Positions 1 through 64,000 of a DNA stretch of 64,000 nucleotides are shown here, piece by piece. The notes beneath the pieces are model-generated. The model had not been told where the DNA came from and made no database searches. It saw nothing but the letters and a program-made list of their open reading frames with translations. The stretch covers positions 682,877 to 746,876 of the forward strand of contig NW_024055676.1 of assembly GCF_902713615.1 (NCBI RefSeq). Direction: 5' to 3'. Positions within the stretch are counted from its first letter, which is position 1, and every line of letters begins with the position of its first letter. This DNA is from Scyliorhinus canicula. Taxonomy: Eukaryota. A program made the position numbers and the translations under genes.

Positions 1-607
1 CTATCAATCGGGATGATTTGTCATTGGATCTGCTGCTAATGGAACAATTACAGCAAAAACGATTTGAGTCTTCCTTCTACCTCTATTCTTACAAGCAAAT
101 GAACCCAGAATTCTCTGGTCTTTGCATAAACGGCCCTCGTCCCTGTTAATATTTAAATATATAACATCTTTCTCCAACGTCCTAATACTACTCCTCATTT
201 GTCGTGCACAGGATTTGGAAAGAAACGGGCAGCAAAGATTTCATCGATTTAAGTGTCCGTTTCTGACACAAACATCAACAGTTGTAAAAACTGTTTCCTA
301 GCAGATCTAGTTTAGATTTCATGGGAGACATTCATGTCTTTTTGTGTATTTCAATGCACCCTCAATCCATTCAGTGGCTGCATTCAAATAGGAATGAAAC
401 TATTCCGGCACCAGAAGGTGCCAACTTCAAACATGGGGATGATGAAGTTCCGTGACGGCACCGTCAAAACCAATAGACGTCGTGGTCTGAGTGATGTCAG
501 AGTGGGCCTGGTCCCCTGCAGTGTGTGGGTTGAACAATGAGCTGAACAGAGCCCGGGTTCCCTCTCTGCTTCTCAATCTCTGGCTCATCCCATTCACTCA
601 GTCAGAT

Positions 608-1122
608 ATGTTTCTGTTAATACTGGCGACGTTATTGGACGGTAAGTAATGAATAAAGTTCATAAAGCCAGATTATCAGGTTATAGATTGTAATAACATT
701 TAACATAATTAACGACCAGAAATATCCACATGATGAGTGGTGTTGAGTTTTCACAAACTGACACACATACAAACAAATTTAGATGAATTATATTTCAACT
801 ATTGATGTTTCATTTATCTCCCTTTGCAGGCGGACTAAGCGCAGATCCAGTAACTCAGTCACCGGTGACAAAAACCGTGTCAGAAGGGGGTTCGGTGCGG
901 CTGGATTGTGAATATACAGACTCCAGTATGCGGTACATGCAATGGTATCAGCAGAAAGCGGCACAGCCACCAATTTGGCTTATTACCAATGTATTAGCTC
1001 TGAAGAAAGATGAAGTTTCAGTACGATATCTGGCGGCTGCTGACAAGTCTAAACAGAACGGTTACCTCAATATCAGCGGCCTCAGTGTGGATGACGGGGC
1101 GGTCTATTACTGTGCAATGAGG
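608..1122 (+). CDS. TRAV/DV: TCR alpha/delta-type V segment, intact (family A, copy 1)
   Basis: Leader exon 608-641 (MFLLILATLLD-G), GTAAGT donor, CAG acceptor at 829. V exon 830-1122 reads DPVTQSP...LDCEY...WYQQK...YYCAMR with Cys23, Trp41 and Cys104. RSS: CACAGCG 1123-1129, 23-nt spacer, ACAAAAACC 1153-1161. Confidence 0.93.
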
Positions 1123-2027
1123 CACAGCGTTCGAAAGCCGCTAGTCTCCAGTACAAAAACCTCAGCGGGTATGTACAGCTCCATTAAATCTGTTTTTCTG
1201 CTCCTGTCTGCGGGAATTGTTTGATCCTGGATTCACTAACACAGGTCGGTGTATCTATCATACAGTTATATTGGTGTCTCTGCTCTTCTGCGGGTGAACA
1301 GTGGAGCGATTTGGGAAATCACGAGGCTCATCTCCATGGCGCGATGTACATGGTAAATTAAAACGTGGAAAGCCAGCGTATCAGCAGAGGCAATGAAAGC
1401 TTCCAGATGTGGAGATATGTAGCCGGAAATTATAGTTTGCTCATCTGGAATGGTTAACTCAGATGAACCCAAAGCCGCTGAGTCTGTCCCGCACGTTCCT
1501 GCAACAAAATAGAGAGTGTGTCAAACTCTCCTGTTGTATTTCACATATGGAATTCAGAGTAAGAATTTCAACAAGGACGCACGGAGCAACATGATTATTA
1601 TTACCATACAGGACCATGGTGTCTGCTATAGGCTTCAGTAGAAAATCGATTTTTCGATCGAAAACTCATCTCTTGCCTGCTGCTGGGGAGTTACTTAGGT
1701 CGGCATGTACTTCTGAGGGGTGCGGCTCACGGTGAGACCTATAAAACTGAGGGGCTTGGGTGAATCCACAAGTCATGATTGCCCGGGAGCACCACAGCCT
1801 TGTACTTGTATCGCCCTTACAGCTTTTTTCTGCTCTGCCATGAAGGCCAATATTACTGGCAATGATTTCACCCAAGTGTCTCTGGCAATCAGAGGATTAG
1901 CCGTCTCTGCTGAAATGAGCAGAGCCTGTTCTGATCGTCAGTACTGCGCACCTGCTGCTACATTGAGTTATCTACACTATTATAGATCCTTCCTCCTCCT
2001 ACAGTCAGACAGCTCAACTGTGCTGTG

Positions 2028-2500
2028 CCTCGGTCGGTAACAATATATATTTATGTGCAGGGATTTATCCGTTTGTGAGTCATAGTAAGCTCATTTATAC
2101 CTCTCAGCTGCGCAGATTCTCTCCAATGAGATGAAACATGAACGGTGCAGGGTACCCGGATGCTGACTATCAGTCAGGATCTATTGTATTGACTGGCAAC
2201 TGTGATGTGACGTCACTCACCTCTTCAACCCTTATTTCAGCCTCCCCGCTGTTCCACTGGGTCCTGCTGGCTCCAGTCTGACAGAAGCCAACAGAAAAAA
2301 TAAAATTCCACATCAGCCTCGAATTGACCAACATAACGGCCACCCCCCCACCCCCCCAATCATCATTATTGTTATTTAATTAACAGTAATATCAGTTTAT
2401 ACAGTGAGGGGAGAATGGGGAGTTTGCAGTGAAGGAAATACCGAGCAGTGAGATGGTGATGAGGAGAGCTGAGCGGCGATTTCCCGCGATAGTTCCTGAA
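2028..2500 (-). pseudogene. TCR V pseudogene (family B, paralog of 6607-7111)
   Basis: Acceptor TGTCAG at 2278, then WSQQDPVEQ, followed by a frameshift and several stops. It ends at ATATATTGT and CACAGCA (2021-2027) with no recognisable nonamer. The leader (about 2440-2500) lacks an ATG. The upstream flank 2400-2770 aligns with 7030-7420. Confidence 0.75.
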
Positions 2501-2849
2501 TTAGATGCTCTCAGGAAATTACCTGTCAGAGCAGAAATACAGATTCAGTTGTCATTGCACTGCTGATCAAACCAATGACAGGAATCGAACAGCGACAACA
2601 ATGTTTAGAATATCACACTGCTGTTCGAGCGGGATCAACAAACGGAAATTGTGACGGGGACACCACAGACTCAAAGCTAATTAAAAATGTACTGCGGTCG
2701 TCAGCTGCAGTCGCAAGTGAGGGAGGGAAACAGCGACAGTTGACCATCCTGTACCTGCTCACTGCTTAAGTCACTGAGAACAATATAGAGGGAAGACACT
2801 TCCCTCCGGCGGGTAGGGACCAGATTGAACTGAACCTCCCTGTCCCTAT

Positions 2850-3181
2850 TTCATGGACTCATAGAATCCAGAAGCAGGCAGAAGCAGGCCACCCGGCCCA
2901 TCGAGTGTGCACCGGTCTCCGGAAAGATCACTCTACCCAAGCACATACCTCTATCCCATCCCCGCAACCTAGCACACCTTTGTGGGCATTTAGCATGGCC
3001 AATGCACCTAACTTGCACATCATTGGACTGTGGGAGGAAACCGGAGCACCCAGAGGAATCCCACGCAGACACGGGTAGAACGTGCAGACTCCACACAGAC
3101 AGTAACCGGAGCCGGGATTCCAGCCTGAGACCCTGGAGCTGTGAAGCAACAGTGCTAACAACTGTGCTACCGTGCTGCCCA
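2850..3181 (-). mobile_element. tRNA-derived SINE (HE1/V-SINE-like)
   Basis: Reverse complement begins TGTGGGCAGCACGGTAG. It carries the V-SINE core GGGTGCTCCGGTTTCCTCCCACAGTCC and a CR1-like 3' end. Confidence 0.85.
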
Positions 3182-3960
3182 CATAAATACACGGCGCGGT
3201 CGGAAATCATTGTGTGACATTTTTTTAAAAACATTTTATTAAGGCACTTATGACTTTAGAACGACAATTACAACTGTAAACATAACTCAGTGAACAACTC
3301 CCCGCAACCCCCTCCCCCCCTCCCCCCGCACCCCCAGCCAACAACCATTCCCAGCCAACATGGCGAACACACACAGTTCCCCAGTCCCTCCTCCTCCACT
3401 AGCTGGACTCGCCTAAACTAAACTAAACTAAACTGAACTGAACTGAACTATCTTCCCCAGCCCCCCAATTCAGTAACCCTCTCTTATTGTATCTGCTAAC
3501 AGTTTCATTTTAATCATTGTGTTACTAATCGTTAGCTCTGTTGTCTTATCCTTTTAATATTTGACATACCCAGGATTTAGACAGAAGATCCCAGCGATGA
3601 TTTCTGCAGATTTAGCATAATTTTCTGGTATAAGCATCAACAGTAAAAAAGACAGTATCTAAACAGCTCCAATTTAGATTGCTGCGTAGCATTCGATTCT
3701 TGGTATGTTCCGCAGCAAGCCCTGAACCCACTGAACGGGAAAATTAATTTTAACAGAATTTGCCAGCAGAGGACGTCGATTTCAAGCACGGGTGTCACAA
3801 ACACACGTGATGTTTTCTCTGAAGCCTGTGTGGCTGGGAGACCAGAGAGGTCACAATAGCCTCCCCCAGCCCCCCCCCCCCCCCCCCCCCCCGGCAATGA
3901 GCTGTATAGAGCTAGGGCTCCCTCACTCCATTGGAATCTCTGAGAGAGATTCAGTCTAAC

Positions 3961-4453
3961 ATGTTTCTAATAATACTGGCGGCGCTGTCGCACGGTAAGT
4001 ACCGGATAATAAGTATTGAGGCAGATACACATACACATCGATGGCAATGTCATTACCACCGAAAATATCTATATGAAGTGCAATTTGGCCGCTTCACAAA
4101 CTCTCTCAGATATAGGCAAATTTACATCAGCTCTTGATAGTTAATCCTCTGTCTCCACAGGCGGACTGTGCGCAGATCCAGTAACTCAGTTACCGGTGAC
4201 AATAACCGCATCGGAAGGGGATTCGGCGCAATTTTATTGTGAATATACAGACAAGAATATGTACGACATGCAATGGTACCAGCAGAAACCGACACAACAA
4301 CCGAGATGGATCATCACCAACACTCTAGCATTGAAGAAAGTTGCGTTTTCAGGACGATATCTGGCGGTTGCTGACAAATCTAAACAGAACGGTTACCTCA
4401 ATATAAGCACCCTCAGTGTGGAGGACGGGGCGGTCTATTACTGTGCAATGAGG
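3961..4453 (+). CDS. TRAV/DV: TCR alpha/delta-type V segment, intact (family A, copy 2)
   Basis: Leader 3961-3994 (MFLIILAALSH-G) with GTAAGT donor. V exon 4161-4453 reads DPVTQLP...FYCEY...WYQQK...YYCAMR. RSS: CACAGCG 4454-4460, 23-nt spacer, ACAAAAACC 4484-4492. Confidence 0.93.
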
Positions 4454-5339
4454 CACAGCGTTAGAGAGCAGCTAGAGCACCGTACAAAAACCTCAGCGAG
4501 CATGTATAGCTTCACTAAGTTTCCTTCTGCGCGAAGAATTTGATTTCCGCTTTTCAAACGCTGTCAGGTGTATTTAGCAGGCCGTTCTTTTGGTGCTTCC
4601 ACCCTTGTGCCGATAAACAATAGAGTAGTTTGGAGAATGTTGTGGCTTATCATGCTGAGATATTTACAATAACCTTAATCCCGGAATATCCACCAAGCAT
4701 CATGGGACGATCTCAGATGTGGAGTTAGTATAGGCGGAATGTACGGACTGTTCTTCCAGAAGCCTTAACTCAGCTGAGCCCAGGGCAACCGACTCCTCGG
4801 CACCCGGTGAGTAATTAAATGCAGAATAGAGCAGAGGGAGGTGGTGGCAAAGTGGCATTGTCACTAAACAAGAAATCCAGAGACCCAGAGTAATTCTCTG
4901 GGGTTGACGCATAACTGCCCCCTCAAGACCGATTGGCAATGAATCAAAAGAACAAACAATTCCTGCGCTACTTACACATGAAATGTAGAACATCAGAGAC
5001 TCATCTAACAACACTGCCAGCAATATCAGTCCGTGAGATGGGGAGCACACGATGCCGGGTTTAGGTTTGAATAAAAATCGATCAAATACAAGTAAATCAT
5101 TACTTGAATCTGAAAAACTGGACAATTTCAGCAGGTCTGGTAGCATCTGTGGAGAGAGAAGGGAGCTAACGTTTCGAATTTCGGTGGCTCTTTGTCAATA
5201 CGGATGTTGAGTTGATTATGGGTTTACCGAAATACAGACCAAACCACAAACGAGTCCCAGAAATCTAAATTGCAGCTGTTTAAACACTGCCTTCCTTATT
5301 GTTAATGTTTATGTCTGAAAATGATGAGTGGCGTTGATT

Positions 5340-6000
5340 GGCTCGATAGGAACGAACTTTTCCACTTAGTAGAAGGGTGAATAACCAGGGGGCATAGACT
5401 TACGTTAAGATGCAGGATTTAGAGGATATTTGAGGAAACCATTTTGACCCAGAGGGTGATGGGAATCTGGGGCTCAATGCGTGAAAGGATCATCGAGGCA
5501 GAAAAACTTACACCATTGAAGAAGCATTTAGATGAGCACTTCGAACGCCATAGCAGGCAAGGCTATGGACCAACTGCTGGAATAATAAATTAGAATAGAA
5601 ATGTGTTTGATGGCCAGCGCATGCACACTGGGCAAAGGGTCTCATTTTGTGCTGTAAAGCTCTTTGACTCTATGACTCAAAGTGGAAGGGTGGAGAGGTC
5701 CAGGGAGGAAATTCCAGAGCTTTGTGTCCAGGCAGGTGAAGGCACGGCGAGCGATGGTGGATTCACCCAGATTCCCACCACCGTCTGGGTGAAAACGTTC
5801 TCCCACAAAGCCCCTCGAAATCTTCAACTCCTTACCTTTAATCTGTGCCAACTGGTTATTGACACCATTACTACGGGGAAAGTTTCTTCCCATCTACTCT
5901 ATCCATGACTCTCATAATTATGTACACTCTGGATGAGCAGGCAGTGTTCATTTAAGACTCTCCTTCTAACCAATCTCGTTGACCAAGCTTTTGATCATAT
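5340..6000. mobile_element. CR1/L2-clade LINE 3' fragments (two pieces, opposite orientation)
   Basis: Degenerate RT C-terminus and 3'UTR, similar to the better preserved CR1 copies in this window, with a short tandem tail GACTCTATGACTC. Confidence 0.6.
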
Positions 6001-6206
6001 GACTGAATATGTCCATAGTTCCTGGAAAACCCATCGGGACAGTTTATTGTGCGAAAAGCTCGACACCAATAGAAGTTCCCGTATTTATTGTAGTTCAGTG
6101 ACACCTGATAGTTTACTGAGAGAGTGAGTTTGCACACCAAGATATGAACAAGAAGCAGGAGTTAAGGTATCGAAGATCCATTCATTAGTCTCACATGTGT
6201 TATGCC

Positions 6207-6393
6207 TCATGGCGCCGAGGTCCCAGGTTCGATCCCGGCTCTGGGTCACTGACCGTGTGGAGTTTGCACATTCTCCCCATGTTTGCGTGGGTTTCGCCCC
6301 CACAAGCCAAAGATGTGCAGGGTAGGTGGATTGAACATGCTAAATTGCCCCATAATTAGAAAAAATGATTGGGTACTTTAATTTCTTTTTTAA
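6207..6393 (+). mobile_element. V-SINE-like element, short variant
   Basis: B-box-like GGTTCGATCCC, then GTGTGGAGTTTGCACATTCTCCCC core and an A/T-rich tail. Confidence 0.75.
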
Positions 6394-6606
6394 ATGTTCT
6401 GAATGCGAGTTGCAATCGGAAACTGGTATAACTGTGCAGGTGGGCCTCACTACTGATGCTTTTTAGTGTTGTGTGTTGTTACAATTTGTGTCACTGTCAC
6501 TATGGAAACTGAACTATCGATGAGGGCGCACCCCCTGCTGAGCCGTGGGTGGAACTGCCAGTGTGGGGTTTTTGTACGGGTTCCACCATATCTCTGCAGC
6601 AGTGTG

Positions 6607-7111
6607 GGCTCCATGGCACAGAAATAAACGGCGCTGTCGGAGATCATTGTGCTACTGATTGTCAGCTCGGTAGTCTTGTTCCTTTTATCAAACGTAGAAG
6701 AAAACCGATGGCTGAGTTCGGTGTTCCTTTGCACAGTTAGCCCAATAACTCGAAGCATGTAGCTTATAGCTTTCCCGGGCTGCTGACTGTACCAGTACAC
6801 AAAAGGGTTAGGAGAACTTGTTTTCAAGGTGCAGGTTAATGTGACTTCACTTTCCTCTGTAACCGTTATTTCCGATTCCTTTTGTTCCACGGTGTCTTGC
6901 TGGCTCCATTCTAACAGAAGTAACAGCGATAATGACAATCAGAGTCAGCTTCATATTAAACAATAAAATCATCAACAACATAATCTCTGTCATTTTACCA
7001 ACAATAACATTTGGGTTACAGCAGTCAGGAAGACAATGGAGCGTTACTGGGAAGGAAATACTTACTTAGAAGTGAGATGACAATGAGGAGCGAAGCGAGA
7101 TGGTTCCTCAT
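6607..7111 (-). CDS. TRAV/DV: TCR alpha/delta-type V segment, intact (family B)
   Basis: Leader 7111-7066 (MRNHLASLLIVISLL-K) with GTAAGT donor. V exon 6910-6607 reads WSQQDTVEQ...LTCTL...WYSQQPG...YFCAMEP. RSS: CACACTG (6606-6600), 24-nt spacer, ACAAAAACC (6575-6567). Confidence 0.9.
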
Positions 7112-7899
7112 GATCCTCCTTGAGTTTGTAACTCTACAATGAGATCAATCCTCTGTCAGAGACAGAAATACAGATCCCCGTCACACTGCACTGCCGATCC
7201 GACCAATGAGATGAATGAACAAGCAGCAACAATCTCTCCAGTAACAAACTGGGTCAGAAAGAGAGCAGCAACCGGAAGCAGTGGGCGGGGGTACCGCAGT
7301 CTGAATATTGAGTGAAGTGTGCGGTGACTCTCAGCTGCACTCGGAACTGATGGAGCGGAAATAGCGACAGTTGAATCTTCACTACACCGTAACCAGCCTG
7401 CACCGGCTGACTGTTCAAGTTACTGAGAAGAAATAGATCGGGAGGGACCTGACGAACTAGAATACGGAATCTTAGAGTCAGGGATGAGGCCACACGATCT
7501 ATATTGCTCGAGGCACTTTGAAAGTGTTACTTATTCTTCTTTCAAAGACCGCATTTTCTACATACCCGGTGATTCCCTTTACATTTCCGTCTTAAAGTTA
7601 TTGTTGAATCTTATTCCTTTGTTTAGACACCACTTCTATAGTTTAGCAAATCGCAGTGTAGATAATGAATGGACTTTTCCTGGGCTTATTAATAATAATC
7701 TTTATTGTCACAAGTAGGCTTACAATAGCACTGCAATTTCTCATCAATCGTTGTATTATCCAAGGATCTGCTGGTGGAAACAGCTCCGTGTGATCTTCAG
7801 TGACAGACTCACTTACATTTCAGCAACTCTCCTTTACCTTCTTTGATCAAAGGAGAGGCAGCCTTGTGGCTCCATCGGCAGCTTCCCTGCCTCAGGTCC

Positions 7900-8810
7900 C
7901 TTAGTCGCAGAGTTTTAAAGACAAGAAGAGGCCCTTTGGCCCATTGTATTTGCCCCGACCATCAAGTACCTACTCGTCTAAACCAATTTTCTAGCACTTG
8001 GTCCGTAGCCTTGCATGCTGTGGCGTTTCAAGTCCTCTTCTAAACGCTTCTTAAGTGTTGTGTGTGTTCCCGCCTCGACCACCCTCACAGACAGTGTGTT
8101 CAAGGTTCTCACAACGCTCAAACGCCCTCTAAATCTCCCCCCCCCCCCCCGCCCTTTCCTTAAATGTATTCCCTCTGGTTGTTGACCCCTCCACTAATGG
8201 GAACGGTTTCTTCCTATCTATTTTCCGCATAATTTTGAAAACCTCGATCAGGTCCCCACTCAGCCTTCCCTGACAACGTTTGACAATTAATGACAATAAT
8301 CCCAGCCTATCCAGCCTCTCTTCATAGCTGAGAAACTCCTTCCCAGAAACCTTCCTGATTAATCTCCTCTGCACCCTCTCTGGTGCATCACATCTTTCCC
8401 ATAGTGTGCCGACCAGATGTGCACAAAATGTTCCAGCTGCGGGCTAACCAGCGTTTTACACATCCCCATAATAACCTCCCTGCTCTTATATTCCATGCCT
8501 CGGCTAATAAAGGCAAGTATCCCGCATGTCTTCTTCGCCACCTTATCTACTTGTCCTGTTGCCTGCGGGGATCTATGCGCCTGAACACCATGGTCCCTCT
8601 TGCTTCTATACTTCTTGACTTCCTGGCGTTTATTGTGCATTTTCTTGCATTGTTCATCCTCCCAAAATGCATCATCCAAATCTTTTCAGGGTTAAATTCC
8701 ATTTGCCACTCTTCTGCCTATCTGGCTCGTCCGTCGATATCATCCTGCAATCTAAACCATTCCTCCTCGCTATTTAGCACACCGCCGAATTTCATGTTGT
8801 CTGCGAACGA
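7900..8810 (-). mobile_element. CR1 LINE fragment (RT C-terminal region), decayed
   Basis: Minus-strand ORFs 8129-8679 give CR1-like peptides (GILAFISRGMEYKSREV, YEERLDRLGL). Confidence 0.8.
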
Positions 8811-9247
8811 CGGTTGGGCACAGCTCAGGGAATTGAAATGCCAGAACGGTGTGGTTCCTGTTCCAGCTCTGGGGTGGTTGCGGCCTGCCTCCCAGTGACA
8901 GTGCAATGGATTGGACCTTCCTTAAGACAGATAGCCAGAGAAGAAAATAATGAGTAGATTCCAGATTTAGATTCCGTTTTGACATAGAAATCAATAAACC
9001 TTAAATCCATTCAGTAACCCCCATTCTGAACCGGATTGAACATAATCCACCAGCAGAGGCGCAAAGCCCAAGCATGATGATTGGAAAGTCACATGAGACC
9101 AAAACCAGTCTCCTCAGTGATGTCACAATGGGCCTGACACCCTGCAGTGTGAGGGTGGAACAATGAGCTGAACAGAGCCCGGGTTCCCTCTCGGCTTCTC
9201 AATCTCTGGATCATTCCAGTCATATTCACTGAGAGATTCAGTCAGAC

Positions 9248-9669
9248 ATGTTTTTAATATTACTGGCGGGGCTCTTGCACATTAAGTAATGGATTTTCCT
9301 CATCAATACAGTTTAACAGATTGATGGGAATTTACACAAATTCATACAGTTAATGAAGGTTTACCTCCATCCTGTTTATCCTTCTGCTCTTTTGAGCCTC
9401 TACATTTACAGGCGGACTATTTGCGGATCCAGTGACAGTCTCCGGTGACAGTAGCTGTGTTTGAAGGTGCCTTGGTGACGTTAGATTGAGAATATACAAC
9501 CCGGGTAATAACGGGCATCCACTGGTATGGACAGAGACCGGCACAGTCTCCAAACTGGATTATTAATGAAGTAATAGGACTGTAAACAGATGGAATCTGA
9601 GGGCAATATCTGGCTGTTGCTCATAATATAAACACGCTGAGTGTGGAGGTCTCTTACTGTGCATTGAGG
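9248..9669 (+). pseudogene. TCR V pseudogene (family A, copy 3)
   Basis: Leader MFLILLAGLLH with the donor mutated to TTAAGT. V exon from 9412 has a 2-nt deletion in FR1, Cys23 TGT>TGA, further stops and an FR3 deletion. RSS: CGCAGCT, 23 nt, ACAAAAATC (9670-9708). The promoter aligns with 360-607. Confidence 0.88.
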
Positions 9670-10411
9670 CGCAGCTTCACATAATAACCAAGAACTCGCA
9701 CAAAAATCCTCTGCGAGTCTTTGTGTAGTCTTCTTAGCGCCTTGATCAACCGGGATAATTTCATCCCAGGCCCACGGACAACAAACATTAGCAGGTTTGT
9801 TTATCAAACAGTTGCATTATTTTATTGGTCCTTGTTCAAATCAATCGATCTGAGAAATGTTGCGACGTAGCTCAATATCGCCGCCGAAACCTCCTCAATA
9901 AATATCTCGCAGCTTATACAGAATACTGACCTGCCGACATCGGCAGAGAAAGCTCTCGCACGTGGAGTGATTACAGCTGAACATTACTCACTGTCTTTCC
10001 ACAGCCTTCAATTCGGCCGGATGCTGGGAGACTCATTGTGCATCACACATTCCTGTAACAAAACGTAAAATGTGTCTAAGTAAGGAATTTGATTTAACAC
10101 AAGAAATAGACAACGACCTTTGAATATTAACTCACCGAACGGCACAATGATTATTATCTTAAAGCACCATCGAACCCGTGCTCTCTGGTTGTGACTTCTA
10201 CAGAACATAAACTGAATTTAAATGGATTCTGGACCTTCTTTTCTGATATTAAACAGGAAATTCAAATCACGAACAGGCCTCACTCATTGGGACGTATCCA
10301 CGGAAGAATGTTACTAAAATGCCTGCTCTCTGATGACTGCACAGGCGACACACTTTCTGAATCACCACGGCAGGTTTTTGTACGGCCCTGAATGGTTTTC
10401 AGTTCACTGTG

Positions 10412-10928
10412 CCTCCACTGCACCAAGATAGGTGGCGGTATCTGCCAGTCGAACGTCACTAATATTCAGAACGCTTTGTTTCTCTGAAAAACTGAGCCGA
10501 GCTGTGATCCTCCCCTGATCGCTGGTACCGCTCGCCAGATGCTGCATGGTTCCATCCGGGTATTGTCTGTACCATTGTATGATCTTTCCTGCTAATGTGG
10601 TGGAACAGGCCAAGGATGCAATGTTTCCCTTGGTAACAACCACTGACTCAGGAGACTGTGATATCTCGTCACTGCCAGCGGCATCTGAGAAAAATGTAGA
10701 TGTAAAATAACATGATAAATTTAATATCGCACAGACCACGAGAATATACTATAGCAAAATCAAATACAAAATGACATAACAAAATACACAATAAAGCAAA
10801 CTATATGTTACTACAACATGACATATCTGATGTGTGACATATTCCTGCCAGATATAGTGATCACACTCACACGGAGAGAAGAGTAAGACATTCAGGGAGA
10901 TAATCACTAAAGTGAAACTCAGCTTCAT
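10412..10928 (-). CDS. TRAV/DV: TCR alpha-like V segment, open frame but Cys104>Gly
   Basis: Leader 10928-10871 (MKLSFTLVIISLNVLLFSP-Y) with GTGAGT donor. V exon 10684-10412 reads DEISQSP...LACST...WYRQYP...DTATYLGAVE. Consensus RSS: CACAGTG (10411-10405), 23 nt, ACAAAAACC (10381-10373). Confidence 0.85.
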
Positions 10929-11156
10929 GTTGGATCCTATCGATCTGTGTTAAGTAGCTCTCGGTAGTTTTCAGGACCAGAGACAATGCTGCGAAGGCAG
11001 CGTTGTTGTATATCAAACTGAGTCCAACATCAACTGCACCGTGCCCGCCCGAACCAGGTCTCTGGGGCTTGTGATCACAAAGTGAAGCTGTGAAGGAGCT
11101 TCAGCATTGGTGGGGTGTGGGTAGGAGAATGCGCACGCGGCAGAGCACCGTCACTG

Positions 11157-11231
11157 TGACGTCTGACTGAGGACACGTGTGACGTTTCCCTGCATATTTA
11201 GTGACGTAGGTCTGTAAACTGAGTGACGTCA
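11157..11231. promoter_or_regulatory. Cluster of four CRE-type TGACGT sites plus a CACGTG E-box
   Basis: TGACGT at 11157, 11180, 11202 and 11224. The last lies within AGTGACGTCA, which matches the TCR V promoter decamer. The cluster is 230-300 bp upstream of the ATG at 10928. Confidence 0.6.
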
Positions 11232-11279
11232 GTGGGACTGGTTGAAGGGGCAGAAACATCGTTGCCGGAGCTGATCTGA

Positions 11280-11418
11280 ACATCCAGCCCTGTGTTTCTG
11301 AGAACTAACCGCTGATCAGATTTTTCGATTCAGTCCAACATTCGGACAAGTTGCACCCATTGACCATCTCGGAGCTGCGGCTGTCTGACACCGCGGTCTA
11401 TTACTGTGCACAGAGTGT
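11280..11418 (+). pseudogene. 5'-truncated TCR V relic (FR2 part to FR3)
   Basis: Reads PLTISELRLSDTAVYYCAQS, then RSS CGCAGTG 11419-11425, 23 nt, GCAAAAACT 11449-11457. No leader or FR1 found. Confidence 0.8.
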
Positions 11419-12364
11419 CGCAGTGATGGGAGCGAGTGAAAGTCTCGAGCAAAAACTGCCGCAAGTTTCTGGGTCACAGCTGCTGTCTGTTGAAGAGTTT
11501 TTAAACAGCAGATCGGCTACTGACAAGTTAATAGATTCTCGTGCACATAAACTACAGCACAATCCATAGCAACACCGCCTAAAATGGTTCGCATTGAATA
11601 GTGATTCAGTCTGATTGTTGCATTAACTGTGAGAGGGAGGAACTTGCTGCTGTTCATTTCGAGTCTCGGAGAACTCGCTACTACCATTGCGAGCACTGCC
11701 ACCCGTGGGTGGCCTGGAACTATATACATCCGTGCACCTCTGATGAGGAAAAGAAACTCCGAGTGAGAGCAAAGACTTTTCTGTTTGTGACATCAGGCTG
11801 TAATGTAAACCGAATCCAGCATGGTGAGGAGACTCCTAATCAATAGAATAGGCCGATAAAATTCCTCTCAATGTTAAATACACTAACGAATATTAAAACT
11901 AAGAATGAACAGTCACATGAACAGTTATAAATGGGTATTTTCAGGACATGATTAGAAGCCAATGAAAATAATATAGTAAACTGTGAGGTCAGGCGTTGTA
12001 CGTTTTCGGTCGCGGAATGGTCACCGAATGGTCGGAAAAACGAGTTAATGGAAGAATAACCAGAACATTTTCTTCACTGCATGTTCTGCAGCTTTGGATT
12101 TGGATTTTAGTGTCACAAGTGCCGAGGTAGAATGAAAAATATTGTTTTGCGTACAGTCCAGTCAGATCGTTGCATTAATGAAAAACAGGATATACGATAG
12201 ATACACAATATAAATCTATAGGCACAGACATCGGGTGAGCATACGCAGTGTAGTATAATAATAATATTAATAATCTTTATGAGTGTCACAAGTAGGTTTA
12301 CATTAACAATGCAATGGAGTTACTGTGAAAATCCCCATGTCGCCCCACAAAGACAGTTCAGTTC

Positions 12365-13328
12365 ATAATGTGTCCAATGTGTCCAAGTTTGCAGATGACA
12401 CTAAGATGAGTGGTAAAGCGAAAAGTGCAGAGGATACTGGAAGTCTGCAGAGGGATTTGGATAGGTTAAGTGAATGGGCTAGGGTCTGGCAGATGGAATA
12501 CAATGTTGACAAATGTGAGGTTATCCATTTTGGTAGGAATAGCAGCAAATGGGATTATTATTTAAACGATAAAACATTAAAGCATGCCGCTGTTCAGAGA
12601 GACTTGGGTGTACTAGTGCATGAGTCACAGAAGGTTGGTTTACAAGTGCAACAGGTGATTAAGAAGGCAAATGGAATTTTGTCCTTCATTGCTAGAGGGA
12701 TGGAGTTTAAGACTAGGGAGGTTATGTTGCAATTGTATAAGGTGTTAGTGCGGCCACACCTGGAGTATTGTGTTCAGTTTTGGTCTCCTTACTTGAGAAA
12801 GGACGTATTGGCGCTGGAGGGTGTGCAGAGGAGATTCACTAGGTTAATCCCAGAGCTGAAGGGGTTGGATTATGAGGAGAGGTTGAGTAGACTGGGACTG
12901 TACTCGTTGGAATTTAGAAGGATGAGGGGGGATGTTATAGAAACATTAAAAATTATGAAGGGAATAGATAGGATAGATGCGGGCAGGTTGTTTCCACTGG
13001 CGGGTGACAGCAGAACTAGGGGACATAGCCTCAAAATAAGGGGAAGTAGATTTAGGACTGAGTTTAGGAGGAACTTCTTCACCCAAAGCGTTGTGAATCT
13101 ATGGAATTCCTTGCCCAGTGAAGCAGTTGAGGCTCCTTCATTACATGTTTTTAAGGTAAAGATAGATAGTTTTTTGAAGAATAAAGGGATTAAGGGTTAT
13201 GGTGTTCGGGCCGGAAAGTGGAGCTGAGTCCACAAAAGATCAGCCATGATCTAATTGAATGGCAGAGCAGGCTCGAGGGGCCAGATGGCCTACTCCTGCT
13301 CCTAGTTCTTATGTTCTTATGTTCTTAT
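12365..13328 (+). mobile_element. CR1 LINE, 5'-truncated, young
   Basis: Open ORF to 13227 includes SKFADDTK and the CR1 C-terminus (...KGYGVRAGKWS). The 3' tail is a TTCTTATG tandem repeat. Confidence 0.92.
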
Positions 13329-13736
13329 AAGAGGGTCATTCAGAAGTCTGGTAATAGCGGGGAAGAATCTGTTTTTGAATCCAGCTTGTATGCCTGCTAT
13401 TGCGGCTGCATTTACTTGTTGTGTTACTTCCTGTAACCGCTAAATCACATCGTTAAGTATTGTTTTCAACATTTCTTTCGCGACATTGTTCAATTACAAA
13501 ATGGTACAAATGCTCCAAACATTTCTTTTCATTCTGTCTAGAATGTATTTAATGTGAATGGAATGGAACAGAACTTTCCCAATGCAGCACTATTACTTTC
13601 GGCTTTATACTTATTTCAATATTTTCAAATGAGAACAATCTGCAGGTTTATCTCCCAATCTGTACCCAGTTCCATTCACAGTGTCACACTGCGACAGTGA
13701 TTTTGTGCCAGACTCCCTCTGGTTGCTGTCACTGTC

Positions 13737-14077
13737 TCTCAGTCCGCAGTACTACACCGCGCTGTCAGACAGCAACAGTTCCCGGATGTTGAAATTTCCC
13801 TCACTCCTCGAACTGTTCAAAGATGCAGAAAATCGACTCCCCACGCCCACTGCTCTGGAAACACCTCCGTAATTAGGAATGTAGATCAAGAATATGGGGG
13901 CTTCGTCCCGGTCCTGACGGTACAATTGCAAATAATATGTACCAGCTGTGGTCGAATAGCTGAAATCAATAGTAATCAGGATCTGCAGTGGACGATTTGC
14001 CCCTTCACATGGGGGTGCTCTGCAATTGTACAGATCATAGTTGTTCGACCTGGAATCTAATTTCCTGCACCACCTGC
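13737..14077 (-). pseudogene. TCR V pseudogene (delta/alpha-type)
   Basis: Minus frame reads ...DFSYSTTAGTYYLQLYRQDRDEAPIFLIY...RFSASLNSSRSEGNFNIRELLLSDSAV*YCGLR, with Cys23>Phe, Trp41>Leu and a TAG. RSS: GACAGTG (13736-13730), 23 nt, ACAAAATCA (13706-13698). The 5' limit is approximate. Confidence 0.85.
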
Positions 14078-14488
14078 ATGTCCCTTATTTCCCCGCATAT
14101 CCCCAAATCCAACATATGTCTCGAAACAACTAAACGACGAACAACCGTCGCTCTCTGTGACACAGAGAGGGCGTGAAAGCGAATGTTAGTCCTGTTCCTG
14201 AGCGTATCTTTGAGACAGGGCACAGATGGATGCTATTTAGTGTTGTCATGACGGTGGCATTTGGAGAGCTGCTCGCAAAGCACAGAAACTACTATAAAAA
14301 GGGATTTAGCAGACAATGATACACGTTCAGCACTACAGAAAGAAATAATTAGGGCTAGCTGCTCTTTATAATATTGCTTTGTTTACATAAATAGTTCACA
14401 ATCCAGGTGAAAGATCTAATTCAGTGAATCGAGGTGAGAGTGCTTTACCGGTTTTTGTACGGGTTGAGAGTCCCTCTGTAACAGTGTG

Positions 14489-14925
14489 GGGCTCAGCGCA
14501 CAGAGATACACGGCAGAGTCAGAGACACGGACCCCGGTGATATTTAAAGGAATCGTTTTCTTATCCTTGTCTAAATCAGCAGAAAACCGGTCAGGGAAAT
14601 CTGAAGACCTTTCTCCCTTCCCCGCGCTATATTTCTTCAGTAGATATCTCGGAGCTTCCCCTGGATACTGGATGGACCAGAAGAGATTCTGGTCAGTATA
14701 TTTTGCTTTGTAACTGCAGTTCAATATTGCTGCTGTCCTTCCTGAACCGGTAATTCAGGCGGCTCCTGGGAAACCGAATCTTGGCCACTGGTTCCTGTAA
14801 CAACATATAGAATGTGTCATAAATATGTGAGTAAATATAACCTATGAAACACAGGAGGAGGATTTGAGCTCAGACTCACCGGGCAGCAAGACCGTTATTA
14901 TCAGTAAAACACACAGGGAGCACAT
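14489..14925 (-). pseudogene. TCR V segment with a single-base frameshift in FR1
   Basis: Leader 14925-14880 (MCSLCVLLIITVLLP-G) with GTGAGT donor. The exon from 14794 reads GTSGQDSVSQEPPELPVQEGQQQY*, and a shifted frame continues LNCSYK...FWSIQYPG...YLCALSP. RSS: CACACTG (14488-14482), 23 nt, ACAAAAACC (14458-14450). Confidence 0.87.
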
Positions 14926-15070
14926 GGTTCCTGATTGAACAGTAAAAAGCGACACTGTTTCAAATATGTTGCTGCTTCTAGTCTCATATCAAAGTGCAAA
15001 CCCAGATCAGTGGCAAAGAGTAAACGCAGATCAATTCTTGGGAAACTGAGGGGTGTTTGTCAGTACTACG

Positions 15071-15152
15071 ATTGGCTGGTCTCTCAGCTCTGACGTCAGC
15101 TGAGGGCCAATCACTGTCAGTTGAGCGTTTATTAGGGCGGGTTCTCTCCAAT
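15071..15152. promoter_or_regulatory. Likely promoter of the V at 14489-14925 (CRE palindrome, CCAAT boxes, GC box)
   Basis: TGACGTCA at 15091-15098, ATTGG at 15071, CCAAT near 15107 and 15148, and GGGCGG near 15135. These lie 150-230 bp upstream of the ATG. Confidence 0.55.
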
Positions 15153-15848
15153 CACATTCCACCCCTGGCTGTGTGTTTGTCTTTCTCGCTCCCTTCCTCA
15201 CATTGCCGTCATTCTGACACTTTCTCGGTTGAAATCGTTTTCCTTCGACATCAACTTTCACATCTTTCCTGAGGTAGATATTTCTCCCCAAAAATGTGAA
15301 AGATAAAATAAATATTTTAAAATCAGCCTTACACACAGATGTTAACGAGGCCATTCAGTGCACGAACATAATTAATAATTACTGTTTTAAAGGTACCCGG
15401 GATAAATAGTCATCCAACTCTACGCCAAGATGCGCTTCCACTGGGGTCTCTTGTACTGGTAAAGTACTCATTTCAGTCAGTCATCACTTGTACCCCAGGA
15501 AATTTAAATGTGATAACTCTGAATTTGATCACTTTTTAAAAGTGCTGCATGGTAGATTGCCACCTGATCAAGAAGTTTCACAAATACAGATTGATGAAAT
15601 GATTCTCCGGGATCGGCAGGTTTATATAAATGGGATCGGGAAATTATGGAATTTGATTCTGGGGTATAATGACCGTCAAATGTCAAATGGCCCAACAGTG
15701 AGAACCATTGACCTCATTCAGGGAAACCCATTCAGATGGAGCTGGATTGCCCCGTTTATTATCTGTACCAATGCAACTCCTTGTGCTTACTTGATACGGA
15801 AATCGTGCCAGTTTGTGTATGAGCCCCGCCGGGCCCTCGTTCACTGTG

Positions 15849-16320
15849 GGTCTCAGCGCGCAATAATACACGGCGCTGTCTGTCATCTTCAAATCTGTCA
15901 GGGACAAGTGAAAAGTGCTTTGTGTCGGGTGGAGTTTCCCGCTGAAACGTTTAAAGCCGGGAGCCGTCTCGTTGAACCCATAACTATCGGCTCTGAGTAG
16001 ATATCGCGGAGCTCGGTGTGGATACTGGCGATACCAGAAGTGGTAATAGCTTGCAGCTGAACTCGATACCGAGTAACTGCAGGGTATGGCTGAATCTTCA
16101 CCCTCTTCTGCGTCGACTCGTTGTTCTTCCTGAGACACCGAGTCTCCCTTACTCATCCCTAAAATGAAAAAGCTGGTTAGAAGGAGAAACGTGAAGCGGA
16201 TGAGCACCCGAAGATGGAAATAAGAACACATTTGGGAATTGGAGGATTCAGTACAGAGGTTCAATATAACCAACCTGTCATCAGGACAATAACCAGAGGC
16301 AGGTAGAGTATCAGCCCCAT
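15849..16320 (-). CDS. TRAV/DV: TCR alpha/delta-type V segment, intact
   Basis: Leader 16320-16275 (MGLILYLPLVIVLMT-G) with a GT donor. V exon 16158-15849 reads DSVSQEE...IPCSYS...WYRQYPH...YYCALRP. RSS: CACAGTG (15848-15842), 23 nt, ACACAAACT (15818-15810). Confidence 0.92.
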
Positions 16321-17269
16321 GGTTCGAATCTGAACTTCAGATACAGAGACAGGTATCACTGACTGGACCAGCCCTGTAATTGGCGGAGATAAAACAATTA
16401 GCGAGATGTTATGAGTTCGAATCCGATTTCTTCGCTCCGCCCACCTTCATGTCTTAAAGCAGCCGCTTCCTCTGGAACGGGTCGGTGATGTTTGATACGT
16501 GATCAGAGAGCGCCCTCCTGTGGACAGCGCAACCGCCTATTGGAAACACACACGGCCACGTGCAACAACATGTACGTAAATATCCATCCAGACATGCACA
16601 GACACTGCAATAAATTCCAACATTCGTTGACATGATTTTTGAGTGCATATTAGTCTGAGTTGCTAATGATGAAAGTAAGTGAATATGTCCATCTCCCAGC
16701 AGCCTCGTTTACAGCACAGAATCAGCACAAACATAGACACAGAGACAGGTAAACACAGTGATCGACCCACAAACTGATCTCTCAAACAGACACACAGACA
16801 ACCATTAAAGTAAATAAGCAGCCAGATTAACACAGCCATAGAAACACAAAGGAGAAATTCCGTCAGAGACACTTTCAAAAACCTTGGACTTGTCCGAGCG
16901 AGCTTTCTGGGATTGAAATCCCTGAGTTTGTGTCAGTGCGGTAATATAATGTTGGATATTCATAGCGATCAACCTGCACATGTTAGCAGCATGAACATCC
17001 CGGAACTTGTTTCCCATTAACCGTGAGGATCGATTTATAAAAGCGATTATCCTTTGTATTACGTTATAAGTTGTATTGAGTTCGGGTTGGTTCACCCAGT
17101 CTCTCCATTAGTCCACCCGTCCGACGGGTTCTTGAAAAAGATAAAATGCTATCAGCTTTAATATTCATTCCATCTGTCTGTCTATCTACGTATCTATCTA
17201 TCGAGCAATCGATTGATATATCCATCTAATATATCGACGCAACCATCAACTTTCTATTAATTTTTCAGT

Positions 17270-17600
17270 CTGCTGTGTGGGTTAACCACAAATAGGAGTG
17301 GTTTCTGGAGATCGGGTCGGGCAGTGAGTAACAGAAGCTCAATCCGCTGATCTTATATTGTATCTGTTCAACCTCCAAATGTGAACTTTTCTGTTCTACT
17401 TTTATTGTCAGACCCAGAACAATGCTTCCACGTTCGTACTTCATACATATTTCTATGGAACGAAAGAGGTTAACATTCGTTTCCTTTTCTTCTGAATACG
17501 CCAAAGAATATCACAATTTTCACATTGAATGGGCTGCAGCTCACCTACAGCGCTGTCTGCTGAGGTCAACACACAAAGACCCCGGGACAACTGGGACCAT
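17270..17600 (-). pseudogene. Possible heavily decayed V relic with internal deletion
   Basis: FR1-like KVEQKSSHLEVEQ, a 3' end resembling family B (ATCTCC...TATTTGTGG...CCACACAG), and a leader-like stretch ending GTAG|GTGAGC near 17545. No nonamer was found and the piece is too short for a full V. Confidence 0.35.
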
Positions 17601-17645
17601 TACCCTGTCTGTGACGTAATTTGAAGAGAGATTCGTTCAAACCTG

Positions 17646-17659
17646 CCACCAGGTGGCGC
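17646..17659 (+). promoter_or_regulatory. CTCF core motif
   Basis: CCACCAGGTGGCGC matches the core consensus CCASYAGRKGGCRS at 14/14 positions. Confidence 0.6.
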
Positions 17660-18089
17660 ACCCCACCGCCTGTCACGTTGCAACAACCAATACTGACTGA
17701 CGCGTTCTCAATGTAACAACTGGTACAATTCAGAGGTAACAATGAATGTTGACTCACAGCTTCTTCGTTCAGAAACTTAGCTCACTGTTATGAGCAATTC
17801 TGCAAACAAAAGTTGCAGAATGTTTTTAATTAACTTGATCGTTGGCGGAATCTAGTTCCCCGTTGGTTTCTGTGAGGGGAATCTTCAGCCAATCAGTGTC
17901 GACTTGCCAACCAATCAGCAGCCTTTCCTGGAGTATTAGTTGTGACGGATTGAAAGTTGTCATTCAGTTGTTTACCCTGAGGTCATTGCACTTTGTCTTT
18001 CGGTGGTTTTCTGTTCCTCTTGCCCCTTTTTACACTTGACAAGGGGCATGGATTAAATACTATCCAGTTGACCCACTTCATGGCCGACT

Positions 18090-18815
18090 ATTATATGAAT
18101 AGTGATAGATTGCAAATGTTGATGTACAAAGGGATCTGGGTGTCCTTGCACTCCTATCACTGAAAACAAGCATGCAGATGCATCAAACAGTTTGGCGGGC
18201 TAGTGGTATGTTGCCCTTAAATGCAATAGGACTTGCGTACAGGAGCAAGGCTGTCTTACAGCAGATATGTAGGGTATTGGTGGGACGTCACCTGGAATAT
18301 TGTGAGCAGATCTAGACTCCCTACCTCAGAACGGAAATGCTTTCCATGGAGGCAGTGCAGTGACTGTTCATCAGAATGATGCCTGGGATGGCACCATTAT
18401 CGTGTGAGGACAGATTGGATGGACAAGGCCTGATTTCACAGGACTTTAGCAGAATGAGAGGCGATCTCGTTGAAGTATAACATTCTGACAGGGTTGTGCA
18501 GCCCGGGTGCAGGGAGGATGTTTCCTCTGGGAGTGGCCAACAAGAGGTCACGGTCTCAGGGGTGAGCCATTTAGGACAGAGATGAGGAGAAAGGTTTCAC
18601 TCAAAGGTTTTGAACATGCAGAATTATCTACGACAGGTGGCTGCAGAGGACAAATTACCGAATATATTTCTGAAGGAAATGAATTAAGTTCTCGACTCTA
18701 AAGACGACAAGGGGTATGGGACAGAGCTGGAGTCTGGTGTCGATATAGAGAATCACCTGATACACTATTGAATGGCGAAGCAGGCTCGAAGGAGCGAATA
18801 CCCGATTCCTGCTCA
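18090..18815 (+). mobile_element. Decayed CR1 LINE 3' portion
   Basis: Degenerate homology to the 12.4-13.3 kb CR1 (CAAAGGGATCTGGGTGTCC...GCAGGCTCGAAGG). Confidence 0.7.
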
Positions 18816-20427
18816 TACTTTATATATTTCTAAGATTCTGGTTTTCTTATATTACGCAGGAACACCACACGTTTTATTTTATGTTCAGCAATTTCTTTAT
18901 TATTCCTGCACCAGATCTCACCCAATGATTTTTTTTACTGCTCCATCAGAGGGTCGGTGATGATTCGATGGTCTGAATGGCCTCCTTCTGCATTAAAAAG
19001 ATTATCTGATTCTATGAGGTTGGAAGACGTTGGGTGGAAATGAAGTTCAAGCGTTAAGATTGGATATTGTGGATCGGAAGTGAATGTGAAACACGTTGCA
19101 GAGCAGTAAATGTTCATTTCCTTTTCAGCAAGTGGAATACTTAATCAGCACTGTAAGTTTCATTAATTTCACGTCAGGTTTAGGTTGTTAGGTCCACTCA
19201 CTTGCACAAATAATCACATTGCAACGTGTGGTTCCCATGGCTCCACATTCCTCCTTTCAAATAAGATAATCAAAAAAATAAATTAACAGCAATTGAGGCA
19301 CTTTGCAATTTCGCTGACCATAACTCAAATTAATCTGCAATTTAAATTTTGGGACCACCAGCGAAGGCTATGAGCTGGTACATCAGTGCTTTGTTGATAA
19401 ATTAAGCCGTGCGACGATGTTTAATTACGTTGCTTGAATTTTCTGATGAATAGCAAAGATGGTTGATCTGAGGATTGCTGTTGATGAACTTCCAAATGCC
19501 ATTTGATAATGTGCTGCAGCGCCACATTCTGAGGTAAAATGGACAGTTGCAAGGTGGACACGAAATTTCCAGTAAACAACTAGCTGTAGGGATCAGCTGT
19601 TTCTCGGAGTGAAGGGACGTTGTGATGAAGTTTCCAGGGATCTATATTGCGGCCTTATATATGACACCTTAATAACCTGGACCTTGTTTGATATGGGAGA
19701 TTTTTAACATCTGCGAATGATACACAATGTGACGGTGTTGCGAACCATCGGTAGGATAATGTACAACTTCAAAACAACAAACACAGGTTGGTGGAATGGG
19801 TGGGTAATTTGCAGATTAAAGTTAGTGCAGTAAAGTTTGAAGTAATTCATATGTCTTGCAGACCGCAGAAAGACAAAAGAAAATAAAGGGAATAATTCAA
19901 AAGGCAATGCAGGATCAGAGGGAGCTTTTACAAAGGGTCATCTGGACTCAAAACGTCACCTCGTTTCTCTCCTTACAGATGCTGCCAGACTTGCTGAGAT
20001 TTTCCAGCATTTTCTCTTTGGTTTCAGATTCCAGCATCCGCAGTAATTTGCTTTTACCAACAAAATGTTTATATGTAGATAAATTACTGATGGGGATAGG
20101 ACAGTTGAGAGCGCGGCCATTAAAACAATTAATAAAGGGAATTATCAATGGGTATATAAAATACAGAGGAATGGACGTTATGTTAAACTTGTATTAAATC
20201 CTGAACCCACTGAACTGAAGCATTGTGGGTATCACACTTACAGGACAATGTGAGTCATTAGGGTGCGTGCAGAAAATGCTCACGGGAATGGCTCCAGTGA
20301 TCAAGTTCACCTGCGAAGATAGATTGGACAAGTTGCGACTATGTCCCTTGACAAGCAGGTTACGACGTGATCTGGCGGAGATATACAAAATCATGAGGGT
20401 CCTCTCCAGAGTAGATATGGAGGAACC

Positions 20428-20757
20428 TCACGGTAGCATGGTGGTTAGCATCAATGCTTCACAGCTCCAGGGTCCCAGGTTCGATTCCCGGCTGGGTCAC
20501 TGTCTGTGTGGAGTCTGCACGTCCTCCCCGTGTGTGCGTGGGTTTCCTCCGGGTGCTCCGGTTTCCTCCCACAGTCCAAAGATGTGCGGGTTAGGTGGAT
20601 TGGCCATGCTAAATTGCCCGTAGTGTAAGGTTAATGGGGGGGATTGTTGGGTTACGGGTATACGGGTTACGTGGGTTTAAGTAGGGTGATCATTGCTCGG
20701 CACAACATCGAGGGCCGAAGGGCCTGTTCTGTGCTGTACTGTTCTATGTTCTATGAA
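20428..20757 (+). mobile_element. HE1/V-SINE-like element nested in a decayed CR1
   Basis: tRNA-like head (GGTTCGATTCCC), V-SINE core and a TTCTATG tandem tail. CR1-like sequence flanks it on both sides. Confidence 0.88.
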
Positions 20758-21689
20758 CCTATACCACTGGCGGAAGGGCCGAGTGCCTGATTGAAGGAAT
20801 TGGGAAAATAAGCAGGAAGACATAAGCTATTCCCGTAACAGCCTCCCCGAACAGGCGCCGGAATGTGGCGACTAGGGGCTTTTCACAGTAACTTCATTGA
20901 AGCCTACTCGTGACAATAAGCGATTTTCATTTCATAAGGATAAAACCTTTCACCCAGTGAGTGGTTAGCATGGACTGGACATTTGTGTAGCGGTGGCAGG
21001 GTCACTTGCTGCTTTCAAAGCGGTTTTGGATTATTATCTCAAAGGGAAAAACAATGCTAGACTGCGGGAAAAGAATGGTATTCAGCAAATCACACCTATA
21101 GATGGTCAACACATCCATATCTGTCCAAACGGCCTTATTCTTCACTGAAAACCCCCCCTGACTGTTTAAAGAGACAGCAGTGTGTTAACTGTAATGTCAC
21201 TGGGCCAGTAATTGAGAGTCCCAGCTTCATTCACGGAGGCGGTGTTCAAATCCTGCTACAGCTGATAGTGTGCTTTAAAAATACAAATAGAGGCCCTATA
21301 ACTTATCAGTTCGTGAGGTTAGTGATTGTCAACAAATGCGGGCCTTGCTAATGAGGCCACATCTCATGAAATATATTTTATAAATCAATAATTGCAATAG
21401 CAACGTTTGGCCAGTTGATGGCAGTGACGCCGTGATTGCTGACATTACATGAAGCAGAGATTGTCTCCATTGTTACTGCCAAGGACCCTCTTCCTATTCA
21501 TATCTAACCAGACACCGTCTCTGATTCTATTACGTTAGGTCAGCTTTCTGATTTTATGACAGCAGGTCTCAGTTGTTACTGTATTCGGCTCAATCCCAGC
21601 TGTTTATATGCTGAAGCAAGGACCACTTTATATTACACTAAGTACATAGGAAGTTAGTATAGCATGGGGTCATATCTCAATTATTATTA

Positions 21690-21977
21690 CAATTATAATC
21701 TTTATTGTCATAAGTAGGCTTACATTAACACTGCAATGAAGTTACTGTGAAAAGCCCCTAGTCGCAACACTCCGGCAGCTGTTCGAGTACACAGGGGGAG
21801 AATTCAGAATACCCAATTAATCTCACAGCACGTCTTTCAGGACCTGTGCGAGGAAACGGAGCACCCGGGGGAAACCCACGCAGATATGGGGAGAACACGC
21901 AGACTCCACGCAGTCATTGACCCCAGCCGGGAATCGAACCTGGGGCCCTGACGCTGCGAAGGAATAGTGCCAACCAA
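21690..21977 (-). mobile_element. V-SINE variant with an alternative 3' tail
   Basis: Same core, but the tail reads ...GGGGCTTTTCACAGTAACTTCATTG...ACAATAAAG. Tail-only copies occur near 12.3, 20.85, 23.35, 44.9, 47.2 and 53.25 kb. Confidence 0.7.
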
Positions 21978-22094
21978 TGTCATAGTCTATGTCTAAATTG
22001 TTACCTCACTAGATTCAATCTCCACGGATACTAAACCAGAACATGTTTCTCTTTGTATTACCTGAGCCACTGTCTCAGTTATTGCTTTACCTGA

Positions 22095-23010
22095 AGCTGC
22101 CACGTTCCTCAGGGTAGTGGTCTGGGACCAACCATATCCAGCTGCTTCATGAATGGCCTTTCGTCCATCACAAGGATAAAAGTGAGCGTGTTTGCAGATG
22201 ACTGCACAATGTTCAACACCTTTTGCGACTCATTAAATGCAGTCCATGTCAGAATGCAACAAGATCTGGACTATATTCAGGCTTGGCAAGTGGCAAGTGC
22301 GGCAATGTCCCGCTCTAACACGAGAAGATCTAACCATCTTCCCTTGACATTCAATGGCATTACCATCACCGTGTCCCCATTATGAATATTCAGGGGGCTG
22401 CTGTTGCCTGGAAACTGAACTGGATTAGCCATATAAATACTGTTGCGATCTGAACAGGTTAAAGGCGAGGAATCCTGCCGCGAGTAACTAACTTCCTGTC
22501 CCCAAAGCCCGTCCAACATCATCAGGGCTCAAGTCAGGAGTGTAATGGAAAACTCTCCACTTGTCTGGATGAGTGCAGCTCCAACAACATTCGAGAAGCA
22601 AGACGCCATCCGGGAGAAAAGAGCCTGCTTGATTGCTAACCCTTCCAAAAACGTTATTTCCCTCCAACCGAAGAATAATGGCAGCTTTCTGTCCCACCTA
22701 AAAGATGCATTAGTGCAACTCAACAAGGTTCCTTCGGCAGCACCTTCCAAACCCATGACCACTGCCACCTGGAAGGACAAAGGCAGCAGATACCTGGGAT
22801 CACCTTCAAGCCACTCACCATCCTGACATGGAAATATACCGCCGTTACGTCACTTTCGCTGGCGCCATTATGCTGGAATTCCCTCCCTAACAGTTCTGTG
22901 GCTGGGCCTATACGTTAGGAACCACAGCGATTTAAGAAGGCAACTCCCCACCACCTTCTGAAGGGCAATTAGAGATGGAAAAGCAATGTTGACCTAACCA
23001 GACACGCTCC
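22095..23010 (+). mobile_element. L2/CR1-clade LINE 3' portion, decayed
   Basis: VFADDCT motif and a RT C-terminus-like peptide. Related copies lie on the minus strand at about 35090-35685, 55630-57060 and 59620-60175. Confidence 0.7.
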
Positions 23011-24889
23011 CATCCCATCAATGAATTGACAATACAGTGCAGAGACAGGGGCTGGTCCAATATAGACAGATATATATGCTAAAGTAGTGATCACATGAAC
23101 TTGTCGTGAGAGTAATAAACATTATTGATATATGGATTAGGTAGGCATAAGAAAGACGGCACCTGATCTAGCATTGGAATAAGCGTGTATTTGTGTGGGC
23201 ATAATCGTAAAAATACTTTGTACAATAATAATTGGAATAGGTCAAAATACTAATACAGTAAACAGCCTGTTAGAACCGACAGGGACAGAGATCTCAGAAA
23301 TGATACTAAGAATAATAATAACCTGTATTATTGTCAAAAGTAGGCTTAAATGAACAGTGCAGTTAAGTTACTGTGAAAATCCCCTAGTCGCAACACAATG
23401 GCGCCTGTTCGGGCACACTGAGGGAGAATTCAGAATGTCCAATTCACCTAACAAACACGTCTTCGGGGACGTTAATAATAATGGGACTAATGATAGAGAA
23501 TCAAAGCATTAAAACCTGAATGGCAGATAGGCTATTAGTTTAACCATCACATAGATAGTGTCTTTGTGTCCACCCTTATTGCATACTTGCTTTAAATGCA
23601 AACAATACAGAGATTGATGCAATTTTAAAATTTGCAACCTGCAGTGCATTATTGAACACATCACTGGCCCCGGTCTGATGATGAAGTACAGCCGATCAAA
23701 GTTAGGTATAAAATAACCATGTGTATGTGTGAGAGAGACAGACAGCGCCTATTGCATTGTCGCCAATGTTTCAGCGCCTATTGATATATCAGATTTTCCC
23801 CCAAATGCTTAATTACAGAATCAAGCACCATTTCAATATGAACTGGATGAAGTTAGTGTAATGGTAAAAAAAACACCCAGAATTGCTGGAATTTCTCTGC
23901 ATGTCAGTCAGAATGTGAGGAGAGAAACAGAGTTCATGTTCCATATCACTGACAGAATATCAGCACCAGGTTCATCCACCTGAAACTCACTGTATTTCTC
24001 TCCGAAAATACGACCCGCCAGAGCAGCACATTTTGTCGAACTTCTGTTTCTGAGCTGTTTGACCTGGGTTCAAATTCCACTCCAGGGTTTGGTGACCATG
24101 GAAGGAGTGTTCGTGCAACTGAAACGGGTTATTGAACAGCTTCCTAAATTATTCACCCTCTCTACACCTTATTGTGAGAGCGGAAATAATATGAATGTAT
24201 GAAAAACAAACGGATTTCCATCCGCTTTCTGACCGGTTGAGACTTTCCAGCACTTTATGTGTTCATTTTAGATTTCTCGTATGTGTGGTGTGTTACCTTT
24301 GTACTAATGTAATGGGAAATGCAAACAGGTTTTGTTGCCATTAATCGTTAGTGATACTCTCACCCCTGACTCTCAATTCTCACGGTGATAGTTTGGATCA
24401 AAATCCTTCTGTTTACTTGTATCCATTATTTTCGTCGACTCAACTGCATTGAGGGGACAAGAAGACCAGAAGAAATAGGCACAAAAGTCGGCCATTCAGC
24501 CCTTCGAGCCCGCTTCACCATTTAATAGATCCACATTCATGGCGAATCGCACACTCATTAAATTCCATGAACCTTTATTCCTTACTGGTTAAAACCTTTC
24601 GATCTCAGCCTTGCAAATGGTCAAGGACTCGGTCTCCACAGCTTCCTGGGGTAACGAATTCACAAGATTCACCACTCTTTCAGAGAACAAAACCTTCCTC
24701 AAATCCGGCTTATTCTGTGTCCCTGCCCTCTGGTCCTACACTATCCCATGAATGGAAACATCCTCCCTATATCTACCCTGTCTACCCGCCTCAGAATCTA
24801 AAGGGTGAAGGACAGAACAACTCTGAACAATCTCTACATCCAGCGAAAGACGGGTTCCTGGGACATCATTCTTTAATTACTTTAAAATA

Positions 24890-25067
24890 ACAATTTTTCT
24901 CTTTCCAATTGAGGGGCATTTGGCCTGGCTAATCCACCATCCTTTAGGTTGTGGAATGAGACTCGGGCAGAATGTGCAAACTCCACACAGACATGACCCG
25001 GGGACGGGATCGAACCCGGGTCCTCAGCGCGGTGAGGCAGTAGTGCTAAGCACCGCACCACCCTGAC
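24890..25067 (-). mobile_element. V-SINE-like element, short variant
   Basis: Reverse complement of the SINE head and core. A similar copy is at 25765-25950. Confidence 0.7.
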
Positions 25068-25169
25068 GCTCTCCTGGAACATCATTAAAGTTTACGTTCC
25101 TGCCAACATCGAAAAAAACAAACAACTTCAATCTCATTGGATTTGTCAAGGGATTTCCAACTGCTGGGC

Positions 25170-25382
25170 GGGTCAGATATAATAATAATCACAGAGACCG
25201 GCTCCAGTGTATCAATAACAGAGATGCCGGGCCCGGGGCCAGACTGGGGTCAGGTATAATAATAATCACAAAGACCGGCTCCAGTGTATCAATAACAGAG
25301 ACTACCCGGCCCGGGGTCAGACTGGGGTCAGGTATAATAATAATCACAGAGACCGGCTCCAATGTATCAATAACAGAGACTG
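25170..25382. repeat. Minisatellite, 77-78-bp unit, about 2.7 copies
   Basis: ATAATAATCACAGAGACCGGCTCCAGTGTATCAATAACAGAGA... recurs with anchor bases at 25190, 25267 and 25345. Confidence 0.9.
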
Positions 25383-27899
25383 GTGATAATCTTCGATGAA
25401 GGGAGACAGGGGATCCCATGAACAGCTGATTTTAAGATGAAGTGAAACTATCAGAAAGCAATGATGCTCCGGGCCCCAGCCAAGGCTTCATTATCATGCT
25501 GAGTGACAGGGATGTGTGTGGGAAAAGCGGATTGGAAACTTCATTGAGTGAGGTGCGTGTGATTGACTCCACCTCGGATCGTTTATACCCAATGGAAGGA
25601 TAATTATTGCAGACCCTATAATGGTGCATCTGTCGGCGGAAACAAAAACATCTGTTGCTTCTTATTGTTACGAACAGTTCTCCATTTACATAGAAACGCG
25701 AGAGCCGGTTCCGGCAGCTTATGAACACTATATTTCTTTGGTAAATTTAGAGTATCCATTTATTTATATTTTCAATTAAGGGGCAATTTAGCGTGGCCAA
25801 TCCACCGACCCTTCACAGCTTTGGGTTGTGGGGGTGAAAAACACGCCGTCACGGCGAGAAGGTGCAAACTCCACACGGACAGTAACCCAGGACCGGGATC
25901 GTACTGGAGTCCTCAAAAGCGTAGGCAGCAGTGCTAACCACTGCACCACCCTACCGTCCCATCTTATGGACACTTCTGTTTAAATCATCAGTTTCAGACA
26001 CAAAGACTAAAAGCCAAAGACTCATCACAGGAAGAATTAGTGCCACAAATGTTAACGATAATTGTTCTTTTTCGAAACAAGTGCTATTCACTGTTACTTT
26101 GTCCAAAGTAGTGGGTTGCAAACAGCAACGGACCTCTGAAAGATTCGTGGCAATTATCGACACACACCCAGGTTCTGCCGAAAGACAGATGTAATGATGT
26201 GTAATGTGACAGATGTGTAATGATTGTATTATATTCGGCCTCAATGAAGGACAGAGGTAGATACAGAAAAAGTGCTGGGACAATGATTATAGATGAACCA
26301 TCCAACTGGTCCCATTCCCTCTCATCCTTCAGATCTTAATACCTTCAAATATTTATCCATCATTTTCCAAAGTTGCTGTTAAATCTGATTCCATCATACT
26401 TTCCAGATGTGTATTCCAGTTTATAACAACTGGCTGTGTAAAAACAATCCTCTTGTTCAATACAGTAAATCTGTGTCCTCTGGTTACAGACCCTCCTGCC
26501 AGTTGTAATAGTGTCTCTTTAATCACTGTACTCAAACCTTGATGGTTTTGTTTTAGAAGTTTAATGAAATAGACACACATAAAGGTGGAGAAAGATACAG
26601 AGAGAGAAAGTGAAACTGAGCGAAGAAATGAGAAAGAGAGACGTGGGGTTGAGCGATAAAATCTGAGAAACAGTAAAGACAAATTACACAGCGAGAGGGA
26701 GAATGATAAAATAGTGAAATGGAGCAAGATATAATTTCCTCGCTTCAGAGAACCGGGGAAACTCACTGACTGATCCACTGACCATCCAGTTATGACCTGG
26801 AATGGAAGCTTTAAACAGATCACAACAGGTTCATTTGTAAATGTCACCGCAATGTGATCTGTGTGACTCTGCCCTGACTCTGTGGGCGGATATAAGCCGC
26901 ATTAACAGATGTTCTCACCAGATTGTGGTCCCTGGATTTATTTTCTGCTCAGAAGTGAGATGTGCGGTTTGGAATCGGCAGCAGAGAAACAGGAAGTTGT
27001 GTTACCTGAGAATGAAACAGCAGGCGTCAGTTTCATGTTATCGCCGTGAACAGTCTTCCTGCCTGTGAGGGTGAACTCACTCTGACAGCATCAAGAACAC
27101 CCACACAGATTGCTGCCGGCCTCAGCATTACATTCACATCCATTCCCATTGCCTTGAAAAAGTTAGATTATTTGTTTAGAAACACAGTAACCGATCGGGA
27201 GGTGCACAGATGATCTTCACTGGTCATAATACAAATAATAATCTGGAGACATGAAGGGAAATTAAAACAACAATCTGTTAACAGAGGTTACACTAATGTA
27301 GAAAGTTTGAAGGCATTTGATGTCAGAGCGAGAGAGAGGTGGGGGGCAGGGGGTAGAGAGAGAGAGAGAGGGGGGGGGAGAGAGAGGGGGTGGGGGGGGG
27401 GAGCGGTTAAGTGAATGATCCATTGCCTTTCTGGCACAGAATTTTCCTCTGATGACGTTTTGGTGCTTCATTATTGTCAGAAGTGCCTTCAGTAAAAAAG
27501 ATTTAAACAGGAGGTGCCATTTAAACACTAGGTTCCAGACTCGGCTGCTGTGTGCCTGTGTGAGTGAGTTAAGTCTGAGAGAGAGAAGAGGGTTCAACTG
27601 ATTTCGGTGCAGACTGAGACAGAGAAAGCGAGGTGAACCGATATGTAAGTAAATTGAAAGATACATTTGCCTTTTCAATGGAATGGACAGCTCGATATTA
27701 CTGTCTAGATCACTCAAGACAATACATTACAAGTACATATTGAGTGTCGCGTAGGATGTGGAAGGTAATCTCAATAAAATGTCGTCATCTGCTGAAAAAT
27801 AATTGCAATTATTGGCAACGCCATTTTGCAAACAATGAATAATGATGTGTTCCAGATTAACCGGCCGATATAGACATACAGGCACACACATAGGCACAT

Positions 27900-27955
27900 A
27901 TATCCACACACAGACACACACACAGACACACACACATACACACACACACATACAG
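27900..27955. repeat. (CA)n-type microsatellite, imperfect
   Basis: CACACAGACACACACAGACACACACATACACACACACA. Confidence 0.9.
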
Positions 27956-28221
27956 TTTCAGTCTCTGTCTCTCACAATCAGTGGCCACACTAAAACCAAA
28001 CAGAAATCCATTCGGCAAAACGGGTGAAAGACAATTCGGACCATGAAAGGAAACAGTGGCTAACTGCCACGGATGAACACAAGTCTGAATTAGTCATATC
28101 CAACACAATGGAGTTTGTGACTGTGTTGTGCAATGTGAAGTTCAATGACTTCCGGTGGCTGTGATGGATCAGTAAGCCACACATTTGGAAGCTCCAGTTT
28201 TAAAGAGATTTTTCGGCTCTT

Positions 28222-29142
28222 TTGAGAGTCCAAAACGGAAATTTTTCGACGTCTCCCGGTGGGGGAAGGTGTGCTGAACGACTTTCCCTACAGTCCATGA
28301 CTCGAACTCGGAGTGGAAAGGGGGAAAAAACAGCAGCAGCTCCTCAGAAAAAACGGGGGAAAGGATCCAAGATGGCCACCGACAGAGCTCCAGAGGAATT
28401 GAGACTCTGGGCCCAGGAACAACAAACTGATCTCCTGCGCTGCTTTAAAGAATTCAAGGATGAAGTACTGAGCTCTCTGCAGGAAACGAACAGAAGGCTG
28501 TCAGAGATTCAGTCCACCCAGGGTGCTGCCATCAAGAAGTTGCAGACGCAGGCCATTGAACGAGAGGAGGAGGCCGTGGTCCTCGTGAGTAAGGTGGAGG
28601 GGCACGAAGCACTCCACAAGAAGTGGCAGGAACGCTTTGAGGAGCTGGATCACCGCATGAGGCGGAAAAACCTGCGGATCTTGGGCCTTGCAGAGGGGCT
28701 GGAGGGATCGGACCTGACAGCCTATGTGGCTGTCATGCTGAATTCGCTGGTGGGGGCCGGATCTCTCCATCTGCCCTTGGAGCTGGAGGGAGCGCACAGG
28801 GTGCTGGCCAGGAGGCCCAAGGAAGATGAACCCCCGCGTGCGGTGCTGGTGAGGTTCCACCGGTTCAGTGATCGGGAGTGTGTGCTGCGCTGGGCCAAGA
28901 AGGTGAAGAGCAGCAATTGGGAGAATGGGGTAGTGCGGATCTACCAGGACTGGAGTGCGGAGGGGGCTAAGCGGCGGTCCGGATTTAATCGGACGAAAGA
29001 GGTGCTTTATAGAAAAAAGATAAAGTTCGGAATGTTGCCGCCCACACGCCTGTGGGTAACTTATTTGGACCGGCACCATTATTTCGATTCCCCGGAGGAG
29101 GCGTGGGCCTTCGTGCGGACGGAGAAACTGGACTTGAACTAG
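28222..29142 (+). CDS. L1 ORF1p (coiled coil, RRM, CTD)
   Basis: Open 306-codon frame with RRKNLRILGL, AHRVLARRP, PRAVLVRFHRF and YFDSPEEA motifs. The true start may be an internal Met. Confidence 0.88.
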   Translation: MRVQNGNFSTSPGGGRCAERLSLQSMTRTRSGKGEKTAAAPQKKRGKGSKMATDRAPEELRLWAQEQQTDLLRCFKEFKDEVLSSLQETNRRLSEIQSTQGAAIKKLQTQAIEREEEAVVLVSKVEGHEALHKKWQERFEELDHRMRRKNLRILGLAEGLEGSDLTAYVAVMLNSLVGAGSLHLPLELEGAHRVLARRPKEDEPPRAVLVRFHRFSDRECVLRWAKKVKSSNWENGVVRIYQDWSAEGAKRRSGFNRTKEVLYRKKIKFGMLPPTRLWVTYLDRHHYFDSPEEAWAFVRTEKLDLN

Positions 29143-29838
29143 GGGTTGGGGGTTGCGAGGTCGGCTGTAAGGTATTAGTGCTGGATTTTGCTGTTGCTGT
29201 GTTCTCTTTTTCTTCTGTTGTTTTCTTCTTGTTTTAGTACTTTTGCAATTTTGATATGGTTATTTACGGAGGGGTCGTTCTGCTATGTTTTTGTTTTTGT
29301 GCTGTGGGACATTGTCTGGGCTGTGTATCTTGAGGGGAGGGTCGGGGGGATATGTTGTATTCTATGCCGGAGTGGGGGTATGGAGTGGGGCTGATATTTG
29401 GGAGCTGCGTCAGAAGGGTGAGGTGGGGCAGTGCAAAACCGCGGGCTTTCCTCTGGTTTCCCGTGCTGCGGGGCTGGGGGGGTGGAGATGGTGATGGGGG
29501 AGGCGGGGCCTTAACTGGTTCTTCCCCGCGCTGGAGCGGTGCCAGGAGGAGGGATAGATTGGGGGATGATCCCACTTCGGGAGGGGTCGGGCTATTGGCG
29601 GGAGTTTCCGGGGTCAGCAGAAGTTAGCTGACCCACGGAAGTACAATGGAGGACGGTTCGCGGCTGGGAGGGTTCCTAGCCTGGGGGGGAAGGGAGGGGG
29701 GGAAAGGGGATTACCGGGTTGCTGTTGGTAGGGTCAAGAAGGAGCTGGTGGGGGCTGGGGGGACAGAGGTGAGGGGTTGTCGCTATGGGGACGGGGTCGA
29801 GCAGGGGGTGCTGGCTTGGGGCGGGCAGTCAACGGGCT

Positions 29839-32800
29839 ATGGCTAGCCGACGGGGGAGGGGGGGCGGGACGCCCTCTGATCCGGTTGGTCACCTGGAATG
29901 TGAGAGGGTGGAATGGGCCGGTGAAGCGGTCGAGGGTACTGGCTCACCTGAAGGGGCTAAAGGCGGATGTGGTAATGCTTCAGGAGACCCACCTGAGGGT
30001 GGCGGACCAGGTCCGCCTGAGGAAGGGATGGGTGGGGCAGGTTTTCCACTCGGGGTTGGATGTGAGGAACCGGGGAGTGGCGATTCTGGTGGGGAAAAAT
30101 GTGTTGTTTGAGGCATCGGAGGTGGTGGCGGATAAGGGGGGTAGGTATGTGATGGTTAGGGGCAGGCTACAAGGAGAGAAGGTGGTACTGGCTAGTGTGT
30201 ATGCCCCAAATTGGGACGATGCGGGCTTTATGAGGCGTATGTTGGGACGGATCCCGGATCTGGAGGCAGGAGGTCTGATCATAGGGGGGGACTTTAATAC
30301 GGTGTTGGATCCTTCACTGGATCGGTCCAGCTCTAGGACGGGTAGGAGGCCGGTGGCGGCCAAGGTACTGAGAGGGTTTATGGACCAGATGGGTGGGGTG
30401 GATCCATGGAGGTTTGTAAGGCCGAGGGCACGCGAGTACTCTTTCTTCTCCCACGTACATAGGGTCTACTCTCGGATAGATTTCTTCGTGGTGAGTAGGG
30501 GACTGATTCCGAGAGTGGAGGAGGCCGAGTATTCGGCCATTGCAATCTCCGACCACGCTCCGCGTTGGATAGAGTTGGAGATGGGAGAGGTGCGAGACCA
30601 ACGTCCATTGTGGCGGTTGGATGTGGCGTTGTTGGCGGAGGAGGAGGTGTGTAGGAGGGTCCAGGCAAGTATTGAGGGGTACCTTGAGGTGAATGATACG
30701 GGGGAGGTTCAGGTGGGGATGGTCTGGGAAGCCCTGAAGGCAGTAATTCGTGGGGAGCTGATATCCATCCGGGCACACAGGTAGAGGAGCGAGAGGAGTG
30801 AGAGGGATAGACTGGTGGGAAAGATGCTGGAGGTGGACAGGAGGTATGCAGAGGCACCAGAGGAGGGACTGTTGGGGGAGAGGCGCAGCCTGCAGGCTAA
30901 ATTTGATTTGCTGACCACTAGAAAGGCGGAGGCACAGTGGAGGAAGGCACAAGGGGCAGTGTACGAACATGGTGAAAAGGCGAGTAGGATGCTGGCTCAT
31001 CAGCTGCGTAAGCGGGATGCGGCTAAGGAGATTGCTGGAGTGAGAGATAAGAGTGGGAATGTGGTGCGGAAGGGGGTAGAGGTGAATGAGGTCTTCAAGG
31101 ATTTTTACAGGGAACTGTACCGGTCGGAGCCAACGGGGGAGAGGAGGGGAATGGAGAGGTTCCTTGACGGGCTTTCTTTCCCGAAGGTGCAGGAGGAGAA
31201 GGTGGAGGGGTTGGGTGCGCCGATTGAGCTGGAGGAGCTAGTTAAGGGGATCGGGCAGATGCAGTCAGGGAAGGCACCGGGGCCGGATGGGTTCCCGATG
31301 GAATTTTATAAAAAGTTTGTGGATCTAGTGGGCCCCTTGCTGGTGCGAACACTCAATGAAGCGTGGGAGGGGGGGGGACTTTGCCCCCGACGATGTCACG
31401 GGCGCTGATCTCGTTAATTTTAAAGAAGGACAAGGACCCCCAGCAGTGTGATTCATACAGGCCCATATCTCTCCTCAACGTGGACGCTAAGGTGCTGGCA
31501 AAAATCCTGGCCACCAGGCCAGAGGACTGTGTGTCAGTGGTTGTGCACGAGGACCAGACAGGTTTTGTGAAGGGAAGGCAGCTGAACACGAATGTGCGGA
31601 GATTGCTGAATGTCATCATGATGCCGGCGATTGAGGGGGAGGCAGAGATAGTGGTGGCACTGGATGCGGAGAAGGCCTTCGATAGAGTGGAGTGGGGGTA
31701 CCTATGGGAGGTGTTGGGGAGGTTTGGATTTGGTGAAGGGTTCATTAGATGGGTAAGGCTGTTATATGAGGCCCTGATGGCGTGCGTGGCTACGAATAGG
31801 AGGAGGTCGGAGTACTTCCGGCTTTACCGAGGGACCAGGCAGGGTTGCCCCTTGTCCCCCTTGTTGTTTGCACTGGCAATCGAGCCGCTGGCGATGGCAT
31901 TGAGAGATTCAGAGAGGTGGAGAGGCTTGGTGCGAGGTGGAGAGGAACATAGGGTGTCGTTGTATGCCGACGACCTGTTACTGTATGTGGCGGACCCGGT
32001 GGGAGGGATGCAGGGAGTGATGGAGTTACTAGCCGAGTTTGGGACCTTCTCAGGTTATAAATTAAACTTAGGCAAGAGCGAGGTGTTTGTGGTGCACCCT
32101 GGAGACCAGGAGGAAGGGATTGGTAGGCTCCCGCTTAGGCGGGCAGGGGAGAGCTTTAGGTACCTGGGGGTGCAAGTGGCCAGGGACTGGGGGACTCTCC
32201 ACAAGCATAACTTTACCAGGCTGGTAGATCAGATGGAGGAGGAGTTCAGGAGGTGGGACATGCTGCCATTGTCGTTGGCGGGGAGGGTGCAGTCCGTCAA
32301 AATGACAGTGCTTCCAAGGTTCTTGTTCCTTTTTCAGTGCCTGCCCATATTTATCCCCAGGGCCTTCTTTAGGAGAGTGACTAGCAGTATTCTGAGTTTT
32401 GTGTGGGCACATGGGACTCCGAGAGTGAGGAGGGTGTTCCTGGAGCGAGGAAGGGATGGAGGTGGGCTGGCACTGCCCAACCTTCTGGGGTACTATTGGG
32501 CAGCCAATGTGTCAATGGTGCGTAAATGGGTGATGGAGGGGGAGGGGCGGCGTGGAAAAGAATGGAGATGGCGTCATGTAGAGGTACGAGCCTGGGTGCC
32601 ATGGTAACGGCACCGTTGCCGCTCTCCCCTAAGAGGTTTACCACGAGCCCGGTGGTGGCGGCGACCCTAAGAATCTGGGAACAATGGAGACGGCATCGGG
32701 GGGAAACAAGGGGCTCGATGGAGGCTCCACTGGGTGGCAACCATCGGTTCATCCCGGGGAACACGGATGGGGGATTCAGGGGGTGGCAAAGGGCGGGCAT

Positions 32801-33635
32801 CAGCAAATTGAGGGACCTGTTTATTGGCGGGAGGTTTGCGGGCCTGGGGGAACTGGAAGATAAATTTGGCCTTCCCCAGGGGAACATGTTCAGATACCTG
32901 CAGGTAAAGGCGTTTGCTAGGCGACAGGTAGAGGGATTCCCTTTGCTGCCCTCGAAGGGGGCGATGGACAGAGTGCTTTCGGGGGTGTGGGTAGGAGAGG
33001 GGAAGGTGTCTGACATCTATAAGGTAATGCAGGAGGTGGAGGAGTCGTCAGTGGAGGAGTTGAAGGCTAAATGGGAGGAGGAACTCGGGGAGCAGATAGA
33101 GGACGGGACTTGGGCGGATGCCTTGGAGAGAGTCAACTCTTCCTCCTCATGTGCGAGGCTTAGTCTCATCCAATTTAAGGTGCTGCACCGGGCCCACATG
33201 TCCGGGACTAGGATGAGTAGGTTCTTCGGGGCTGAGGACAGGTGCACCAGATGTTCGGGGAGTCCTGCGAACCACGCCCATATGTTCTGGGCATGCCCAG
33301 CACTGAAAGAATTCTGGAAGGGGGTGGCGGGGATGGTGTCGAGGGTGGTTGGATCCAGGGTCAAACCAGGGTGGGGACTCGCGATTTTTGGAGTTGCGGT
33401 AGAGCCGGGAGTGCAGGAGGCGAAAGAGGCCGGTGTCCTGGCCTTTGCGTCCCTAGTAGCCCGTCGAAGGATTCTGTTACAATGGAAGGATGCAAGGCCC
33501 CCAAGTGTGGAGACCTGGATCAGTGACATGGCGGGATTTATAAAATTGGAAAAGGTCAAATTTGCCCTGAGAGGATCAATACAAGGGTTCTATAAACGAT
33601 GGCAGCCTTTTTTGGACTTCCTGGCTCAGAGATAG
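29839..33635 (+). pseudogene. L1 ORF2p (APE endonuclease, reverse transcriptase, C-terminal CCHC), disrupted
   Basis: Contains VTWNVRG, LQETH, GDFN and SDHAP (EN); YRPISLLN, GTRQGCPLSP and YADD (RT); and CTRC...HMFWAC. Broken by TAG at 30782-30784 and by frameshifts in G-runs at about 29860, 31373 and 32545. Confidence 0.92.
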
Positions 33636-34234
33636 GTAACTGGGTCAATAGCAGAAGCAACCCGGGGGGGGGGGGGGGGGGGGCGGGGGGGGGGGTGCAT
33701 TATTGTAGTGTTTATTCTGTAACTTTATAGTGTGTTAATATGCGTTGTTGTTAAAATGCTGGGGTGTTCATGGGGATGGGGCGAATGTATATGATTGTTA
33801 ATATTATTGTTATTTTCGGTATTTTACTAAGGTGTGTCAATGTTGTATAAAATCAAAATTTCTCAATAAAAATGATTAAAAAAATAAAAAATGTGAAGTT
33901 TAATATGGCGCCGGTGTTTCTGTTCCTCAGCCTGGTGATGAAGTGAATGTCACAAGATTCGCTCCAACCTTTCAGCAAAATATTACACACCCATTACCAG
34001 ACCAATCACACAACACCAAATAGTTATTCATTATGCTTTTGTAAGTGAATTAAGTCTGAGAGAGAATAGAGACATTAATTAATCTAGGTGTAGTCTGAAA
34101 CAAAGAGATGAGAACAGATCGGCAGGAGTTTTAAGGATGTATTTGCCTTTCCAACGAACTTCCATAACAGCTAATAGTTATTGAGACGACAAAATGTATT
34201 CTTCCAAACACAAGTGAGACCCCTTTCCACGCAG

Positions 34235-34580
34235 AAGGCAGTGGCGCAGTGGTATTGTCGCTGGATTCGTAATCCAGAGACCCAGAGTCAAGCTCTGGGG
34301 ACCCGGGCTCCCACCACGGCAGGTGATGAGATTTGAATCAAAAAAGATCTGGAATTAAAAGTCTAATGATGACCATGAAACCATTGTTCTGTGTAATCAA
34401 ACCGCACCTGGTTCACTGATGTCCTTCAGGGAAGGATATCTGTCGCCCTTAACTAGTCTGGTCGACATCTGACTCCAGATGACTCCACAGCAATGTCGTT
34501 GACTCTGAAATGCCCTCAGGGATGGGTGAGAACTGCAGGATCAGCCAGCGTCATCCACATCCCATGAACGAATAAAAAGC
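34235..34580 (+). mobile_element. tRNA-derived SINE with an L2-type tail (possibly DeuSINE/SacSINE1-like)
   Basis: A-box-like GTGGCGCAGTGG head, conserved body (GGTTCACTGATGTCCTTCAGGGAAGG) and a CCCATGAACGAATAAAAA tail. Partial copies lie near 45.1, 51.1 and 61.25 kb. The family name is not verified. Confidence 0.6.
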
Positions 34581-34590
34581 ATTTAGTATA

Positions 34591-35027
34591 NNNNNNNNNN
34601 NNNNNNNNNNNNNNNNNNNNNNNNNNNNNNNNNNNNNNNNNNNNNNNNNNNNNNNNNNNNNNNNNNNNNNNNNNNNNNNNNNNNNNNNNNNNNNNNNNNN
34701 NNNNNNNNNNNNNNNNNNNNNNNNNNNNNNNNNNNNNNNNNNNNNNNNNNNNNNNNNNNNNNNNNNNNNNNNNNNNNNNNNNNNNNNNNNNNNNNNNNNN
34801 NNNNNNNNNNNNNNNNNNNNNNNNNNNNNNNNNNNNNNNNNNNNNNNNNNNNNNNNNNNNNNNNNNNNNNNNNNNNNNNNNNNNNNNNNNNNNNNNNNNN
34901 NNNNNNNNNNNNNNNNNNNNNNNNNNNNNNNNNNNNNNNNNNNNNNNNNNNNNNNNNNNNNNNNNNNNNNNNNNNNNNNNNNNNNNNNNNNNNNNNNNNN
35001 NNNNNNNNNNNNNNNNNNNNNNNNNNN
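34591..35027. other. Assembly gap (437 N)
   Basis: Run of N characters. Confidence 1.
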
Positions 35028-36494
35028 CTATCTATCTGTGTTTCTTTTAGACAACCTTTATTTTTTTCATTCAATTGCGCGATATGGCGCCACTGATTGG
35101 TCAGCAATTATGGCCCATTCCAAGTTGCCATTCAGAAGGTGGTGGTGAGCTGCCGCCTTGAATCTCTGCAGTCCCTGATATGCAGTTACGCCCATACAGT
35201 ATTAGCGAGAGATATACAGTATTTTCACCCAGCCACGGTGAAGGAACGGCGATATATTTCCAAGTCAAAGTGTTGAGTGACTTGGAGAGGAATCTCCAGT
35301 TGGTGGTGTTGCAATGTATCTGCTGGTCTTGTCCTTGTTGATGGTCGTAGCCGTGGGTCTAGTAGGTGCTGAATATGAAACATTTATTAGTTCCAACAGT
35401 AAATCTTGCGGATGGCAACAATCAAGCGACTGATTTGTCCTGGATGGTGCAAAGCTTCTTGAGATTTGTTGAAGCTGCACTCCAGACAAGTGGAGAGTAT
35501 TCCATTACACTTCAGACTTTTGCCTAGCAGATGATGGACAGGCTTTGGGCAATCGGGATGTGAGTTACTGGCCACAGGATCTCTACCCTTTGAACTGCTC
35601 TGGCAGCCACAGCATTCGTCTGGCTTGTCCAGATCAGTTTCTGGTCAATGACAACCCCCAGGACGTTGATTGTGCCGTAATCAATGAAAATAAATCTGTT
35701 GCATGATTCTGTGGGGCAAGACTTCAGTCGTGAATTCAACAGCGTCTAACAAAATAATATCAGAGAGTAGGCTTAACATAATATAAATGGAGACTTGGTT
35801 CAGTTGAACAACTGCTCCGAAATGGCGACTTCTAACATGTGCAGCAGCATGGATTCATGCATCAATTAATTAATCCGCACATAATGTAATATTAACAGAT
35901 ATAAGGTCTAATGCAATGATTAAAAAGAGTCAATTGCAGTAGAGAGAGATGTTGCTCAGTGCATTTCTGAATTAGACTGCAACTATTTGCTAAAGCAGTA
36001 AACACAGTCTCGTGCAGTCATAACTGAGAAAGGATGTACTGTAGTATGAAGAGAAACATGGCCTTACTTCTTGAAATGTTTAACTGTCGGTAGCATTCTC
36101 TACACAGGTACAATGCTGAGGGAAAGATAAAACGAAACATCGTCCTGTTCAATCATTCCAGAGACAAGACCCAGGGTAATAATACTTGTTACACGGTTAA
36201 GTACAGTGATAACTGAAGCAGGGATTAATGTAATACTACGAAACACAATGTGCAGTAAAATAAAAATAAATACATCGTCTAACTACAAGTAAAAACTCAA
36301 CTAGAGTAAATTATACAGGCCACAGAAACATGAGCTAATGCATTAATAACTGGAATAATATCGAAAGATATAAACACTGAGAGGATCTAATTTAGAGAGA
36401 ACTGAGAAAGGACCTATTTTATTTTAAACAGAGATATGGAGGAGTGTAGTAATAAATGAGATGTAACCCATTGCACGATTAATATTATAAAAAG

Positions 36495-36740
36495 TCTTAC
36501 AACACCAGGTTAAAGTGCAACAGGTTTGCTTCAAACACTATCTTTCGGAGCATTGCTCCTTCCTCAGGTGAATGAAGAGGTATGTTCCAGAAACATATAT
36601 ATACAGACAAATTCAAAGGTGCAAGACAATGCTTAGAATGCGAGCATTTGCAGGGAATTAAGTCTTTACAGATCCAGAGATAGGGGTAACCCCAGCTTAT
36701 GAGGTGTGAATTGTCTCAAGCCAGGACAGTTGGTCGGATT
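36495..36740 (-). mobile_element. Penelope-like element terminal-repeat fragment
   Basis: Minus strand reads CACCTGAGGAAGGAGCAATGCTCCGAAAG...AACCTGTTGCACTTTAACCTGGTGTTGTAAGAC. A rearranged copy is at 50530-50655. Confidence 0.55.
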
Positions 36741-38089
36741 TCGCAAGTTCAAGGGGCCGAACGGCCTACTCCTTCACCTATTGTCTATGCTTCTATACTT
36801 CTATGGTTCTATGTAATGCAACAAAGCCTAAATTAGATATGAACTGAACCAGGGTCTAGTACAATAATTCCTGGTACAGGGTCTACATTAATCTCAACTG
36901 AGACAAGGCCGAGTGCAGTGATTTCTGAGGGGAGGGAGTCTTCAATTATGTAAATTTAGACAGGGTTCTCGAGCACTAATTGCTGATCGAGCGTCAAGAT
37001 TAATATAAAGTGAGACAGATTCTAGTGCCGTAATTATTGATGCAGGGTCTAGCTTAACGAAAACTGAGATAAGGTCTAATGCAGTGACTACTGATTCAGG
37101 GTATACATTCGTACAAAGCGAGACAGGGTCGATTGCAGGGACGGCCCAACATTAATGTTAATCAATGTAGGGCCGAGTGTGGATTTACCGTTACACGGTT
37201 GAGATTATATACATTAAGACAGATGTGCGTTTTTTCTGCGTGTTTGTCCGTGTGCGTGGACATTTTCACACCAAACTCCTGCACAAATCATTCCTTTGTT
37301 TTATACACCAATTAATGGGACGGGGTATGGGGAACTTTACTCTCCACATACCCTGCGTTTTTCCTGCTCTGCAAGTATCTGATGGTCCGGCAAAGAGGAA
37401 GCTTTACTCTGTTCCTCACATGTGCTTTACCTGTCCTTCACATGTTAGATGGCGGATGTTGTGGAGGGGGCTTTGCTCTGTACTGTACCTGTCCTTCGAG
37501 TATTTGAGGGGAGATTGTTCAGGGAAATTCATTAAGTAACTAAATGTTTACTGTTGAGGCCCTGGGAATATATAACAGGTTTTCGGAAGTTTTCTTCTTT
37601 ATCCAAATCTGTGACGCATATGGCCTGAGAGTGTTTGCTGGTTCAGTGTGCAGGAAGGTTTGCTCTGTATACGACCCCGTCCTGTACCTGACCTGCGAGA
37701 AATTGACGGAATAGTTTAGAGAAGCAGAGCGTTACTAAAACTGTCCTTGGAATTCTGGTGGGACGCAAGGAATGGTAAGGTCTGGGACCAATGTCTTAAT
37801 GTCTGTGTCATATTTGAAAAGTGAGCAAAACGGATGCTCAGATGATTAAAGGTGTAGTGCAGAATGTGTACAACAGTGACTAAGGGATAGAATACAGTGT
37901 AGCTGTTAACAATTGTTTCAGATTGGGTGGGGTACAGAGTGTTATTCTCCAGTGGGTAATATTAGCAGCACTGCTTTTTCTGTTATATATTAATAGACAG
38001 GACTCGGGACTCGGGTTCACAGGATATCAATTGAAAAGTTGCATATGTTTCCCAAATTGGAAATGCAGTAAACAGGGAAGAGGATTACA

Positions 38090-40850
38090 TACATAGATAC
38101 ATAGAAGTTAGGAGCAGGAGGAGGGCTTTTGGCACTTCGAGCCTGCTCCGCCATTTATCACGATCATGGCTGATCATCCAACTCAATAGCCTCATCCTGC
38201 TTTCTTCCCACAGCCTTTGATCCCATTCTCCCCAAGCGCTATATCCAGCCGCCTCTTGAATGTATTCAATGTTTTGGGATCAACTATTTCCTGCGGTCAT
38301 GAATTCCACAGCCTCACCACTCTTTGAACATAGAACATTACAGCGCAGTACAGGCCTTCGGCCCTCGATATCGCGCTGACCTGTGAAACCACTCTAAATC
38401 CCATCTACACTATTCTCTTATCGTCCATATGTCTGTCCAATTACCATTTGAATGCCCTAAGTGTTGGCGAGTCCACTACTGTTGCAGGCAGGGCATTCCA
38501 CGACCTTACTACTCTCTGAGTAAAGAACCTACGTCTGGCATCTGTCCTATATCTATCTCCCCTCAATTAAAAGCTATGTCCCCTCGTGCTAGACATCACC
38601 ATCCGAGGAAAATGGCTCTCACTGCCCAGCCTATCTAATCCTCTGATCAGCTTGTATGCCTCAATTAAGTCAATTAAGATCTTCCCTCCATACCAGGCAA
38701 CATCTTGGTAAATCTCCTCTGCACCCTTTCCAATGCTTCCACATCCTTCCTACAATGCGGCGACCAGAATTGCACGCAATACTCCAAATGCGGCCGCACC
38801 AGTTTCGTACAGCTGCAACATAGAACATAGAACAGTACAGCACAGAACAGGCCCTTCGGCCCTCGATGTTGTGCCGAGCAATTATCACCCTACTCAAACC
38901 CACGTATCCACCCTATACCTCTAACCCAACAATCCCCCCAACCTTACTTTTTAGGACGCTACGGGCAATTTAGCATGGCCAATCCACCTAACCAGCACAT
39001 CTTTGGATTGTGGGAGGAAACCGGAGCACCCGGAGGAAACCTACGCACACACGGGGAGGACGTGCAGACTCCGCACAGACAGTGACCCAGCCGGGAATCG
39101 AACCTGGGACCCTGGAGCTGTGAAGCATTTATGGTAACCACCATGCTACCATGCTGCCCACATGACCTCATGGCTTCGAAACTCAATCCCTCTACCAATA
39201 AAAGCTAACACACCGTACGCCTTCTTAACCCTCTCTACCTGTGTGGCAACTTTCAGGGATCTATGTACATGGACACCGAGATCTCTCTGCTCATCCACAC
39301 TACCAAGATTCTTCCCATTAGCACACTACCCTGTCTTCCTGTTATTCCTTCCAAAATGAATCACCTCACACTTTTCTGCATTGAACTCTATTTGCCACCT
39401 GTCAACCACCCGTGTGTTAAGCACCTTGGACTTTGCCCTCGTGAACCCTTGCCAGAACTCTCTAAGCTCCGGGCATGCCCAAAACCTGTGTGTGGACATG
39501 GTTTGCAGGGCTGCCCTTGCACCTCATACAACTGTCCTCTACCCCAAAAAACTTGCTCATTCTCGCTGCTGTCATGTGGGCCCGGCGTACCACCTTAAAT
39601 TGAATTAGGCTGAGCCTGGCACATGATGAGGAGGAATGAACCCTGCCCAGAACCTTTGCCCACAGACCCGCTTCCAACTCCTCACCAACTCGTCCTCCCA
39701 CTTGCCCTTCAGCTGCTCCACCGGGGTTTCCTCCGCCTCCTGCAGTTCCTGGTAGATATCCGACACCTTCCCCTCCCCCACCCAGGTGCCGGAGACCACC
39801 CTGTCCTGTATCCTCAGTAGCGGCAGCGTTGGAAAGGCCACTACATGTTTTTTCAGGAAGGCTCGTGCTTGCAGATATTTGAAAGCGTTTCCTGGCGGCA
39901 GATTAAATTTGTCCTCTAGCGCCTTCAAACTGGGAGAGCTTCCGTCTATGAACAGGTCTCCCATCCTTCAGATACCTACCCTCTGCCAGCTCTGGAACCC
40001 ACCATCCATCCTACCCGGGACAAACCTGTGGTTCTTGCATGAGGACAGGGCATCCATGGTTGTCAAGGGAAGTCAAGGACAGCATAAAAGCAAAGGAATA
40101 AGCAGACAACGTGGTGAAGATTAATGGGATGCCAAAGGATACGGAAGCTTTTAAAAGCTGATATAATGTAAAAGCTGATAAAAAAAATTATTATTACTTT
40201 TGAACTGAGGGCACTGTTTCTACGTTTTCATACGACGCCAAGATATGTAGAGGAACAAGTCGTGCTGAGGAAGCAGAAAGGCTGCAAAAAGACCTGGTCA
40301 GGCTAAGAACGATGTGCTGGCCTTGGAGAAGCTCCCGAGGAAATTCACAAGACTGATCCTCGGAATGACTGGCTTGTCATATGAGGAGCGCTTGAAGACT
40401 CTGGGTCTGTACTGAATAGAGTTTAGAAGGATGAGGTGCTGTGAGGGGAGTGGGGCGTGGGGCGGGGGCGGGGGTGGGGTCACATTGATAGTTACAGAAT
40501 AGTGAGAGGCCTAGTAGGTGAAACTAGAACCCGAGGTCACAGCCTCAGATTTAAGGGACGAGCCTTCAAAACTGAGAAGAGGAGCAATTTATTCAGCCAG
40601 AGTGTCTTGAATCTGTGGAACTCAGTCCCGCAGCAGGCTGTGGAGGCCAAATCACTGAGTGTCTTTAAGATAGAGATAGACAGGCTCTTGATTAATAAGG
40701 GGACCAGGGATTATGGGGAGAAGGCGGATAAGGGGACCAGGGATTATGGGGAGAATGGGGATTAGAAACATAACAGTCATGATTGAATGCGAAGCAGACT
40801 GAATGAACTGAAAGGCCGGGTTCAACTCCTATGTTTTATGATTTTATGGG
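38090..40850. mobile_element. Nested retroelement cluster: CR1 pieces, a V-SINE (38817-39160 -) and an L1 ORF2 3' fragment (39405-40050 -)
   Basis: The L1 piece encodes SSSSCARLSLIQFKV, as does the full-length L1. The SINE core and CR1 tails (GAACATA, TTCTATG) are visible. Confidence 0.8.
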
Positions 40851-42599
40851 AGGAAAACCATATATGGACGATTTTAGAATAGATAGGTGCTTGATTGCCG
40901 TTTCAGATATGGTGGGTGGAAGGGCATCTTTATTTCCTGTATATCTCTCAGACTCTATGATTCTATGACAGGATCTAAAACAATAATCACTAATACTAAC
41001 ACTAACACTAACACTAATAGATTAACCTAAATTGAGATTGAATCTCGTGCAGAGATTACTGATACAGGGTCCAGATTACCATAAACTGAGACAGGTTCTA
41101 GTGCAGCGATTACTCTTACACAGATTGATTAAACTTAAATGAGATAGGATCTAAAGCAGTGATTATTGGTACAGGATCTAGAATATTATAAACGGAGGCA
41201 GGGTCTATTGCAGTCATTCCTGGTCAGGGTCCGGATTAAACACGTGTAAAGAGTTATTAAGGCAGATTACCAAAAACGTGGTTGACGAGGCATGTTATGG
41301 GATGATTTTAATAAGGGAATTGAGGTAAAGAGGAGTAGGGAATGAATACCAGAGCTTAGGACCGAGGCATATGAAGGCATCGCAAAGTGAACCAAATAAT
41401 TCTGAAGATAACAATATGTCTTGATCGATTGGAGTTGCAAAAATTAAGAAAAATGTTTCATATTCACACCTACACTAACGACCAATACGTTTGTGCAGCG
41501 ATTTTAGTTGCTCTTCTAACCAGATGAGTGTTGAATGATTGGGGCGCCATTTCTCCTATGGGTGCCCACCATTACCATCGTGGCGATACAGTGAGAACAC
41601 GGTTCTGTCTAACTCTGCCAGTGCATTAGGTGATTGGTTAATATAAATCGAGAGACAACAGGAACATGGTCCGGTGTAATATCAACAGAGACAGGCCCTG
41701 GTGAGATGTAAAGATACAAATTCCTGTGGAATATAGAAGAGGCGGAACTTAATGTAATATAATCCTATGCATGTTCTTGCGTGTTATTAATTGAGTGCAG
41801 CACAACTATACTAGTGTAGTATAGACAGGGACAGGGGTTACTTTAATAGTGATAAAGACAGGGTCTCATTCGACATGAGAAGTAACAGATGTGATGTAAT
41901 ACAGTGACATAGAAAATAGAGCAGGAGTAGACCATTATGCCCTTCGAGCCTGCTCCACTGTTCATTCTGATCATGGCACCTCAGTAACCTGTTCCCACTT
42001 TCACCCATATCATTTGGTCCCTTCAGAGCTTTGATCCCCAAGAGCTATATCTAACTCCTTCAAAACATACAATACTTTGGACTTAACTTCGTTCTGTGGT
42101 ACAGAATTCCACAGGCTATCGACTCCCAGGGTGAAGTTATTGCCCCTCATCTCAGTCCTAAATAGTTTACCCCGTATCCTTAGACAGTGACCCCTGGTTC
42201 TATCTCCCCCACCATCGGGACCATCCTTTCTGCATCCGCCCTGTCACGTCCTGTTTCAATTTGATAGGTTTATAATCAGAGGGGGATTTAATATTTCATC
42301 AATTCGTGTCTTCTGATTCTCCTACCAGTGAATCAAGTTTCTTCCTAATTAATCAAACAAAACCCTTCATATTGTGACCATTGTTACACCCCTCCCAAAA
42401 ACTGCTCGGTTCTAAGGAAAACAATCCCAGCTTCCAACCGCTCTGACCTTGCAGCTCATGAACTGGAAAGGCCCAGTTGTATATATTTTTCTGCCTTTCT
42501 TGTGTTCCGATGCTATTTTTGGAAATACTGACATTTTATATGGAGCCAGTAGAATTCCCGTTCACCATTACCATCGTGTCCGAATTAGACACAAGACAG

Positions 42600-42822
42600 G
42601 GCCAGCACGGTGGTGCAGTGGTTAGCACTGCTGTCTCACGGCGTCGAGGGACCAGGTTAGATCCCGTCTCTCGGTCCATCTCCACGTGGAGTTTGCACAT
42701 TCTCCCCGTCTCTGCGTGGGTTTCACCCCCAAAACTTAAAGATGTGTAGGGTAGGTTGACTGGCTGTGCTAAATTGTCCCTTGATTTGGAAAAAAATAAT
42801 TGTTTACTCTAAATTTATAATA
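42600..42822 (+). mobile_element. V-SINE-like element, short variant
   Basis: GGCCAGCACGGTGGTGCAGTGGTTAGC head and core. Absent from duplication copy B. Confidence 0.75.
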
Positions 42823-43100
42823 AGACACAAGACTAAGAAAAGACTAGCCTCTGAAAATTAAATTGACCCATGTAAGGCTGGACCCAGAATTCGAACTTTA
42901 GATACACTGACCAATATTTCAGAATGTAATGTAATGCCATGATAGGTTAACAATCTTGTCTCAGTGGAATCAATATCCCCTCTCACAACAGATACCTGAG
43001 CCCACGACCCAGATGTGATGAATGCAGGAGTATTTTATGTTTCAGTTGCTCCATCTTTTAGATGTGATGTGTCTTAGGGCTGCTTTGCAATATTATGTGG

Positions 43101-43182
43101 GACGAGGTGGCCGAGTGGTTAAGGCGATGGACTGCTAATTCATTGTGCTATGCATGCGTGGGTTCGAATTCCACCCTCGTCG
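43101..43182 (+). tRNA. tRNA-Ser(GCT): tRNA-Ser(GCT), 82 nt, probably a retroposed copy
   Basis: Acceptor stem GACGAGG/CCTCGTC, D arm, anticodon loop CTGCTAA (GCT at 43134-43136), long variable arm and T loop TTCGAAT, followed by TTTTT. It differs from the vertebrate consensus I recall at about 4 positions, three of which give G-U pairs. Confidence 0.92.
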
Positions 43183-43188
43183 ATTTTT

Positions 43189-43509
43189 GTGGGCAGCACA
43201 GTAGCATGGTGGTTAGCATAAATGCTTCACAGCTCCAGGATCCCAGGTTCGATTCCCGGCTGGGACACTGTCTGTGCGGAGTCTGCACGTCCTCCTTGTG
43301 TGTGAGTGGGTTTCCTCCGGGTGCTCCGATTTCCTCCCACAGTCCAAAGATGTGCGGGTTAGGTGGATTGGCCATGCTAAATTGCCTGTGGTGTCCTAAA
43401 AAGTAAGGTTAAGGAGGGGGGGGGGGGGGTGGATACGTGGGTTTGAGTAGTGTGATCATTGCTCGGCACAACATCAAGGGCCTGTTCTGTGCTGTACTGT
43501 TCTATGTTC
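43189..43509 (+). mobile_element. Full-length HE1/V-SINE-like element joined directly to the tRNA trailer
   Basis: Begins GTGGGCAGCAC, like the copies at 3181 and 39160, and ends in TTCTATGTTC. Confidence 0.88.
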
Positions 43510-44189
43510 TATTATTACTGGACTGGTAATCTGGAGGCCTGAACTATTACTTCAGAGACTCGAGTACAAATTCCATCAGAGCATATTGCAATGATGTGAG
43601 CAAAGGGTAGATATTTTGGAGGTGGTGCAGAGAAGGTTCATTAGGTTAATCTCGGGTATGGATGGATTTTCATCGGTAGCTGGAATTTCACAGCACTGAA
43701 AGAGGTTCTTCGGCCCATCGTTACTGCTCCTGTCATCAAATAGAGAAGAACCCGGCCCTGGATAGTCTTGAAACACAGATCTCTCGGTTTGCAGCGAAAA
43801 ACGTTGACCAATTGCACCACAGAGACTGGCATGTGGAGAGCGTTAGTAGGGAAGACCTACACACATTGAAGTTTAGAAGAATGAGAGGCGAACTGACTGA
43901 GATATGTAGTATTTTCAAGGAGCTTGACAGTATGGATGCTCGAGGTTGTTTCTGCTTGTGGGTGAGTCTGGGACCGTAGGGCACCATCTCAGAGTAAGGT
44001 GTCGCTCATTTCAGACGAGGATGGAGCGGAATTTCGTCTCTCAGTGGGGAGTGATTCTATGGTGCAGAGAATTGGAGAGGCCGGGTCAATAAATATGTCC
44101 AAGGCTGAGACAGACAGATTTTTCATCAGTAAGGGAATCAATGGTTATGGGGATAAGGCGGAACAGTGTAGTTTAGGATCTTATCATTT

Positions 44190-44822
44190 ATCTCAAGAGG
44201 GTTGGAATATAAAAGCAGCGATGTGCTACTGAGCCTTTATAAGGCTCTGGTTAGGCCCCATTTGGAGTACTGTGTCCAGTTTTGGGCCCCACATCTCAGG
44301 AAGGACATACTGGCACTGGAGCGTGTCCAGCGGAGATTCACACGGATGATCCCTGGAATGGCGGGTCTAACATATGAGGAACGGCTGAGGATCCTGGGAT
44401 TGTATTCATTGGAGTTTAGAAGGTTAAGGGGAGATCTAATAGAAACTTACAAGATAATACATGGCTTAGAAAGGGTGGATGCAAAGAAACTGTTTCCGTT
44501 AGGCGAGGAGACGAGGACCCGTGGGCACAGCCTTAGAATTAGAGGGGGTAAATTCAGAACAGAAATGCGGAGACATTTCTTCAGGCAGAGAGTGGTGGGC
44601 CTGTGGAATTCATTGCCGCGGAGTGCAGTGGAGGCCGGGACACTAAATGACTTCAAGGCAGAGATAGATAAATTCTTGATGTCGCGAGGAATTAAGGGCT
44701 ACGGGGAGAATGCTGGTAGGTGGAGTTGAAATGCCCATCAGCCATGATTGAATGGCGGAGTGGACTCGATGGGCTGAATGGCCTTACTTCCACTCCTATG
44801 TCTTATGGTCTTATGGTCTTAT
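44190..44822 (+). mobile_element. CR1 LINE 3' fragment, young
   Basis: ORF 44202-44729 encodes the CR1 C-terminus, followed by a TCTTATGG tandem tail. Flanked by TCTTATCA at 44179 and 44817, and absent from copy B. Confidence 0.9.
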
Positions 44823-47395
44823 CAGATCAGCCACGATCTCATTGAATGGCAGATCATATTCCATGGGCCGAATGGCCACTTTCTCCTCCTACATCTTATG
44901 GTTTGAAAATGAAAATCGTTTATTGTCATGAATAGGCTTCAATGAAGTTACTGTGAAAAGCCCCTAGTCGCCACATTCCGGCGCCTGTCCGGGGAGGCTG
45001 GTACGGGAATCAAACCATGCTGCTGGCTTGCTTGGTCTGCTTTAAAAGCCAGCGATTTAACCCAGTGAGCTAAACCAGCACCTGGTTTTATGGCAGTTGG
45101 GGGCCTTTCAATTGAATGAATTAATAAATCAGAAATAAAACTGTTGCATCATTCATAATACTCATGAAGCTAGCAAAATTTTCCAAAGCCCAGCAGGTTC
45201 ACCAATGTCCTTCAGGAGAAGAAATCTTCCCTCCTTACCCTGTCTGGCCTCTGTGTGTCTAGTTCAGCAGTGATGTGGTTGACGCTTAACTATCTCTGAT
45301 ATTGCCGAGCAAGCAAGTCAGTTCAAGGTCTGCTGCCACAGAAATCAGATGTGAATTCAACCGTCCGAAGTGAACCTTATCTAAAAGGGGGTTCACATCC
45401 GGCTTCTCAGGATGGACAGTTAATGCTGACTGTGTCAGTGAGGGTCATATTCCGAGAATAAATGTTTAAAACTGTGCAAAGTGCTGCAGATTCCGGAAAT
45501 CTAAAACAAAAACAAAAAAAGGCTGCTCAGCAGGTCAGTGAGCATCAGCAGAGAGAGAAGGAGATTCACATTTCAGGTGGATTACCTCATTGACATAATG
45601 CTAAAGAGCAGAGCTGCTTTTCCCAGTATCCTCGACCAATGTCCTTGAACATAAGTCACAGATTAGCTGGTCACTTATCACATCTCAGTTTGTGGGAGCT
45701 TGCTGTGCACAAATTCCCTGTTTCCACCATTACAGCAGTGACTAAATTCAGCTAAAATATATCAGTGAGTTTGAAGGGCGTTGGAATGACCTGAGATCGG
45801 GTAAAGCGTTTTACAAAACTCTTTCCAAACGTTAACATTTTAAAATGCAGGTTGTAATATGTTGAAAGATCTGAGATTAATGTGACTATGGGTCACTCCT
45901 CTGCCTGATGTTTTAATATATCTCCTTTAAATTGGTCAATGTTTCAATTAAATTAATATTCAGAGGAATAATAGCCTGGTTAAAGATTATTTATTAATTG
46001 AGGCATCAGAACTTCCAGAATTAATACTTAATTTAAATTTATTTTTTATTTTAATTACATAACATCTGTTCTAATGGATGTTTCTATACCTTTCAACCAA
46101 CTGTCAATATTCTTAAAATAAACCGCTATTTTGAGTTGAACCTGATCAATAAATGACTGTTTTATCTAGTTTTGTTGATACGAACACTTCATTGTAACCA
46201 GTGAGGTGTTTATGTAAATAAACACAGAAATAGAAGTCCCAGATTAAATTGTACACTGACAAAAACACAACAACTATTTCCCCACCTACACAGCACAGAA
46301 ATAGAGGCAAAGACGCAAATAGATCAACGAATTCCAGTAATGATTGTTTTTGACATTTGTTTCTTCATCAGTTATATAAGAGAAATGTCATCATGATATC
46401 CATGTTCAGAATTAGGAAAGTGTCCCTCTGATCTCGAAATATAATGACATGCAAAATGTGTTCATAGAGTTTTCCAGTTCTCCTGTATCTGATATCTGTC
46501 CCTTTTTCCTAACTGGTTCTGTCTCATGTCTCTCCACGATGGGTCATTGCCTTTAATCGACAGCATGAAGCCAACATGTGCCGAATATAATCTCTTAGTG
46601 CAATCTCACCTCATTGGCTTCCAACTAAATGGATCGAATCCAATGAATTGGAATACATAGACGGAGTTTTACTCTAAAATGTGGTTGGAGCATTCAATTA
46701 CCTTGCAGTGTTTAATGAGAACTGTGGAGAAACATTTACCCGGTGTCTAACCTGAGCTGAACAGGGTGGTGAGGATTTGATGCGGTAGTGCCGAAGGATC
46801 TTTCCCTCTTTCTAACCAGGCTAACAGAGTTAGATAGTTTCTTGATTAATAAGGGGATCAGGGGTTACGGCGAGTAGGCAGGATATGATAGGCTTTTAGA
46901 AACATAACAGTCGTGATTGAATGTGGACACACTCGATTGGCCTAATCGTCGAATTCTGCTTCTGTGTCTTATAGTTTTATGGTAGGAACACCATCTATGG
47001 ACTATCTTACAATAGACAGGTCCTTGATTGCCATCGCAGATATGGTGGGTGAAGGGCATCTTTCTGTATTATAAACCTCTAACTCTCCATGACGCCATGC
47101 CAAGGTCCAAAACGATTATTACTCATATGGGGTGGAGATTAACCTAAACTAATCTAATCATATTTTTGTCACAAGTAAGCTGACATTAGCACTTCAATGA
47201 AGTCACTGTGAAAAGATCCCAGTCGCCACATTCCGCCGCCTATTTGGGTACACAGACGGAGAATTCAGAATGTCCAAATTACAGAACTGCGCATCTTTCG
47301 GGACTTGTGGGAGGAAACCGGAGCACCCGATGGAAACCCACGCAGACATGGTGAGAACATGCCGACTCCGCACTGACTGGGACTCTGGCGCTATG

Positions 47396-48475
47396 AACAT
47401 AAGAACATAAGAACATAAGAACTAGGAGCAGGAGTAGGCCATCTGGCCCCCGAGCCTGCTCCGCCATTCAATTAGATCATGGCTGATCTTTTGTGGACTC
47501 AGCTCCACTTTCCGGCCCGAACACCATAACCCTTAATCCCTTTATTCTTCAAAAAACTATCTATCTTTACCTTAAAAACATGTAATGAAGGAGCCTCAAC
47601 TGCTTCACTGGGCAAGGAATTCCATAGATTCACAACCCTTTGGGTGAAGTTCCTCCTAAACTCAGTCCTAAATCTACTTCCCCTTATTTTGAGGCTATGC
47701 CCCCTAGTTCTGCTGTCACCCGCCAGTGGAAACAACCTGCCCGCATCTATCCTATCTATTCCCTTCATAATTTTAAATGTTTCTATAAGATCCCCCCTCA
47801 TCCTTCTAAATTCCAACGAGTACAGTCCCAGGCTACTCAACCTCTCCTCATAATCCAACCCCTTCAGCTCTGGGATTAACCTAGTGAATCTCCTCTGCAC
47901 ACCCTCCAGCGCCAGTACGTCCTTTCTCAAGTAAGGAGACCAAAACTGAACACAATACTCCAGGCACTAACACCTTATACAATTGCAACATAACCTCCCT
48001 AGTCTTAAACTCCATCCCTCTAGCAATGAAGGACAAAATTCCATTTGCCTTCTTAATCACCTGTTGCACTTGTAAACCAACCTTCTGTGACTCATGCACT
48101 ATCACACCCAAGTCTCTCTGAACAGCGGCATGCTTTAATATTTTATCATTTAAATAATAATCCCGTTTGCTGTTATTCCTACCAAAATGGATAACCTCAC
48201 ATTTGTCAACATTGTATTCCATCTGCCAGACCCGAGCCCATTCACTTAACCTATCCAAATCCCTCTGCAGACTTCCGGTATCCTCTGCACTTTTCGCTTT
48301 ACCACTCATCTTAGTGTCATCTGCAAACTTGGACACATTGCCCTTGGTCCCCAACTCCAAATCATCTATGTAAATTGTGAACAATTGTGGGCCCAACACG
48401 GATCCCTGAGGGACACCACTAGCTACTGATTGCCAACCAGAGAAACACCCATTTATCCCAACTCTTTGCTTTCTC
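47396..48475 (-). mobile_element. CR1 LINE, 5'-truncated, same subfamily as 12365-13328
   Basis: Minus ORFs include SGVPQGSVLGP and SKFADDTK, with C-terminal peptides almost identical to the 12.4-kb copy, and a GAACATAA tail. Confidence 0.92.
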
Positions 48476-48479
48476 TTTG

Positions 48480-51400
48480 CTGAAGCAACAGTGCTACTGA
48501 GATTGGATCTAGTGCAGTGATTACTGATGCAAGGTCTCAACTAGCATAAACCGAGACAGGTTCTAGTGCAGAAATTACTGATACAAAGGTTGATTACCCT
48601 TAAATCATATAGGATATAGAGCAGTGATTATTGATTCAGGGTCTGGAATATTATAAACTGAGGCATGGTCTATTACAGTCATTTATGCTGCAGGGACTGG
48701 ATTAATATATGTGTGAAGACTTAAGAGGTCAGATGATTAAAAACTTGGTCGACGAGGCAGGTTATTTGGGATGATTTTATTAAGCGAATTGAGGTAAATA
48801 GGAGTAGGGAATGAATACTAGAGCTTACGGCCGAGACGCATGAAGACATTGCAAAGTGATGGTAGCGTTGTGGATAGCACAATAGCCTCACAACTCCAGG
48901 GTCCCAGGTTCGATTCTGGTTTGGATCACTGTTTGTGCGGAGTCTGCACATCCTCCCCGTGTGTGCCTGGGTTTCCTCCGGGTGCTCAGGTTTCCTCCCA
49001 CAGTCCAAAGATGTGCAGGTTAGGTGGATTGGCCATGATAAATTGCCCTTAGTGTCCAAAATGCCCTTAGTGTTGGGTTGGGTTATTGGGATAGGGCGAG
49101 GTGTTGACCTTGGGTGGGGTGCTCTTTCCAAGAGCCGGTGCAGACTCGATGGGCCGAATGGCCTCCTTCTGCACTGTAAATTCTATGAAACAATTAATTC
49201 TGAATATAACTTAACGTCTTGATAAATTACAGTTGCAAAACCCACGAACAATATTTTATATGTACACCTACGCGAACGACCAATCCCTTTTTGAAGTGAA
49301 TTCACTTGATCCTCTTAACCAGATGGGAGTTCTATGATTGGGTGGACATTTATCCTGTGGGTGCCATTCTGGTGATTCTGTTGGAGCACTGATCTGCTTA
49401 ACACCACCAGTATATTAGGCGTTTGGTGAATATAAAACGAGGCAGGAAAAGAATCCTCACCATGAAAACAACTTTCTAATGGATAGAGTGTAATACAAGA
49501 GTAAATTCATAATTTTGAACAAAACATAGATTTCCATTAACTTTTGGAAATTGCAGTGCAGCGATGTTCACATGTAGACCTGTCCCTCAAGCTCAGTTCA
49601 TTACTGGGACGGTGGTAAAATATTAAACTCAATATTACCCACATGATAGCAGAGCAAATACACATTTCATAGAACTACTTATAGGTATGAACAAGAATTA
49701 ATATAATCTCTAAATCAACAATGATTGTACTCGTATAAATAAGCAAATATATACAATCATTTAGAATATCGTGACAGGCAACAGGAATATGGTCCGGTGT
49801 AATATAAACAGAGAATGGTGTGTATTTTTGGAGTAACTGATATTTTATATGGAGCCAGTGGAATTCCCTATAACGATTGCCATCATGCCAGAATAAGACC
49901 CAAGGCTAGTGAAAGACCAGCCTCTGAAAATTAAATTGACCTATTTAAGACTGGACCCATAGTTTGAACTTTAGAATCACTGAGCAATATTTCAGAATGT
50001 CAAAATACAAACCATGATAGGTTAACACTCTTGTCTCGGTGGAATCACTATCACCTCCCACAACAGATACCTAAGCATATGATCCAGACCTGTGATCCAA
50101 TGCAGAAGGAGTGTTTAATGTTCAATTGTTCCATCTTTTAGATGTGATGATATTACAGTCTTCTGGATAGTCTCGCAATATTATTACAAAATGGGTAATC
50201 TGGAGGCCTGAACTAATACTCCAGACAGAGGAGTACAAATTCCACCAGGGCATATTGTAATGTTGTGAACAGTTTTGGTCTCCTTATATAAGGATATATA
50301 TTTTGGAGGCAGTCCAGAACAGGTTTGTTTTTGTTAATCTCGTGTATGGAGGGATTTTCAAAGGTAGGTAGCATTTCACAGCACAGAAAGAGATCTTTCG
50401 ACCCATCGTTACTCTACCTGTCAGCAAATAAAGAAGAATCCGGCGTTGAATCACAGACCTTGCGGTAAACAGCCAAACACGCTGACCAATTTCACCATGG
50501 AGACTGTGGCCATGATGTGGAGATGCTGGCGTTTGACTGGGGTGAGCACAGTAAGAAGTTTGACAACACCAAGTTAAAGTCCAACAGGTTCGTTTCAAAT
50601 CACTAGCTTTCGCTCCCACCTGAGGAGGGAGTTTAGCCTGGTGTTGTAAGACGACAGAAACTGAAATGGGGAGAGCTTAAGTCGATTAGGCCTACACGAA
50701 TTGGAGTTTAGAAGTATGAGAGGCGAGGTTACTGAAATACATAGTATTCTCAGGGGGCTTGACAATGTTGATGCCAGAGGTTGTTTCCGCTTTTGGGAGA
50801 GTCTAGCACCATAGTGCACAATCTAAGTGTAAGATGCCACTCATTTCAGACGAGGCTGAAGAGGACTTTCTTCTCACAGACGGTAGTGATTCTATAGAAT
50901 TATTTGCCGTAGAGATTTCGCCTGGTCGATAAATATGTTCAAGACTGAGACAGGCAGATTTTTAACCAGTTAGGGAATCAAGGGTTATGGGAATAAAGTA
51001 GAAATGTGGAGTCTAGGATTTTACCAGATTTGCCACGATTTCATTGAATGGCAGATCATATTCCATGGGTCGAATGGCCAAGTTCTGCTCCAAATCTTAT
51101 GGTTTTATGGCAGCTGTAGACTTTCAATTGAATGACTTAATCAATCAGCCAAAAATTGGCGCGTCATTTATAATACTTATGAAGCCATCGAAATTTCAGA
51201 AAGCCCAGCAGGTTCACCAGCGTCCTTCAGGAGAAGAAAGCTCCCTTCCTTACTCTGTCTGGCCTATATGTGACTCTAGTTCAACAATGATGTGATTGAC
51301 TATTAACTATCTTTGATATTGCCAAGCAAGCAAGGCAGTTGAAGGGAAGATGCTACAGAAAGTCAAATGTTAATAAAATCGCTCGAAGTGCATCTCATCA

Positions 51401-52920
51401 AAAAGGTGGTTCACATTAGGCTTCTCAGGATGGATAGTTAATGCTGACTTTGTCAATGATGGCTGTATGGCGAGAATCAATCCAAAACTGTGCAAAGTGC
51501 TGCAGATTCTGGAAATCTACAACATAAACAACAAAAAAGGCTGCTCAGCAGGTCAAAGAGTATCAGCAGAGAGAGGAACAGATTCACATTTCAGGTGGAA
51601 TACCTCATTGATATAATTCTGAAGAGCAGAGCTGCTTTTCCCAGTATCTTGGACCAATGCCCGTTCTGCATCTAAAATCACAGATTAGCTGGTCACTTAT
51701 CACATCTCAGTTTGTGGGAGCTTGCTGTGCACAAATTCCCTGCTCTGTTTCCGACATTGGAGCAATGACTAAATTCAGCAAAAATATATCAGTGCGTTTT
51801 AAGGGCGTTGGGACGACCTGAGGTCGGGTAAAGTGTTTTACAAAATCGAGCTCTTTCCAAATGTTAACATTTTTAAATGCAGGTGGTAATATGTTGAAAG
51901 TTCTGAGATTGATGTGACGACAGATCAATCCTCTGCCTGATGTTTCAAGTTATCTACTTTAAATCGGTTAATATTTCAATCAAATTAACATTCAGTGGGA
52001 AAGTAGCTGGTTAAAGATGATTTATTAATTGAGGCATCAGAACTTTCAAAATGAATACTTAATTTAAAGTATTTTTTATTTCAATTAAGTAACATCTGTT
52101 CTAATGGAAGTTTCTATTCATTTAACCAACTGTCAATATTCTTAAAATAACCCGTTATTATGAGTTGAAACTAATCAATGAGTGATTGTGTTTGTCTCCT
52201 TTTGCTGACATTGTGACCAGTGAGGTGTTTATGTAAATAAACACAGAAATAGAAGTCCCAGATTAGATTGCGGACTGAGAAAAGCAAAACAAATGTATCC
52301 ACACCAACACAGCACAGAAATAGAGCCAAAGATGCAAATAGATCAACGAATTCCAATAGTGTTTGTTTTTCGACATTTTTTTATTCATCAGTTATATGAG
52401 AAAAATGTCATGATGATATCCATGTTCATAATTAGGAAATATTCCCTCTAATCTCTAAATATAAGGGCATGCCAAGTGTGTTAGTAGAATTTTCCTGTAT
52501 CCTATCTCTCTCTGTGTCTCTCATAACTGGTTTGATCTCATGCCTCTCCACGAAGGGTCATTGTCTTTAATCGACATGTGGCCAACACTAATAACAATTT
52601 TACAGTGAAATGCCCCGAGTCGCCACATACCGGCGCCCATTCCGGTAAGCGAACCCGCGCCGCTGGTCTTGTTCTGCAAACCAGCTGTCTTGGCCACTGA
52701 GCTAAACCAGCCCTCTCAGCCCGAACTCAGCCCGTTGGCTTCCAACTAAATGGATCGAATCAAATGTATTGGAATCTGTCGAGGGAGTTTTACGCAAAAA
52801 TGTGGTTGGAGCATTAAATTACTTTGGAGTATTTAATGAGAAGTGTAGAGACAATTTTCCTCTATATCTGATCTGGGCTGCACATGGTTGAGGATTTGAC
52901 GTGGCAGGGCCGAAGAATCT
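48480..52920 (+). repeat. Segmental duplication, copy B
   Basis: See copy A. It carries its own insertions: a SINE at 48860-49188, a Penelope-like piece at 50530-50655 and a SINE tail near 52600. Confidence 0.9.
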
Positions 52921-54769
52921 TTCCTTGCACTTAATCAAGCTGCCGTGACCTTGGAGCATTTGACTGAACAGTGTCGAGCAAGCTTTACTTGCATGTAACC
53001 TGCACTGATCCTGCCCTGTGAGTGTTTGATATGACTGTGCATAGGGAGATTTACTCCGTACCTGAACTGTGCTGTACCTGACCTGGGTGAGTTTGATAGG
53101 AAAATGCAGAGGTTTCTTTACCCAGTAACTAACCCCACTGTCAACCTGTCTGAAGGAAGAGCGCAGAAGAGGTTTTGCGTGGGATCGAACTCTTGGTTTC
53201 CAGGCAGTTAATATTTTTGAGCGAGTTATGAAAATGAAAATCGCTTATTGTCACGAGCAGGCTTCAATGAAGTTACTGTGAAAAGCCCCTAGTCGCCACA
53301 TCCCGGCGAAGCTAGTACGGGAATCGAACCGTGCTGCTGGGTCTGCTTTATAAGCCAGCGATTTAGCCTTGTGAGCTAAACCAGCCCAGTAGAGGGAATT
53401 TAATTATATATCAAAACAAACTGCAGCTGCTCTGAGAATGTTTGATGGGGACAGTGTGAGGGAGTTTCTCTTTGTCTCCAACCTGTGATGCACCTGTCCT
53501 GCTAGTGCTTGAAGGGACAGTCGTCGCTGCCTCTGTATTGAACCAAGCCATGAGCCCGTCTCTGTTTATATTATACTACCTTGTACCTGTGTCAGTTTAC
53601 ATTAAATAAGGACGTATTTCTCTTTGTTCATATTAAACTAGGCCACCAATTAGAGGACATGTCTTGATCAATAAGGCGTTCAAGAGTTATTGGGAGAAGG
53701 CAGGAGAATGGAGATTAGGAACATATTGGCCATGATTTAATGGCGGAGCAGTCTCGATGGGTCGAATGGCCTAATTCTGCTCCTATATCTTATGGAGTTA
53801 TGCACCCAGTTTGTCTCTATTTACATTAACCTAGAACCTGACTCTGTTTTTATTCATTTAAACCTGTCTATATTTGTATTACATTAGATGCAGCCTCAGT
53901 TCTGCCCTGGGCCATATCTCTGTTCACATTACATTGGAACCGGCCTCAGTAATTGCAGCGATCGACCACGCACAATAATTTGGAAAGTAGCTGAGGTGGA
54001 AATTGTGAAGATTTAAAAAAAACTGATGGGCAAGTGATAGTCTAAAATTCTTCAGCAAGCAATGCTGATCTATGTCCAGATAAACGTCATAGTCTGTCTT
54101 GCCAGCACCCTAGATGCACCTACATACAAGCGCAGATCTCCCTGATCTTCTTGCAGCCACTTCAACTTGTACAACTGAACTTCTATTGCCTGGCCCTAGT
54201 GCAATAAACTAAGGGAATGGAATAGTTGTAATTGTGTAACATAAACAAAGGACCATTAGATAAATAACCGAGACAGAACCTAATGTTGCAGCAACATTCA
54301 TTCTCTTCACAACAGACACACAGTTGCTGCATTGTGTAACATCGACGGGATGCACTGCAGCAACTCGCCAAGATTTCTTCAACAGCACCTTCCATATCCG
54401 AGACCTCCGAGAATCACAAGGGCAGCAAGCACATGGGAACACAATACTCTGCATCCGCCCACACATACAGATCTCTGGGTAGGAATTGGTCTTGGGCACT
54501 GGCAACGAAGAAATGCCAACTGAAATCTAATTCCGCTGACTGCACTGAAAATGAATATCAAATGTTGCATAGCACACACTGTATTGTCTGTACATCCCGT
54601 TTCAGGCTGTTGCAATAAAATGATTTCTTGTTCAAAATATCTATTTAGTATATTATCCTTCCATCTCAAAGACATGTGGAATAATGCGCCCACAATTCAA
54701 AACAGAGGCATCATCTGGTGCATTAATAAAAGGGAGCAGGTCTCGGAAAAAAATAGGCAGATTCAGGAT

Positions 54770-55073
54770 CAAATATAGAATCCCTACAGGGCAGAAGGCC
54801 ACTCGGCCCATAGCATCTGCCCCGACCTCTGAAAGAACACCTTCCGCAATCCCCTGCCCTTGCACCATGACCTGCGCATCCCTGGACACTAAGGGGCAAT
54901 TTAGAATGGCCAATAAACCTAACCTACATATTTTTGCATTATGGGAGGAAACAGGAGCATCCGGAGGAAAGCTACTCAGACACAGGGAGAAAGTGCAAAC
55001 TCCACACGGATCGTCAAGAATTGAACCCTGGAGCTGTGAGGCAGCAGTGCTAACCACTGTGCCACCGTGCCGC
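54770..55073 (-). mobile_element. V-SINE-like element, diverged
   Basis: Reverse complement of the SINE head (GGCACGGTGGCACAGTGGTTAGC) and core. Confidence 0.75.
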
Positions 55074-58000
55074 CGATAACATAATCAGAGACTGGGTCTA
55101 GTGCAATATAAACTGAGTTCTGGTCTAGCGGAGTGTCGATTGATACAAATTGAGACATGATCAATGCAGCAATAAGAGGGATATCGTACAGCACAAGAAT
55201 AACAGGGGCATGGACTAGTGTTATATAAACAGGGACACGGACAGGTGTAGAATTAACTAAAGCAGGATTGAGTTTATTAGAATCTAACTATCTTGTCGAG
55301 TAACAGCAGAGACCGAACCACGTGAAGCAAACAGAATGTTGTTCCAGTTTACGATGCACAGATAAACGTTCTGATGCTGTAACCATTGTGACGTGTTTCG
55401 TGCCAGACTAACCGAGACATGATTTAGTGCAGTTATTATTAATGATTTGTAATATAAACAGGGCGTGTGCCTGTATATTAACAACTGATATTCAGCCGAG
55501 TGCAGGGAAACTGAGACAGGGCCTGCTGTAATGTGATAGAGACACGGCGAGTGTAATGTAAACAGAGGCGGGGGCAAGGTGAATGTAAGCTGAGAGATAT
55601 GTTTAAAATGATTTAATGGCATCTTGGTGTCACCAGTAACGTCAGCATTTGATGCCAATGCCTAATTGCCCTTGGGAATATGGTGTTGAGCCCGCTTATT
55701 GAACCATTGCCTTCCATACTGAGTAAGTCCACCCACAGAGGTGACAGGAAGGGCGTTCCAGGATTTTGACCAGTGACAGTAAAGAGATATAGTTCCCATC
55801 TTCTGCACTGTAAATTCTATGATATATATGAAGATAGTGTGAGGCTTGTCGGGGAACTTGCAGGTCCTGCTGTTACAATGCGTCTGTCGGGCCTGGTCCT
55901 TTTAAATGTCAGAGTTCGTGGGTTTTGAAGGTGGTATAGAAGGAGGCAGTTGCTGCAGGACATCCTTGTGTATCGCTCAGGCTGCTAGAATTGTACACAC
56001 GTGATGCTGGGAGTGAATGTTTCAGCTGGTGGATGGGGTGTTCCTCGAGCCGGCCGCTTTGTCCTGGATGGCGTTGAGATTCTCGAGTGTTGCTTGAGGG
56101 GCGCACATCAGACAAATGGAGAATATTCAGTTAAACTCCTGACTTCTGCCTTCTAGATGATGAGTAGGGGTTGGGAAGTCAGGAGATGAGAAACTCACCA
56201 CAAAATCTCTAGCCACTGACCTGCTCTTGTAGCCACATTATTGAAATGGTTCTTCCAGTTCAGTTTTTCATCAATGCTAATGATGGTGGGGGATTCAATC
56301 AAGGTAGTGTCATTTAAAATCAAGGGGAGTTGGTTAGCATCTCTATTTTGGGGGGTCATTGCCTGGCACTTGGCAGCCCAAGCCTGAATGTTGTCCAAGT
56401 CTTACTGTATATGAAGACAGACTGCTTCAGTATTTGAGGAATCGAATATGGTGCAGAACATTGGGTAATCATCAGCGAACATCCCCACTTCTGACCTTAT
56501 GATGAAGGGTGAAGCTAGGGCCGGGGACACTATGCTCGGATACTATATGTGACAGGATGCTCCTTGACACTTTTCATGAAGTTGCTGATGATCAAATGCG
56601 GACTGATGGGCCAATAATTGGCCGGGTTGGATTTTTCCTGCCTTATGTGGACGGGTCATGTTTGGCAATGTTACACATTGTTGGGTACATGTCAGTGCTA
56701 TACCTGCACTGGAGCAACTTGTCAGGGGCGCAGCCAGTTCCAGGCCACACATCTTCAGTATTGCTGCTAGAATGTTGCCAGGGATAATGCATTAGCAGCG
56801 CCGTCAGCCGTTTCTTGATATCGTGTGGAGTGAATCAAATTTGCTGAAGAATGACATCCATGATGATGCAGACCACCGGAGGAGGCCGAGATGGACCATC
56901 CTCTCGGCACCTCTGGCAGAAACTTTCAGTCTTGTTTTTTGCACTGGCGTGCTGGGCCCCCGCATCATTGAAGAGGGGAATTTTATTGAGGCTCCTATTC
57001 CGGCCTTTTGTTTATTTATTCATTACTATTCAGGACTGGATGTGGCAAAACTGCAGAGACAGATCCTGCATATTGAAAATAGGAACACATTGATTGTGTG
57101 ATATAAACATTGACAAGTACTGGTGCAGTATTAATTAAAACAGAGTGTCGTGTATAAAAACTAAGACAGTGTCTAGCCTAACAAAAATACAGATGGAGTC
57201 CAATTTAAAATTAGCAGAGGCAGCAGTAATTATTGAGGCAATGTCTGCTTCATGTAATGCCAGACATCTCGATTTAAATTCCATCTGCTGGCCAAACTTT
57301 GCAATTGCAGTTACTGTGAAAATGTCGCTGTCAGGTATAATCCATGATGTTGATGTATCCATAATCAATTTGCACAAATGTAATATCACATCGCCTTCTA
57401 CGGGAGGTGCTAAATTTTAAGGTGTAACTAATTGCAGGTGTCGCTGGCTGATTCTCCCACATTGAGATCAGCACCACAGCAAAGTGGCTCAATTCCTGGT
57501 CACGCATTTTTGTTCATCTTTGTTAAATAGAGGAATGTTTACCTGGAGGTTGTGTGGAGTCCATGGGAAATGTAACATTCATCTAACAAACATAGTGTTG
57601 GGGAGAGTTTATTGATTCATTATGCCACCTGCAAAATGGTTGGGGGCCATTGTGTCCGAAGCTTCAGGAAGTTCACATGGGATTTTAGTTTTAAAGGGGA
57701 AATATGGATGTGCGTGTAAGACAGAGAGAATGCGTGTGTGAGAGACTGTGTGTGTGTGTCTGTGTTTATGTGAAGCACATGTTGCATACAATTTAATTTC
57801 ACAAAGGCCACGGCATCCTTCTATTTCCAATAGATACACAGCAAATATTTCCACAAATGTAGCACATGAAGCTCCCAATTCTCGTTCTGGGTTGTCATTT
57901 TCTCGGTTTGTGTCCATTTCAAACCTGCTAAATCCACTGGTTCTGGTGGCCCACACCAGCCCACCGGAGGTGTCGCCATTTTTTTCAGTTTGCAGATGAT

Positions 58001-61000
58001 GACACCCAAATGTGATCAATGTTTAGGTTTCGGGACATTATGTCACACTTGGAAGAATCCTTGAAGTGGAATATCGGCCTTCCCCTGGGTGCGTGGCTCC
58101 AGCTACTTCGCAAAGTGGAAATTCCTTGGTCGTGTGACTATGTCCCATTTAGGGACCAGACTGGAAATGTGCAAAACACCTACTTTTAATTGTCTTGAAG
58201 AGAATTGCAAGCTCTGTCTTTGAGAAAACTGCCGCATTTCTGATTGTGTCCGGCCAGTAAATATCCATAATGCATTGCAGACAACAAAGATGACATTGGC
58301 TGAGTTATTTTTCTTCACATGTGCAGGTGTTCCTTGTTTCACAGACATACAAGAAGTTTCTGGGCGTTCAGGCCTTATAAACCACCTGCTTGTTCCAAAG
58401 GGTCAGCTTGATGTTATTCCATGAACATTCAATGAGTAAAGCAAAGGTCGTATCTGCTTTCGCAATGACAGCATCACATTCTGCATCCAGGCAGTCTCTC
58501 ACCGTGGAAACTCGACAGCAGAATCTGCGCACCGGCTCTTATTTAGTGTGACCATGGCGAGAGTGCAACACCTTGTCCCACTGCCACGGTTTCCTCATGC
58601 GTTTGGTAAGGAAGAACAAGATACAAGGCACCGAGGACTGAGTCCATGAGTCTCTGTCGGTAATGTTTTGTGTGGATTATCCAACTTTAAGCATAGAGGA
58701 ATTCTCTGATGAGGATGTATTGTGATTATGTCTCCGTTTTCATGACTGAAAGGTTGCCGAGGTTGCAGCCTTACCGACTGTGCAAGTGGAGTCATCCATA
58801 TCTTCAGGGAAGACGAAGATCAGCAGCATGGAGAGGAAGCTGCTGAATAGAGTTGGGTCAATGACACGGTCCTCTTTCGCTCAATTATTCACTTAGAATC
58901 ATTCGGAAGTGGAATCATCAATCTGCACAGTGCAGTGCATTTTGCGATGGAAGGAGTGAATGCGACAGGGGAGCTTCAGCAGTCAGCCAATTTTCCCCAA
59001 ATCATATAGTCACTACTCCGCTGACAGTGTGGAATTTTTATTGAGATTGACGAACGTAAGGCGAAGAGGTAGGCATGTGGCAGAGGGAGCAGATCTTGTC
59101 CAGAGTAAATCTTGCGACGCAAACACAGCCCCTTTCTTCCAGCAACATTCGACCTGCAAGCAGGTGAAGTATTTAAAGTGTGACCATTGGAAAGGCCTTC
59201 CCAGTGCTGCTATGAGTGAGTTATGTCAATAGTTGCTGCAGTCTCCTCTGTCCACTTTATTTTCAGATATTGGTTATGATTTTGCATCACGAATCTCCTC
59301 CGGGATGGGTTATGTCTTCCAGCAGAGAAGGCATAGGTCATAAATGATCAGAAACATAGCAATTATATTCACCAATTTTCATTCATTTAGGAATATAAAT
59401 AATCAGATTCACAAATTGCCACCGTTCCACAAAGTACAGTTTTAAATTAAGTTATCCGGTGCCGGTGTCGAGGGCTAGGCCATGACTTATTGTCCATCGC
59501 TAATTGCCTTGGTATAGGGTGGATACGTTAGGCTTGAGTAGGGTGATCATTGCTCGGCACAACATCGAGGGCCGAAGGGCCTGTTCTGTGCTGTACTGTT
59601 CTATGTTCTATGTTCTATCGTCAGCAGAGCAGGGACTATAATATTTGGAGGGGAATTTCCAGGTGGTCATCTTCCCATGTGTCAGCTGCCTTTTCCTTCT
59701 GGGAGGTAATGGTCCTGGGTTTAGAAGATGTTTCAAAGGAGACTTGCTGCGTTCCTGCAGCTCATCTTGTGGGTGGTATATTATTGCCATTGTTCGTCGA
59801 TAGTGGATGGAATGAGTGTTTGCACATAGGGTGACAATCAAGCGGGGCTGCATCGGCCTGCATGGTGTCGAGCTTTTTGAATTTGGTTGGAGCTGCACCC
59901 AGCCAGGTCACTGGAGAGTATTCAATTACAGTCCTGACTTGTGCCTTGCAGATGGTGAACAGGCTTTGGGAGTCAGGAGGTGAGTTGCTCGCCGCAGGCT
60001 TCCGAGACGCTGACCGGATCTTGTAGCCTCAGCATTTATATGGTCAGTCCAGGACAGTTTCTGGTCAATGGTAACCCCAGTGTATTGATAATGGGGGATT
60101 CAGCGATGGCAATATCAGTCAATATCAAGTGGCGATGGTTAGATTCTACTTTGCTGGAGATGATCATTGTTTAGCAATTCCGTGGCGAATATTACCAATT
60201 TTCACAATTCACAAAGTTAAATAATGATATCAATCAATTAACATCAACTCACAACATAAAAAGTTACATTCACCAATTATGATCCGTACTTTCCTTCACA
60301 AAATGCAAATGCAATTAATTTAAGGGAGGTGGATTTGAGACCAGGAAGAGATCAGCCATGATGATTGAATGACGGAGTAGGCTCGAAGGTCTGAATTGCC
60401 TATTTCCCCTCCTAATTTCTATATTCGTATGTTTAACATAATTTATTGAGATTAACTTTAGTTGAGTTAGCATTGACCATTCTGCCACCAAGAAGTCACA
60501 TCTGCACCGGAATTCAATGTGAAATGGAATTAAATCAGACCGAGGATTATGTGCAGCTACCCAGCAGCCTCTGCGCTGTATTGGTCAGTAATCACCTCAT
60601 CGTCACATAGAATCTGCAGACTGGGGTATGAGATGCTTTTTAAAGTGTCGGTAGAAATGAAAATACCTGTACCTAATGTAACGTTAATGAATCTTTACTT
60701 CCCAATTTGTTATTACACTGTTTTGGAAAGTAATTCAACGTCTGCAGCTGTCCACAGAGTTTCACAGGATTTCTGTTCCAGGTCCGGTGTCTCCATTGAT
60801 TTGGGCGAGGATATCTTGAATGACTTATTGTACATGAAATGACATGTTCCAAAAATTACAGCTGTCCCTTCTCAATGTAATCATGTTCCCGCTTTCTGTG
60901 TTTGAGATGAAGATTCACCATCAGCAGAGAAGAATCACCAGAACCGTAGGAATATCCCCAGTTTCCTCTCAGTGACGTCCATTTCGTCAGTTCCCGATAA

Positions 61001-63460
61001 TCTGGGGATGGAATTCACCCAGAACAGCTTCAGCCACCGAATGTATTAGACTGACACAAATTATAACGGACCTGCTTTAATTTGTGAAACCATCAAGTGC
61101 AGAATTGAGAATGTAGAACAGTACCTTTCAGGACCATCTAGCCATCCATCCATCAATCCCATTCACTAATTTCACAATCAAAATATTCACGCATCAAACC
61201 AACATCCATCACTACATCAAAGCAGTAACCCATTATCTTTTGGGTGAATGTTGGGGGCGTATTAATGTCATTGAACCAATAATCCAAAGGCCTGGGCTAA
61301 TTCTGTGGGGATTTGGGTACACATCCTCCCGTAGTCTGTGGGGGGATTTGAGTTCAATTAATAAATCGAAAAAACATACTACTGGCCACCATGAACTCCC
61401 CTCTGCTTCGCCAATGAAATAAATCTGACATCCTTCCCTGGTCTCACCTACATTTGGCTCCAATCGGATAGCAACATGTCTGACTTCTGAGCTGGCCCAG
61501 CTCAAGAGCAATTAGGGATAGGGGATACCCGGTGGTCTTGACAGTGAGTCCCAAATTCCACGGAAGAATAAAAGGAAAAACACATAAATCTACATGTTAA
61601 TCTATTACAAAATGTACCCTCTGTCTGATACTCTGTCTGATAGTCTGGTTGCATGTCTACCCATCATCACAATGTTATGAGATGTGGGAGAGATCCGTCA
61701 GCCGGCTATGTTGCTAAGAGTGGCAAGAGAAGCTGGATAACTCTCCTTAGAGATGGGAACAATTCAAATAGGTTCACAATTTAAAACGTAAAATGATCTC
61801 CAGTACTGTTGCTGGGTAGATTTGTTTATAAATAGTCCTCATTGACAATGTTACGAGTTTGAAGTTGGCTTGCAGCCAAGCGGTCAGTACTGAGCAAACA
61901 GATCTCTGAAAAACAAATCCAGATGTTTCCTGTAAACAACATTGAACATTCGAGCCTCCCTGACTGCAGGCGGCTGGATTGCTGCCAAATACTGTGTGGG
62001 GCAGATTAGCCTGAATATGAATGGATTAAATGGGATTTATCCATTCAAACAATAAATGTTTAGTCGCACATGAAGTAAACGTTTTAAATGGTGTTCCAGG
62101 CAAATAAATATACTCACTGAATGTTTTGTTCACTATGAGATTAAACACAATCTGAAAATAGTAACCTGACCAGATGCTATTTAATTTAAATTAGTTCTGA
62201 GTAAAGGTCACTCTAGTTATTAAAGTCCGTTTGTTAAAAACCTAATGAAGTGGGAGTGAGTGGTGTTGGTGGACCCAATCCACAAGTTCAATAAGATGAC
62301 TCCAATTACAAAAAATAAAATAAAATTAATTAAAAGTTTTAAAATACTGCATTGAATTCGCGGGGAATCCTGGAATATTCTCCGAGTTGTCGATCTCCGT
62401 TAAACGGAGGCGTCTCTTATACCCGATTAGCACCGTGTTCTGTACAGTTTAATTTGTCTGGATTTCCATTATTTAACAGTCCCTCTCATTGCTGCTAATG
62501 AGTGGAGAAATGACCAGTTCATGACCAGCTTCAGTGGAAGATAAAACATTTATTCCTGTGATATTGTGTAATATGCCACAAAGTCCTGATATCCTGTGTT
62601 CCCAACACCAGTGAATGTTAGACAGCCGGTGGTCAGTAAAATTAACGGCAATGGTTTGGATGCTGAAGGATAACTTTGCTGATCACCGTGTCCGTTCTGA
62701 TTCATTAACTTCTCTGTCAAAAGTTGGTGTGCATTTTATGTTTCTCTGTCAACTCACTGTTGAATTATCAGGCAAGCGGCTTCTTTTACCGCTAATGTTC
62801 ACAGGACTGTCTGAGGCTGAGGGACAGTTCGAGAAATGTAAAGAGAGACTTTTTGTAATTTGAGAGTTTCTTCTTGTCTACAGACCCACATTGTACAGTG
62901 ATGGCTATCCGCACTGCAAATGTAATCACGTCATTCATTCCCTCATTTAGTTACATTATGTCTGATAAATTATACTTTATTGTTGCAATGGGATAGAGTC
63001 CCGGAGTGTTGCAAATCTGAGTGACAAACGATTTATTCCCTGATAGTGTAATTTAATCTGTTTATGTTCATCCCTTTATATTGGAGTGCAGAAATAAAGA
63101 GACTTAATATATAATGGAATTCGATTTTACTTAGAGATGTTTAAATATCATTTCCCATTCAGATGAGGATAGACATTACAATGAATCCATTCAGCCAAAC
63201 AAATATACCGATACCGATCTAATATCGTTTTTTAAATAATAACCTATTTAAATATCTGTGTCCATTCTGTTGGGGGTGTGGAAGGCGGGACGTGGATCCA
63301 GTCGCCGCCTCCACCAGGGAATCAACAGGCGGCGCCTGGAAAGCCGCCCCCTTCTGCCGGGTATTTAAATGCCGCTCACTGGGACCCGAATCCAACAGTC
63401 CGGGAGTTGGTTTGTTCACTGAGTTCCTGACACAACCATTTCCCCCAAATGACCAGAAGG

Positions 63461-63939
63461 ATGAGGTGGGCCATTTCTCTCAGTTTGTTGCTGACTTTCT
63501 TATCCCGTGAGTAGTTTTTATTGTCCAAGTCTCTCACTGTTACTGTCTCAGTGTTAGTCTCTCTCTGGAATGTTCCAGAGTCACCAATCATTTCACCAGC
63601 ATTAATCCTCGGGCTTTTTGATATATTTTTACAGGTGTCCAGTCGGATGTTGCATTAACTCAGCCGGAGGCAGAGACCGGGCGTCCCGGAGGCTCCCTGA
63701 CACTGACCTGTAAAACCAGCGGCTTCAATCTTGGCAGCTACTGGATGGGTTGGATCCGCCAGGTTCCCGGACAGGGGCTGGAGTGGCTGGTGAGCTACCA
63801 TTCTTCATCCAGCAACAGCTACGCCCCAGCAATTAAAGATCGATTTACTGCGTCCAAAGACACTTCGAACAACATCTTCTCTTTGGCCATGACGAACCTG
63901 AAGACCGAAGACACCGCCATCTATTACTGTGCAAGAGAC
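63461..63939 (+). CDS. IGHV: Immunoglobulin heavy-chain V segment, IgM class, intact
   Basis: Leader 63461-63506 ([16 protein letters not shown]) with GTGAGT donor and CAG acceptor at 63634. The V exon encodes [101 protein letters not shown], typical of shark IgM VH. RSS: CACAGCG 63940-63946, 23 nt, ACAAGAACA 63970-63978. Confidence 0.95.
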
Positions 63940-64000
63940 CACAGCGAGAGGAACCAGGGCTGGACCCGCACAAGAACAGCTCGAGAGGGAATTCAGCAAC

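What the first reader, a model, noticed from the sequence alone, without database searches (positions are those of the whole stretch)
63461..63978. Intact IgM-class VH with a 23-RSS on the same scaffold as a TCR alpha/delta V array
Seen: an apparently functional shark IgM VH lies about 47 kb from the last intact TCR V, in the same orientation as the family A V genes and with the same 23-spacer RSS type. Established: nurse shark makes IgHV-TCRdelta chimeric chains and has Ig-like V segments in its TCR alpha/delta locus, and VHdelta genes occur in Xenopus, platypus and some birds. Inference: this VH may join TCRdelta D/J in cis, giving antibody-type antigen binding on T cells. It could instead be the first exon of an ordinary IgM V-D-D-J-C cluster next to the TCR locus. 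The window ends 22 nt after the nonamer and the linkage crosses a 437-N gap, so I cannot decide between these.
Basis: partly seen in the sequence, partly recalled or inferred. Interest (0 to 1): 0.8.

Follow-up and report, generated by a model that had tools for sequence, protein, structure and literature searches.

The report
Ordinary shark IgM VH beside TCR-type V genes
This is an intact, transcribed shark antibody heavy-chain V gene that most likely opens an ordinary IgM gene cluster lying among T-cell-receptor-type V genes, an arrangement already published for sharks.

Summary
An intact IgM-type VH gene sits at 63461-63978: split leader, 128-nt intron, V exon ending YYCARD, and a 23-spacer RSS. 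It lies 47 kb from the last intact TCR alpha/delta-type V, across a 437-N gap.

The headline idea, a VH built to join TCR delta in cis, is not the best reading.
- Promoter, leader, intron, V exon, RSS spacer and 3' flank align over 815 nt (77%) with a bamboo-shark VH. That VH is followed by D1, D2, JH and C-domain exons.
- The protein is 81% identical to a classical horn-shark IgM VH.
- RNA contigs show a cap site, strong exon coverage and a 50-250-fold drop exactly at the RSS. The junction tails carry the IgM D1 core and one JH-type DYWG.
- Unverified notes on the next window place an Ig J-C intron about 10 kb and Cmu1 about 13.8 kb downstream.

Flajnik et al. 2025 (PMC12227049) already report IgM clusters interspersed with TCR alpha/delta-type V exons in catshark. 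This scan noted the same motif on at least 15 other pieces of this genome.

I could not read the downstream DNA, test the gap, or look for C-delta-linked transcripts. Occasional use with TCR delta, as in nurse shark, stays possible. Verdict: already known, low interest.

The parts
63362..63369 (+). TATA-like box TATTTAAA of the VH promoter
   Evidence: Read directly from the sequence. It lies 31 nt upstream of the mapped 5' end of a cDNA contig. The promoter region from 63176 on is conserved with the bamboo shark VH promoter.
63393..63460 (+). 5' untranslated region, with the transcript start at about 63377-63393
   Evidence: An X1 contig begins at 63393, preceded by 22 non-genomic letters (GAGTGGCCATTACGGCC...). 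From memory these match a SMART template-switch cDNA adaptor. The X16 contig starts at 63377. There is no RNA depth upstream in those runs.
63461..63506 (+). Leader exon (signal peptide part 1, [15 protein letters not shown] + 1 nt)
   Evidence: Translation and donor GTGAGT at 63507. It is homologous to the L001 leader [16 protein letters not shown].
63507..63634 (+). Leader intron, 128 nt, GT...AG
   Evidence: Sequence. RNA contig depth in the intron is about 42, against 420-1000 in the leader-exon bins and up to about 2800 in the V exon (X1). For X16 the figures are 43 against 21500-119000. The intron aligns with the L001 intron.
63635..63939 (+). V exon: end of the leader (R)VQS plus the VH region DVALTQ...YYCARD, open and intact
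   Evidence: Translation. Best database hits are horn shark Ig heavy chain V region HV01 at 81% (E 5e-48) and a Scyliorhinus torazame V-set protein at 82%. PDB matches are antibody VH domains.
63940..63978 (+). 23-spacer recombination signal: heptamer CACAGCG, 23-nt spacer, nonamer ACAAGAACA
   Evidence: The spacer is 19/23 identical to the RSS spacer of the bamboo-shark IgM-cluster VH. RNA depth falls 50-250-fold across this boundary.
832..1160 (+). Context: intact TCR alpha/delta-type V exon (family A, ...YYCAMR) with a 23-RSS
   Evidence: The nearest atlas clusters are TVA / TCR alpha-delta variable. The best PDB stretches are VL-like.
4163..4491 (+). Context: second intact family-A TCR-type V exon with a 23-RSS
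   Evidence: It is 73% identical to the first family-A V.
6569..6908 (-). Context: intact TCR-type V exon (...VYFCAME) with an RSS (24-nt spacer, nonamer ACAAAAACC)
15810..16156 (-). Context: intact TCR alpha-like V exon (...YYCALR) with a 23-RSS. This is the last intact TCR-type V before the VH.
   Evidence: The best single-domain PDB matches are TCR alpha chains. The nearest atlas cluster is TCR alpha/delta variable.
9436..14754 (.). Context: five defective V elements. 9436-9669 (+) has stops. 10412-10680 (-) has a perfect RSS but Cys104 changed to Gly. 11318-11413 (+) is a fragment. 13737-13976 (-) has a stop. 14489-14754 (-) has a frameshift or stop in FR1.
34591..35027 (.). Context: 437-N gap between the TCR-type V genes and the VH. 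It lies about 1-2 kb downstream of the open reading frames of a LINE copy.
   Evidence: for the gap. for the endonuclease ORF at 29777-30784 and the reverse transcriptase ORF at 31363-32607. A further ORF at 32526-33635 has no family match.

Best explanation
The VH at 63461-63978 is the V element of a conventional shark IgM minicluster (VH-D1-D2-JH-Cmu). The rest of the cluster lies just beyond the end of the window. The cluster sits in the elasmobranch antigen-receptor complex, where IgH clusters are interspersed with TCR alpha/delta-type V exons.

How it works:
- Shown: a TATA-type promoter drives transcripts from about 63393.
- Shown: the leader is split by a 128-nt intron.
- Inferred from cluster geometry in related loci and the literature: in B-lineage cells RAG joins the VH 23-RSS to the D1 element of the same cluster, and then to D2 and JH. 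The VDJ exon is spliced to Cmu about 14 kb downstream, giving an IgM heavy chain.
- Shown for V ends like this one, but not uniquely for this copy: junctions contain the IgM D1 core, and one consensus ends in a JH-type DYWG.
- Not tested: occasional long-range joining of the same 23-RSS to a TCR delta D, as in nurse shark. This would be a side reaction, not the reason the gene is here.
For: 1. Identity. The protein is 81% identical to horn shark IgM VH HV01_HETFR and 80-84% to catshark and bamboo shark VH.

2. Whole-unit homology. window:63176-63985 aligns at 76.6% over 815 nt (E 1e-164) with L001:9722-10529. The alignment covers promoter, leader, intron, V exon, RSS and post-nonamer flank, and the RSS spacer is 19/23 identical. 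In L001 that VH is followed by D1 at 10912-10925 with a 3' 22-RSS, then D2, then JH (YLDYWGQGTMVTVTS) at about 11505-11556, and then a gene whose product carries three C1-set domains. L002 (whale shark) aligns from the promoter to the V end. L003 (bamboo shark) aligns likewise and also has a JH and a C1-set gene downstream.

3. RNA.
- There is a cDNA 5' adaptor junction at 63393.
- Exon depth far exceeds intron depth.
- Depth falls from 2617 to 55 (X1) and from 90012 to 357 (X16) across the V/RSS boundary.
- Loose ends at 63932-63939 contain ACTACAGTGG or ACTACAGCAGTGGG, the D1 core of L001. One consensus ends in GACTACTGGGGA (DYWG).
- Nurse shark Ig-TCR chimeras use TCR D-J-C, not Ig D (PMC5931798).

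4. Within shark clusters VH and D1 are 250-500 bp apart (PMC5192425). Only 61 nt follow the V exon here, so the absence of D and J in the window is expected.

5. Unverified first-stage notes on the next window place an Ig J-C intron 10.2 kb and Cmu1 about 13.8 kb beyond the window end. L001 likewise has a J-C intron longer than 9 kb.

6. PMC12227049 reports, for catshark among others, IgH miniclusters linked to TCR alpha/delta with TCR alpha/delta-type V exons between the IgH clusters.
Against: - The D, J and C segments of this particular copy were not seen by me. The window ends 22 nt after the nonamer, and no tool could fetch the next bases.
- The notes on the next window are unchecked AI readings.
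- The RNA contigs are short k-mer contigs that near-identical paralogous VH genes can share. All three RNA runs carry C instead of T at 63407, so the expressed copy may be an allele or a twin cluster.
- Only one loose-end consensus reaches the WG of the J, and its agreement is 0.58.
- No run could be assigned to spleen or thymus, and nothing was tested against C-delta.
Confidence: 0.86

Rival explanations
1. A VH-delta or TAILV-like segment. On this reading the VH is a dedicated member of the TCR alpha/delta V repertoire. It joins D-delta/J-delta in cis and is expressed on gamma-delta T cells, with no Ig D-J-C of its own.
For: - It is on the same scaffold as TCR-type V genes and in the same orientation as two of them.
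- It shares their 23-RSS type and even their heptamer CACAGCG.
- VH genes inside TCR delta loci and TAILV segments exist in sharks and other vertebrates (PMC12227049).
Against: - The sequence is a classical IgM-group VH and not an intermediate V.
- The non-coding parts of the gene are homologous to VH genes heading V-D-D-J-C clusters.
- Junction tails carry the Ig D1 core, and one consensus ends in DYWG.
- Notes place Cmu1 about 13.8 kb downstream.
- A 23-RSS is the normal RSS of shark IgM VH as well (L001), so it does not discriminate.
- The flanking TCR-type V group is small, mixed in orientation and half defective. According to an unverified note it has another IgM cluster on its other side.
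Confidence: 0.05
2. Dual use. The VH belongs to an IgM cluster, but in thymocytes it is also joined to TCR delta D-J-C at appreciable frequency, by long-range cis or trans rearrangement. This would give IgHV-TCR delta chains as in nurse shark.
For: [quoted passage not shown]
- Flajnik et al. argue that the close linkage makes such joins easy.
- The 23-RSS is compatible with a 12-RSS 5' of D-delta (established 12/23 rule).
- Low-level germline transcripts read through the RSS of exactly this copy with 0 mismatches, which shows an open locus in some cells.
Against: - Nothing here shows a C-delta-linked read.
- The distance and orientation to D-delta/J-delta are unknown.
- The junction tails seen are of Ig type.
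- It has not been shown for catshark in the papers I could read.
Confidence: 0.3
3. Scaffolding artefact. The 437-N gap joins two unlinked pieces, so the VH and the TCR-type V genes are not really neighbours.
For: - The gap lies about 1-2 kb downstream of the reading frames of a LINE copy, in repeat-rich DNA. That is a typical place for misjoins.
- I could not test contiguity.
Against: - The same juxtaposition is noted on at least 15 other pieces of this genome, and on the other side of this same V array (unverified).
- It is published for chromosome-level assemblies of four elasmobranchs.
- Even if this join were wrong, the general linkage would stand.
Confidence: 0.07

Closest known systems
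Shark IgM heavy-chain minicluster VH (e.g. Heterodontus francisci HV01; Chiloscyllium punctatum cluster in L001)
   Same: It has a split leader, a roughly 130-nt leader intron, a VH of the same family (80-81% aa), YYCARD at the end, and a 23-RSS with a conserved spacer. The promoter region is conserved, and expression is high with D1-containing junctions.
   Different: The D1, D2, JH and Cmu parts of this copy lie outside the window and were not read. The heptamer is CACAGCG rather than CACAGTG, and the nonamer ACAAGAACA matches the consensus at 7/9 positions.
Elasmobranch antigen-receptor complex: IgM/IgW/IgNAR clusters linked to TCR alpha/delta with TCR-type V exons between IgH clusters (Flajnik et al. 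2025, PMC12227049)
   Same: A small group of TCR alpha/delta-type V exons lies tens of kb from an IgM-type VH on one scaffold. Catshark is one of the four species in that paper. Some V genes look intermediate between TCR and Ig: family A hits VL-like domains in PDB but TRAV-like clusters in the atlas.
   Different: There is no difference in kind. I could not match the window to the paper's coordinate table, because the supplement is not held.
VH-delta / TAILV (VH-like segments inside TCR alpha/delta loci of nurse shark, Xenopus, platypus, birds)
   Same: It is a VH-type V with a 23-RSS near TCR-type V genes.
   Different: Those segments have no Ig D-J-C of their own and are found on C-delta transcripts. 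This one is a classical IgM VH with cluster-type flanks and Ig-type junctions, and by unverified notes it has a Cmu downstream.
Ig-TCR delta trans-rearrangement chimeras of nurse shark (Criscitiello et al. 2010, as cited in PMC5931798 and PMC12227049)
   Same: [quoted passage not shown]
   Different: No chimeric transcript was sought or seen here. The junctions observed contain Ig D1, whereas the chimeras use TCR D-J-C.

Membership tests
Shark IgM minicluster VH | Split leader, short leader intron, and an open V exon with the conserved Cys/Trp/Cys and YYCAR | tested here: met
   leader 63461-63506, intron 128 nt, V exon 63635-63939 without stops.
Shark IgM minicluster VH | Sequence groups with known IgM VH | tested here: met
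   81% to horn shark HV01 (E 5e-48), and 80% to the bamboo-shark VH P0003. That VH heads the cluster in L001.
Shark IgM minicluster VH | 23-spacer RSS directly 3' of the V exon | tested here: met
   The same type and a conserved spacer are present in L001.
Shark IgM minicluster VH | D1, D2 and JH within about 2 kb downstream (VH-D1 250-500 bp apart, PMC5192425) | not testable with these tools
   The window ends 61 nt after the V exon. The homologous loci L001 and L003 have these elements.
Shark IgM minicluster VH | Cmu exons downstream on the same strand | not testable with these tools
   Only unverified first-stage notes place Cmu1 about 13.8 kb beyond the window end. There is no C1-set-like exon inside the window.
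Shark IgM minicluster VH | Expressed as a rearranged V-D-D-J joined to an Ig J | tested here: inconclusive
   high exon depth, a sharp drop at the RSS, and loose ends with the IgM D1 core and one DYWG tail. The contigs are short and can come from near-identical paralogues, and no Cmu sequence was reached.
VH-delta / TAILV | Lies in the TCR alpha/delta translocon with no Ig D-J-C of its own | not testable with these tools
   The downstream DNA is not readable. The notes and the cluster-type homology of the flanks argue against it.
VH-delta / TAILV | Found spliced to C-delta in T-cell transcripts | not tested
   The single read-laying run could only show 30-nt tails. The tissues of the runs are coded and no C-delta sequence was available.
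VH-delta / TAILV | V sequence distinct from or intermediate to the Ig-cluster VH families (TAILV) | tested here: not met
   81% identity to a classical IgM VH across about 200+ My of shark divergence (the divergence time is from memory). No TAILV reference sequence was available for a direct tree.
IgH / TCR alpha-delta antigen-receptor complex (PMC12227049) | IgH minicluster elements and TCR alpha/delta-type V exons on one contiguous stretch | tested here: inconclusive
   Both kinds of V are in the window. However, a 437-N gap lies between them and its contiguity was not tested.

The most novel reading that the evidence does not exclude
In catshark thymocytes this IgM-cluster VH, and its many sister clusters that each sit beside TCR-type V genes, is used at appreciable frequency with TCR delta D-J-C by long-range rearrangement on the same chromosome. 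On this reading the interspersed IgM clusters and TCR-type V groups form one shared recombination domain, and are more than a relic of common origin.
Probability: 0.25. Interest if true: 0.4.

Novelty: already known. Interest (0 to 1): 0.15.

Why it matters
This finding adds one more example to a published picture. In sharks, antibody heavy-chain clusters and TCR alpha/delta-type V genes share one chromosomal complex. That arrangement is used to explain Ig-TCR delta chimeras and the common origin of the two receptor families.

The open question is whether catshark, like nurse shark, actually uses such cluster VH genes on TCR delta chains. That needs repertoire data, not more genome reading.

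Tried and rejected
**Fetching the DNA beyond the window end**
- An exact-product look-up of the V exon found nothing.

**RNA evidence**
- Read laying reported no joints, so the leader-to-V splice is supported only by depth and consensus splice sites.
- The raw-read run X21 (oligo-dT, single-end) gave one read only.

**Classifying the TCR-type V genes**
- Homologue searches returned only two unnamed or distant hits each.
- PDB searches are dominated by multi-domain scFv chains.
- Classification therefore rests on TCR alpha single-domain hits for one V, atlas neighbours, CAMR/CALR/CAME ends, and the RSS type.

**Literature**
- The primary papers Deiss 2019 and Criscitiello 2010 are not held.
- The supplement with catshark coordinates is not held.
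- No TAILV reference was available, so no tree was built.

**Scans inside the window**
- Scans for D1 cores, J-like (W/F)GxG plus donor, and C1-set-like exons were all empty.

**Ideas considered and rejected**
- The shared CACAGCG heptamer of the VH and the family-A V genes does not mean a shared partner, because a 23-RSS is standard for both gene kinds.
- Shared orientation is not an argument for cis joining, because the V array is mixed in orientation.

Full report
**1. What is in the sequence**

- The ATG is at 63461.
- The leader exon is 46 nt (63461-63506, [15 protein letters not shown] plus one base), with donor GTGAGT.
- The intron is 128 nt and ends in AG at 63634.
- The V exon runs 63635-63939 and reads (R)[101 protein letters not shown] without a stop.
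- The RSS follows directly: heptamer CACAGCG (63940-46), a 23-nt spacer, and nonamer ACAAGAACA (63970-78).
- The window ends 22 nt later.

A strict 23-RSS pattern occurs 4 times in the window against 0.01 expected. All four hits abut V exons. The N gap is at 34591-35027, 437 N.

**2. Surroundings**

The first 16 kb hold nine V elements.
- Four are intact: 832-1122 (+), 4163-4453 (+), 6609-6908 (-) and 15851-16156 (-). They end in CAMR, CAMR, CAME and CALR, and each has a 23/24-spacer RSS.
- Five are defective. Three have stops or a frameshift, one is a fragment, and one (10412-10680, -) has a perfect RSS but Gly in place of the second Cys.

The CALR gene's best single-domain PDB matches are TCR alpha chains. 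The nearest atlas clusters for two of the genes are TRAV or TCR alpha/delta variable (leads only). The two family-A genes match VL-like domains best in PDB. This fits the published remark that some V genes in this region are intermediate between TCR and Ig.

Between 16 kb and 63 kb I found only repeats.
- A LINE copy has an endonuclease ORF at 29777-30784 and a reverse transcriptase ORF at 31363-32607. A further unclassified ORF runs to 33635, about 1 kb before the gap.
- A second reverse transcriptase fragment lies at 47.9-48.5 kb.
- There are SINE copies and one tRNA-Ser gene.

No D1-like core, no J-like (W/F)GxG segment with a donor, and no C1-set-like exon occurs anywhere in the window.

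**3. What kind of VH it is**

The closest proteins among 5.8 billion are horn shark 'Ig heavy chain V region' HV01 (81%, E 5e-48), Scyliorhinus torazame V-set proteins (82-84%) and Chiloscyllium punctatum V-set proteins.

The bamboo-shark hit P0003 could be fetched with its flanks as L001. In L001 the VH ends in the same YYCARD plus 23-RSS. It is followed by these elements:
- D1 (ATACTACAGTGGGT, 10912-10925) with a 3' 22-spacer RSS;
- a D2 region;
- a 23-RSS JH encoding YLDYWGQGTMVTVTS at about 11505-11556;
- a gene model whose product carries three C1-set domains.

No C exon lies within 9 kb of the J.

window:63176-63985 aligns with L001:9722-10529 at 76.6% over 815 nt, E 1e-164. The alignment covers about 285 nt of promoter, the leader, the intron, the V exon, the RSS and the bases after the nonamer. 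The RSS spacer is 19/23 identical. A whale shark VH (L002) and a second bamboo-shark cluster VH (L003, with JH and a C1-set gene downstream) align over the same unit.

So the whole gene unit, and not only the coding V domain, is of the IgM-cluster kind.

**4. Expression (one call allowed)**

Contigs of three runs of the same species label were laid on 62800-64000 at 96% identity or more.
- There is no depth upstream of about 63377 in X1 and X16.
- One X1 contig starts at 63393, preceded by GAGTGGCCATTACGGCC.... From memory these letters match a SMART template-switch adaptor, which would mark a cDNA 5' end 31 nt downstream of TATTTAAA (63362-69).
- Exon bins reach 420-2800 (X1) and 21500-119000 (X16). 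The intron sits at 42-43.
- Across the V/RSS boundary, depth falls from 2617 to 55 (X1) and from 90012 to 357 (X16).
- The few contigs that read through the RSS match this copy with 0 differences. This fits sterile germline transcripts, which are known for shark Ig loci (PMC5192425), or carried-over DNA.
- Loose ends at 63932-63939 read ...ACTACAGCAGTGGG..., ...TACAGCAGTGGCTGGGTAC... and ...ACTACAGTGG.... These contain the D1 core seen in L001.
- One consensus ends in GACTACTGGGGA (DYWG), the start of a JH. Three others end in CATGGGCT and are cut at 30 letters.
- One X2 contig is a V joined to ATACTACAGTGGGT followed by an intact CACAGTG heptamer. That is a V-D1 join that keeps the D1 3' RSS. 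It comes from a 97%-identical paralogue.

Nurse shark Ig-TCR chimeras use TCR D-J-C (PMC5931798), so junctions with Ig D1 point to rearrangement within a cluster.

Caveats:
- The contigs are short and can be shared by near-identical VH copies.
- Contig depth is a poor measure of expression.
- All runs show C for T at 63407.
- The tissues are coded.

**5. Downstream of the window**

I could not read it. First-stage notes on the next window are unverified. They describe a palindrome 'inside the Ig J-C intron' 10.2 kb beyond my window end. They also describe two repeat arrays '1.3 kb' and '0.5 kb upstream of Cmu1' at 11.7 and 12.8 kb beyond it. Both arrays place Cmu1 about 13.8 kb past the end.

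That spacing agrees with the J-C intron of more than 9 kb in L001. It also agrees with the cluster geometry in the literature: VH-D1 250-500 bp apart, and V, two D and J within about 2 kb (PMC5192425).

Another note places a further IgM cluster about 41 kb on the other side of the same V array. Similar IgM-cluster-beside-TCR-V notes exist for at least 15 other pieces of this genome. Follow-up agents there call the species a catshark.

**6. Comparison with what is known**

Flajnik et al. [quoted passage not shown] Their findings bear directly on this window.
- Each V(D)JC cluster stays together.
- Other V domains are intermediate in sequence.
- The authors use this linkage to explain the nurse shark VH-to-TCR-delta transrearrangements and TAILV.

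The present window is an instance of that arrangement.

**7. Verdict**

The best explanation (0.86) is an ordinary, active IgM-cluster VH at the edge of the window, inside the known IgH/TCR alpha-delta complex.

A dedicated VH-delta or TAILV role is unlikely (0.05). The V is a classical IgM VH with cluster-type flanks and Ig-type junctions. The 23-RSS and the orientation do not discriminate between the two readings.

Occasional additional use with TCR delta remains open (about 0.25-0.3) but was not testable. A misjoin at the gap cannot be excluded (0.07), and it would not change the general picture.

Novelty: already known. Interest: low.

Noticed in passing
window 63863-63932 (X2 contig): A 303-nt RNA-run contig joins a 97%-identical VH end to ATACTACAGTGGGT, followed by an intact CACAGTG heptamer and the same post-heptamer bases as the bamboo-shark D1 3' RSS. 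This is a V-D1 join that keeps the D1 3' RSS. It is either a germline-joined VD cluster or a transcribed partial rearrangement of a paralogous cluster.
   Followed up: partly
window 63407: All three RNA-type runs carry C where the window has T, at 100% of depth in the 5' UTR contig. The expressed copy is therefore an allele or a near-identical twin cluster.
   Followed up: no
window 832-1122 and 4163-4453 (+): The family-A TCR-type V genes (WYQQK..., ending YYCAMR, 23-RSS) match VL-like domains best in PDB, but TRAV-like clusters in the atlas. They have only two word-level homologues among 5.8 billion proteins. This is a poorly represented family that looks intermediate between TCR and Ig.
   Followed up: partly
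window 10374-10680 (-): This V exon has a perfect consensus 23-RSS (CACAGTG / ACAAAAACC), but the second canonical Cys is replaced by Gly (...DTATYLGAVE). The RSS is preserved on a V that probably cannot fold normally.
   Followed up: no
window 29777-33635 (+), upstream of the N gap at 34591: A LINE copy has an open endonuclease ORF (29777-30784) and reverse transcriptase ORF (31363-32607). A further unclassified ORF runs to 33635, about 1 kb before the 437-N gap, so the gap sits in repeat-rich DNA.
   Followed up: partly
window 43101-43182 (+): The only tRNA in the window is a tRNA-Ser(GCT) gene.
   Followed up: no
L001 18713-19012 (+): The bamboo-shark IgM J-C intron holds a tandem array of about 69-nt units that stays open in one frame (YRVNGRALGSDVEHRALRFKLI... 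repeated). This may bear on other notes of this scan, which say switch-like arrays are missing from bamboo-shark IgM genes.
   Followed up: no
window 62689-62789 vs L001 9047-9149: A 100-nt patch about 700 nt upstream of the VH start codon is 74% conserved between this locus and the bamboo-shark cluster, at a matching distance. It could be an upstream regulatory element or a shared repeat.
   Followed up: no
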